Origin: Eledone cirrhosa
Lineage: Eukaryota
Direction: 5' to 3'
DNA length: 64,000 nt
Assembly (NCBI GenBank): GCA_964016885.1
Contig: OZ024747.1
Location: 31,434,001-31,498,000 of the forward strand
Shown here: piece after piece, positions 1 to 64,000 of the stretch
How the letters are laid out: every line of letters starts with the position of its first letter
How positions within the stretch are numbered: position 1 is the stretch's first letter
The notes under the pieces: generated by a model
What the model was told of the DNA's origin: nothing
Databases searched by the model: none
The model's input: the letters and a program-made list of their open reading frames with translations, nothing else
Position numbers and translations under genes: made by a program

Positions 1-924
1 ATTTGTTTAAGTAGCGGGAGGCATGATACATCTAATAGTTATGATTAGGTCTATAATTTAAAGGTACTATATGGCGGTAAAAAAAACCGGCTGCGCGCTG
101 GGCCCCTGGGGCGAATCAAGCTGCTCCGAGTAGTTTCATTTACCGAAAGAAGGGGAAATTTACTTTTCCAAGCACTCAAGGTAGGCCTATGCGCCAGGAG
201 GCCGGTCCCACAGTCAGGAAAACCAACCCAACAGTCCAACAGAAAATTGGAACGTTAAATTATTGTTTAGATTTATAGGATGAAGTTAAAAAAAAAAAAT
301 TAAAATTAAATTAATATATATATACATATATATATAAATTAAATTAATATATATATATAGAAATATTAAAACAATGAAATTAAACACAAAACTGTTAATT
401 CATAGTGAAACTCATTATCTTATGATTGTTTCTGCGGGGGTAGTTCCCTGCATGTTCATTCAATTATTGATCTATGTAAAACATATTACAAAATATCATA
501 GTAAGAAAAAATACATAAGTCTTTACTGCCTGCCTTCAGAAATACTGAGTTTTTTTATTGAAGAATACAAAAAAAAACATACATAAGAATAAGTAAGGTT
601 ATATAACCAGGTTGAAATTGACCAATGTCAAGAATGGAAAGGGGCAGTATAAATCCTTAAGGTTTGTGGTAGTAGATGAATAAATAGGCCAAAGTAGATG
701 AATAAATAGGTATCAAATGTCTTTCAGGAAAAGAAGTGAAAGTTGCTAGTGTAAATGAATTTATACATATTGTATATAAAAAAGTGTTGATGGTCAAAGA
801 AGATTATGGTTGGAGGAAAAGGGGTACTGAGATTAGTGTGTTACATCAAGTAGAATGGAATAGAACAATCTTAAAAAGTTAGTTATTTCTTTGTTGTGAG
901 GAATAATTTGTTCTAAAAATATAT

Positions 925-1029
925 AATTGTTTCTACTTTAGGCACAAGGCCAGCAATTACCCAGTGCATTACTGGTACTTTATTTTATCGACCCCGTAAG
1001 GATGAAAGGCAAAGTCAACCTCGGCGGGA
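925..1029 (-). mobile_element. tRNA-derived SINE family 1, 3' fragment
   Basis: Matches the 3' half of the full copy at 56720-56905 (gcctttcatccttacggggtcgataaaataaagtaccag...gtagaaacaatt). Confidence 0.85.
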
Positions 1030-1202
1030 TAAAAATATATAATATAATATAAAAATATATAGACATGTACACTCACACATGTTTATATATAGGCATACAT
1101 TTATGCATATACATACATATACACACACAGATATACATATTTGCACACATACATATACTCTCACATTTATTCACTTATAACATTTTCTATATTCGTTTAG
1201 TT

Positions 1203-2080
1203 TTATTTATAATATTTGAATGTCCTTCTAATTTTATGGTTACAAACTAAAATTAATTCCTGTCTTTTATTTAATAGAGTGTCCTTTGATTTAGTAATTT
1301 CTAAAATTTCTTGGGAACACAGTCCGCACTCCCTTCTATTGCCCTGATAAGAAATAGCTCTCTTCAGAATCTTCCAAGTTAGGTTATATTTAATATTCTT
1401 CTTTTACCAATTATTAACTGCTTCTGCTAAAGAAGTGGTATTAACTAATTTTTTGTTTTCGAAACTGTGGGTGTGTGCATAAAATCTCGATTTAAATGGA
1501 TTAGAAGTGGATCCTATATAGGATTGATTAGAGTCCTTAGTGGTGATTACACATTTATATACTATATTATTAATTAAGCAATTTCCATTTAAGGAGCAAT
1601 TATCTTTTATTCTACAGTTACAACCGTTTGCATATAGGGTTTCAGAAGTGCTATCCATATTCTCAATAATAATGCTAGTATTTGTGTTTAACGTTTTATT
1701 TGGGAGAGAAGGGTTTACGGTAGGGTAGTTGTAGTCCGAATTGTTGCTAGTTGTTGAAATAATACTTTATATAGGGTTTATGGAATCATGTTGTTTTGAA
1801 CTCTATTAGTTAGATTGGGTATGTAAACCTTAGTCCCTATTAAGGATGAGGATGATGGTAGTTGGTTGTAGTCTGCTATATTATGTTGGTGACGTGAGTG
1901 AGCAGATCTAGCGGGTGGATATGTAGTAATATTCTGGTTAAGCGTTGTAGTATTACCATAGTTATCTTGTGTGTGGTGTGCTATTGTGTGTGGTGTAGCA
2001 GGAACTTTTTTACATTTATAGATGTTATATGGACTTATTTTTTGTTTTATATTGCTCGATGTGGAGTAAGACCCTAACAT
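1203..2080 (-). mobile_element. 5'-truncated, degenerate Penelope-like element: linker plus GIY-YIG endonuclease (CNCR..C..C type, Nematis-like by recall); the 3' UTR probably extends toward position 1
   Basis: ORF 1404-1658 CNCRIKDNCSLNGNCL..IVYKC..YIGSTSNPFKSRF..H..SF; the downstream frame reads WKILKRA..CGLC..LLNKRQELILVCNH; contains stops and frameshifts. Confidence 0.85.
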
Positions 2081-2140
2081 TGAGTGGTAGATTTATCTGT
2101 ATATATATATATGTATACAGATAAATCTACCACTCAATGT
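2077..2140. repeat. Short palindrome at the PLE 5' truncation point
   Basis: acattgagtggtagatttatctgtata ... tatacagataaatctaccactcaatgt. Confidence 0.85.
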
Positions 2141-2193
2141 ATATATATATATATATATAGTGTATATATGAATTTTATAGTTGAGACAGTAAA

Positions 2194-2247
<54 letters not shown>

Positions 2248-2460
2248 TATATATACACATATATATGAGTATATATATGTATATATATAGATATATATAT
2301 ATATGTGTGTGTGTATATGCATATATATATGTATATGTATATATATGTATATATATATGTATGTATATATATATATATGTATGTATGTATATATATATAT
2401 ATGCATGTATATATTTATATGTATGTATATGTATGTATGTATATATATATATATATATGT
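2140..2460. repeat. (TA)n/(TATG)n microsatellite; representative of dozens of similar tracts in the window
   Basis: Direct reading; other long tracts at 11620-11750, 15235-15370, 34995-35185, 40890-40995, 53440-53880. Confidence 0.95.
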
Positions 2461-2828
2461 ACGACTGTGACCTCTGGCATCACGCAGTAATACAGAGTAC
2501 CCGACCTCCCATGGGTACAAACTGAAGCATATAGACAATATGCCCCCACACCCTCCCCCTGTAAAGTGGTCTTGGAGGTGCTACGGCAAAAAAGCCCCCA
2601 GCCCACACTGTAAAGTGGACGTGTAGGCGCCACAGAAAAAAGAACCCAGCACTCACTGTAAATGAGGTTGGTGTTAGGAAGGGCATCCAGCTGTAGAAAT
2701 CAAGCCAAATCAGTTCCTGTATGAGCAAGGCATGGTCAGCCGACCAGACACTGCCCACAACAGGACAACCCATCTAATCGATGCAAGCATGGAAGAACGG
2801 ACGTAAAACGGTGATGATGATGATGATG
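2460..2828 (+). mobile_element. RTE family A 3' end with (ATG)n tail
   Basis: Near-identical to 51010-51373. Confidence 0.9.
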
Positions 2829-2879
2829 TATGTATGTATATATTTATATGTATGTATATGTATGTATATATGTATGTAT

Positions 2880-5384
2880 CTAGGGTGGGTAAAATTCCCG
2901 AGATCCATGGACGAGTTCTCTCCAGCAGTCTCTGTCCCTCATTATCGCTGCCATGTCCTGCGTCTCCAACAGACCAGTGTCTGTCCTTAGGGCATCAACA
3001 TACGTTAACCTTGGTCTTCCTCTTCCAGTGTGTTCATGTAGGGGCTCCCGCAGGAGCAGTGAGTGCAATGTCAACTCTGGGTGTCAGTGAACATGTCCAG
3101 CTAATCTCAGTCTCCTCTGTGTCACTTTTGAGCTGACTTTTGGGAGGCTCCCATACAGCTCTGAGTTTTTCATTCTCAGTGTATACTGATTAATGTTCAG
3201 AGCCATCCTCAGCATACCCGTGTAACACCCATCCACCATCTGAGTGAATTTCTTGGTCAGTATCCAAGTCTCAGACCCGTACAGCAGCACAGAGTCCACT
3301 ACAGCAATGAAGAGGCGGATCTTCAGGTCTTTACGAAGGTCCGACTTACACACCAATCTCAAGCTGTGGCACGCCGCCCAGGCTTTGCTCTTCCTCTCAA
3401 CCACATTATCTTCCATATTCCCACTCTTTGCTCCCAAATACAGGAAGCCCTCAACCAATTCTAGCGGTTTCCCACCTACATTAGTGATCCCCTCTGGCTT
3501 CTCAACATTTTCTACCAGATATTTTGATTTAGCCTCATTCATTCTCAGCCCCACACTCATCGACATAGTCTCAACCTCCCGCATCAAATCCTCTGCCTCC
3601 TTCACTGTATTTGTCACCGAAACTATGTCGTCGGCAAATTCAGCATCTGATACCTTTTTCGCTTTAACTCTCCTGCTCTAAGCCGGTGCTACAGTAAAGC
3701 CAGAGTCCTGGTGTTTCTCCAGTGCAAGGCGCATACAATAGTCCACTACGATGAGCGATGAGAGCCAATGTATCTCCCTGGAGCACTCCAGCCAGTATCT
3801 CAAAGAACTCTGTCATCCCATCAGGTGTAATGACTTGGACTTTGGTGTTGGTGTAGAGCAGTGATATCAGATCCACTATCTTCTTGGGGATTCCATAAAC
3901 CTGTAAGATCTTCATCAGGCAGTGACGGTCCACAGAATCAAAGGCCTTCCTAAAGTCAATGAAAACCATGATCGCAGGAAGGCACTTTGCTCTAGCTCCC
4001 TCTAATATCCCCCTCAGCATCAGGATGTGACTGGTGGTTGATCTTCCCTCTCTGAAGCCGTTCTGGTTGTCCCTGAGCTTCTTCTCCATCTCAGGCTGGA
4101 TCCTGTTAAGAATCATCTTGTTGAGGGTCTTTGCCACAAGTGACGTCAGTGAGATTCCCCTGTAGTTGTTGGTGTTAGAGAGATCTCCCTTCTTTGGCAC
4201 TGGGACGATGTTACTGATCCTCCACTGATTCGGGGCAACTCCTTTCTCCAGTGCCCGGTTACAGAACCCCAGGATGATATCATCAAAATCACACCTCCTC
4301 ATCACCTCTGATGCCACTCCATCTTCTCCATGAGCCTTGCCCTCCTTGATCCTCATCTTGGCTCTCTGAAGCTCCTCTCTAGTGAAGGGCTCTGTCTCAA
4401 TATCCAGTTCCTGAAACAGCCGCCTGATCTCCCCACTGCTCTGGGCTGTGGAGGGTGGCTCTCCTAGTAGGGTCCTAAAATGGTCTAGCCATTTCCTCTT
4501 CCTATCCTCAGGCCCCGTTCCCTGGATCTGAGTCGAACACCTTCTCTTCCTCCCTGTGATCTCGTTGATGATCATCCAGCTCTCCTTACATCCAGATCTG
4601 TCAACCGCTTTCCACACTTCTGATCTTCTCTATCAGTGCCTCCTCTCTGGCCTCAGTGTAAGCGGTACAGAGTTCTTCCCTCATCGCCTCCACAGTCTCC
4701 ATCCTCTCCTCCGTAGGATCAGCATAGAATTGGTCCTTGGCAGCTTTCAGGTGTTCTCTGGCTGCACACACTTATGGGTTTGCAGAGCTGACGTGCTTCC
4801 TTTTGTTCTTTTTCCTTGGCACCAGGATCTCACTTGCTTCCGCCACTGCATTGGTGAAGTGCCCGTACCTCCTCGTCACACTCTCCTCAGTCCATCCAAT
4901 CTCTCTCTCCTCTGTCTCTCCACACAGAGCACTGAACCTGTTCTTCATTTCCACTGGGAACCTCTCCTGTAGCTTATCATCTTCCTTGAAAGTTCCCCAG
5001 TCATAGATGAGCCTTGCTCTTTCTTAAGCTCACTCGGACCTCACTCATAAGAAGCCGGTGGTCACTGCCCAGTGTACTGAAATAGTTGTATGTGTCTCTG
5101 TTCAGAACACTATTCCGCCACTTTTTCCTCACCAGAATGAAATCCATCTGGGACTTCGACAGGTGCATATCTGAAATGTAGGTCCACATCTTCCCCGGAT
5201 TCTTCCTCAACCTTTGGTTGATAGCCATCAACTTCGCCTCCAGCATGGTGTCTCTCAGTAATCTTCCATTTCGGTTGGTGTTGTTATGGAAGTACCAGCA
5301 AGGATCTTCACTGCTCTCCTTACTCAGATGTGCACTGAAGTCCCCCAAAACAAGCAGGATGTTGTGTGCTCGTGGTGTTGACAC
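2880..5384 (-). mobile_element. RTE-clade LINE family C, 5'-truncated, frameshifted EN-RT
   Basis: ORFs 5001-5384 (GDF..H, DFIL, SDH), 3664-4617 (PVPKKGD, NYRGISL, QNGFR, FIDFRKAFDSV, GVLQGD), 3084-3617 (LLYGSETW, RRLRLAGH), 2880-3074 (GRGRPR); (ATAC)n-like tail. Confidence 0.92.
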
Positions 5385-5530
5385 AGGTTCAGTGCTCTGT
5401 GTGGAGAGGCAGAGGAGAGAGATTTGACAGATTTAACATACAACTATTTCAGTACACTGGGCAGTGACCACCGGCTTATGAGTGAGGTCCGGGTGAGCTT
5501 AAGAATATGTATGTAAATATAAGTATATGT

Positions 5531-5552
<22 letters not shown>

Positions 5553-5562
<10 letters not shown>

Positions 5563-5785
5563 GAATGTATATATAGTGTATTTGGTAATACACTGTATGC
5601 TTAATTAAAACATTTTGAAGACCATACGCTATTGTTTTAATCTGTCGGCTTATCTCCCTTTGTTTGTTGAAAAAAGAAGTAAGTGACATAGTCACTACTT
5701 TAAAACAATAGCGTAAGGTCTTCAAAATGCTTTTAATTAAACATACCGTGTATTACCAAATACACTATATATACATTCATATATA
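5553..5785. repeat. Inverted-repeat cassette in a (TA)n tract, probable PLE pLTR remnant
   Basis: Arms about 5560-5640 and 5699-5780; a single arm recurs at 42975-43058. Confidence 0.75.
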
Positions 5786-5967
5786 TATATATATAGTAAT
5801 AGTAATAAATGTGAAGACTAAAATCCAAAGAGGGCTCGATAAGGATAAATATATATATGTATAAATATAGTAATAATAAGAAATTTGATAAATATAGTAA
5901 TAATAATAAATTGAATAAATATATATATAAATATATATATGCATATGTATGTATGTATATATATATA

Positions 5968-6302
5968 TCATCATCATCATTTTACATTCACTTTTTCCCT
6001 GCTTGCAAGGGTGGGACAGGAACTGATTCTGGCTTGCTTTCTGCAGATGGATGCCCTTCCTAACACCAACCTCATTTACAGTGAGTGCTGGGTGCTTTTT
6101 TGCTGTGGCACCTCCACGACCACTTTGCAGTGGAATGATAGGGACTGGGGTCCCTATCATCTCATTTCTACAGCTGAGTAAACTGGAGCAATGTGAAATA
6201 AAGTGTCTTGCTCAAGGAAACAACACATCAGCCGGTCTGAGAATTGAACTCACAACCTTTCGATTGCAAGGCCAATGCTCTAACCACTAGCCATGTGCCT
6301 CC
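5968..6302 (-). mobile_element. tRNA-derived SINE family 2 (CORE-like body, RTE-derived tail), full length
   Basis: A-box-like tggctagtggtt, B box gagttcaattc, body ccttgagcaagacactttatttcacattgctccag, (ATG)n tail. Confidence 0.88.
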
Positions 6303-6623
6303 ATGTATATACAATATATTAATAAATGGAAACTATATTTATAAAACCATAATTTTTTTTTTTTTTTTTTTTTTGACATAACCATGGAAAAAAGAACCTT
6401 GACAGTTGAAAGTTCACTGGATATGTATATATATATATTTGAAAAAAAGTAAAAGAATAACTTCACTTGTAGTGTTAAATAATTTGATAACATTATGTAT
6501 ATATATGTATATATATGTATATATATATATATACATACATATCCCACACAACCACGTGTTGCTACACACAAGGGGAAAGAGAAAAAAATGATGAGACCAA
6601 TAGAGATATATATGTACATTTAT

Positions 6624-7012
6624 ATCTAAATATTGTTATTATCATTTACAGTCCCACTGTGTTTAATGTAAAAACATGTTCATTAGTATATGTGTTGTTA
6701 TTTCTGCTTACATTTTACATACATATATATATCAATGCTTGCGTGGACCTCTCTCAAAATTCGTTGGATTTTCTAATTGGATTCTCACCCCGAAACTGGA
6801 TACCAACCCTGAGTACATCTAAATATTGTTATTATCATTTACAGATGTCCCTCTGTGTTTAATGTAAAAACATGTTCATTAGTATATGTGTTGTTATTTC
6901 TGTTTGCATTTTACATACATATATATATCAATGCTTACGTGGACCTCTCAACATTAGTTGGATTTTCTAATTGGAGTTTCACCCCGAAACTGGATACCAA
7001 CACTGCGTACAC
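6624..7012. repeat. Tandem duplication, about 193 bp x2
   Basis: atctaaatattgttattatcatttacag...ccccgaaactggataccaac occurs twice. Confidence 0.85.
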
Positions 7013-7361
7013 CTGAACTTCCACCAGGAAATCTTTTGTATCATTGAAATTTTCTTTGTTTCTCTTATATATATATATTATATATACTTGTCCGCTATTG
7101 CAAAAAGGCCATAAATTCAAAATTTTGAAGAGAGAGGAAAAGAGACAAGTGAACTTTGAACTTGTACATCTCACTGACCCCCACCACCACAATAACAATA
7201 ACGGCTACACTCGCTCCCTACCATCACCACAGTACTCATTACTCTATCTAAGGTGGCTGACCTGTTCCCTGTTGACATACTGCTGACTCTTTTGATGTAA
7301 GTATGTGTATATACATATATATATGTGTGTATATGTATATCTCAGTGGATGCGACCAGATT

Positions 7362-7670
7362 TCAACACAGCAACAACTACAACAACAACAGCGGCAACAA
7401 CACCATTGTCTGTGTTGAATGTGTGTGTATGTATGTATTTATATATATGTGACTGCAATAGCATCAACAGCATTGTCTGCAGCAACAGCAGCAGTGAAAT
7501 GAAGAAGAACAACAACAACAGCAACAACAACAACAACAACAACAGCAACAGCAACAGCAACTACAATAACAACTACAGCACCAACAACTGCCACCACCAA
7601 CACTGACCATCCACCACCACCACACTGACACCATCCACCACCATTCACCACCACCACCGCCATTACCAGC
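7362..7670. repeat. CAA/CAG/CAC trinucleotide low-complexity tract
   Basis: Direct reading. Confidence 0.9.
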
Positions 7671-8108
7671 GTAAAGCAAACAATTATTATTATAATTATA
7701 TACAAGCTGAACTGGACTGGGAAAGGTCAACAGTTGACATGATTTTGATTTTGATTTTGTATTTGTATCAGTACTGCCGGTAATATATATATATATATAT
7801 GTGTGTTTGTGAGTGGTGTGTGTGTTTGTATGCATGAATAAGTGTTGGTATGTGAGTGGCGTGTGTGTGGTTGTGGTTTGTATGCATGAGTGTTGGTGTG
7901 TGAGTGTGTGTATGTGCGTCGTGTCAATAAGTTTTTTTTTTCTTTTTTTTTTAATGACCATGCTGTAAAATGGAGGGGTAGAGAGGGCCCTTGAGTCTAG
8001 TAAGACATCTTCTCTAGTTCTGGTGGCACAAATAAAAGCACCCAGTCCATGCTGTAAAGTGGCGCAGGTGTTAGGAAGGGCATCCAACCAGTGTATCAAT
8101 GCCAAAAC

Positions 8109-9735
8109 GGTAAGGCTGCCGGACCATCGGGAATAGTTGCTGAGATGCTGAAGGCATCAGGGGACGTAAGCACTAAACTGGTTGCACGCATCATCAATCA
8201 GGCTATATATGGTGGTGTCATACCCAAAGACTAGTGCAGCAGTATTCTCATAAATTGCTACAATGGTAAAGGGGATGCTCTGGAGAGGAGCAATTATAGG
8301 GGTATAAAACTGATAGATCAGGTTATGAAAGTGGCAGAAAGGATTTTAGCACAACTAATTAGAGAAAGGGTCAAACTAGATGAGATGCAGTTTGGTTTTG
8401 TGCCTGGGAAGAGTACAACAGATGCTCTCTTCTTGGTGAGACAATTGCAAGAGAGGGTCTTAGAGAAGAATAAGACACTATACTTAGCCTTTGTTGACCT
8501 AGAGAAGGCCTTTGATAGGGTACCCCGCTCTGTCATCTGGTGGTCCCTAAGGAAGCTGGGTGTTGAGGAATGGCTTGTAAGGACAGTGCAAACTTTGTAC
8601 AGAGGTACTCTCAGTAAAGTCAGGGTAGGAATGGAGTTTAGTGAGGAATTCCAGATACAAGTAGGAGTACATCAGGGTTCAGTCCTCAGCCCGCTCTTGT
8701 TCATTATAGTCCTCCAAGCCATAACAGAGGAGTTTAAGACTGGCTGTCCATGGGAACTTCTCTATGCTGACGATCTGGCTCTTATGGCAGAATCAGTAGA
8801 GGAGCTAGAGAATAAATTCCGGCTATGGAAACAGCAGTTGGAAGCAAGAGGACTGAGAGTAAATCTAGCTAAGACAAAATTGTTGATGAGTAGAAAAGAG
8901 GACAAAACCCTGATTCTGTCAGGGAAATGGCCATGTTCGATATGCAGAAAAGGAACAGGCATAAATTCTATAAAATGCACACAGTGCAGATCCTGGGTAC
9001 ACAAGAGATGTAGCGGGATAGCAGGCAAACTAACAGGTAGGGGGAAATATGTATGCAGTAGATGTACAGGGAAATTAGACAGTAGAAGTCGCATTGATAG
9101 ACACATTTTTCAGATGCAGGAGGGCGCTATAGAAGTGGTGGATAGCTTCCGGTACCTAGGAGATCAGATTAGCATGGGAGGAGGGTGTTCCGAGGCCATA
9201 GTATCTAGAATAAGGACGGGTTGGAAGAAGTTTAGGGAGCTGCTTCCTGTGTACGAAAGGCCAGTTGTATGATGCCTGTGTGAGGAGCGCGATGCTGCAT
9301 GGTAGTGAGACATGGGCAGCAACTGCAGAGGATATGCAACGGCTGGAGAGAAATGAGGCAAGCATGCTCCGTTGGATGTGCAGTGTAAATGTGCGTGAAT
9401 GACCCAGCATAAATGTGTTGAGAGAGAAACTGTGTCTGAGAGGGATAGAATGTAGTGTGCAGGAGAGGAGACTGAGCTGGTATGGACATGTGATGCGCAT
9501 GGAGGATGACCGATGGGTGAAGAAGTGCCAGGAAATGCCAGTTGAAGGAAGATGTGGTAGAGGTAGACCACGAAAAACATGGTCGGAGGTGGTGAGAACA
9601 GACCTCAGATCATTGAAGCTCACGGTGGAGATGACGAAGGACCGTGACGAGTGGAGAGATGCTGAATAAGACCCGTCCCACCCTTGCAAGCAGGGAAAAG
9701 CGGACGTAAAATGATGATGATGATGATGATGATGA
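8109..9735 (+). mobile_element. RTE family B, 5'-truncated pseudogenised RT with PHD-like finger and (ATG)n tail
   Basis: ORF 8325-9272: QFGFVPG, FVDLEKAFD, GVHQGSVLSP, YADD, WPCSIC..C..C..WVHKRC..C..C; in-frame stop near 8232 and frameshift near 9250. Confidence 0.93.
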
Positions 9736-9767
9736 TATATGTAAATATATATATATATATATATATA

Positions 9768-11094
9768 TAGTCCTGCAGGCAATAACGGAGGAGTTTAAGA
9801 CCGGATGCCCATGGGAAATCCTGTATGCTGATGACCTCGCACGTATAGCTGAATCTATGGTAGAACTAGAGAATAAATTCCAAACTTGGAAGCAGGGACT
9901 AGAAAGAAAGGGTCTCAAAGTCAACATGACAAAGACTAAGGTCCTTGTAAGTAGATGAGAAAACAGAACCCAGATCCCCTCAGGGAAATGGCCTTGCTCA
10001 GTATGTAGGAAAGGTGTTGGTAGGAACTCCATTCTCTGCCCCAAATGCAAACAATGGGTACACAAGAGATGTAGTGGCATCTCAGGAAGCTTAATTAAGA
10101 ATGTAGGCTTCACATGCAGCAGCTGTGCTGGGACAGCAAGCAGCAAACAGCCACAGGAAACAAGTACCACCAATCTCTGGGAGGGCTCTGTAGAAACAGT
10201 AGACAGCTTCTGTTACCTAGGTGACCGAATTAGCAGCGGAGGTGGGTGTTCAGAAAGTACAATAACTAGGGTAAGAACGGGATGGAAGAAGTTTAGGGAA
10301 CTACTACCGCTGCTAGCTGCAAAAGGCTTCTCCCTCAGAAAGAAAGGTAGACTGTATGATGCGTGTATCCGAACAGCGATGTTGCATGGTAGTGAGACCT
10401 GGGCGCTGAAGGTCGAAGACTTACGTAGATTAGAGAGAAACGAAGCCTGCATGCTCCGATAGATGTGTAACAATAATATACGTGAACGACAAAGCATAAA
10501 TGAATTGAGAGAGAGACTGAGCATAACAGGAATCAAATGCTGTGTGCAGGAGAGGCGGTTGCGCTGGTATGGACATGTGATGCGTATGAAGGATGAGAGC
10601 TGCATAAAAAGGTGCAGAGCACTAGAAGTCGATGGAAACCGCGGAGTGGGGAGACCCAAGATGACCTGGGATGAGGTGATAAAAGCCGACCTTACCCAAT
10701 CACACCTCTCAAAGGCAATGACACACGACCGCGACCTCTGGCGTCACGCAGTAATACAGAGTACCCGACCTCCCATGGGTACAAGCTGAAGCATATAGAC
10801 AATATGACCCTACACCCCCCATCGCAAGGTGGTCGTGGAGGTGCCATGGCAAAAAAGCACCCAGCCCACACTGTAAAGTGGATGTGTAGGCGCCACGAAA
10901 AAGCACCCAGCACTCACTGTAAATGAGGTTAATGTTAGGAAGGGCATCCAGCTGTAAAAATCAAGCCAAATCAGTTCCTGTATGAGCAAGGCATGGCCAG
11001 CCGACCAGACACTGCCCACAACAGGACAACCCGTCTAACCCATGCTAGCGTGGAAGAACGGACGTAAAACGGTGATGATGATGATGGTGATGAT
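9768..11094 (+). mobile_element. RTE family A, 5'-truncated copy
   Basis: Near-identical to 50056-51373 with point stops; begins directly after (TA)n. Confidence 0.93.
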
Positions 11095-11131
11095 ATTTAC
11101 ATATATATATACATATATATACATATATACA

Positions 11132-11530
11132 TATGAAATATAAGAATCAAAGAACTGTTCAAAACATTTGTGTGCTTGCAACTGTTTCCTCCAAACCGTT
11201 TTTACATGTTTTTACATTGAGCTACTTAACTTACTTATGTATCTGTATGTCTCTTGGGTGAAAAGGAGGTCGTATAACTGTCCATTCATTAATAAATTGC
11301 TCCGAAGAATCCAAACCTCGGTTTGGAGGAAACAGTTGTAAGCACAAAAATGTTTTGAACAGTTCTTTGATTCTTATATTTCATATAACTGCTCTGTAAA
11401 TCATCTGATGTTTTTACATTGAGCTACTTAACTTACTGGTAATAAGGTATTAATATATTACTGCCTACCACTATTTAGGGTTTGTATAAAAAAATATATA
11501 TAACTGCAAAAGGTTTTTGTATTTGCATAA
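11132..11530 (+). mobile_element. PLE pLTR-like cassette with an inverted arm
   Basis: 11132-11197 is the reverse complement of 11319-11387; direct repeat at 11206 and 11408; flanked by (TA)n. Confidence 0.75.
11297..11344 (+). ncRNA. Minimal hammerhead ribozyme (CCGAAGA core, U4C)
   Basis: tgct CCGAAGA a tccaaacc tc ggtttgga g GAAA cagttg TA agca. Confidence 0.7.
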
Positions 11531-11629
11531 CCATAAATAGTATAATTAATACATATATACATATATATATATATTGTCCCACCCATTCATGCAAGGAAAA
11601 GCGGACGTAAAGTGATGATGATATATATA

Positions 11630-11692
<63 letters not shown>

Positions 11693-11710
11693 TACGTATA
11701 TATCTATATA

Positions 11711-11754
<44 letters not shown>

Positions 11755-11975
11755 ATGATGATGATGATGATGATATATATTTATTTAGGTTTGTTGGTTC
11801 ACCACTGGATAGAACTGATCATTCCATATGGTCAACCTTGATGTAATATTAGGGACAGCACTCGATGAAATGCAACTCACCCGTCTTTGTTTGTGTAGTT
11901 GGTGGTGCGAGTACAGAATTAATTATTATAAGATAACAGGAGGCTGGACTGGTGTAATTCCTTAAAATGTTTATT

Positions 11976-12033
11976 ATACTATGAACATTTCAATGATCGG
12001 GTTCAGTATGAATCCGGTGACATCATCAGGTAT
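11976..12033 (-). ncRNA. Degenerate hammerhead ribozyme with an AATAAA immediately 3'
   Basis: Reverse complement: atac CTGATGA [imperfect stem II] GAAA tgttca TA gtat aataaa. Confidence 0.5.
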
Positions 12034-13200
12034 TGGAAATATAAGAAAGGAATATAATAGACAAAATCCATGGGGCTGAAAATCAGAGACATGAGGGCGA
12101 CCGGACATTTAGCAGCTTCTACCCCGGTCGGCCGCCCTCAAGTGATGATTATTAAGCCTACTTCTTTCCATCTGGTGAAGGGGCGTAGGCTTATAGTGTA
12201 CTACTACCACCCCGTCACAGACAGAGGCCAGAGTTGAGGTCAGGTCACAATCAAGCTGGAGTGCTAGAAAGTGCCGCGAAAAATATTTTTTCAAAGAACA
12301 TATATCTTTAACAAAGCTATATATAGTAATATATAGTGGGCGTCTGTGTGATATAATGTATGGACAGAAATTACGATTAACAATTAGAAACATTAAATTT
12401 ATGTTTAGAGTCAGAAGATGCCATTTAAGATGAAATTAGAAAAATAAGGTTTAGGTTTAAAGTTGTGAGATTTAGTTAAAGCAATTTACAGAAGGAGGCT
12501 TTTATGAAAAAGTTTAGGTGTATTATAGATAGTCACGATAATGTTACAGGGTAGAATATAGAGTAAAGATTAAGCCCATGCTTAGCGGTCAATAACCAGC
12601 GATGTTGCGGACCCCTGGCCAGCCCGGGGCCCGACGGCATGTCAGCCCTTCCGAGTATTATTGTCTAGCAAAAGAAATGGAAATTTATTTTTCCGAGCAC
12701 TCCAGGAATGTTAACTGTCTTAAGCGTCATCTGTGCGCTAGCTGGAAGTCCGCCACCACCAGCTGTCTATCGTATATACCAAACGATTACTAGTTATTCA
12801 CACTGGTGGGGGATTTAGTTAAGTGCTAGTAGAAGGAGGCATGAATTTAAAGGTACTGTTTGGCGGTCAATAACTGGTGGCAAGGCGGGTTCCAAGTCTG
12901 ACACGGCCCCAAGGTGAAGCAGCCCTCCCGAGTATTTTTGTTTACCGAAAGAAGCCGCCCAATCCATCTGATCATCATGTGTACCAAACGATTATTAGTT
13001 ATTCACACCCGTGATGTAAAGTGGAAAGTGGCAATATCTGATGAAATGTGCAAATAGACTATATTTAGTCCCCAGTTAGTCCGGGTTATATGTAATGTGA
13101 TTCTTGGGTGGGTAGGGGTAGTGAATAAAGATAAACAGATATAGGGTACAGAGAGTAATATTCAAGGGTTGTGTGCTATGAGTACAAGGATAAGTATATA

Positions 13201-13375
13201 ATTGTTTCTACATTTGGCACAAGGCCAGTAATTATCCCAGTACATTACTGGTACTTTATTTTATCGACCCTGTAAGGATGAAAGGCAAAGTTAACCTCGG
13301 TGGGATTTGAATTCAGAATCGCAAGGGCCATAACTCGATGCATCAAAGCATGGCATCTGACCGTCTACCGATATA
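13201..13375 (-). mobile_element. SINE family 1, diverged copy
   Basis: Similarity to 56720-56905. Confidence 0.82.
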
Positions 13376-13506
13376 ATGAGGTTAAAGCGAGTAAATAAAT
13401 ACATAAATAAAACCATAAGTAAAATACATAAATAAAATGCAGTCATACCTAGGGTGGTAATGGAGGGAGTAAAAAGGAAGTATATAAGAACATATCGAAC
13501 ATATTG

Positions 13507-13548
<42 letters not shown>

Positions 13549-13554
<6 letters not shown>

Positions 13555-14503
13555 ACACAGATACATGCGGACACACACATATACATGAATGCATCCACAC
13601 CCAACCGTGAGTTAAGGGTGCCAACCTCACCGATGTTGCTCAATGAATGACTGGGACAGACCAATCCGGTTGAACCAGACTGAACCAGTATCAGAGTTAA
13701 AAATACATTATGAAGAAAGAAGGAATATTTAGATATAATTAGTAATAAAATGTATCATAAGTCGGCAGACCTCGCAAGGACTCTATATCTTTATGATGTA
13801 TTGTTTTTGTTTATGCCACGAAACTACGTAGTCGAGGAATCTAGGAACAGTTTAGGTATGATACATTTTATTACTAATTATATCTAAATGTTCCTTCTCT
13901 CTTCATAATGTATTTTTAACTCTGATACTGGTTCAGTCTGGTTCAACCGGATTGGTCTGTCCCAGTCATTCATTGAGCAACATCGGTGAGGTTGGCACCC
14001 TTAACTCACGGTTGGGTGTGGATGCATTCATGTATATGTGTGTGTCCGCATGTATCTGTGTGTTTCTAAATATATTGTTAATAACTCCCTCTGGTCGAGT
14101 AATCTTTGAAGTGTGGTGACTGCTGGAAAGCTGCCATTACTCATACTTCTCGCCTCCTTCACCACCTCTTCTACGGCTTCGATATAAATACCCCCTCCGC
14201 CTCCGTCGTATTTTCTTCAGGGTTATAAGAGGCTTAGCTCTGTTTCTCGACCGTTATATCGCGTGACTATCTCCCCCTCCGCCTTTTGGGATTCTTTCTC
14301 ACGTCGTGTAGACGCGTTCTTGAGGCTAGTAAAATGAGGTATCCTCTTGATAAGTCGGCAGACCTCGCAAGGACTCTATATCTTTATGATGTATTGTTTT
14401 TGTTTATGCTACGAAACTACGTAGTCGAGGAATCTAGGAGCAGTTTAGGTATGATACATTTTATTACTAATTATATCTAAATGTTCCTTCTCTCTTCATA
14501 ATG
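13549..14503 (+). mobile_element. Non-coding HHR-bounded element (retrozyme-like or non-autonomous PLE) with an inverted 5' arm
   Basis: 13549-13759 is the reverse complement of 13857-14068; 13757-13910 is repeated directly at 14350-14503; flanked by (TA)n. Confidence 0.75.
14342..14431 (+). ncRNA. Hammerhead ribozyme, U3-A8 core variant with a long loop II
   Basis: tcctc TTGATAA gtcggca ... tgctac GAAA ctacgtag TC gagga. Confidence 0.8.
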
Positions 14504-14570
14504 TGTATATATATATATATATATATTAATTCAAAATATTAACAAAAATAGACATTCGTGTGATCAGGTA

Positions 14571-14637
14571 TATTTTATTATACATATTTCAGAGGTACTG
14601 AGCTATCTTCAACAGTACGTCCTCATCAGATAAAATA
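14571..14637 (-). ncRNA. Hammerhead ribozyme (CTGATGA)
   Basis: Reverse complement: tattttat CTGATGA ggacgtactg..cagtacctct GAAA tatgta TA ataaaata. Confidence 0.78.
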
Positions 14638-14757
14638 AGATGATGCATGACATACCCTGACTTAGTAGATGGTTAAGACTCAGTCATGGCAAATCATTCA
14701 GACTGCCATCACTGAATCTTAACCATCTACTAAGTCAGGGTATGTCATGCATCATCT

Positions 14758-14824
14758 TATTGTATCTGATGAGGATGTACTGTTGAAGATAGCTCAGTAC
14801 CTCTGAAATATGTATAATAAAATA
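14758..14824 (+). ncRNA. Hammerhead ribozyme (CTGATGA), mirror copy
   Basis: tattgtat CTGATGA ggatgtactg..cagtacctct GAAA tatgta TA ataaaata. Confidence 0.75.
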
Positions 14825-14961
14825 TACCTGATCACACGAATGTCTATTTTTGTTAATATTTTGAATTAATATTATAACACTGGAAAACCATTCCTGTGGA
14901 ATGCTTCCAATCTATTGTAAAACTTATTCTTTGATTTATTCATTGAACCTTGTTTAACCTT

Positions 14962-15029
<68 letters not shown>

Positions 15030-15031
<2 letters not shown>

Positions 15032-15233
15032 GGAACGAGTAGGAACCCGACGGCTGGGCTCAAGCCGTTTCAACGACTAATTCTCGACTAAATTTAGTCC
15101 AGAATTAGCCGTTGAAATGGCTTGAGCCCAGCCGTCGGGTTCCTACTCGTTCCTATTACCCACTCTACTACCCTAAGTATTGAGTACTTTGGTGCGTTTT
15201 GGTCCACCTGGTTCCTTACCACATTTCCTTTGT

Positions 15234-15234
<1 letters not shown>
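15030..15234. repeat. Palindromic cassette (family also at 27112-27310 and 42650-42950)
   Basis: 15030-15155 mirrors around ctaaatttag; shared tail with ccctaagtattgagtact or a variant. Confidence 0.8.
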
Positions 15235-15274
<40 letters not shown>

Positions 15275-15317
15275 GTATGTATATATCTATATATCTATGT
15301 GTATATATATATATATG

Positions 15318-15378
<61 letters not shown>

Positions 15379-15556
15379 GGATACTATTTATAGTTATGTA
15401 TATATTATACTATATACAACTATAAACAGGTAAAGTCAGTAATTTATTACTACCTTATTACCAGTAAGATAAATAGCTCAATGTAAGAACATCATTTGTT
15501 ATACAGAGCAGTAATTTAGAATACACAAGAATCAAAGCTATGTTAGAACATTTAAT

Positions 15557-15685
15557 TGCTGACAATTGTTTCTTCCAAGCCTAGGCTTGTAGTCTTCGAA
15601 GCATTATTAATAATGTTTGTACATAACATTATTAATAATGTTCCGAAGACTCTAAGCCTAGGCTTGGAAGAAACAATTGTCAGCA
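15557..15685. ncRNA. Pair of inverted hammerheads, 15557-15603 (-) and 15639-15685 (+), within the palindrome 15517-15725
   Basis: (+) tgtt CCGAAGA ctctaagcc ta ggcttggaa GAAA caattg TC agca; the (-) copy has TCGAAGA. Confidence 0.7.
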
Positions 15686-15719
15686 ATTAAATGTTCTAAC
15701 ATAGCTTTGATTCTTGTGT

Positions 15720-15766
<47 letters not shown>

Positions 15767-15860
15767 GAAGTAATTCCGTCGGAAACGTACAGGAAAAAAG
15801 AGTGCTCTATCTAGGCTACAGAGCTTATTAGTTATGTAATGAATAACATAAGATAATTAT

Positions 15861-15918
15861 TTCCTTTACCAGTGGTTTCTTGAAAGCAGGTATATCTGTT
15901 TTCAGTCATTAGAATGAA
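15861..15918 (-). ncRNA. Hammerhead with a G5A core mutation, probably inactive; same family as 51406-51463
   Basis: Reverse complement: tcatt CTAATGA ctgaaaacag..ctgctttcaa GAAA ccactgg TA aagga. Confidence 0.6.
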
Positions 15919-16016
15919 TAAAACATGGTGTTTTTATTAAATATGGATTTGAAACAAAATATAAGAAATATGAAAGTGAGGCTAAGGAAACAACTGGCGA
16001 AGAAGAAGGGAAAAAA

Positions 16017-16076
<60 letters not shown>

Positions 16077-16366
16077 TAAATAAATAAACATACACACACT
16101 CACCCACGCGCATATACTTAAAAAGTACGTAGATATATGCTGTCACATAAGCGTATATGTATCAACCGACATGGACAAAATACATACACATACATGAAGT
16201 AATAAGAATAAATAAATAAATGAATAAGTAATAAATAAATGAATAATGTACATACATTTATAGTATTTTGATTATTTTTTGTACATGTGTGTGTTTGTGT
16301 GTTTGTGTGTATGTGTGTATGTGTGCGTGTATGTATATATATATGTATATGTATATTTATATATAC

Positions 16367-16403
<37 letters not shown>

Positions 16404-16440
16404 ATTCACAAGAATCAAAGCTATGTCCAAAGCATTTATT

Positions 16441-16487
16441 CACTTACAATTGTTTCATCCAAACCTAGGCTTGGAGTCTTCGGAGCA
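16441..16487 (-). ncRNA. Hammerhead ribozyme (CCGAAGA family)
   Basis: Reverse complement: tgct CCGAAGA c tccaagcc ta ggtttgga t GAAA caattg TA agtg. Confidence 0.68.
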
Positions 16488-16660
16488 TTTTTCAATGTTT
16501 GTACACATAATTGACCTCCAACGCAAGAGACATACAGATACATATATATATATATATATATTGATGTACAGTGGAGTGACATATATTATACTATATTATT
16601 TCTTTATAGCAATTCAAATTCAAAATCAAAATCAAAATCAAAATCAAAATCAACCTACTT

Positions 16661-17443
16661 AAGGCTTTCTTCTCACTCCTGGATAAAAACTTCCCATCTG
16701 GCCACAAGTACCATAGTCTTATAAACAAAAACACCATTAAAATCTCCTACTCTACCACGCCTAACATAGCATACCACATAGCTAGTAGCAATAAAAGAAA
16801 AATTAATACTTACTTCCAACAAACTAAAACACGGCAGGGGGTAAACCTTCAAAACAACATTATATCTGCAAACCCTGATATCAATAGTAATAATAGTAAT
16901 AGCACTAGTGAAATCAATAACGCTGGGAGCGACAACCCCCATAGCTATAAAGCAATACCTAGCAACCAGACTTCTACACAACATAATAACCGGCAGGTTA
17001 ACATCCAAAATAATTGTAACTGTAGATCTAATAGAACCTGCCCTTTAGATAAAAACTGCTTAATCAAGGACATCATATACTCATGCACCGTCATTACTAG
17101 CAACTCTTCTGAAACCTATATAGGCTCTACTTCGAACTGCTTCAAAACCAGATACAATTCACACCTCCATTCTTTCAAAAAACACAGTCTAGCCAACTCC
17201 ACTTCACTATCTAGCTACATACACTATCTAAAAACTAGAAATAGATCTTATACACTTAAATGGGAAGTGATAGGTAAGGCGGCATTGTACAAACCACCTA
17301 ATAAATTCTGTAACCTCTGTCTACTAGAGACCCATACTATAATCTTCTCAAACCATAACCTCCTTAATAAAAAATCGGAAGTGTTTGCATCGTGCCAGCA
17401 CCACTTCCAGCACTCCTTCCAAAACTTTAAACCCAATATATAA
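16661..17443 (+). mobile_element. 5'-truncated PLE: uninterrupted ATG-less frame encoding linker plus GIY-YIG (absent from the ORF track)
   Basis: Manual translation: LLDKNFPSGHKY..KISYSTTPN..CNCRSNRTCPLDKNCL..IIYSC..YIGSTSNCFKTRYNSH..SF..WEVI..CNLCLLE..LLNKKSE..CQH. Confidence 0.88.
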
Positions 17444-18219
17444 CAATGTCAGACTTGAACCCATCACCACTTCTATCACGACACCTCAAGGGCACACCTT
17501 ACACCACAACTCCACACTCACTGATCCACCCTATCTCGACACAAATCATTCCATCTATCTATAACTTTATACCCTAGAAATATCCCCATAAACACCTACT
17601 TTTAGTATAACTACTTTCATATACTTATAATTATATAGTGATACAATAGAGTCTATATAAGCTTTAAATACCAGATTCGACAATGAATTATATATGCAAA
17701 TGTATTTCTATGTATGGAGTAATAACATTGGATATATATAAGATTAATTTATTAACATAAGAGATCTGTCTAACTTCTTTGTTGAGTGCAATGAATTATG
17801 TATGAATAGTATGTGAGTTTTATATGCAAGTATAACTTGATGGATGGATTAATGACATTGTAAATGAGGGATGTATTTGTCTGCCCTAGAGATGTATTTG
17901 GCTTTGCCATGCAAACAGCCATACGCTGCTCCAGAACTTACCAGGGGTTATGTAGACATAATTCTAATAGGTCCCCTGACATGTTCTGAGAGTAGACTAC
18001 ATTTGCAGTGAACTTTGATATAAAGATGTGGCTCTTTGTATGGAGTATTCAGTTGTAGCACTGTATGATAGGGAGTAATCATCCTAATATAGATACCTTT
18101 AGTACATCATGATAGAGTAGATTGTATTTAAAATTGGAAGCTGGATATAAATATATAACCGTCTATATAAGGGACTCAATTGAGGTGCCTTATAATGTAT
18201 GTTAGAACAATGAATTTAG

Positions 18220-18552
18220 TTATGGAAGACCGGTACAAGCCAAAGTTGAAGCATATAGAGAGTATGCCGCCATCCCCTCCCACTGTAAAGTAAATGTGTA
18301 TGTGTCATGACAAAAAAAGCATCCAGTCCACACTGTAAGGTGGTCGTGTAGGCACAACAGTAAAAAGCACCCAGTACTCACTGTAAATGAGGTTGGTGTT
18401 AGGAAGGGCATCCAAATGTAGAAATCAAGCCAAAATCAGTTCCCATATGAGCAAGACAAGGTCACCTTACCTAGCATTGTCCACAACAGGACAACCCATC
18501 TAACCTATGCTAGCTTGGAAGAATGGATGTAAAACGGTGATGATGATGATGA
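18220..18552 (+). mobile_element. Older RTE family A-like 3' UTR with (ATG)n tail
   Basis: cactgtaaatgaggttggtgttaggaagggcatcc motif and terminal stem-loop. Confidence 0.8.
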
Positions 18553-20399
18553 TATATATGTGTGTGCATGTGTGGGTATGTATATATATATGTGTGTGTA
18601 CATGTGTGTGTGTGCGTGTGTATATATATACACACATACATACACACATATATATATATATATATAGACAGAACCATTTTACAGTGTAGACTGGGAGCTG
18701 GGGATGGGGGAGTTAGATGGGGTTGGTCAGGTTGATCTAGAGTGGGGAACTTATCTGGTGAATGGTGGGGTGTTAAGACGTGGGATCTGTATGGAAGGTG
18801 TGAAGACAGTGCATACAAGATGTATAAATTTGTGTGTAATGCTGATAGAATTTTTTATTTTCTGCTGAAACCTCAAAAATTGTGATTTTGATTGTAATAT
18901 TTTATCAATTCTCAAAAAGAAATAAAAGAAGTAAATCATATCATATTTATGTATGAAATAAATACTGTTGAATATATTTTATGTGACAAATAGGAAAACT
19001 TTTACTTTGATTAAAGTATGTCACTGTATTATACAAAATGTTTTGACATTCACCTGCTAGGCATTTCAAAATATTTCAATGAAAGGTTTCACAATTTCTG
19101 ATGTCAAAAGGAGTGAACGTGAGTTTTAAAATATTTTAGGTTTCTTGGAATCATGTAACAGTATTGTACAAATCTACCTCACATTCAACCACATTTGAAA
19201 GTATCTCATCAAATACGTTGATTTATGGTGACAAAACATATTAGCTCTGAATGCGTGTTAAAATAGTACACCTAGGAAACAATATATTTATTTTGTCTGA
19301 GATACAAAGATTGCAGCCTTTGTTTCTCTGATTATAAGGTTCAACATGTTTCAATATCTTGCAAATAATTTTATATTTTTTGGAATTATTTTTTCTTACA
19401 GACGAGATAGGATTATTTGGGTAAATGTTTGCCTACAGATCATTTAGATTGTCAAGGTTGATTGATTCATAATCAACCTAATGCATTTATCGTATAGATC
19501 ACCAACACTAGGGAGGCTGTCATGTCCTTGACATGACTGAAGGGTCCTCCCAACACTTTGTCTGGCAAGCTTTCTATGGCTGGATACCCTTCCTACCACC
19601 AACTACTTTACAGTGTGTACTGGCTGTGTTTATTGTATGTCCACAAACACTAGAGAAGCTGTCATACAAAACTATATAACATGGTTGTTTAAATTGGCCT
19701 TACATAGTTAGTTGAATGTCATGTATGTGTATTCACGCATAGATGAATCTAAAAGTGAAATTATCTGATTACAAATAAAAGCCTTGTTTACCTATATGAT
19801 ATAAATTTATGAGCAAAGTTGATACAGTATAATACCAATGAACGCAGTCAAGTGTCTCATGACTATAAGACAGTGATGATTTTAGAGTATTAAATCTATT
19901 AGTTTCAGTGTAGCTACTGAATAACAGCTTATTATGTTCAAACAAAAAGAGACTTATTTTATCACCTGGCAACAAAATTGTGTTGGATTTTGTTTCATTG
20001 GCACGCAAGGATAGCAGTAAATTATCCTAAATTATAGCTATGTATAGGTGGACTTTGTTGTTAAAAATCTGTTGGCAGCACACAAATTAAAGTTTCTAGC
20101 AGTTCATTGACACGGAAATGGCAATTAGAAATACACTGGTAAATGGAAATTTACCTAGAAATCAGAAAATATTGTCTTCTTTTATACAACATACTTGTTG
20201 GTATGAAAATGAGATTAGCAATCTACTGTAAACTGTCAAAGTAGCATGGCAGAATGATGAAGTGATGATTGCTGAAAATGATTTTGAATTTTGAGAAACT
20301 TGGGTGATTGTCTAACAAAGTACAGTGAGTGTATGGTGGGTGAGTTTAGAAGGAGTGAATGTACAATCTAACTGTCTAAAATTCTAAAGTCTATCTCGA

Positions 20400-20660
20400 G
20401 TCTGGAGGCTCATCAGGCAGATACTCATTCCAGTTTCCATGGCATAAATTGACTGGGAGTACATGAGTCATCCCTGGACAGAATGCCAGTCCATAGTAGG
20501 GTTGAACCCTCAGCTATTGCTGGTACTCATTCTCAGCTGAGTGTACCAGAGCAACATGAAATGAAGTGTTTTGCTCAAGAACACAACACACAACCCAGTC
20601 CAGGAATCAAACCCACAACATTCTGATCATAAGTCCAACACACTTCACATGCCTTCACAT
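20400..20660 (-). mobile_element. Old tRNA/CORE-like SINE; a related copy lies at 61380-61545 (+)
   Basis: tactcattctcagctgagt..gagcaacatgaaatgaagtgttttgctcaagaacacaac. Confidence 0.6.
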
Positions 20661-21305
20661 CTAACTATCCAGAAGTCATGAGGAAATATAAATAGCAATC
20701 TAAATTACAGGATGATAACTTAATGTAGAATTAAGTAGAACTTATATCAGGGAAATGTGAAGATGCATGGCCTAGGTGTTGGACTAATTACAAAACTATG
20801 ATATTACCAGCATGTATCAAAGGAAATCATTGCTATCAATGGATATTGATGACTTATCAGAATCTGCTCTACTCTACCCCAACCATGCCACTCCATAGGA
20901 AGATGTACAAATATTGTACTATTAGGTTTAGTAGTAAAGTATTCTTTACAAAACAAAACAAAAACACCAATACATGTACATATACATAGAAAGATGCATA
21001 AATACATGTATGCATGCAAAGTGACTACTGATCAATCTAGATTAATCATTTATTTTATTTTATTTTATTTTATTTTGCGTTCCTAATTACTTTATAATAT
21101 GAATATTTTTTTCTTAAATTCATTTATGATACTCATCATCATTATCATCATCAGTGGTGGTGATGAAAAATAATGATGATGATGTAATATCATTGAAAAT
21201 GACAACAATAATATGATATAATTCAATAAATAAATATCTGATTTCCTAACAAATGGTGATTGCATGTATATATATGTGTTGCAAGCAGGGAAATGCGGAC
21301 GTAAA

Positions 21306-21344
<39 letters not shown>

Positions 21345-22179
21345 TGTGTGTGTGTGTGTGAAATCCAAAAATCAAAGAAGAAATTTTGAAAGATTTTATA
21401 ATTTATTTGTCTATGTTTTTTTAGGAATGCAGAAAATGCAATATTTTATCAACCTCTATCAATAGAATATTTGATATTGGTCAATATTTGTGATGGCAAT
21501 AGAAGAATTTAAATATATTTCCAAGGCATAACTAGTCATTGGAAAGCCTACATGGTTTGCTTTGCACAGGATCAATAGACGCTATAAAATCTTGTTCTTA
21601 GAAAACTGACTCGTGTAAAGGAAAATTACAGAACACATCAATGCAATTCTTATGATATTTATCTTAATCTTTCTAAGTTTATATATGTATTTGATTAAGA
21701 CTCAGTCAAGGAAACTTCCTTTCTTCAAAAGATCACAGAAAATTCTATACTTTAGAGCTATTGATGAATATCCAGATAACTCTGATTTAGATCAGTTATA
21801 ATAATTTTCTGCTCTCCAAAATTCAATGCATTTCAAGAAGAACCCAGTATAAGCTTGCTAATATTTATAAATGCCATTTGATAAGCACTTGCAACTCTAG
21901 TTACATTCCTATTCAGACTTTCTTGATGATTGAAAATGTAATTATCAAAGGTTGAGTAAAGAATGATAATAATAAGTTTGAACAAGATTTAAATTAAACG
22001 GTGTTAAAATATCTGTGTTTATTAATTGGCATAAATAGATTGGCCTTGTGCCTATACAGTAAGCTATTATTAATTGTTGTGAATGATGTCTGTTTCTGTG
22101 ATTGGGCAAGATTCCATCTGTAAAAATTTAAAAATTCTTATATAATTCTTAGATAATGGAGAATTATGTGAAGAGATAG

Positions 22180-22428
22180 AGATAGAGAGAGTGAGAGGGT
22201 GAGGTGGTGAGTGAGAGAGAGAGAGAAAGGGAGATAGACACAGGTAGAGAGGGAGGGATAGTGAGAGACAGAGAGGGGGGATAGTGAGAGACATACAGAG
22301 AGGGAGGCATAGTGAGAGACATACAGAGAGGGAGGCATAGTGAGAGAGAGACAGAGAGGGAGGGATAGTAAGAGATATAGAAAGAGAGGGAGGGATAGTG
22401 AGAGACAGACAGAGAGGGAGGGAGAGAT
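22180..22428. repeat. Purine-rich minisatellite (unit about 24-28 bp, gagggagggatagtgagagacatacaga)
   Basis: Direct reading. Confidence 0.85.
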
Positions 22429-22866
22429 AGCAATAGCATTTTAATTTATGCTTTCTAAGTTTTTAACTGAATTATATAAGAAACTCTAAAGAAAAAAACT
22501 CAACATATGTCTTGAAAGTCATTGCCAGTTTTAGAAATGTAAGTATTTACAGGAAATATAAAGTTATAGAGATAATGTGAAAGATGATGAGCTCATGAGC
22601 AGAGATGCTATAAAATAACTTATAAAATAGGGTGAAGACCCTTAAAAGACAGAAAAAGAGGTTGTCATTGGCTGCTATGAGGAATTGAAAAATGATCTTG
22701 GAGATATGTGATTCAAATCATTGTGGTCAACCTTGGTTTCCATCTTTTAATGGTCTTCGCCCTATTTTATCATCTATTTTTTAACATCTCTTAGCATGAA
22801 CACATTATTCTTTACATTATCTCTATATTCTCAGTGCTCAAATGTCCAAGAAATCGGCAACATATA

Positions 22867-23384
22867 CAGGGTGATTGAAAAGTAACTCTATTGTTAAATT
22901 CTTATAATTTATTTCTTAACTATAATTTTTACAAGAAATGAATATGAGAAGAAAGCATATAACATGGAGCTTTATTTAAAATTCAATATGGGCACCAGCA
23001 TTTGCTACCAGCTTCTCGACCTGCCCGTGAACCGTATCAACTGATTTCACTGGGAACTCTTGTGGAATGGAAGACATAACTTCTCATATTCGCCCTTCAA
23101 GTTCTTCCAAAGTGGGTGGTTTGGTAGAGCTGACTTGCTCCTTTAACCAGCTCTAAAGAAAAAAGTCACAAGGTGTTAAGTCAGGACTTCTGGCTGGCCA
23201 CTTATACGGACCACGACCACCCATACATCTCCCAGGTAAGTCGGCATTCTGCCATTCATGAACAACAATAGGAAAATCAAATGTTCAATATTTTCCCAAG
23301 TACTGATAACTGGCCAGATTTCATCTTGCAGCATGGTAAGGTACCTTTCAACATTCAATAGGGAGTTACTTTTCAATCACCCTG
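22867..23384 (-). mobile_element. Internally deleted Tc1/mariner-superfamily DNA transposon
   Basis: 22-bp perfect TIR cagggtgattgaaaagtaactc, TA on both sides; minus-strand transposase remnant YLTMLQDEIWP..WPARSPDLTPCDFF..GAHIEF. Confidence 0.92.
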
Positions 23385-23694
23385 TATAAAGATATATTTT
23401 ATAGCACAAGAGTGCTTGCTTCACTAACTTATGTAGGTTACAAAGATGGTAGCCCTGAATAATAATATGAAACCAATCAAAACAATTTTGAAACATATTT
23501 ATTAAATATATGTCATATTGTAATTGTACCAGTCACTGATACACTAGATTTTTGTTGGTGAGAATAAAAAGGTTGTGTCTAACTTGAGGAAGAACAAATA
23601 TCACAATGGATTCTGCTCATAAAGTGCAGTTTTGACTTTCTTTATTTGTCTGTACACTAATGCTTATATCCTTTGCTGATACACACACCCATAC

Positions 23695-23763
<69 letters not shown>

Positions 23764-26654
23764 CACACACATTAATATATAGAAGTGAATGTATCTATGT
23801 TCCATGATGCTGATCGTATTTTTTCAACCTATGTAACAGAAATTCAACACATCTTTTCCAAGTAAACTTTATGAGCTGATATTTGTTGTTCTTTAGCTCC
23901 TGACTGAAACAACAAACTAAGAACTATGTATATCTCCATGTACTCTACTAAGCAGTGGAAAAAGTTACATATAAGTCTACAACCCAAACAAGTTACAGCA
24001 GGATTTGATCTTAGAATGCAAAGAGTTGGAACAAACACAGCAAGGCATCTTATTTCATGCTATAATGACAGTTAATCTACCATATATATCAACTATATAT
24101 ATCAACTCTAGAAGGATGAAAGGGAAAATTGATCTGAGTGGGACTTGAACTCAAAATACAAGGAGATAGAATGAATACCACAAGGCATTTAATTTGATAA
24201 GATCATCATCATCATCACCATCACCATGATCATCATCAGTTTGTTAGGTTTCATATTTGGCATACTTTCTATGGCTGAATGTTGTTCCTAATACCAATCA
24301 CCTTACAAGGTGTACTGGGTGCATTTTTCGTGATGCTTGTAATACCCCTTTACAGAGTGGGCTAGGTGCACTTTAGTGTTGCACCAACATTAACACATAA
24401 CAGGATAAACAGTGTGCATTTTATCATGTTTATCATAGCACCAACACTAGAGTGTTTGTCACATGCTAGGCCACACTGAAATGTCTTCTCAGGCACTACA
24501 TTGTCTCCATTTGATTACTAAACATTGCAGCCTCCAGACGCCACGTTTATGTTTAGTCTCTACCATTTCCTCAACAACTTTCTCCTGATCGCAAGCAATA
24601 TGACATCTAAATTAGAAAATAGTTCTGATTATTTCCAAAACAAAACATTTTTTCAATACCTCAGACTTCTTTATCTTAAATGCTACTAATTCATTGTTGG
24701 ACCTTTGAAGTTTTTCTGTTTCTTCTGTCTTTGTCTCAAACATATCTGAAGATTCTTTTAATTAAACACAAGTCCAATGTTTGTACAAATGTTATATAGA
24801 AGGTGGCAAATTGGCAGCATCAGATAGAATGCTTTGCAACATTCGTTTTGGCTCTCTGTCCTCTGAGTTCAAATCCTGCCAAGGTCAACTTCGCCTTTCA
24901 TCCATTTGAGGTTGACAAAAAAATAGTACCAGTCAAGTACTGGGGTTGATTCTTCCTCTATATCTCTTTCTCACTTCATGTCTCTCACTTTCTATCCTTC
25001 TCTGGAAAAAATCTATTCTACTCAGGCCTGGAGAAAGAGGATTGGCTCCAACAGGTCTAAAAAGATGCCCTAGGAAATGCTGTATCTCAATATGCCACCC
25101 CTACAAACTCTTACAAGAGTTATGGCTCCTCTTCTCTTCTACATAGAGGACTGGGCTGACTTAAATATACATTTCACATTGCAGGAATCTCATTAACTAA
25201 TAATTGTTTCTATATATTGCAGATAATCAAGATACTTATCTGTGGAAGTTACACTGTAGCGTCATGAAGATAAACCCCTTTAAGCAATCCCAAAGCACTT
25301 CACGTCAGAAGTGTATCCCCAGCTAAATGTTAGTGACTAGGTTTGATAGAATTTGTATTTATGAAATGTTGTTAAAACAGGATTACTTTTAGATAATGTA
25401 AAAGTAACCATTGACTTAGCAACATTTCATAAATATATATATATTTCACTGCAATTTGATTTAATGAAATACCCAGGGTACACTTGAAACAAGGTTATAT
25501 GTCATGCACTGCATGACAAATCAATTTCAGTAGGTCCCCAGATACCTGTACGTTATAGGTCAATGGCCTACTTAGACTATATATATATATATCCAGACCT
25601 GTGTCTATGACCTAAATTTAATTTGCTGTCTCAGCATTGGCACTAGATTTCCTCACAAACTCTTTAAGTAGTTCAGTGAAGCTTCATAGTGATAAAGCAA
25701 TATTTCTTTATTACATTTTGCAGGAATATGGCAAAGACAATAGGTGTGAAAGTTGTCAATATTCTAGAACAACAGACTGATTTAATTAAGACACACTAAT
25801 ATGGTCTGTGTATCAGAACGAGGTAGTATAAAACACATAAGTCCTTGCAAAATGCTCAAAATCAAATGTATTACAAACAGTACAGTAGTTGACGTGTGCT
25901 GCATTGAAATGCATTGGAATTTGAATAACAGACAGACTTAAAATCTCAACTAAGTAGTAATAATGTAATGTGATGCTGAAAAGTTTTAGGAAATAAATAA
26001 GGGAAAAATATATTCTGGTTCTCTTAAATCCAAACAGAATTGGAAGGTTATAGAACCAAGAAGACAACTTTATAATCAATGTTGATTATATTTATATCAA
26101 TAACATCATCGTTTTAAAGTCTGTTTGTCCATGCTTGTGTGGAGTATACATATGTATGATGTGTGTAGCTCAGTGTGTATACATATGTATGAAGGTGTGT
26201 AGCTCAGTTAACCAACTTTTTACCGTGTTACCTACACTGCCACATTACAGCATGGACTGTGTGTTTTTTTGTCGTGACACCTTCACGATCTCGATCTCAT
26301 TATCTCATTTATTTGGACTGGATGTTGTGGTACATAAGGGGTTTCTTTACAAAACACATATTATAGGAAAGATAGGGTTTGGAAATTTTTGGTTATTTAG
26401 AAGGTTTCTGTATCTAAACTATAATAAAGTAAGAAGCGCGGGACTGCGTACGGTTTATAATTTGTTATCCCATTAATAAAATAAGTTGGATTACTTTGAA
26501 TAAATAATGAATGAATATTACATAATTTATCTACCAAATTTCGTAGCTGTTCATTAAATATATTTTATTATTTTATTTAAAGATTCACTTCATTAAAATT
26601 TCAACATTTCCGGTGGCGATCGCTTAAATAAACATATTAATTTTCTGTCACTAA

Positions 26655-26830
26655 CGTGTTACCTACACAGCCACTAACGCCATGCTTTCCAGCATAGTTA
26701 CGTCCTCCCTTTACAGTCTGAGTTCAAATCCCGCCGAGGTTAACTTTGCCTTTCATCCTTACGGGGTCGATAAAATAAAGTACCAGTAATGTACTGGGTA
26801 ATTGATGGCCTTGTGCCAAAAGTAGAAACA
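26655..26830 (+). mobile_element. 5'-truncated SINE family 1 with a 19-bp TSD
   Basis: TSD attaattttctgtcactaa at 26636 and 26831. Confidence 0.88.
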
Positions 26831-27675
26831 ATTAATTTTCTGTCACTAATTTTCTCCTAATGCAGTTTATATATAATATCGTCTTTTTTAATGTATCATG
26901 GATTAGTTACTGATTACATAAGACAGTGTAACACAGTCTTCGTTCAATTTCTGTGTATATTGTTAATTACGATTTTACTTGACGTGTCCTATCTACATGC
27001 AGAAAACCACCCATTTATATATTGTTTACTTGTATTGCTTTCAGCTGTGTATACATCATTTTTAAAAGGATTTCTGTTACAGATATTTGAAGCAATATAT
27101 ATATATTTATATATTATAAAGAGTGTGGACCCTGACAACTGAGCTCTTGCCATTTCAACAGCTAGTTCCTGACTGGACTTAGCTGTAGAAACGGCAAGAG
27201 CTCAACCGTCAGGGTCCTAACTCTTTATAGTATAACCATACTATACCAAGTATTGAGTACTCTGTTCAGTATTGGTTTAAGCAGTTTCAAACGGAATCCA
27301 TCCTGATTTTTATATATATATATATATATATGTATATGTGTGTGTATATATATATATATATATTCTATTCTATACTATTCATTTTACGTCCACTTTTTCC
27401 CTGCTTGCAAGGATATATATATATTACCATCGTTTGCGAAACTTGTTTGGATTTTGAAGTTCGGATTGATCTGCGGAAAAGGTTTGAATTTTGAAATTTA
27501 AATTTGTCCAGGTACCACGGCTATTTGCCAATATGAGTTTGTGTGTATTGATTAATTATTTTAAATCGATACAGGCAAGGTATATTTATTTGAATTAGTT
27601 TATTTCATTCTAGCTAACTTCGTCTTTTACAATACAAACACTTAGGTGTTTATCATATATTAATTTATATTAACT

Positions 27676-27740
<65 letters not shown>

Positions 27741-27742
<2 letters not shown>

Positions 27743-28051
27743 AGGCACATGGCTTAGTGGTTAGAGCATTTGCCTTGCAATCGAAAGGTTGTGAGATCAT
27801 CAGACCGGGTGATGTGTTGTTTCCTTGAGCAAGACACTTTATTTCACATTGTTCCAGTTTACTCAGCTGGGTCCCTATCATTCCACTGCAAAGTTGCCGT
27901 GGAGGTGCCACAGCAAAAAAGCACCCAGCACTCACTGTAAATGAGGTTGGTGTTAGGAAGGGCATACAGCTGTAGAAATCAAGCCAGAATCAGTTTCCGT
28001 CCCACCCTTGCAAGCAGGGGAAAGTGGGCGTAAAATGATGATGATGATGAT
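27741..28051 (+). mobile_element. SINE family 2
   Basis: ggaggcacatggcttagtggttagagc ... cccacccttgcaagcaggg..(ATG)n. Confidence 0.88.
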
Positions 28052-28052
28052 A

Positions 28053-28607
28053 TCTATATATCTAAAACAGAAAATGTCTGTCTGACTATCTAAAACTCGA
28101 GAATCACCCAAACGATTGTTTTCAAACTTTACACATGTAATACTTATGGTTGTGTGAGTGTTTTGAGCAAAAAATATCGCATTAGGCTATTTAGCAATCT
28201 CTTTCTATAATTCTTAGTCTTTCTTTTTAGATAGATACATAGCTACAACATCGCGCTCTTATAATATCTGTCTCTATGTCTGGCTGTCTGCATTAAGACA
28301 TTATGACGTTACCTGTGTGTGTGTATATATGTATATATATATATATAGTTTGTAACGTTTTTCGAAATATTTACTTCTGCGTTCACAGATAGATTTTTTT
28401 AGTTTCAGAAGATCCCATTAAACTTTAATCTGTTATTTTAATATATATATATATATAATTATATATTCGTGTACAGATATTTTTGAATACACAATAACAC
28501 AATATAAACAAATGTATTTATTTCACGAGGCTCGATAAGGATAAATATATATCAAACATATAAGAACCCTAGAGCAAATTCCGAGCAACGCCGGGCCATT
28601 CTGCTAG
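28053..28607 (+). mobile_element. Non-autonomous Helitron
   Basis: A|TC start (tctatatatctaaaac..tgtctgtctg); 3' hairpin-like ccgagcaacgccggg followed by CTAG|T; no TSD. Confidence 0.72.
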
Positions 28608-29297
28608 TATACATATATATATATATATAGTTATGAAAGATATTTATTTGTTCATATATTTGGGCGAGACCCAAGGCCACCACAAAAATATATATAGATA
28701 ACCCTTTAAATTATAATTATCAGATAATGGTTTGTGAATAAATTAGCCTAAATATATAGAATTTTCTTATTTCATATTAATTCATATACATATATACACA
28801 AGCACATATGTTTACACACACACACATACACATATAAATATATATATATATACACACACATATATATATTCATATAGATATATGTACATATACATATGTG
28901 TATATATACATATATAAACATATATATATACATATATAAACATATATGTATATATATATATATATCATCATCATCATTTTACGTCCGCTTTTTACGTATT
29001 GCAAGGGTGGGACATATATATATATACACGCCTGCATATGATTTGTTATTGTACTCTTCCTTTCTCAAAACTGCTTCCTCAATGCCTCTTTAATATTTGG
29101 ACTATTCCCTTGTTTTAACTGTTGCATGTATTACACTCCGTCCTTTTAAGTTTAATTTTGATTTGAATTTGAACTTGAATGTTTGTACAATTATTGTACA
29201 ATTCTCGTAAAATATATGTCACATCCATTCCACCCTGTAAATACGAAACTGTTGCTCACAACATCAATTTATATGTATCTATATTATTGTTCAGTTG

Positions 29298-30840
29298 AAT
29301 ACCTAGTTAAAAGTAAGCCACTCTTCTTGGCATTTGTTGATCTGGAAATAGCCTTCGACAGAGTGCCCTATGCTATAATCTGGTGGGCTTTTAGAAAACT
29401 AGGAGTAGATGAATGGCTTGTGAAAGCTGTACAAGCCATGTATAGGGGAGCAGTCAGCAAAGTTAGGGTTAGCAATGGTTATAGCGAGGAATTTAGCATA
29501 CATGTCAGTGTCCACCAGGGCTCTGTTCTTAGCCCTCTCCTGTTAATTATAGTATTGCAGGCAATAACAGAGGAGTTTAAGACCGGATGCCCATGGGAAT
29601 GCCTATATGCGAATGATCTCGCACTTATAGTTGAATCTATGGTAGAACTAGAGAAGAAATTCCAAACATGGAAGCAGAGAGTAGAAAGAAAGGGTCTCAA
29701 AGTCAACCTGACAACAACTAGGTAGACAAGAAAACAGAACTCAGATCCCCTTAGGGAGATGGCCTTGCTCAGTATGTAGGAAAGGTGTAGGTAGGAACTC
29801 CATCCTTTGCCCCAAATGCAAATAATGGGTACACAAGAGATGTAGTGGGATCTCAGGTAGCTTAGCTAAGAATGTAGGCTTTACATGTAGCAGCTGCACT
29901 GGGACAGTAAACAGCAAACGGCCACAGGAAACAAGCACCACTAACCTCTGGGAAGGCTCTGTAGAAACAGAAGACAGATTTTGCTACCTAGGTGACCAAA
30001 TTAACAGTGGTGGTGGGTGTTCAGAAAGTACAGTAACCAGGGTAAGTACAGGGTGGAAGAAGTTCAGGGAGCTATTGCCACTGCTAGCTGCAAAAGGCTT
30101 TTCCCTCAAAATGAAAGGAAGAATGTATAATGCGTGCATCCGAACAGCAATGCTACATGGTAGTGAGACCTGGGCGCTGTGTGTAGAAGACTTGCACAGA
30201 TTAGAAAGAAACAAAGTTTGCATGCTCCGATTGATGTGTAATAGTAATAAACGCAAACAGCAAAGCATAAACAAATTGAAAGAGAGACTGGGCATAAGAG
30301 GAATCAAACGCTGTGTGCAGGAGAGGTGGTTGCATTGGTATGGACATGTGATGTGTATGAAGGATGACAGATGCATAAAAAGGTGCAGAGCACTAGAAGT
30401 CGATGGAAGCCGTGGAGTGGGGAGACCCAAGAAGACCTGGGATGAGGTGATAAAAGCCGACCTTACCCAATTGCACCTCTCAAAGGTGATGACACAGGAC
30501 TGAAACCTCTGGCGGCACGCAGTAATAAAGAAGAACCGACTTCCCATTGGTACAAGCCGAAGCTGAAGCATATAGACAGTATGACCCCCACTGCAAAAAA
30601 GGACCCAGCTGACACTGTAAAGTGGAGGTGCAGGTGCCATGGAAAAAAAAACACCCAGCACTCACTGTAAATGAGGTTGGTGTTAGGAAGGGCATCCAGC
30701 TGTAGAAATCAAGCCAGAATCAATTCCCATATGAGCAAGACAAGATCAGCCGACTGGACACTACACACAACAGGACAACCCATCTAACCCATTCTAGCGT
30801 GGAAGAACGGACATAAAATGGTGATGATGATGATGATGAT
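29298..30840 (+). mobile_element. RTE family A, older 5'-truncated copy
   Basis: FVDLEIAFD, VHQGSVLSP, YAND, LHGSETW; (ATG)n tail. Confidence 0.92.
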
Positions 30841-31029
30841 ATATATATATATATATACTCACACATATATACACATATATATAGAAAAGGTGAAGTTGGA
30901 AATATATTTTAGAATATACTTTAGGGTCTGTTTTTCTTTTTTTTTCCTTTCTTTGATTCATCAAAGTGTCATTACTGAAAAATGAGAGGGACAATTCTTT
31001 TTAAAAAAGAATTTTATAATGTATATAAA

Positions 31030-31625
31030 GTATTACCGGTTTCGATGTATTAGTAAAATTCATCAAATGTTTAGTATTACAATTAAAAGAATGAATAAGA
31101 ATTAAAAATTAAAAATTTAAGATTTAAAATTAAGAGGTAAGTTTTTTCATCTTCCTTGTTGAGAAGGAGATTGGAAAATGAACTCTTGTGTGTGTAGTCA
31201 TAATAGTAGCAGCAGCATTGTTGGTAGTTGTGTTTCTTCACAGAAGAAAATTGTTTTCAGGAAATATTCTGTAAATATGTGTGTGTATCTCCTTTGTGTT
31301 AATGTTCAAGAGTTCAGATGGGCGAAGGACAGAATTGTAAGCTAGAGACAAATTCTATGGGATTCTAAGGAATTCTATTTTTAGAATATGGTTTTAGAGA
31401 CTGTGTGTATGTGTGAAAGTGAATATATAAAAATACATACGTGTGAGGGGAGGGAGAGTGGTGTGTGTGCGTGATTCAGCTTGTCTGCTGTCACTGGTCC
31501 ATTTGTGGTCGGAAATTAAAAAACAGTCTGAAGCATCAGTGGTGGCTTTCAATCAGGAATTTTTGGGAAATATGTGTAAGAGCATTTTTTCTCTTATTTC
31601 GTGGAGTGTATGTGTGTTTGTGTGG

Positions 31626-31714
<89 letters not shown>

Positions 31715-33343
31715 AAGAGAGAGAATCTAATGTGGGTGATAACATATTTAATTTTAGTTAAAATTTTTTAATAAATAGTTTTTCTTTATTTATTCTTTGT
31801 TGGTGAGTGGAAGAATCAGGGCACTTGTAAAGGAGGAAGATTTTAAAGTTGGGTAGGGTCATTCCTGCACAATCTACAATGTGGCTACTTAAGGGGATTT
31901 TTCTTGTGTTTAAGTCATAGATTTGTTGGCAGTGGATGGTCATTCTTTTGCGTAATGACACCCCCATCTGTCCTATGTACTTATGTTGACAGCCTCCGCA
32001 TGTGATTGCATAGATCTGGTTCTCTGAGTTGCAAATGAAGTTGTTTTCCTCTGTGAAAGTTTGACCATCTTTAAACATGAATTTTTGTTCTTCAATTAAG
32101 TATAGGCATGTGCCACATTTTGTTCTTCCGCATTCTGTTACCATAAGGTTGGAGATTATTTGTTCCAGTGAGAATGTGTTTTAGTGATTTGGGTTGCCTT
32201 TTACTTTTAATGATCTTATGTGTTTTTAGAATTTTTTTCATTTTTTCATCTTTAAATAGAATGGGGAGGTTTTTGTGTAGGAGGTTGGACATTTCGGTGT
32301 TTTGGGGGTTGAACATGGATATATATATGTTAAGTTATTGTTTGTGGTTCTGTGCTTTGGGTTGTTGGGTCGATGAAAATCTGCATGTTTTGTTCTGTCT
32401 ATTTCGTTATTAATTATGTCAAGTGGGAAGACTCTTAAGGTGTGTTTTTTAGTTCTTTGTTCCCATTTAACTGGGTCTGATAGTGCATATACGTTTGGCT
32501 AAATTATAAGGAATGTTAAATTTTGTGTGTCCGTGGGTTTATAAAAGATGTCTGTTTCTATTTTCCCATCTGTTTTTAAAATAAGGATATCCAAGAGTTG
32601 CATTCCATCGTGAATTGTATGTTATTGTTAACGTTGTTTATCATATTTTTGAAAAGAGTGAATGTATTCATGTCTTCCTGCCATAGTATAAAGCAATCGT
32701 CTAGGTATATCTTCCAATTATTTTTGAGATGTGTAAGAAAAGAGTCTCCGAATAATAGAAGATAATAGATAATTGTAGATTTGTTGTTCATGGAATCCCA
32801 TGACTAAGTTGGCGAATGTGGGGGCTACCTTTGTGCCCATTGTAGTACCTGAGATTTGTCGGTATGTTGAATCATTGAAAGTAAAATCTTATTCTGTAAG
32901 ATAAATCTGAGTCCATCAATAATAAATTTTTTCTTGATGAGTGTTGGTATTTCTGATTGGTGAATGTCTAGCCAGCACTGGATTGGCGTTATTCCATAGT
33001 TGTGGGGTATGTTAGTGTAAAGGTTTACTACGTCAAAAGAGACAAGAATAGTGTTTTCACTTACTGTTTTGGGTAGGTGGTTCAGCATATCAAGGTCATC
33101 CCGTATGTAATTCTGTGTATGTTTTAGTAAGGGCTTTAGTAGGATGTCCTGGAAATTGCTAAGTCTGAGTGTTTCACATGCAGGGCCTGCTATAATTGGT
33201 CTGAGTTTTAAGTCTTCTGGTGGTGTTAGTTGTATGTATTTGTTTGTTGAAGTGTCGCATGCATCGTTTATGAGTTTACATTTATGGATCTTCGGTAAGC
33301 CGTAGAAAGCACTCATATTACATTTGAAACGGCTTATGTATTC
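31030..33343 (-). mobile_element. Penelope-like element (Neptune-like), pseudogenised RT plus GIY-YIG, with 3' UTR and a degenerate HHR at 31030-31070
   Basis: FYGLPKIHK, LRPIIAG, SFDVVNLYTNIP, YLDDCF, CG..KCGTC, IYAITC..C..KYIGQ; reverse complement TTGATGA..GAAA ccgg TA. Confidence 0.9.
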
Positions 33344-33483
33344 CAGGGAGATACATTGGCTCCCTACCTTTTTATCATCGTAGTGGACTATTGTATGCGC
33401 CTTGCACTGCAGAGACACCAGGACTCTGGTTTTACTGTAACCAGAGCAGGAGAGTTAAGGCGAAAAAGATATCGGATGCTGAT
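33344..33483 (+). mobile_element. Internal fragment (140 bp) of RTE family C RT
   Basis: QGDTLAPYLFIIVVDY; reverse complement of 3645-3780. Confidence 0.85.
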
Positions 33484-33491
33484 ATATATTC

Positions 33492-33529
<38 letters not shown>

Positions 33530-33532
<3 letters not shown>

Positions 33533-34995
33533 CTGATGTATGTGACTTGGTTGGCCTTTTTATCTTAGACATATTATGTGTTAGATTCCCGGACTTCCAC
33601 ATGGGAATATACCGTGACGATGGACTGACTTTATCACGACCGGTTTAAAAAAGACTTAGCCTTCGCTTCTACCTTCAATCAGTTAGGCCTTAGGATAACA
33701 GTAGCCACCAACCTCTCTAGCATAGATTTCTTAGACATTAATTTAGACCTTCGCACACACACCCACAGACCCTTCCATAAGCTAAACGAGAAACTTAATT
33801 ACATTCACAAGGACTCATGCCACCCTCCCACAGTTTTTAGAAACTTTGTTAAGAATATCAGTACTAGAATTTCAAACCTCTCCTCTAATAAGGCTATCTT
33901 TGACAGGGCGGCACCCTACTATAACACGACGTTGGCTAACAGCGGCTTCTCAGAACCTATCACCTACTCTCCCACTAGCAACAACACCATTAAGAAAAGT
34001 AAGCACATCAATAGACAAACTATCTGGTTCTCTCCTCCCTTCTCACTCAACGTTAAAACCAATGTAGGAAAAAAATTTCTAGCCCTCTTAGATAGACACT
34101 TCCCCATAGGTCATAAATACCGCTCCATCTTTAACTGACACAAAGTAAAACTAGGATACTCCTGCACTAAGAACATGAAGGCCCACATCACCAGCAGCCC
34201 TAGGAGCAACACCCCACCAGGGTGCTCTTGCCGTAACCCTGAAGCTTGCCCCCTTCAACAGCAATGCAACACACCAACAGTAATCTATGAAGCTGTGGTC
34301 ACTGCCAACCGACCAAATGAACCACAGGAGGTCAAATCCTATGTGGGCATGGCGGAGGGCCGATTCAAGGAGCGTTTCCTGAACCACCAGTCTACCTTCA
34401 GATACCCGGATAGACGTTCACCCACGAAACTCGCGAGCCATGTATGGTCCCTCAAGGACTCAAGTATAGGCTACTCCATTCAATGGAAAGCCATCACTAA
34501 GTCCAAGCCATACGCAAGGGGAAATCTGACGTGTAGCTTATGTATTGACGAACGAATAACTATCCTAAAGAGATTACGCAATAGTAATTGTCTAAACTCG
34601 AGAAGTGAATTTTTCACACGTTGTCCACACGTCAGCAAACATCTATTGCATAACTACAAGGCTCCGGACTGATTCTTTGTAATTTTATTTTTAATTTTTT
34701 TAAATTTTATTTTCAACCTAAAAACTTTCCAGACTTTCGCAGTTATCTCCCTTACACCTCCCGCACGCAGTCTAGTATTGCCTGTGTGAAGTGACAGAGT
34801 TTCTGTGCATGCGCGTTCATACGGTTGTCCTTCCTGTTCCTATAACCATACACATCTTGAGCTGAGGATCCGCGAAGGTGAAACAATTGTTCTCGGTATG
34901 GTGAACTATCTGTTGTGTAACCACTTCTACCTAACTCGTCCCTTGGACTGAGTGCTCTACCACTATGGATATTACCTTCCAGTGTTCCACCACTA
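33530..34995 (+). mobile_element. 5'-truncated PLE (Nematis-like): RT C-terminus, GIY-YIG and pLTR
   Basis: CDLVGLFIL, GIYRDDGL, IWFSPPFS..KTNVGKKFL, CSCRNPEACPL, VIYEA..YVGMAE..FKERF..H, LNSRSE..CPH. Confidence 0.92.
34858..34895 (+). ncRNA. Minimal hammerhead in a PLE pLTR
   Basis: tgag CTGAGGA t cc gcgaa gg t GAAA caattg TT ctcg, about 190 nt after the GIY-YIG stop. Confidence 0.8.
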
Positions 34996-35110
34996 TATAT
35001 ATATATATACATTCATATATATATATATATATATATATCCATATATATATATATTCATATATATATATATATTCTTATATATATAAATATACATATATAT
35101 ATGTATATAA

Positions 35111-35165
<55 letters not shown>

Positions 35166-35632
35166 TATATATATATATATATATTTATTAAAATAACAGA
35201 TTAAATTTTCTCTACGGTTCTTATATATTTGATATACATTTATCCTTATCGAACCCTCTTTGGATTTTAGTCTTCAAATTTATTAATATTACTATATTCA
35301 TATATATATATAACCATATACATGCACACACACGCACACATACATGCATGCTTACACCTTCACGTATTCTCTCACACACATAGACATACATGTCCAAACC
35401 CTTTTAAAGGGAGACAACTCTTTATCCACCTAACCTTCACGCTTTGACCTTAGAAAGTGAATGGAATTTCTTTACTATTTCCTGTCAGCATGACTTGGCA
35501 AGCTAATTAGAACACTGAAGTAATATCAGGATATTCAAATAAATTGATGGTAAAAGACTAATTCTCAGCCATATCTTTTGCATTTGCATTCTATATCCAT
35601 ACCTGCATTGTTCTGGCCTTCTAACTTCAAAC

Positions 35633-35666
<34 letters not shown>

Positions 35667-35672
<6 letters not shown>

Positions 35673-36737
35673 ATATTAAATAAATGGAAACTATATTTAT
35701 AAAACAATATTTATTCCACTTTATACCCCAAGGGCACTAAAAACCCCAGCACACCCTCATCAGACAAAACACAAAATGTGTTTTACAAATCTTGACACAT
35801 CCAAGGAACACACCCCACCAGTTAATTTGGGGGAAAACCCTGAACACCTACCTACACCACATATATACTCACATGGAGAACCATGTTTTTAAGCACCCAT
35901 CCCATTACAATATTGTAGTGGGTTAAATATATAAATATCTATATATATTTTAATAACAGCATATGTATTATTACTAAAGAGATATAGATAATTTGCAATT
36001 ATTAGTTGTTTATTAGTTACGAGGGATTTTGATTTTGTGTTTTATGTAGATAAATAAATAAATAAATAAATAAATAGGTAGTTCAAGTTTTAGGTGGTTG
36101 TTTACAACATGACCCACGAGGGATGTTGATCATGTATTCCATGAAAATAAATAGGTAGATAAAATTATGAATTTATATATTTGAATATCCTGCTCGGCAT
36201 TGAGAATGTTTTAATTTAACGGAGTGACATATATAATAATATAATAAGTTTATATGATTGAGAAAGACAAGGTAACTCCAATTTTGTTTGTTAATCGATA
36301 ATTTTTAAGAGTTAGTGTGAGATTAATTAATTATTTAGTCGAAAGAAGTGTGAATGTTTGAAAATCGTCTTGAATAGGATACATTTTTCTAATGTCAGTT
36401 AATGGCTATTAATCTACGTTTAAAAATATCCTTAGAGGGTGCCACTGGAAAAATATAATCCAAGAATTAAAGAATTAAAAAAAAATTAAAATTAAAATTA
36501 TAATTATATATATAGACACATATATATATAAATATCTATACACATATATATATAAATAAATATACATACACACATATATATATCAAAAGAAATCATGGTG
36601 TGTTTCTTGGCTGTGTCAAGATTTGTAAAACACATTTTGTGTTTTGTCTGATGAGGGCGTTCCGGGGTTTTTGGTGCCCTTATAGTGGAATAAATATGAT
36701 TTTATAAATATAGTTTCCATTTATTTAATATCATTGA
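35667..36737. repeat. Inverted repeat of about 145 bp (35667-35812 / 36595-36737), PLE pLTR-like
   Basis: Arms contain CTGATGA plus a hairpin but no GAAA. Confidence 0.7.
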
Positions 36738-36936
36738 ATATTTACTCCAGAAATCTGTTGAGTACTCTGAATCAGTTATAAACATTTATATTTGTTGAAT
36801 TTCCAACAAATTAAATATCCCTTCTGCTTATATATATATGTATATATATATATTGTTATACTTTGGGAGGGTCATGTTGCCAAATTCAGAAACGAAATAT
36901 ATATATATATATATATGTGTATATATATATATAGAT

Positions 36937-37520
36937 ATAATGAGAGGTCTACAAATATATGTGTATACATACATATACATGTATATATAAACATATATTT
37001 TTCACAAGTATGTGAGATTGTATGTTGACGACCTTAACTTGTGAAAAATATATGTTTATATATACATGTATATGTATGTATACACATATATTTGTATACC
37101 TCTCATTATTTTCTCTAACTCCCTCACGGTAGAGTAACCACGGAAGTATAGTGACTGCTTTCAAGCAAACACTCTATACACTTCTAGTCAACCTTACCAC
37201 CCTTCTGTAGCCTAGGTATCATATCAATATCTCCCTCCGCCTGCTGAGATATTTTCACTGCTACAAGGGATTAATCCCCTTTCTTGACCGGTGTATCATG
37301 TGATAGAGTCTCCCTCCACCTTTCTCAGATTTTCTTGCATGCTACGGATGTATGTAGTTAGGGCTCTTCCCTGAGGTGCTCTCTTGATAAGCTGGCTTAC
37401 CTCACAACAATGTTACATATCTATGATATAACATTTTTGCATAGTGACCAGCGAAACTATACAGTCGGGACTAAAGAAAAAGATAGGTATATTTTATCTA
37501 TTATTCCTTTTTATAATATT
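36937..37520 (+). mobile_element. Diverged homolog of the 13549-14503 element with an inverted 5' arm
   Basis: Arms 36937-37009 / 37037-37109; shared motifs aactccctc..ggt.gagtaa, gtgactgct, ccctccgcct, tttct.gaccg. Confidence 0.72.
37380..37470 (+). ncRNA. Hammerhead ribozyme, U3-A8 variant with a long loop II
   Basis: tctc TTGATAA gctgg ... ccagc GAAA ctatacag TC ggga. Confidence 0.78.
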
Positions 37521-37697
37521 TTATATATATATATATTAATATGTGTAGAAGTAGACACAGTAAACCCATGTCTAAAATTACGAGGGTAGATTACACCACA
37601 AATGTTAATTTTTAATTGCAGGGTATCTATATGAGTTAGTAACTCTATATTTTATTTGTATATATATATATATATATATATGTATATTTATATATAT

Positions 37698-38005
37698 ACT
37701 CTTTTACCTGTCGCAGCCATCTGGCTGGGGCCATGCTGGGGCACCGCCCTTGTTGCTACACATTTTATCTCCAACCTGCATTGGTTGGCCACTGGTGCAA
37801 GAGGGAGTTTGTTGCTGCTTGCCCTTAAGTTTCCCTCGTGCCTTGCTGTGAGCTTATCTGGGATCCTACATAGCAAGGTGTCGAGATGTTTCTTGAAAAC
37901 ATCCACATCCACACCATACAGATCTCTCAGATCCCTCGGCAGCGTTGAGGGCCCTTGAACCCCAGGCTATTGCAATATCTGCTCCTTATTCTTGATGTGG
38001 AAGAT
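37698..38005 (-). mobile_element. CR1-type LINE 3' fragment
   Basis: LPRDLRDL..VDVFKKHLDTLL..IPD..RASSN; 3' stem-loop and short tail. Confidence 0.65.
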
Positions 38006-38042
38006 ATATATATATTCATATATGTATATATATATATATATA

Positions 38043-38078
<36 letters not shown>

Positions 38079-38239
38079 TATATATATATGAATATTATTC
38101 AAAATATTAATAAATGAAGACATTCACATAATCAAAATATATGTATTATTATATATATTTCGAAGGTACATCGCTATTTCAGAGCACCAATTCTAAATTT
38201 TATATATTTATATAAATATATGCATATATATATATCTTT

Positions 38240-38847
38240 ATCATCATCATTTTACATCCGCTCTCCCCTGCTTGCAAGGGTGGGACGGGAACTGATTCTG
38301 GCTTGATTTCTACAGCTGGATGCCCTTCCTAACACAAACCTCATTTACAGTGAGTGCTGGATGCTTTTTTTCCATGGCACCTCCACATCCACTTTGCAGT
38401 GGAATGATAGGGACCCCAGTCCTTATCATATATATATATATATATGGCGCTACGCAGTAATACAGAAGACCCGCCTTGCCTATGTACAAAGCGAAACCTA
38501 CAGTCAGTAGGCACCTCTTAACCAAATATACACCCCAATCCACTACCCCTATCCTCCCATTCCCACCAACAGCACGAGAAAATGAGATCGAGATCGTGTA
38601 GGTGTCACGACAAAAAACACACACAGTCCACGCTGTAATGTGGCCGTGTAGGTAACACAGTAAAAAGTTCCCAGTTCCACACTGTAAATGTGGTTGGTGT
38701 TAGGAAGGGCATCCAGCCATAGAAAACCTGCCAGATAGTCCTATATGAGTGAAACACGGTCACCCGACCAGCCTTGCATCAAGTGGGACAACTCCCGTCT
38801 AACCCATGCTAGCGTGGAAAATGGACGTTAAATGAAGATGATGATGA

Positions 38848-38850
<3 letters not shown>
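38240..38850. mobile_element. SINE family 2 3' half (38240-38428, -) back-to-back with an RTE family D 3' UTR (38445-38850, +)
   Basis: Similarity to 5968-6160 and 55180-55595. Confidence 0.82.
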
Positions 38851-38892
<42 letters not shown>

Positions 38893-38918
38893 CGTAATAA
38901 ACAATATAGGATAATTAT

Positions 38919-38976
38919 TTCAATTACCACTGATTTCTTGAAAGCAACCAAAATTGCTTTCATTCATCAGAATGAA
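38919..38976 (-). ncRNA. Hammerhead ribozyme next to the inverted repeat 38973-39162
   Basis: Reverse complement: ttcatt CTGATGA a tgaaagcaa ttttgg ttgctttca a GAAA tcagtgg TA attgaa. Confidence 0.72.
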
Positions 38977-40096
38977 AAAAGTGGCTCGAGGTATTAAAAT
39001 AAGTTTCGCGCCAATTCGTGTTGCAAAAATTCTTGTGGTCAAAACAATTTTGATTGGTCGGTAGAGGTCACGTGAATGTTAAAAATTGTTTTGACCACAA
39101 GAATTTTTGCAACACGAATTGAAGTGAAACTTATTTTAATACCTCTGGAGCCACTTTTTTCACATAAAACAGGTAGAATTTCCAAAACTAATCAGATTAG
39201 AGCAAACATCATGGGCGCTCTATCTCAAAATTAATTTTGAAAAGCATTAGAAATGCGCAACCGGTAAAAACTTAAAACCAAAACTGAATACTAACCAATA
39301 CTTATTACTAATTTTTACTTATTCCTAATTAAACTATTTTTCACTGTGAACAATTTGTCAGCATTTTCTTTTCCTTTTACCAATATATCACAACTCGTGT
39401 GTTACACCTCTATTCTTTTAAATATATATATATATATAGAGGATAAGAATATATCGTTAAAGGTAATCCGATAAGAGGTTGTGAAAACTACTTATTATGG
39501 ATAGTTTAAGCGTACGGTGCTGTGTGACTCAACAAGAGGTTAACGTGGATGATGAGTTTATGACTTCACTTGAAGAATAACATGGTCAACAAGTATAAAC
39601 AAAAATACAAAATATATGCATAACGGTAAATTTATAAATTCAAATTACTACATCAATAATAATATTAATAATAAAGATATAGAGAGAAATATTATTAATA
39701 TTATTAGTAATTTGAATTTATAAATTAACCGTTACACATATATTTTGTATTTTTTCTCAGTTCTCTGACGGAATGATGTGGGTTGCATGTATTTTAAATT
39801 GAGTGCCATTAACTTCAATGTTTTGCAATTTTTAGACAACTCGATCATAGAAACAATTGTTAGACTGTAAATAAATGTTCTTGTTTGTAATGTTGACCAT
39901 GTTATTCATCACTTTTTCAATTATATATCTTGAGAAATGATATATATATTTATATATATGAACTGGAGGAATGTGAAATAAAGTGTCTTGCTCAAGGAAA
40001 CAACACATTACCCAGTCAGAGAATTGAACTCCCAACCTTTTGATTGCAAGGCCAATGCTCTAACCATTAAGCCATGTAGCCATGTGCCTCCAAATA

Positions 40097-40183
<87 letters not shown>

Positions 40184-40274
40184 TGTGTTTTTTTATTTAT
40201 TTTTATTTTTTTGGGGGGGGGCAGCCATCATGTATGTATGTATGTATGTATGTATGTATGTATGTATGTATGTA

Positions 40275-40891
40275 TGTCAGTTAGTCAGGTCACCAGTTGG
40301 TGCTACTGGTAACATGTATCCTAGTACAACCTGTCTCATGGTCAGGTCGTTGGTGACTAAACTGGCAACCCCACCAAGGTTTCTTGGTGAGGAGGGTGAC
40401 TTTGGACATCCTGCAGGACTAAAAACAAAACCTGTCAAAGGGCAAAGGAGCTCTTAAGAGTCAATGACCATCCAAAATCACCGGGAGAGATGACCCCTTA
40501 GCCTTTGTCAAGGCAGAATTGTAGGAGAAGGAAAACTCTGATATAACACCTGCAACTGTGATGGTATCCAATGAAGTTGACTTGTTCTTCTTTTTGGTAA
40601 ATATCATCTTGGTTAAGAGAGTGGGACTGGCTTTGTGCAGTGCCTTTGCTCACTATAAAAGCTTCACGGCACAGGCATTGCTTTGTATCTGGAGATCTCT
40701 CTGCACTTGTCATCACATGGTACCATGGGCCCAGCACTATGTGTCAGTAATTGTCACAAGTGTAGTGTTTGTACCAGAATTTTCAAGTCGCTGGCTGGAC
40801 TAAAAAGTCACACTCATTCAGCGCATCAGTAGGGGTTCTCCTACATGGATATAAAGTAGTGGCCGTACTCGAAAACGAGTTGGCAGCCAAC
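40275..40891 (+). mobile_element. Bipartite non-autonomous RTE derivative (5' UTR plus 3' end with a C2H2 remnant); further copies at 52790-52946 and 52996-53400
   Basis: gtaggagaaggaaaactctga RTE 5'-UTR-like motif; [22 protein letters not shown]; terminal hairpin actcgaaaacgagt. Confidence 0.7.
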
Positions 40892-40910
40892 ATATATATA
40901 TATATGTATA

Positions 40911-40999
<89 letters not shown>

Positions 41000-41196
41000 A
41001 TAATAATAAATTTGAAGACTAAAATCCAAAGAGGGCTCGATAAGGATAAATATATATCAAATATATAAGAACCGTAGAGCAAATATTTATTAAAATAACA
41101 GATTAAAGTTTAAGCAAAGAATCGCTGCTTTCAACCTTAACGGGATCTTCTGAGTTTCAGAAGATCCCGTTAAGGGTGATAAATACATACATATTT

Positions 41197-41533
41197 GGAG
41201 GCACATGGCTTAGTGGTTAGAGCATTGGCCTTGCAATTGAAGGGTTGGGAGTTCAATACTCAGACTGGGTAATTTATTGTTTCCTTGTGCAAGACACTTT
41301 ATTTCACATTCCTCCAGTTTACTCAGCTGTATAAATGAGATGATAGGGACTGGGGTACATATCATTCCACTGCAAAGTGGACATGGAGCCACGGCAATAA
41401 AGCACCCAGCACTCACTGTAAATGAGGTTGGTGTTAGGAAGGGCATCCAGCTATAGAAACCAAGCCAGAATCAGTTCCCGTCCCACCCTTGCAAGCAGGG
41501 AAAAAGTGAACGTAAAATGAAATGATGAAATGA
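41197..41533 (+). mobile_element. SINE family 2, full length
   Basis: A/B boxes, CORE-like body, RTE tail. Confidence 0.88.
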
Positions 41534-41570
41534 TTATATATATATATATATATAAATATATATATATATA

Positions 41571-42552
41571 TCGTTTCTGAATTTGTTTAGCAAGATTCTT
41601 TATCTGAAATCGTGTGTTGAAACCGATATTGTTATACTTTGGGAGGGTCATGCTGCCAATAAGAAACACACGCACCAGTTGCTTTCACTTCAATTTATTA
41701 TATATTTACAAATTTATAAATTTACAAATTTACAAACTTATAAATTTCTGGTTGGTTGGTTGGTTCTACAACCAGATAGTTGTGTACATAGGTGAGACAG
41801 CTCGTAGTATAGGGGAACGAATAAATGAACACTGGCGAGACCTCCAAGATAATAAAGAATCATCTGTGCTCTACCAACATGCTAAGATAGAACACAGGGG
41901 TAGATTAGAGAGCATAGAAATAAAAATAGAATCCACACACAGAAAAGACGCAATGTTTAGGCAAATTACAGAGGCAGTAAGCATAAAAGAATTAAAACCA
42001 AAATTAAATAGAAAATATGAGTGGAACAGCAATATCACAACTTACAATTAAGGACAAAATGAAAACACACACACACATAGAACAAACAACTTACAATTAA
42101 GGACAACATGAAAACACACACAAAATGAAAACACACACAGGACAAAATGAAAACACACACACACATAGAACAAACAACCAACCAACAATAAATAAATAAA
42201 TAAATAAACAAATAGATAAATGAACACAAACACACACAGACACCCGGATGTGGCGCATGCGCAAACTGAGCACACAACACACACACAGAAACAAAATGGC
42301 GTAGGATAGAAGAAAGGAAAGGCACAGAAACAAAGAAAGGAATCCCCAGTCACTGAAGAGGTCACAGAGTGTGTGACGAAAGGACTATGACTATATATAT
42401 AAACAACTATCTGGTTGTAGAACCAACCAACCAACCAGAAATTTATAAGTTTGTAAATTTGTAAATTTATAAATTTGTAAATATATAATAAATTGAAGTG
42501 AAAGCAACTGGTGCGTGTGTTTCTTATTGGCAGCATGACCCTCCCAAAGTAT

Positions 42553-42560
<8 letters not shown>
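41571..42560 (+). mobile_element. 5'-truncated PLE (GIY-YIG C-terminus) with an inverted upstream pLTR
   Basis: YIGETARSIGERINEH..H..H..RQITEAVSI..LNRKYEW; 41625-41783 is the reverse complement of 42403-42560. Confidence 0.9.
42348..42392 (+). ncRNA. Minimal hammerhead in a PLE pLTR
   Basis: agtca CTGAAGA g gtcac agagtgt gtgac GAAA ggac TA tgact. Confidence 0.8.
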
Positions 42561-42585
<25 letters not shown>

Positions 42586-42618
42586 AATATATATATATAT
42601 AAATATATATATATAAAT

Positions 42619-42649
<31 letters not shown>

Positions 42650-43056
42650 ATGAAGGAATTGTGCTAAGGAACCAGATGGACCACAACGCACCAGAGTACT
42701 CAATACTTAGGGTAGTAGAGTGGGTAATAGGTAAAAGTATGACCCCGACGGCAGAGCTCAAGCCGTTTCGACGGCTATTTCAAGACTAAATTAGAATTTT
42801 TAGCCTGGTGAATAAATAGCCGAACTTGTCAAGTGGCTATTTATTCACTTGTCATGTTCGGCTGTTTATTCACCAGGCTAAAAATCCTAATTTAGTCCTG
42901 AAATAGCCGTCGAAACGGCTTGAGCTCTGCCGTCGAGATCATACTTTTTCTTATATATATATATATAATCACTATTTTAAAACCGATAGCATATGGTCTT
43001 CAAAATGTTTTTAATTAAGCATACGGTATATTGCCAAAGATACTATACATACATTC

Positions 43057-43099
<43 letters not shown>

Positions 43100-43458
43100 G
43101 TGTATAATGGTAGCTAAGGTGCTTCCATAGGCGATATGCCAAAATTAGCACTCAATATTTATCAGAGTAGAGTGTAGATATAATAAAGAAAACGAAAAAT
43201 CAGTGATGCATCTGAACTTAATTTACTGCGTGTTAAAATTGTTTCTCCGGCAGATAGCTGATTGTACTTCTGCAGGTTCATTCAGACATGAGTATTTCGT
43301 TAGGAGCAAATTTTATCAATGGGGTGTTATCATAAAAAAACACCCTAAACAAAACCTACTTCCACTCTTGTCATGCCATTGGCTGTTTTTACTCCACGTC
43401 ATCACAAGTTCTGGTCAGTATCTACACCCTCAAAAAAAAAAAAATATATATATATATA

Positions 43459-43510
<52 letters not shown>

Positions 43511-43746
43511 AGTATGTATGTATGTATACTTACATACATATATGTATACAGACGTACAGTAGTATGTATATATATATACATACATGCACACATATATATA
43601 TGCACGTATCGGTTTACCGAACATTTATTATAAAGCTCGGTTTGTTTGTAAACAAACAAACAGCCCGAATTACTCCGTGCAGTGTTAATATGCATAAGGA
43701 AAGTATATATTTTCAGACGTTTAACCATCTGGCAGGAAGGTATACA

Positions 43747-43783
43747 ATGCTGACGATAGCTAATAAGCTTGAAACTAGTACAT
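43747..43783 (+). ncRNA. Minimal hammerhead in the spacer of the inverted repeat 43510-43688 / 43826-44000
   Basis: atg CTGACGA t agct aata agct t GAAA ctag TA cat. Confidence 0.78.
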
Positions 43784-45306
43784 CGTTGCTGTGTCAGTGT
43801 TGAACAAAAAGGTGACGTGATTGCCTAAACACTGTACAGCATAATTCAGGCTGTGTGTTTGTTTACAAACAAACCGAGCATTATAATAAATGTTGGGTAA
43901 ACTTGGATACTTGCATATATATATGTGTGCATGTATGTATATATATACATACTACTGTACGTCTGTATGCATATATGTATGTACGTATACATACATACTT
44001 ACATTTAAGTAACAGCCGTACTAAGAGCGAGGAATGAAATTTTGTTTCATTCTATTCCATTTATATATATATACATATATATATATTCATATATATATAT
44101 ATATTCACATCATTATCATCATTTTACGTCCGCTCTTCCCTGCTTGCAAGGGTGGGACACATATATATATATATATTCATATATATATAAAAACACTTAT
44201 ATATATATTCATATATATATATATTTATATATATACACATATATATATTCATACACACACATATATATATATATATATAAATATAAGCATTTATTTCATT
44301 TACATTCAAATAGAAAACTGTAGACAAATTTAGATTTATCTATTGACTACATATTGCGATAAACATATCATTTGTATAAGCAAGTTAGGAAAATAACTGC
44401 TGATTAAGTCAGACCTTTTATCATTATTACCCAACCACAGGAAAATAGTGTCATGGTTTTAGTGTATTTTCCGAAAAGATAAGCTATTTTCACAATTTTA
44501 TTTTACTTTTCTTATAGCAATGATTGGATATCTTTACTTTTCTTTTGACAATTTCAGTTCAGTATCATAATAATCATCATTGAGTCTACGTCCGATTTTT
44601 CTTGTTAGTTCGAGATGAATAGGTTTTTTTTTAACAGAGAGAATAATTCTATGCCCATACTCCATTTCGGATGTCAAATATCTGACTTGTTTTCAAATAA
44701 GGTACTGATCTTTATTCCTTAAATCAGTGAGTTGCAGGGCATAAAGAAATTTCACCACCTGAAATATAAGTGATGACAAACATGCATATATATATACATG
44801 AACTCATGCATATATATATACATAAACTGCTCCCCCGGTCGAGCTGAATTCGTAATCCCATATAAACGGCTGTTATTTCTAGCTATGAGCTAGAATGCAG
44901 GAAGTAACCGTGTGCAAAAGCACATGTATTTAGCATACGATAAACCAGACCTTAGATATTTCTCTGAGGTGAAGTAACTTTAATTTTTCTGGGTGCCTAT
45001 TGAGAATCACAGAAAATTAATTATTTCACAACTAATTAATTATGTCAATATTATACCATCCCTTGTGAAACAGGTTTACGTTTTGAGTTTCAGACTGATC
45101 TACGGAAAAGGTTTGAATTTTGAAATTTAAACTTGTATAGGCACCAGGCCATTGCCGATATACGTCTGTGAGTATAGATATATTATTTTTTAGATCGATA
45201 CAAGCAGACTATATGTATTTGAATTAAGATATTTCATTCTAGCTAATTAATTGTCAATTTACAGTAAAAACACATAAGTGTTGATCATATATTTATTTAT
45301 ATTAAC

Positions 45307-45401
<95 letters not shown>

Positions 45402-45616
45402 CATATATATATATATATATATATACAGGGTGGGGAGGACTCTTGTGTCTAGTAAGACAACCTCTCTAGTGCTGGTGGCACGAATAATGCACCCTGTTCA
45501 CACTGAAATGTAGTTGGTGATATGAAGGGCATCCCGCCAGAAAAACCCTGCCTAATATAATCAGTATGACAGACATATATCCACTATGTTTTGGTATTTG
45601 TTTTGCAAGATTCTAG

Positions 45617-46875
45617 CTGTCAAATCTCTCTCCTCTGCCTCTCCACACAGAGCACTGAACCTGTTCTTCACTTCCACTGTGAACCTCTCCTGTAGCTTAT
45701 CATCTTCCTTGAAAGCTCCCCAGTCTTAGATTGCTCTCCGGGGCTGAGACATTCTCTTTCTTAAGCTCACTCGGACCTCACTCATAAGAAGCCGGTGCTC
45801 ACTGCCCAGTGTACTGAAATAGTTGTATGGTTCTGTGTTCCGCCACTTTTTCCTCACCAGAATGAAATCAATCTGGGACTTGGACAGGTGTATATTTGAG
45901 ATGTAGGTCCACATCTTCCCCGGATTCTTCCTCAACCTTAGGTTGGTAGCCATCAACTTCGCCTCCAGCATGGTGTCTCTCAGTAGTCTTTCATTTCGGT
46001 TGGTGTTGTTATGGAAGTACCAGCATGGATCTTCACTGCCCTCCTTACTCAGATGTGCATTGAAGTCCCCCAGAACAAGCAGAATGTTGTGAGCTTGTGT
46101 GGTGTTGAGAGTCTACACACCACCTCATGGGTCTCCTCCACACTAACATCACTGTCCCCCTTGGTTGGACAATAGGCTGAGATGACTGTCAGTCTTGGGT
46201 TTCCATTGAAGGTCACCCTCAACACTCGTGGGGAGGCAGGTAAGATTTCTCTCACCAATAGATTGGTTTTTGAACTGAAAACAAAATCCAGTCCTCCTAC
46301 TGCAACATTCGTCGTGTTCTTCACTGTTGATGTGGTGATGAGCTGGCTCCTCTTCCCAATCATCACACTCTTCATGAGCTCATCGTGTAGGATCCTGTGT
46401 TCTTGGATTGCAAGTATCTGCATACCACTCTCCTCGAACAGATGACCCAACTCCTCTCTCTTCTCAAGTGACCGAACTATCTTTACATTCAGAGTGCCCA
46501 TTTTAATGGCTCTTCTGCAGGACAAAACTGCATTCTTTATATTTGTCTCAGAGACAGCTGGTCCATTATCCACTGGCCCTCCCTGTGGCTCTAAGCCATC
46601 AAATTGATAACGACCAGACTGTTCCTTGACAGTGTAGTTAGGTGCTCTAACTCTAGTGCTGTTAAAACGACTCTCCATGGTTCTTTTCAGTGTCTGATAA
46701 TACCTTACCGGCACCACTTGAATAAGGTAATTATTTAACCCATAAATGGGGCCCTAACAGGTATTACTACCCCGGGCCAGAGCAGGCTTGGGAGTTATGA
46801 CAACTAACAACATTCCCCACAGCTCCTGAACTCCCGAACTGGAGCCTTGCCACTGGATGTAGTTTAATGTCATTT
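45617..46875 (-). mobile_element. RTE family C 5' portion: 5' UTR plus APE endonuclease, 3'-truncated
   Basis: ORF 46049-46717 GTLNV, LAIQEHR, ISAYCPT; ORF 45726-45971 DFIL, SEH; overlaps 4900-5384. Confidence 0.9.
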
Positions 46876-47222
46876 TGGCAATATCGGTAGAGGGGCGGAC
46901 ATCATGCTTTGACACATAGATTTACGGCCCTTTCCATTCTGAGTTCAAATCCCGCCGAGGTCAACTTTGCCTTTCATCCTTACGGGGTCAATAAAGTAAA
47001 GTACCAGTAATGTACTGGGTAATTGCAGGCCTTGTGCCAAAAGTAGAAACAATTATATATATATAGGATATGGGGGATTGGCAGCATAGTTATGTCCCTT
47101 TATGGTCTGAGTTCAAATCCCGCCGAGGTTAACTTTGCCTTTCATCCTTATGGGGTCGATAAAATAAAGTACCAGTAATGCACTGGGTAATTGCTGGCCT
47201 TGTGCCAAAAGTAGAAACAATT
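46876..47222 (+). mobile_element. Two tandem SINE family 1 copies
   Basis: B box gagttcaaatccc and shared core at about 46940 and about 47110. Confidence 0.88.
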
Positions 47223-47381
47223 ATATATATATATATATATAACCTAATTCATTCAATCTGAAAATATTGAAGAGATAAGACACTTTGCCATTCTTCTCTG
47301 CTAAAATGTACCACTAGAGCTGATTCAAATTTTCCCAGCCAGCCATCCACCTAATCTACGAAGGTATTTTAGCCTACATAT

Positions 47382-47705
47382 TGTCGTTAATATTATGATG
47401 TTCCCTGCTGTATTAGCGTTAAATTTTCCCTGCTGTATTAGCGATAAATTTTCGAGGGTTTCTCTTAGTAGCTTTTTCATGTCGTTAATATTATGATGTT
47501 CCCTGCTGTATTAGCGTTAAATTTTCCCTGCTGTATTAGCGATAAATTTTCGAGGGTTTCTCTTAGTAGCTTTTTTCATGACGTTATTATTGTTAATTTT
47601 ACTGATGTAGTATTAACTTGGATATTTACCATGCGACCCTCAGTTATTATTGTTAATTTTACTGATGTAGTATTAACTTGGATATTTACCATGCGACCCT
47701 CAGTT
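47382..47705 (+). repeat. Two adjacent tandem duplications (98 bp x2 and 60 bp x2) in the putative RTE 5' UTR
   Basis: 47382-47479/47480-47578; 47583-47642/47643-47702. Confidence 0.92.
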
Positions 47706-47954
47706 CCTACCTCACAATTTCCCTCCCCCCCACCCCCGCACACCACCATAGTCTATTCGACCAATCAAACCTAGCATGCCATTTCCACTGCTGCTGCTGC
47801 TACTACCTGCCTAACTAACTCTCTCCTCCTCTGGCGCATCCCAACACACCCTGCCATTACCCCACCACCACTGTCCTTCTAGCCCTCAATTTTCCCACCG
47901 TTATGGATGGATGAGCTGGGAATACACGAGCAACTCTGAATCAATAGATGAAAT

Positions 47955-50900
47955 ATGAATCTGCGAGCTACCAAGCACCCACGTGAAGCGCCAACCCAGA
48001 GACCCTCCCCTACGAGTGTCGACAAATGCCCAAAACTCCGAGTTGGTACCATCAATGTAGGCTCAATGAAAGGAAGAGCAGGAGAAATCGTAGAAATGCT
48101 AGAGCGAAAGGAAGTTGATGTATGCTGTGTGCAAGAGACTAGATGGAGAGGAGGGTCTGCTAGAGTCCTTGTAGGAAAAAGCCAGTGCTACAAATTTTTC
48201 TGGGTGGGAAATGACGATGGGATGGGTGGTGTAGGTATACTATTAGCTGACAAGTGGGTAGATAAAGTAATCTCAGTGTACAGGGTAAATGCAAGAATCA
48301 TTAAACTCAGACTAGTCCTGAATAAGACAATTACCACAATAATATCAGCTTACGCACCCCAATCGGGGCTGCCAGACGAACTTAAGGATAGGTTTTACGA
48401 GTCCCTAATACACACTACTGCTCTAACAGACGACAAGGACTTCCTAATCATTGCAGGAGATTTTAACGGACACGTAGGTAAACACTGCGACGGCTTCAAT
48501 AGAGTACATGGAGGCCATGGAGTTGGCACAAGGAATGAGGAAGGATTCAGACTTCTAGAATTCTGCGACGCCAATGACATGTCGATATGTAACACAAACT
48601 TTAAAAAACCCGACAACCACCTGATCACCTATAGATCAGGGGAGCACTCTAGTCAGTTAGATTTTATCCTCATCAGAGGACGTGACAGATGGACGGTCGT
48701 AAACACAAAAGCCTTCCCTAGTGAGGAATGTACATCCCAACATAGCTTAGTTGTCAGCGACCTCACGGTCAGAACTAGACGAGCCCTGAAACAGAGGCCA
48801 ACCTGGAGAAGAAAGATCTGGAAGCTGAAAGTCCCCTCAACCAGTAACAGATTTAAAGATATTTTACTCAACGCCTACGACAGTAAAGAAGAACAGATAG
48901 AGACATTTAACGTAGAAGAGAACTGGGAGTTCCTAAAAAATAACTTACTAGAGGCGACGGATGAGGTTTGTGGCTGGAGTAAGACCTCAAGCAGGAGGAG
49001 AGTGACTTGGTGGTGGAACAATAAGGTAGATGAGGCAGTCAAGGCCAAGAGACAGGCATGGAAAGAATGGAAGAACGGGGGGAGCAGGGTACATTACATA
49101 GAGACCAAGAGGGAAGCTAGGCGACAAGTATACTTAGCTAGGAGGGAAGCAGAGGATAGAAAATTCAAGCATGTTTTACAACGTGAGGACCAGAAACAGG
49201 AGGTATTCAAGATTGCGAGGCAGTGTGTCAGAGATAGTTGTGATGTCATTGGAGAGAAGTGTATCCGGAATGATAAAGGTGAGCTTGCCCTCACAAGTGC
49301 TGAGAAGAAAGATGCATGGAAGAGTCATTATGATAGATTACTAAATGAGGAGAATGCATGGGAAGAAGAGACCCTACCCCACGTAGACCCTATAGAGGGA
49401 CCAGCAGTACAAGTCAGCGGCAGCGTAGTAAGTAAGGCAATCAGAGATATGAAGATAGGGAAGGCAACCGGTCCATCGGGTATAGCTGCCGAGATGCTGA
49501 AGGCATCTGGGTCTGTAGGTCACACTATAACCACACGTATCGTTAACCAGGTAATACTAGAGGGGGCCATACCAAAAGATTGGTGCAGTAGCATCATTGT
49601 CAACTGCTACAAAGGTAAAGGCGATGCACTAGATAGAGGAAACTATAGAGGTATAAAGTTGATGGACCAGGTCATGAAAGTAACAGAAAGAGTTATAGCA
49701 CAGCTGATTAGGGACCGGGTGAATATAGACGAGATGCAATTTGGGTTTGTTCCAGGGAAAGGCACCACTGATGCGCTCTTCCTTGTGAGGCAATTACAGG
49801 AAAAGTACCTAGCTAAAAGTAAGCCACTCTACTTGGCATTTGTCGACCTTGAGAAAGCCTTTGACAGAGTTCCACGTGCAGTAATCTGGTGGGCTCTTAG
49901 AAAACTAGGAGTAGATGAATGGCTTGTGAAAGCGGTACAAGCCATGTATAGGGGAGCAGTCAGCAAAGTTAGGATTGGCAATGAGTATAGCGAGGAATTT
50001 AGCGTACAGGTTGGGGTCCACCAGGGCTCTGTTCTTAGCCCTCTCCTGTTCATCATAGTCCTGCAGGCAATAACGGAGGAGTTTAAGACCGGATGCCCAT
50101 GGGAACTCCTGTATGCTGATGACCTCGCACTCATAGCTGAATCTATGGTAGAACTAGAGAATAAATTCCAAACCTGGAAGCAGGGACTAGAGAGAAAGGG
50201 CCTCAAAGTCAACATGACAAAGACTAAGGTCCTTATAAGTAGACGAGAAAACAGAACCCAGATCCCCTCAGGGAAATGGCCTTGCTCAGTATGTAGGAAA
50301 GGTGTAGGTAGGAACTCCATTCTTTGCCCCAAATGCAAACAATGGGTACACAAGAGATGTAGCAGGATCTCAGGAAGCTTAATTAAGAATGTAGGATTCA
50401 CATGCAGCAGCTGTGCTGAAACAGCAAGCAAACAGCCACAGGAAACAAGTACCACCAATCTCTGGGAGGGCCCTGTAGAAACAGTAGACAGCTTCTGCTA
50501 CCTAGGTGACCGAATTAGCAACGGAGGTGGGTGCTCAGAAAGTACAATAACTAGGGTAAGAACGGGATGGAAGAAGTTTAGGGAACTACTACCACTGCTA
50601 GCTGCAAAAGGCTTCTCCCTCAGAATGAAAGGCAGACTGTATGATGCGTGTATCCGAACAGCGATGTTGCATGGTAGTGAGACCTGGGCGCTGAAGGTGG
50701 AAGACTTACGTAGATTAGAGAGAAACGAAGCCTGCATGCTCCGATGGATGTGTAACAGTAATATACGTGAACGACAAAGCATAAATGAATTGAGAGAGAG
50801 ACTGAGCATAAGAGGAATCAAATGCTGCGTGCAGGAGAGGCGGTTACGCTGGTATGGACATGTGATGCGTATGAAGGATGACAGCTGCATAAAAAGGTGC

Positions 50901-51074
50901 AGAGCACTAGAAGTTGATGGAAACCGCGGAGTGGGGAGACCCAAGATGACTTGGGATGAGGTGATAAAAGCCGACCTTACCCAACTACACCTCTCAAAGT
51001 CAATGACACACGACCGTGACTTCTGGCGTCACGCAGTAATACAGGGTACCCGACCTCCCATGGGTACATGCTGA
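47955..51074 (+). CDS. RTE ORF: APE endonuclease, reverse transcriptase and PHD-like C4HC3 zinc finger (1039 aa)
   Basis: GTINVG, VQET, AYAP, GDFN, DFIL, QH; KGKGD, NYRGI, QFGF, FVDLEKAFD, QGSVLSP, YADD; CSVC..CPKC..H..C..CSSC; LHGSETW, RRLRWYGH. Confidence 0.97.
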   Translation: MNLRATKHPREAPTQRPSPTSVDKCPKLRVGTINVGSMKGRAGEIVEMLERKEVDVCCVQETRWRGGSARVLVGKSQCYKFFWVGNDDGMGGVGILLADKWVDKVISVYRVNARIIKLRLVLNKTITTIISAYAPQSGLPDELKDRFYESLIHTTALTDDKDFLIIAGDFNGHVGKHCDGFNRVHGGHGVGTRNEEGFRLLEFCDANDMSICNTNFKKPDNHLITYRSGEHSSQLDFILIRGRDRWTVVNTKAFPSEECTSQHSLVVSDLTVRTRRALKQRPTWRRKIWKLKVPSTSNRFKDILLNAYDSKEEQIETFNVEENWEFLKNNLLEATDEVCGWSKTSSRRRVTWWWNNKVDEAVKAKRQAWKEWKNGGSRVHYIETKREARRQVYLARREAEDRKFKHVLQREDQKQEVFKIARQCVRDSCDVIGEKCIRNDKGELALTSAEKKDAWKSHYDRLLNEENAWEEETLPHVDPIEGPAVQVSGSVVSKAIRDMKIGKATGPSGIAAEMLKASGSVGHTITTRIVNQVILEGAIPKDWCSSIIVNCYKGKGDALDRGNYRGIKLMDQVMKVTERVIAQLIRDRVNIDEMQFGFVPGKGTTDALFLVRQLQEKYLAKSKPLYLAFVDLEKAFDRVPRAVIWWALRKLGVDEWLVKAVQAMYRGAVSKVRIGNEYSEEFSVQVGVHQGSVLSPLLFIIVLQAITEEFKTGCPWELLYADDLALIAESMVELENKFQTWKQGLERKGLKVNMTKTKVLISRRENRTQIPSGKWPCSVCRKGVGRNSILCPKCKQWVHKRCSRISGSLIKNVGFTCSSCAETASKQPQETSTTNLWEGPVETVDSFCYLGDRISNGGGCSESTITRVRTGWKKFRELLPLLAAKGFSLRMKGRLYDACIRTAMLHGSETWALKVEDLRRLERNEACMLRWMCNSNIRERQSINELRERLSIRGIKCCVQERRLRWYGHVMRMKDDSCIKRCRALEVDGNRGVGRPKMTWDEVIKADLTQLHLSKSMTHDRDFWRHAVIQGTRPPMGTC

Positions 51075-51405
51075 AGCATATAAACAATATGCCCCCCCCC
51101 CCCACCGCAAGGTGGTCGTGGAGGTGCCACGGCAAAAAAGCACCCAGCCCACACTGTAAAGTGGACGTGTAGGCGCCACGAAAAAGCACCCAGCACTCAC
51201 TGTAAATGAGGTTGGTGTTAGGAAGGGCATCCAGCTGTAGAAATCAAGCCAGATCAGTTCCTGTATGAGCAAGGCATGGTCAGCCGACCAGACACTGCCC
51301 ACAACAGGACAACCCGTCTAACCCATGCTAGCGTGGAAGAACGGACGTAAAACGGTGATGATGATGATGATGATAGTTATGTAATAAACAACATAAGGCA
51401 ATTAT

Positions 51406-51463
51406 TCCATTTACCAGTGGTTTCTTAAAAGCAAAAGATTTTGCTTTCAATCCTCAGAATGAA
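51406..51463 (-). ncRNA. Well-formed hammerhead ribozyme in the PLE pLTR cassette 51374-51603
   Basis: Reverse complement: ttcatt CTGAGGA ttgaaagcaaaa tc ttttgcttttaa GAAA ccactgg TA aatgga. Confidence 0.85.
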
Positions 51464-51602
51464 AAAATCCTGGTCTGTTTATTGAATTTGGATTTTAAAA
51501 ACCAAATTCAATAAACAGACCAGTTATTACATAACTATTAAGCTGTGTTACCTACATAGAGCACTCTTTTTTCCTGGACTTTTCTGACGGAATTACTTCA
51601 TT

Positions 51603-51676
<74 letters not shown>

Positions 51677-51681
51677 ATTGT

Positions 51682-52427
51682 AAGGCAGACTGTATGATGT
51701 GTGTATCCGAACAGCAATGTTACATGGTAGTGAGACCTGGGCGCTGAAGGTGGAAGACTTACGGAGATTAGAAAGAAACGAAGCCTGCATGCTCCGATGG
51801 ATGTGTAATAGTAATATACGCGAACGGCAAAGCATAAATGAATTGAGAGAGAGACTGAGCATAAGAGGAATCAAATGCTGTGTGCAGGAGAGGCGGTTGC
51901 GTTGGTATGGACATGTGATGCATATGAAGGATGACAGCTGCATAAAAAGGTGCAGAGCACTAGAAGTCAATGGAAACCGTGGAGTGGGGAGACCCAAGAA
52001 GACCTGGGATGAGGTGATAAAAACCGACCTTACCCAATTACACCTCTCAAAGGCGATGACATGACCGTGACATCTGGTGTCACCCAGTAATACAGAGTAC
52101 CCAACCTCCCATGGGTACAAGCTGAAGCATCTAGACAATATGCCCCCACAGCCTCTCACTGCAAGGTGGTCATGGAGGTGCCATGGCAAAAAAGCACCCA
52201 GCCCACACTGTAAAGTGGACGTGTAGGCACCACGGAAAAAGCACCCGGGACTCACTGTAAATGAGGTTGGTGTTAGGAAGGGCATCCAGCTGTAGAAATC
52301 AAGCCAAAATCAGTTCCTGTATGAGCAAGGCATGGTCAGCCGACCAGACACTGCCCACAACAGGACAACACGTCTAACCCATGCTAGCATGGAAAAACGG
52401 ACGTAAAACGGTGATGATGATGATGAT
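51682..52427 (+). mobile_element. RTE family A 3' fragment
   Basis: Matches 50630-51373. Confidence 0.92.
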
Positions 52428-52440
52428 ATGTATATATGTA

Positions 52441-52778
52441 TCATCATCATCATCATTTCACGTCCGTTTTTCCCTGCTTGCAAGGGTGGGACGGGAACTG
52501 ATTCTGGCTTTATTTCAACAGCTGGATACCCTTCCTAACACCAACCTCATTTACAGTGAGTGCTTGGTACTTCGTTTCCGTGGCGCCTACACATCCACTT
52601 AACAGTTCAATGATAGGGACCCCAGTCCCTATCATCTCATTTCTACAGCTGAGTAAACTGAAGCAATGTAAAATAAAGAGTCTTGCTCAGGTAAACAACA
52701 CATCACCCGGTCTGAGAATTGAACTCACAACCTTTCGATTGCAAGGCCAATGCTCTAACCACTAAGCCATGTGCCTCC
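52441..52778 (-). mobile_element. SINE family 2, full length
   Basis: Similarity to 5968-6302. Confidence 0.88.
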
Positions 52779-53524
52779 ATATAAGTATATACTATGTGTC
52801 AATATTTGTCACAGGTGTAGTGTTTGTACCAGAGTTTTCAAGTCGCTGGCTGGACTAAAATTCACACTTGTTTAGCGCATCGGTAGGGGTTTTCCTACAT
52901 GGATATAAAGTAGTGGCCGTACTCGAAAACGAGTTGGCAGCCACCATGTATATATATATGTGTGTGTGTATGTATGTATGTATGTATATATATATCCGGG
53001 AGAGATGACCCCTTAGCCTTTGTCAAGGCAGAATTCTAGGAGAAGGAAAACTCTGATATAACACCTGCAACCCTGATGGTATCCAATGATGTTGACTTGT
53101 TCTTCTTTTTGGTAAATATCATCTTGGCTAAGAGAGTGGGACTGGCTTTGTGCAGTGCCTTTGCTTACTATAAAAGCTTCACGGCACAGGCATTACTTTG
53201 TATTTGGAGATCTCTCTGCACTTGTCATCACGTGGTGCCATGTGCACTATGTGTCAATAATTGTCACAGGTGTAGTGTTTGTACCAGAGTTTTCAATTTG
53301 CTGGCTGGACTAAAAAGTCACACTTGTTTAGCGCATCGGTAGGGTTTCTCGTACATGGATATAAAGTGGCCATACTCGAAAAACAAGTTGGCAGCCACCA
53401 TATATATATATTATTATTGTTTATTATTATTATTACTATATATATATATATAGGTGTATATATATAGGTGTGTATATATATATATATATAGGTGTGTATA
53501 TATATATAGGTATATATATGTATA

Positions 53525-53628
<104 letters not shown>

Positions 53629-53634
53629 TGTATA

Positions 53635-53763
<129 letters not shown>

Positions 53764-54257
53764 GTGTGTATATATATATATAGGTGTGTATATATACATA
53801 TATATATATCTATATAGGTATGTATATAAGTATATATATATATATATATATAGGTGTGTGTATATATATATATATAGGTGTATCATCATCATCATCATCA
53901 TCATTGTTTGACGTCCATCTTCCACGCTAGCATGCGTTTGGACAGGAATTTTCCCACTTGTGGGAAGATTGGTTGTCTTGCTCATATAGGACTGTCTGGC
54001 GGGTTTTCTACCGCTGGATACCCTTCCTAACACCAACCACATTACAGCGTGGACTGTGTTTTTTTGTCGTGACACCTACACGACCCCATTTGTTTCGGAC
54101 TGGTGTATATATATATAAATATAGGTGTATATATATATATATATATATAGGTGTATATATATATATATACATAGGTGTATATATATATATATATATAGGT
54201 CTATATATATATATATATATATATAGGTCTATATATATATATATAGGAAAATAGGGC

Positions 54258-55595
54258 ACTGGTCCCATCTGGGAAATGGCCATGCTCAGTGTGTAGGAAA
54301 GGAGTAGGTAGAAACTCCATTTTATGTCTCAAATGCAAAGTATGGGTGCATAAAAGATGTAGTGGGATCACAGGTAAGCTAACTAAGAATATAGATTTTA
54401 TATGTGGCCGGTGCTCTAGGTGCAATAAGTAGCAGCAAGTGCCCACAGAATACTAGCTCATTCCATTGCACAGATGGTTCTATAGAAATAGTGGACACCT
54501 TTCGTTACCTGGGTGACAAAATCAGCAGTGGTGGAGGGTGCTCTTAAAGTACAGTAGCCAGAGTCAGAACGGGAAGGAAAAAGTTCAGAGAGCTTATACC
54601 ACTATTGGCCGCTAAAGGATTCTCTCTAAAAATTAAAGGCAGGCTGTATGATGCCTGCATACGAACAGCAATGTTACATGGCAGTGAAAATTGGGCATTG
54701 TGTGCAGAGGATATATGCAGACTGGAGAGGAATGAAGCTTGCATGCTCCATTGGATGTGTAATAGTAATATATGTGAACGGCAAAGCATAAATGAACTAA
54801 GTGAGAAATTAGGAATAAGAGGTATCAGATGTTGTTTAATGGAAGATGGACGTTAAACGACGATGATGATGATGATGATGTTGATAGGTGTATATAGACA
54901 TATATATATATATATATAGGTGTATATATATATATATATAAAAATAAAAAATAAAAATTAGGAATAAGAGGGATCAGATGTTGTTTACTCGAGAGAAGAC
55001 TACATTGGTACGGTCACGTGATGCGCATGAAAGACGACAGCTGTATAAAAAAGTGCAGGGCAATAAAAATAGACGGTAGCCACGGAGTAGGCAGACCCAG
55101 AAAAACCTGGGACGACTTGATAAATTCCGACCTCACACACTTACACCCCTCCAAGACAATGTCACTGGACCGAGATCTTTGGCGCTACACAGTAATACAG
55201 AAGACCCACCTTACCTAAGTACAAAGTGAAACCTACTACAGTCAGTAGGCACCTCTAACAAAAATACACCCCGCGTCCAACTACCCCCCACCCCATCCAC
55301 ACCACCCCTTTCAATGTAAAGTTATGTTGGTACCACACCATCCATTTCGAAACAAATGAGGTCGTGAAGGTGTCACGACAAAAAACACACAGTCCATGCT
55401 GTAATGTGGCCGTGTAGGTAACACGGTAAAAACCTCCCAGTCCACACTGTAAACGTGGTTGGTGTTAGGAAGGGCATCCAGCCGTAGAAAACCCGCCAGC
55501 AAGACAACCACTCTTGTCTCAAGTGGGAAAACTCCTGTCCAAACCCATGCAAGCGTGGAAGATGGACGTTAAACGATGATGATGATGATGATGAT
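54258..55595 (+). mobile_element. RTE family D (PHD-bearing relative of A), 3' part in two pieces; a minus-strand 3' UTR fragment lies at 53881-54100
   Basis: [15 protein letters not shown]; LHGSENW; GVGRPRKTWDD; distinct 3' UTR. Confidence 0.88.
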
Positions 55596-55616
55596 GTATA
55601 TATATATATATATATT

Positions 55617-55900
55617 TCATCATCATCATCATCATTTCATTTTCCGTCCGCTTTTTCCCTGCTTGCAAGGGTGGGACGGGAACTGATTCTGGCTTGATTT
55701 CTACAGCTGGATGCCCTTCCTAACACCAACCTCATTTACAGTGAGTGCTGGGTGCTGTTTTGCCGTGGCACCTCCACGACCACTTTGCAGTAGAATGATA
55801 TAAACCCCAGTCCTATCATCTAATTTCTACAGCTGAGTAAACTGGAGCAATGTGAAATAAAGTGTCTTGCTCAAGGAAACAACACATCACCTGGTCGGAA
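55617..55900 (-). mobile_element. SINE family 2, 5'-truncated
   Basis: Similarity to 5968-6230. Confidence 0.85.
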
Positions 55901-55921
55901 ACAACACATCACCCGTATATG

Positions 55922-55954
<33 letters not shown>

Positions 55955-55979
55955 GTATATATATATGTATATATATATG

Positions 55980-56012
<33 letters not shown>

Positions 56013-56013
<1 letters not shown>

Positions 56014-57068
56014 GTAATAATAATAAAATTGAAGACTAAAATCCAAAGAGGGCTCGATAAGGATAAATATATATCGAATATATAAGAACTGTAGAGCAAA
56101 TATTTATTAAATAACAGATTAAAGTTTAAGCAAAGAATCGCTGCTTTCACCCTTAACGGGATCTTCTGAAACTAACAAAGTCAATCTGTAAACGCAGAAC
56201 TGGATATTTCAAAAAACGTTGCAACCGGAGGAAGACAGGAAGACGATACTTTGGTTCGTGAAAACGTTCGCTGGCAAAGAACGGGAAAAAACGAATAATA
56301 CGTCATTAATAGGAGCGGTGAAAAACAATTACGCGCAAAGACAGAACCACGTTTATGGTATAAAAGAGGTCGTAGACTAATATTCTCTTAGTTCTCTGGC
56401 AATGAACGAAAAAACGAAGATAATAAGTCATATGTGGAGCGTGGAGAACAATAGCACGCAAAACCAAAACCAAAACCATGTAAATGGTATAGCAGAAGTC
56501 GTAGACTAAAATTCTAACTAGGAGACCAAATGAATCTCCGCTACAGAGTTAACAACAAAGTAAATAAATACAATACAGAAGTAATAGAAATAAATAAATA
56601 TGTACACGCAAACAAATACGTACATACACAAGCATACGCAAAACCTTACCATAAGTATACAAAACCACGCACATATATATGTGTGTGTGTGTATGCTTGT
56701 GTACAAATAAATAAATAATTGTTTCTACTTTAGGCACAAGGCCAGCAATTATCCAGTGCATTACTGGTACTTTATTTTATCGACCCCGTAAGGATGAAAG
56801 GCAAAGTCAACCTCGGCGGGATTTGAACTCAGATCGTAGAGGGACGTAACTATGCTGGAAAGCATGGCGTCCGACCCTCTACCGATACTGCCAATCCACC
56901 GCCCTTACAAATAAATAAATAATGAGAGAATATTTGTCTTCCTCCGGTTGCAACGTTTTTTGAAATATCCAGTTCTGCGTTTACAGATTGACTTTGTTAG
57001 TTTCAGAAGATCCCGTTAAGGGTGAAAGCAGCGATTCTTTGCTTAAACTGTAATCTGTTATTTAATAA

Positions 57069-57071
<3 letters not shown>
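56013..57071. mobile_element. PLE pLTR cassette with 137-bp inverted arms, each carrying a CAGAAGA hammerhead (56123-56173 -, 56999-57049 +)
   Basis: agttt CAGAAGA t ccc gttaa ggg t GAAA gca gcgattctt tgc TT aaact; 56100-56237 is the reverse complement of 56935-57071. Confidence 0.75.
56720..56905 (-). mobile_element. SINE family 1, full length with an 18-bp TSD
   Basis: A box tggcagtatcgg, B box gagttcaaatcc; TSD tacaaataaataaataat at 56702 and 56906; core recalls the Meta-type SINE domain (unverified). Confidence 0.92.
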
Positions 57072-57100
<29 letters not shown>

Positions 57101-57116
57101 GTATATATATATATAG

Positions 57117-57166
<50 letters not shown>

Positions 57167-57189
57167 ATATATATAGATATATATATATA

Positions 57190-58250
57190 TCTACCAAATT
57201 ACCATTCCTAGATATAATGGTAATCAAAAACGACACCACCATTACCACGGATATATATTATAAACACGCAGACACCCATCAATATCTGAATTTTAAGTCG
57301 TACCATCCACCTCATACAAAACGCAACATCCCATACTGCCTAGCCAGAAGCATTTATACCATTGTAGAAGACACGAATACCAGGAACAAATGCCTATCAG
57401 AACTGTGAGAATATTTGCTCAAACAAAAATACCTATCTCTACTCATAGAACAATACAAAAAATTAGGCCAACCCAAGGAAGAAGAAACCAAGAACTGGCC
57501 ATACCATTTATAATGACACACAACCCATGTCACCAGAATATCTTCAACATTGCTCAAAGTAATGAATGAAGAGGTTTAATCACAGACCGATCTTTGACTC
57601 TTAGTAAAAGACAGCTGAAAAATTTGAAGCAATTACTAACAAAGGCAAAGTTTGACCTTAACAACAAAGACCAATCATTCACTGTATCTAAAAGTCGATG
57701 TGGCACATGTCAATCCATACACACTGGTCAATATATGAACACAAAAACTGGAAAAATATTCCCAAATGCAAATATGAACTGCAAAAGCAGAAATCTAACT
57801 TACTGCATTAAATGCCCGAATTGTGAAGAACTATATGTCGGTCAAACTGGAAATGTGCTATCGGAACGTGCACGGGTGCACCAACAGCAAATCAGAGACC
57901 CAAATGTCCGTCAGATACCCCTGAGTAACCATCTAGCAACATGTGATCAGAAAATATTTATAATATTTCCATTCTACAAATTACACAGCCCAAGTAAAAT
58001 CAAGAGAAAAATTAAAGGAAAAGAATTTTTTTGATAAATTCCAAGCCAAGCTAAATGAACAATAATAATGCTTAGGGGTATTACACCTACTATGACTACG
58101 CCTACGACCATGTCGACTACCACCACTAACAACAACATCAACAATAATAATAATAAAAGTGATGTTGATGGTGATGATTACTGAAGATCTTTTATAAAAA
58201 CCCTAGAAAAGGCTATTTTCATCATTTCTAAAAATAGCAAAACAATTGAT
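57190..58250 (+). mobile_element. Neptune-like PLE fragment: RT thumb, GIY-YIG and a degenerate HHR (58178-58250)
   Basis: [31 protein letters not shown]; CGTC..C.SRNL.YCI.C..C..YVGQT. Confidence 0.88.
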
Positions 58251-58974
58251 GCTTTGGACCAGACACTGCCCACAACAGGACAACCCGTCTGACCCATGCT
58301 AGCATGGAAGAACGGATGTAAAACGGTGATGATGATGATGATGATGATGATGATATATAAATACATATATATATATATGTGTGTGTATAATATGTATGTG
58401 TTTATGTATAATATGTGTGTATATACATATACACACACATATATATAACAGGTTTCTATACAATTTTCATCAATGGTCAACCCAAGGCTATACCAGAAGA
58501 CATTTTTCAAATGTGCAACACATCCAGATCGAACCGAAAGCTATTGAGTTTTAAATGAAATCTCTTAACCATGAGTTCAATGTTAAAATAATCTCATATT
58601 CTAAGAGTGATTCAATTATATCGAATATACAATTACCTTTTCAACTCTATTTCTTTAAGTTTGAAAGTTTCCTTCCATTGTTTAAAGGTCATCATTGAAT
58701 ATTGAAAACAAAAAAAGAATTCTTATTTCAAATGAAAAACCAAAAGTATCGACCCTGCTTTGTCATTATTTGGAGAAATTTTGGAATTAAACGAGGTTTT
58801 TCTTTCTTTTCTGATAGTTTTTTTTTTTAATATGTTATTTTATTTTTTTTTAGTTTTGGTAAAATTAATTAATAATTCTTGAGTTGAGATAACAAAAGAC
58901 CACAAGTGGACACATATGTTGTAGAGCACACTTATCCAACCCATGCCACTGCATGATGGGCAAGTAAAACATGT

Positions 58975-59320
58975 TATGGTGTTGGTTGTGGTGAGGATGA
59001 TGGCCTTAGTGGATATGATGATGATAATGGTGGTGATTGCGGTGTTGGTGTTTGTGTGGGTGATGATGGTGCTTTTTGTAATGAGGATGATGATAATGAC
59101 TTGATGATGATGGTGATAGTAGTGGGGGTAGAGGTGGTGGTGGTGGTGGTGGCATAGGTGGTGGTGGTGGCAGAGGTGGTGGTTGTGAAGTTGGTGGTAA
59201 TGGTGGTTTTTGTAGTGATGATGATGACTATGGTGGTGGTGATGATGGTTGTAGTGGAGATGATAATGGCTATGGTGTTGGTGGTAGTGATGACTGACTG
59301 ATGATGATGATGATGATTTA
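58975..59320. repeat. GGT/GAT trinucleotide low-complexity tract
   Basis: Direct reading. Confidence 0.9.
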
Positions 59321-60424
59321 GTTTTGCAATAAGAACATATTTTTAAATTAAAAATGACTTTTATGTTCTGTGGAAAATATTTATTGGAAATATTAAGTAA
59401 TGACAAAACAAGATGCAGAATGAAATTACAAAACAAAACAAAACATAGAAAGTAGAATATAAAGAGAGCAAAAGACAAGTTTATTATGTCTCCATTTATG
59501 ATTTTCATAAAGGGGGTTTAAAATTCTCTGACAAATGAATTATAGTTCTCGTTTAATAGCCTATCATTGAATGATATTTACAAAAACAAAAACACACATA
59601 AAACTTTTTTTAAAAGGATCAAAGACATTTCAACAAAAGAATTTTGAAATTACTTGGAGAAAACATTAAATATTGAAAATAGTTTATCAATGGATTTTAC
59701 AAATAAAGATTTATGTAATTTTAAAAAGTTTCCCATACATTATTTGAACAACTACACACAGTTGTTTGTAATTATAAGTTAATTAAGGAGCATGTTTGTC
59801 CAAATTAGGCTGTGGCCTTCTATAGGATGCAAGTGATAGAACCATACAGTTATAGAGTTTCGGCAGAAATCACAAAGAAGAGAAATAATATAATTTTCCT
59901 CAGTTGAAATGTTTACACTGTATATCAGGTAACAAAAGATACATTGGAATTATTATGTGCAGCTTGTTTATTTTAAGAGAAATTTGATGTACCATTTATT
60001 CATTTTATTACTGTTGCACAAACATACACATACACCACATACACTCTCCTTCTCACACACACATACACCATATATACGCACTCTCATTTTCCCTCACACA
60101 CATATACGTGGATATATATGTATAAATATGTATAAATGTATATATGTTATATACATGCATATATAAAGTACATTAAAATATAAACAAAGGATACATTTTT
60201 AGCATATATTTTATATTATGTTACAAAGTTAGAGGTCTCAATAAAATTAAGTAATGATGGAATATTTCCTTTATGACCAAAAATATGTGTGAAGCACAGG
60301 CACACACATGTTCAACATAGAGTTGAGAGGACACACACATATGTCCATTATAGGGATGACACACACACACACAGACAGACATGTACACGTCCAACATAAG
60401 GACACACACATATATATGTCCAGC

Positions 60425-60552
60425 ATAGGAATGCTGGGACCGGTGTATTGCTGTGAAAGGTGACTATTTCGAAGATGATGATGTTAAAACTTAGGTAAAT
60501 ATATGATTTTTTTATACATAACAAGTTTGGGAACTTTTTGATATCACCTTAT
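60425..60552 (+). mobile_element. Mariner 3'-terminal relic
   Basis: WDRCIAVKGDYFEDD transposase C-terminal motif followed by TIR-like gggaactttttgatatcacct. Confidence 0.65.
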
Positions 60553-62520
60553 ATGTACCATTATCATTTCTAAATTAGTAGAGTGAAATTTATCAGTCAT
60601 TTCTAGCAGGTCAATCAATATAAGATATAATGGTTCCCTGTTTCCTTTTCCTAGCATTCAGTCAACTTTTTGTCAATATGTCTCCTTTGCCAAAGCTTAC
60701 AAATAGTAACATATATTACACAACCAGAAAAAATAAATGCTTAGCGAACAAGTATAGCAAAGTGTTCTGAGATAAATAACAAAAAAGTTTATTTCATCTT
60801 CATTGTCTTGTGCAAACTGCTATTTGATTGCTGTTTTAAGTTTATCTTATTCTTTTCATTGTGTGAAGAATATTTCTGTTTCCTTTAAAGCCTGTCATTC
60901 TCTAATAATATGGTTTTCCAACTTTGGATCATTTAGAAGAAAAGAAAAGTTGATGTGCAGTTTGTATTCTCTAATAAGACAACCTGAGATATTCATCCTA
61001 ACAGATAAAAAAGATGAATTAGATGTTTAAGAAAACAAAAGATCCAAGAAACATTTCCCTGAGCTCAAAAAGGTAGTGGTGGTTGTTTGAAGTGGTGATG
61101 GTGGTGGTGTGGTAGTCATCGTTGTCATCGCAACCGTCATCACCATTATCATCATCATCATCATCATCATCACTGTCTTAGCATGTTAGATGAGTCTTCC
61201 CATTTGAGACAAGTCAGATCAGGTGATACAGAACTGTTTCTGGCTTGGTTTCTATTGTTGGATGCCCTTCTTAATGCCATCATGTTTTTATATCCATTCT
61301 TCCTTGCTGGCACAAATATAAATGGAATGATTTGAAGCAATGTTCCTCTTTTTCTTTTTTTTACAGCAAGATGCTCTTGGGCTGTGTTGTGTTTTGCGTT
61401 CTTGAGCAAAACACTACATTGCACATTGCTCCAGTAAACTCAGCTGAAAATGAGTACCAGCAATAGTTGGGAATTTAACCCTACGATAGACTGGTATCCT
61501 GTCCAGAGGGAAGTATAGTACTCTCAGTCACTTCATGCCATAAATCTCTTTCTCCCATGCATTCTAATTCAGTAATCTTTCATAAATGCAATGTGTGAAA
61601 TTTAGAAGCAACTACAAGAAAGCTCTCTAGTTGGCCCTTATTCACCATCCACTTTATAGTTCTACTGTGGCCAACCATGCCAAGCTTTAATCATTATATG
61701 GTGCCTTATTATGTCTTGTTTGAAGCAGTCTTTTGAAAGTTAATTGTCTTGGTTTGGGATAAAATGTGTATACTAGTAATGTAATAAGTGCCAACATTTG
61801 TTTCACTAGAAATTCAACACTCTATATTGTGTTGGATAAATGCAACTGTCTTCCAACAATAAATTTCCTCTTAATTGAGCTACTTCTTTTACTACGGGGC
61901 AAATTTATTGCCAAAACATAATATATCTTGCTATTTCCCAAAGACTGGGAAAAAACATGTAATGGTCAGGTTTCGGTATTGGTGAAGCCAATACAATTGA
62001 ATTGGAACTCACAATATATTTTGTGTAATATTTTGTATAATCTTTTTTTTTTTTCTATTCTTGTACATTATTGTAATGACTTAATCCCTGTAGAGTAATT
62101 ATAATTGTTAGCTTTAATTAAAAGAACGATATGTAAGAGAAAATATGTAAAAACAACCAACAACAAATCAAAACAATATAAACAACAAGAGTAAAAAATA
62201 GAGTATAAACAACAAGATTAAAAATAGTGGTTGTAAGTATTGTTGAAAGAGGACAGGGGGTTACATAACTGAATTTATGATGATTGGCTTTAGATGTTTA
62301 AGAAATGATTGCTCCAGCAAAGCTTTATTACTGATTGTTTTAGTTCACTAAAATTAACAGAAACAATATAGTACCATACTACATTACATTGTTGAGTTTC
62401 ATGCAACCTCTGTATTCTGAAATCCAATCCTTATTGGCTTGAGTGTAACTTTTAGCTCCTCACCACCTAGGATCATTATCATATGTACCAGTAATACACT
62501 GATGTTAATAGCTTGATTAA

Positions 62521-62706
62521 TAATTGTTTCTACTTTTGGCACAAGGCCTGCAATTACCCAGTACATTACTGGTACTTTATTTTAGCGACCCCGTAAGGAT
62601 GAAATGCAAAGTTAACTTCGGCGGGATTTGAACTCAGAATGTAAAGGGACGTAACTATGCTGGAAAGCATGTTCGACCCTCTACCGATGCTGCCAATTCA
62701 CCACCC
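62521..62706 (-). mobile_element. SINE family 1, full length with TSD
   Basis: TSD tagcttgattaa at 62509 and 62707. Confidence 0.92.
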
Positions 62707-64000
62707 TAGCTTGATTAACAATAATACCATGATTGATCGACATGCAAAAGATATCAGCTAACTCTCCTGTGAATCACACCAACTCATCTTAAAAAGTGAA
62801 TAAGGCATTGAATAAAATATTCTTTAATTATAATTTAAAAAAGATGAAATAGACACAACTTTGATTATGAGTCTATTTAATCAGGGCTCACTTAGGGTTA
62901 AGCAACATGAACAGAAACAACAATAAAACGAGGGAGAAAACAGAAAGTGTGCCTAATGATACAGCAAATAAGCTGTGATAGGATATTAACCAAAATAATG
63001 ATATTAAAGAATTGGGTAGAAGCATGTCTGTGGTAAAGAAGTTAGTTGCCCTATAGGATAACAGGTTCAGACCTATGGTAAGTTTCTTTACCTTAGTTTC
63101 AAGCTGACAAATGACTTGTGAATAGACAATGGTAGAAAAAGTACTGAGTCCAACCTGTCAGTTGATTGTTTTGGTGTCATAACAAAAAGCGCCCAGTCCA
63201 CAGTGTAAAGTGGTTGTGTAGTGTCATGAAAAAAAAGCACCCTGTCCATGCTATAAATGGGGTTGATGTTAGGAAAGGCATCCAGCCACAGAAACCAGTC
63301 CTGTGTGAGTAACATATTATCATCTGATCTGACTTGTCTCACAGTGGGGAAACTCATCTAACCCATGCTATCGTGGAAAAATAAACATTAAACGAAGATG
63401 ATGACGATGAAACTCTGCAGAGTGTGTGTGCATGTATGTCTGGATTTGTGAGTGTGTGTGCATGCATATGTGCGCATATGTTTAGGCATATGTATGTGTG
63501 GATATGCATTGTGTGTGTGTGTATGTGAGAGCATATATCTTTTCAAGATGTATATGAACAAACATATTACTATTAGCAAGTAAAGTGATAAACCAGTGTT
63601 TCTAAACAAAAAAATAACTTGTGGTATTTGTTCTGCCTAAGTTATATAGACACTCCCTTATCATTCTCACTAATTTTCCATGCAGTGAAGCTGTAATTGG
63701 CTTACTGGAAATCTGTAACCAACAAAGAATGCTATCAGTCTCAAAATGTGATACAAAATAAACACAAAAATATATATATAAATCAATAACTGGTAACCAT
63801 ATCGATGTTGCTACTGTGATTCTCATAAGTGATTTGGGAAGTGTCTAAATACAGTGGCTGTGCTTCATGAATTCTTTACAGAAGCTTTTCTTCTGGCTAA
63901 TCACCAGGCTTCTGATGCTAAGAGCAGAAAACTACAAATAAAGAATCATGCTAGAGCATAACTTAGTTTCTCTCATTAGGGCCCATAAGATTTGTTAGCT

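What the first reader, a model, noticed from the sequence alone, without database searches (positions are those of the whole stretch)
36937..37520. Diverged homolog whose HHR covaries: U3-A8 core and a large loop II insertion
Seen: both 14342-14431 and 37380-37470 read TTGATAA instead of CTGATGA. Their stems differ in sequence yet still pair (stem II gtcggca/tgctac vs gctgg/ccagc; stem I tcctc/gagga vs tctc/ggga), and both carry about 50 nt in loop II. Upstream pyrimidine-rich motifs are conserved in order. Established: positions 3 and 8 form a Watson-Crick pair in the active hammerhead, so U3-A8 is compensatory. Inference: selection has maintained catalysis in an old non-coding family that CUGANGA-based searches would miss.
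Basis: partly seen in the sequence, partly recalled or inferred. Interest (0 to 1): 0.75.

Follow-up and report, generated by a model that had tools for sequence, protein, structure and literature searches.

The report
Pseudoknotted hammerhead in Penelope-type jumping repeat
This is one decayed copy of a protein-free repeat, likely spread by Penelope-type jumping genes, whose family has thousands of copies in this animal genome and carries an RNA motif predicted to cut itself; its swapped core pair is already known, and the new part is a predicted extra knot that recurs with different letters in several repeat families.

Summary
Both sites are type I hammerhead (HHR) motifs with a U3-A8 core, inside two ~63%-identical families of ~590-nt non-coding tandem monomers (7,515 motif matches genome-wide, 0 in control). 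Copies end at two fixed points past the cleavage site, sit in (TA)n and often carry an inverted arm: the Penelope-like element (PLE) footprint. This is a non-LTR retrozyme. U3-A8 is published, including in PLE hammerheads, and is nearly fixed in this family, so it does not covary here. The 'loop II insertion' is not a loop: it is an internal loop plus a covarying 15-bp hairpin, and the internal loop (ACCUCA) can pair with UGAGGU just 5' of helix I. Four canonical-core families show that pseudoknot in the same register with other letters. Helix III is a covarying 8-nt palindrome, implying dimers. Selection shows between subfamilies, not among copies; the 37-kb copy has a broken palindrome. No cleavage, RNA or helper element was shown. 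The scan noted this family and class before on other DNA of this genome.

The parts
36937..37038 (-). Inverted, 5'-truncated arm (monomer positions ~127-228); its outer end is the distal fixed end, abutting (TA)n; no HHR
   Evidence: L001
37037..37520 (+). Direct arm: 5'-truncated family-B monomer (from position ~156) through the HHR to the proximal fixed end (~+55-60), running into (TA)n
37372..37377 (+). 5' strand of predicted pseudoknot (TGAGGT), 2 nt before helix I
37380..37390 (+). Helix I 5' strand (TCTC) and core TTGATAA (U3...A8)
37391..37452 (+). Bipartite helix II: IIa 37391-95/37448-52; internal loop with pseudoknot strand ACCTCA 37399-404; distal hairpin IIb 37405-439; 3' internal-loop strand 37440-47
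   Evidence: folds; pair counts
37453..37470 (+). GAAA, helix III CTATACAG (family palindrome CTGTACAG, broken here at 37459), predicted cleavage after C37466, helix I 3' strand GGGA
37484..37492 (+). Splice-donor-like TAGGTATAT 18-26 nt after the cleavage site; a GGTA at +15 to +22 is present in all 8 long-helix-II groups examined
   Evidence: function untested
13543..14504 (.). Family-A insertion: inverted arm 13543-13759 (-) and direct arm 13757-14504 (+) of about 1.26 monomers of 593 nt, both outer ends in (TA)n
   Evidence: L031
14335..14431 (+). Family-A HHR: pseudoknot strands TGAGGT 14335-40 / ACCTCG 14362-67, core 14347-53, IIb 14368-402, palindromic helix III CTACGTAG, predicted cleavage after 14426

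Best explanation
This is a truncated, two-armed copy of a ~590-nt non-coding tandem repeat (a non-LTR retrozyme) likely copied into (TA)n by a Penelope-type reverse transcriptase/endonuclease supplied in trans, whose U3-A8 hammerhead is predicted to cut multimeric transcripts as a dimer, likely braced by a helix I-helix II pseudoknot. Shown in the sequence: monomer, tandem arrays, two fixed 3' ends, inverted arms, (TA)n flanks, covarying helices, palindromic helix III, no PLE-like ORF. Inferred: a tandem locus is transcribed; two HHRs exchange their palindromic helix III strands and cut after GUC to release unit-length RNA, which may be ligated into a circle as in other animal retrozymes; the pseudoknot would replace the usual loop I-loop II contact that a 50-nt helix II cannot make; a PLE protein nicks AT-rich DNA and starts reverse transcription at two internal RNA sites (+60 and +228-231 in B, +80 and +243-247 in A), one for each arm. 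Selection would act on the few source templates, so structure is kept between subfamilies while single copies, this one included, decay.
For: Monomers 585-593 nt in tandem; 29 of 31 (A, 23 loci) and 48 of 48 (B, 29 loci) free 3' ends fall in two classes, 71 of 79 abut (TA)n, and 22 of 25 two-strand loci carry exactly one end of each class; contigs of a public run show loose (TA)n ends at the same two places. This matches the PLE inverted-arm/tail description (PMC8557442) and the two internal RT starts that define the tail in vitro (PMC11167929). Pair counts: helix I 3 of 5, IIb 9 of 15, helix III 2 of 5 pairs change on both sides; the central, adjacent palindrome pair covaries CG 13 / UA 13, which only an intermolecular helix explains; family self-duplex -13.4 and -12.9 kcal/mol. 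Pseudoknot: 86% of cells paired within the family; 6-7 bp complementarity in the same register in 5 of 5 long-helix-II families, the true pairing best of 120 permutations, joint shuffle p 1e-4.
Against: No cleavage assay and no transcript evidence. No helper PLE sharing sequence with the monomer was found (two autonomous families examined have short C3-G8 HHRs). The pseudoknot strands are conserved rather than covarying inside the family (2 of 6 pairs, one sequence each); the cross-family windows were chosen after seeing the pattern, three of the five families (F, G, H) have purine/pyrimidine-tract strands that cross-pair and may be related, only 2 of 5 are individually significant, and 1 of 8 short-helix-II controls also scored p 0.004. 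Control (a) ignores relatedness. HHR cleavage was dispensable for insertion by the anole PLE in vitro (PMC11167929), and one A8U variant occurs in two tandem units, so a presumably dead core may still be copied.
Confidence: 0.72

Rival explanations
1. Same element, but the hammerhead fold serves as a binding/folding platform for the PLE protein and cleavage is slow, protein-assisted or irrelevant to spread.
For: PLE minimal HHRs cleave poorly (PMC4209133); the anole PLE HHR needs the protein and is not needed for insertion in vitro (PMC11167929); no deficit of A8 variants among copies.
Against: All catalytic positions and the GUC site persist across subfamilies about 63% identical while N7 and the stems change (partly ascertained by core-bearing patterns); other animal retrozymes do self-cleave (PMC7229834).
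Confidence: 0.15
2. The HHR is real but the pseudoknot is not: UGAGG and CCUCA are conserved for other reasons, or pair only as a local alternative hairpin that switches the ribozyme off.
For: Little within-family covariation; post hoc windows and one positive control family; the same pairing could close a 5' hairpin across the core before helix I and II 3' strands are made.
Against: Same register with unrelated letters in families A/B, C and F/G/H; helix I-II pseudoknots are a tested rate-enhancing contact in about 40% of HHRs (PMC3088659).
Confidence: 0.2
3. These are solo pLTR remnants of an autonomous PLE, or a satellite spread by DNA-level mechanisms, not a self-contained non-autonomous unit.
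For: PLE ORF fragments are abundant in the window and loci; solo pLTRs carry HHRs.
Against: Units join head to tail with no ORF between them; no blastx match of either monomer to 11 PLE proteins or fragments (best E 0.18); short dispersed arrays with fixed RT-like ends.
Confidence: 0.05

Closest known systems
Metazoan non-LTR retrozymes (Cervera & de la Pena 2020, PMC7229834, passages read; Li, Clavereau & Pollet 2026, bioRxiv 10.64898/2026.07.22.740005, parts 1-2 of 5 read)
   Same: Non-coding, low-GC (37-43%) tandem monomer with one type I HHR per unit, thousands of copies, proposed PLE dependence; 590 nt lies inside the 51-972 bp range of Li et al.
   Different: U3-A8 core, ~50-nt bipartite helix II with predicted pseudoknot rather than 4-bp helix II with loop-loop contact; 8-nt palindrome; explicit two-end PLE signature; circular RNA not shown here.
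PLE-associated hammerheads incl. the U3-A8 variant of Schistosoma Cercyon (PMC4209133, parts 1-2 of 4 read)
   Same: U3-A8 core, short helix I (4-5 bp), longer than usual helix II, palindromic helix III, dimer model.
   Different: There helix II is 7-8 bp and helix III minimal; no pseudoknot or distal hairpin in the text read; no extra nucleotide between A9 and G10.1 here; no linked ORF.
Pseudoknotted hammerheads (Perreault et al. 2011, PMC3088659, passages and section 7 read)
   Same: Watson-Crick helix joining the helix I and helix II sides, in all three HHR types; natural U3-A8.
   Different: Tested examples are microbial type II; here the helix II partner is an internal loop flanked by a further 10-15 bp hairpin, in an animal repeat with dimer-type helix III. 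Their figures and supplements were not seen.
PK hammerhead, PDB 8YDC (PMC11300833, part 1 of 6 read) and type-SGC hammerheads (PMC10085705, passages read)
   Same: Hammerhead core with a pseudoknot.
   Different: In 8YDC the pseudoknot replaces helix II; SGC types are non-circular permutations. Here helix II is intact and the order is plain type I.

Membership tests
Type I hammerhead ribozyme | Core N3 U4 G5 A6 N7 N8 A9 / GAAA / UH with a 3-8 Watson-Crick pair | tested here: met
   U3-A8 in 93 of 97 motifs
Type I hammerhead ribozyme | Three helices around the core supported by compensatory change, G10.1-C11.1 | tested here: met
   (31 hand-picked sequences)
Type I hammerhead ribozyme | Match to an Rfam hammerhead model | tested here: not met
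   no hit at gathering score in 4 loci; none among the 150 of 238 listed window matches; expected for a 50-nt helix II
Type I hammerhead ribozyme | Site-specific self-cleavage | not testable with these tools
   needs an assay
Non-LTR retrozyme | Tandem non-coding monomers, each with a type I HHR | tested here: met
   family level; the 37-kb copy itself holds one HHR only
Non-LTR retrozyme | Expressed as unit-length linear and circular RNA | not testable with these tools
   no run on record as RNA was available
PLE-mobilised element | 5' truncation, inverted arm, optional tail between two fixed 3' ends, AT-rich/microsatellite target | tested here: met
   tail is ~165-170 nt against 30-40 bp in PMC8557442
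PLE-mobilised element | Sequence shared with an identified autonomous PLE | tested here: inconclusive
   none in two families examined; other PLE families not surveyed
Autonomous PLE | RT plus GIY-YIG ORF | tested here: not met
   longest stop-free frames 85 and 72 aa, no PLE match
Pseudoknotted HHR (Perreault type) | 4 or more bp linking the helix I and II sides, with covariation | tested here: inconclusive
   6-7 bp present; covariation across families, weak within family; not assayed

The most novel reading that the evidence does not exclude
A distinct structural subclass of animal hammerheads: helix IIa, an internal loop that pseudoknots with the 5' flank of helix I, a distal hairpin and an 8-nt dimerising palindrome. 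It is used by at least three sequence-unrelated retrozyme lineages with about 10,000 motif matches in one genome, with either U3-A8 or C3-G8 cores, and is invisible to Rfam. The pseudoknot would make these fast dimeric ribozymes, and the distal hairpin could be the handle by which the Penelope protein recruits the RNA.
Probability: 0.5. Interest if true: 0.55.

Novelty: new variant of a known kind. Interest (0 to 1): 0.36.

Why it matters
The element class and the U3-A8 core are known, so the finding as first framed is ordinary. What it adds: (1) a hammerhead architecture with about 10,000 matches in one genome that Rfam misses and short-helix descriptors would likely miss, so ribozyme censuses of animal genomes may be undercounts; (2) a natural series of subfamilies that supplies ready compensatory pairs for testing how PLE-type dimeric hammerheads, usually sluggish in vitro, could be activated; (3) a very young family with two mapped 3' ends, a good substrate for testing whether a Penelope enzyme copies retrozyme RNA.

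Tried and rejected
No RNA holder listed: no evidence either way. One contig of run X6 (kind not on record) joins the monomer end to its start; rejected as evidence of a circle because head-to-tail units exist in the DNA. A second read lay on family B gave no data. C3-G8 members of this family: none of the 100 listed of 174 matches (judged by eye). Further U3-A8 families with other helix III letters: 8 matches against 13 in control, chance level, although three belong to a separate family. Homology of A/B to families C, F, G, H: none by blastn; nhmmer hits rejected because training and targets contained (TA)n runs. Helper PLE: not found. Coding potential rejected. Rfam miRNA hits are (TA)n artefacts. 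A hairpin just 3' of the cleavage site is strong in A and B2 (z -2.1 to -5.7) but not in B, D, E, C, F, G: not claimed as conserved. No covariance model was built. Literature: 7 searches; octopus plus hammerhead gave 4 listings, none on this family by title or abstract. Lunse et al. (PMC5785218), on PLE hammerhead variants, is not held and was not read; it, figures and supplements of the papers read, and repeat libraries could already describe this architecture.

Full report
Observation. The two motifs are as described: type I hammerheads with core UUGAUAA, GAAA, a GUC site, helix I of 4-5 bp and about 50 nt between the core-proximal strands of helix II. The surrounding elements align at 63.6% over 407 nt. 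Rfam lists no hammerhead for the window (150 of 238 matches shown) or for four family loci.

The element. Each copy belongs to a repeat family. The best-scoring relatives are 93-97% identical for the 37-kb copy (family B; 40 scored of 980 candidates) and 98-99% for the 14-kb copy (family A; 40 of 1,875). A motif pattern has 7,515 matches against 0 in control, the 100 listed all of A type; a B-type pattern has 162 against 0. Tandem loci give monomers of 593 nt (A) and 585-593 nt (B) that align end to end at 63%. The longest stop-free frames are 85 and 72 aa, with no match to 11 PLE proteins or fragments. After dropping 7 overlapping A loci and 1 duplicate B locus, the free 3' ends fall at two places after the cleavage site in 29 of 31 (A: about +80, +243-247) and 48 of 48 cases (B: about +60, one at +90, and +217-231); 71 of 79 abut (TA)n; 22 of 25 loci with arms on both strands have exactly one end of each class; 5' ends are scattered. 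Contigs of run X1 show loose (TA)n ends at the same two places. This is the PLE arrangement of truncated tandems, inverted arm and one-sided tail (PMC8557442, passages), and the tail has been tied in vitro to two internal RT start sites (PMC11167929, parts 1-2 of 4). The finding, 36937-37520, is one such two-armed insertion with a single HHR.

The core. U3-A8 is a known, active covariant, found in nature (PMC3088659, passages) and in Schistosoma Cercyon PLEs, where a dedicated descriptor gave ~1,300 hits (PMC4209133). In loci found by DNA similarity, not by core, 56 of 59 A motifs and 37 of 38 B motifs read TTGATAA and none is C3-G8 (overlapping loci counted more than once). None of the 100 listed of 174 long-helix C3-G8 matches is of this family. 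So the pair is fixed, not covarying, in this lineage. Among family-A copies, variants at A8 (12, seven of them U3-G8) are no rarer than at the free position N7 (8): no sign of selection on copies. Between subfamilies N7 and the stems change while the catalytic letters stay, though those sequences were largely found with core-bearing patterns.

Helix II. The insert folds as helix IIa, an internal loop and a distal hairpin IIb. On 31 hand-picked subfamily representatives, 88% of cells pair and 17 of 34 pairs change on both sides (0 of 500 shuffles; slid controls 34-58% paired); IIb has 9 of 15 such pairs, helix I 3 of 5. Only two IIa pairs were counted because a bulge shifts the register between A and B, and subfamilies D and E are poorly aligned in IIb. 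The 5' strand of the internal loop, ACCUCA, is complementary to UGAGGU just before helix I (86% of cells paired; about -8 kcal/mol), but these strands are conserved rather than covarying within the family.

Independent support came from other families. Searches for canonical cores with long helix II found 174 and 2,154 matches (control 12), in further non-coding elements: C (~750 nt), F and G (484-485 nt tandem monomers) and H. All have IIa, internal loop, distal hairpin and an 8-nt palindromic helix III, and all have complementarity at the same register: CGAGTTT/AAACTCG (C), GGAAAAT/GTTTTCC (G), TGGAAA/TTTCCA (H), AAAGA/TCTTT (F). The true pairing of upstream and loop strands is the best of 120 permutations, joint shuffle p 1e-4. 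Against: windows were set after seeing the pattern, F, G and H cross-pair and may be related, only A/B and C are individually significant, and 1 of 8 short-helix controls also scored. The long helix II is therefore not tied to U3-A8. Helix I-II pseudoknots are known to speed cleavage and are predicted in about 40% of hammerheads (PMC3088659, section 7); an internal-loop version with a distal hairpin was not in the passages I read.

Helix III. Family sequences are palindromes: CTACGTAG (A), CTGTACAG (B), CTGCGCAG (D), and CCATGG, CCGATCGG, CTGATCAG, CCGTACGG in the other families. The two central letters, which cannot pair within one strand, covary (CG 13, UA 13). That points to a dimer, as for other PLE and retrozyme hammerheads (PMC4209133; PMC7229834, passages; PMC6765202, passages). 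The 37-kb copy has A for G at 37459, which lowers the self-duplex from -13.4 to -1.0 kcal/mol; with only one HHR in the insertion it is probably a dead copy.

Mechanism. Shown: structure conservation, tandem units, end signature. Inferred: transcription of a tandem source, dimeric cleavage into units, possible circularisation, capture by a PLE protein, nicking at (TA)n and reverse transcription from two internal sites to give two arms. The helper was not found: the two autonomous PLE families examined, one with intact 775-aa frames, carry short C3-G8 hammerheads and share no sequence with the monomers apart from A copies inserted nearby. Cleavage may not be required for insertion (PMC11167929).

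Earlier notes of this scan (AI notes, unchecked, consulted after my reading was written) describe family A and other retrozymes of this genome in the same terms, and one mentions a possible pseudoknot; they are not counted as support.

Verdict. A real, decayed copy of a non-LTR retrozyme with PLE insertion marks. The U3-A8 core is known; the predicted internal-loop pseudoknot architecture shared by several families is a modest new variant that awaits an assay. Interest 0.36.

Noticed in passing
window 37484-37492, about 14446-14454; families C-H in L091-L110, L143-144, L233-262: A splice-donor-like GGTA(T/A) lies 15-22 nt after the predicted cleavage site in all 8 long-helix-II groups. PLEs are known to retain introns near the HHR; no acceptor was sought.
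   Followed up: partly
L033:1843-1914 and B2 loci L131, L147: The first ~70 nt after the cleavage site fold into a long hairpin that sequesters the helix I 3' strand in A and B2 (z -2 to -5.7); weak in B and the others. A possible on/off switch or RT-start signal.
   Followed up: partly
L233-L262 (families F, G), L091-L110 (C), L143-144 (H): More than 2,000 canonical-core hammerheads with the same long helix II design, in ~484-nt tandem and ~750-nt elements.
   Followed up: partly
window 14518-14872: A 355-nt palindrome of another repeat family with canonical C3-G8 hammerheads in both arms, directly beside the family-A copy.
   Followed up: no
window 42740-42854 (-), 15036-15160; L210:191-305, L121, L127, L128: A separate U3-A8 family (TTGACAA/TTGATAA) with a long helix II and a hairpin in helix III, no detected homology to A/B.
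   Followed up: no
L017:2931-3002: A short-helix U3-A8 motif (TTGAAAA ... GAAA CCGG TA) seen 14 times in the fetched loci: U3-A8 occurs in several unrelated lineages of this genome.
   Followed up: no
G000:C5:39920681 and 39921278: The same A8U core change in two tandem units 597 nt apart, suggesting a template with a presumably dead core was still copied.
   Followed up: no
window 33328-34672, 57001-58034, 16610-17443, 32825-33454, 47952-51074: Fragments of several PLE families (GIY-YIG) and a 1,040-aa LINE-type endonuclease/RT frame (label from recall); intact 775-aa PLE frames exist elsewhere in the genome.
   Followed up: partly
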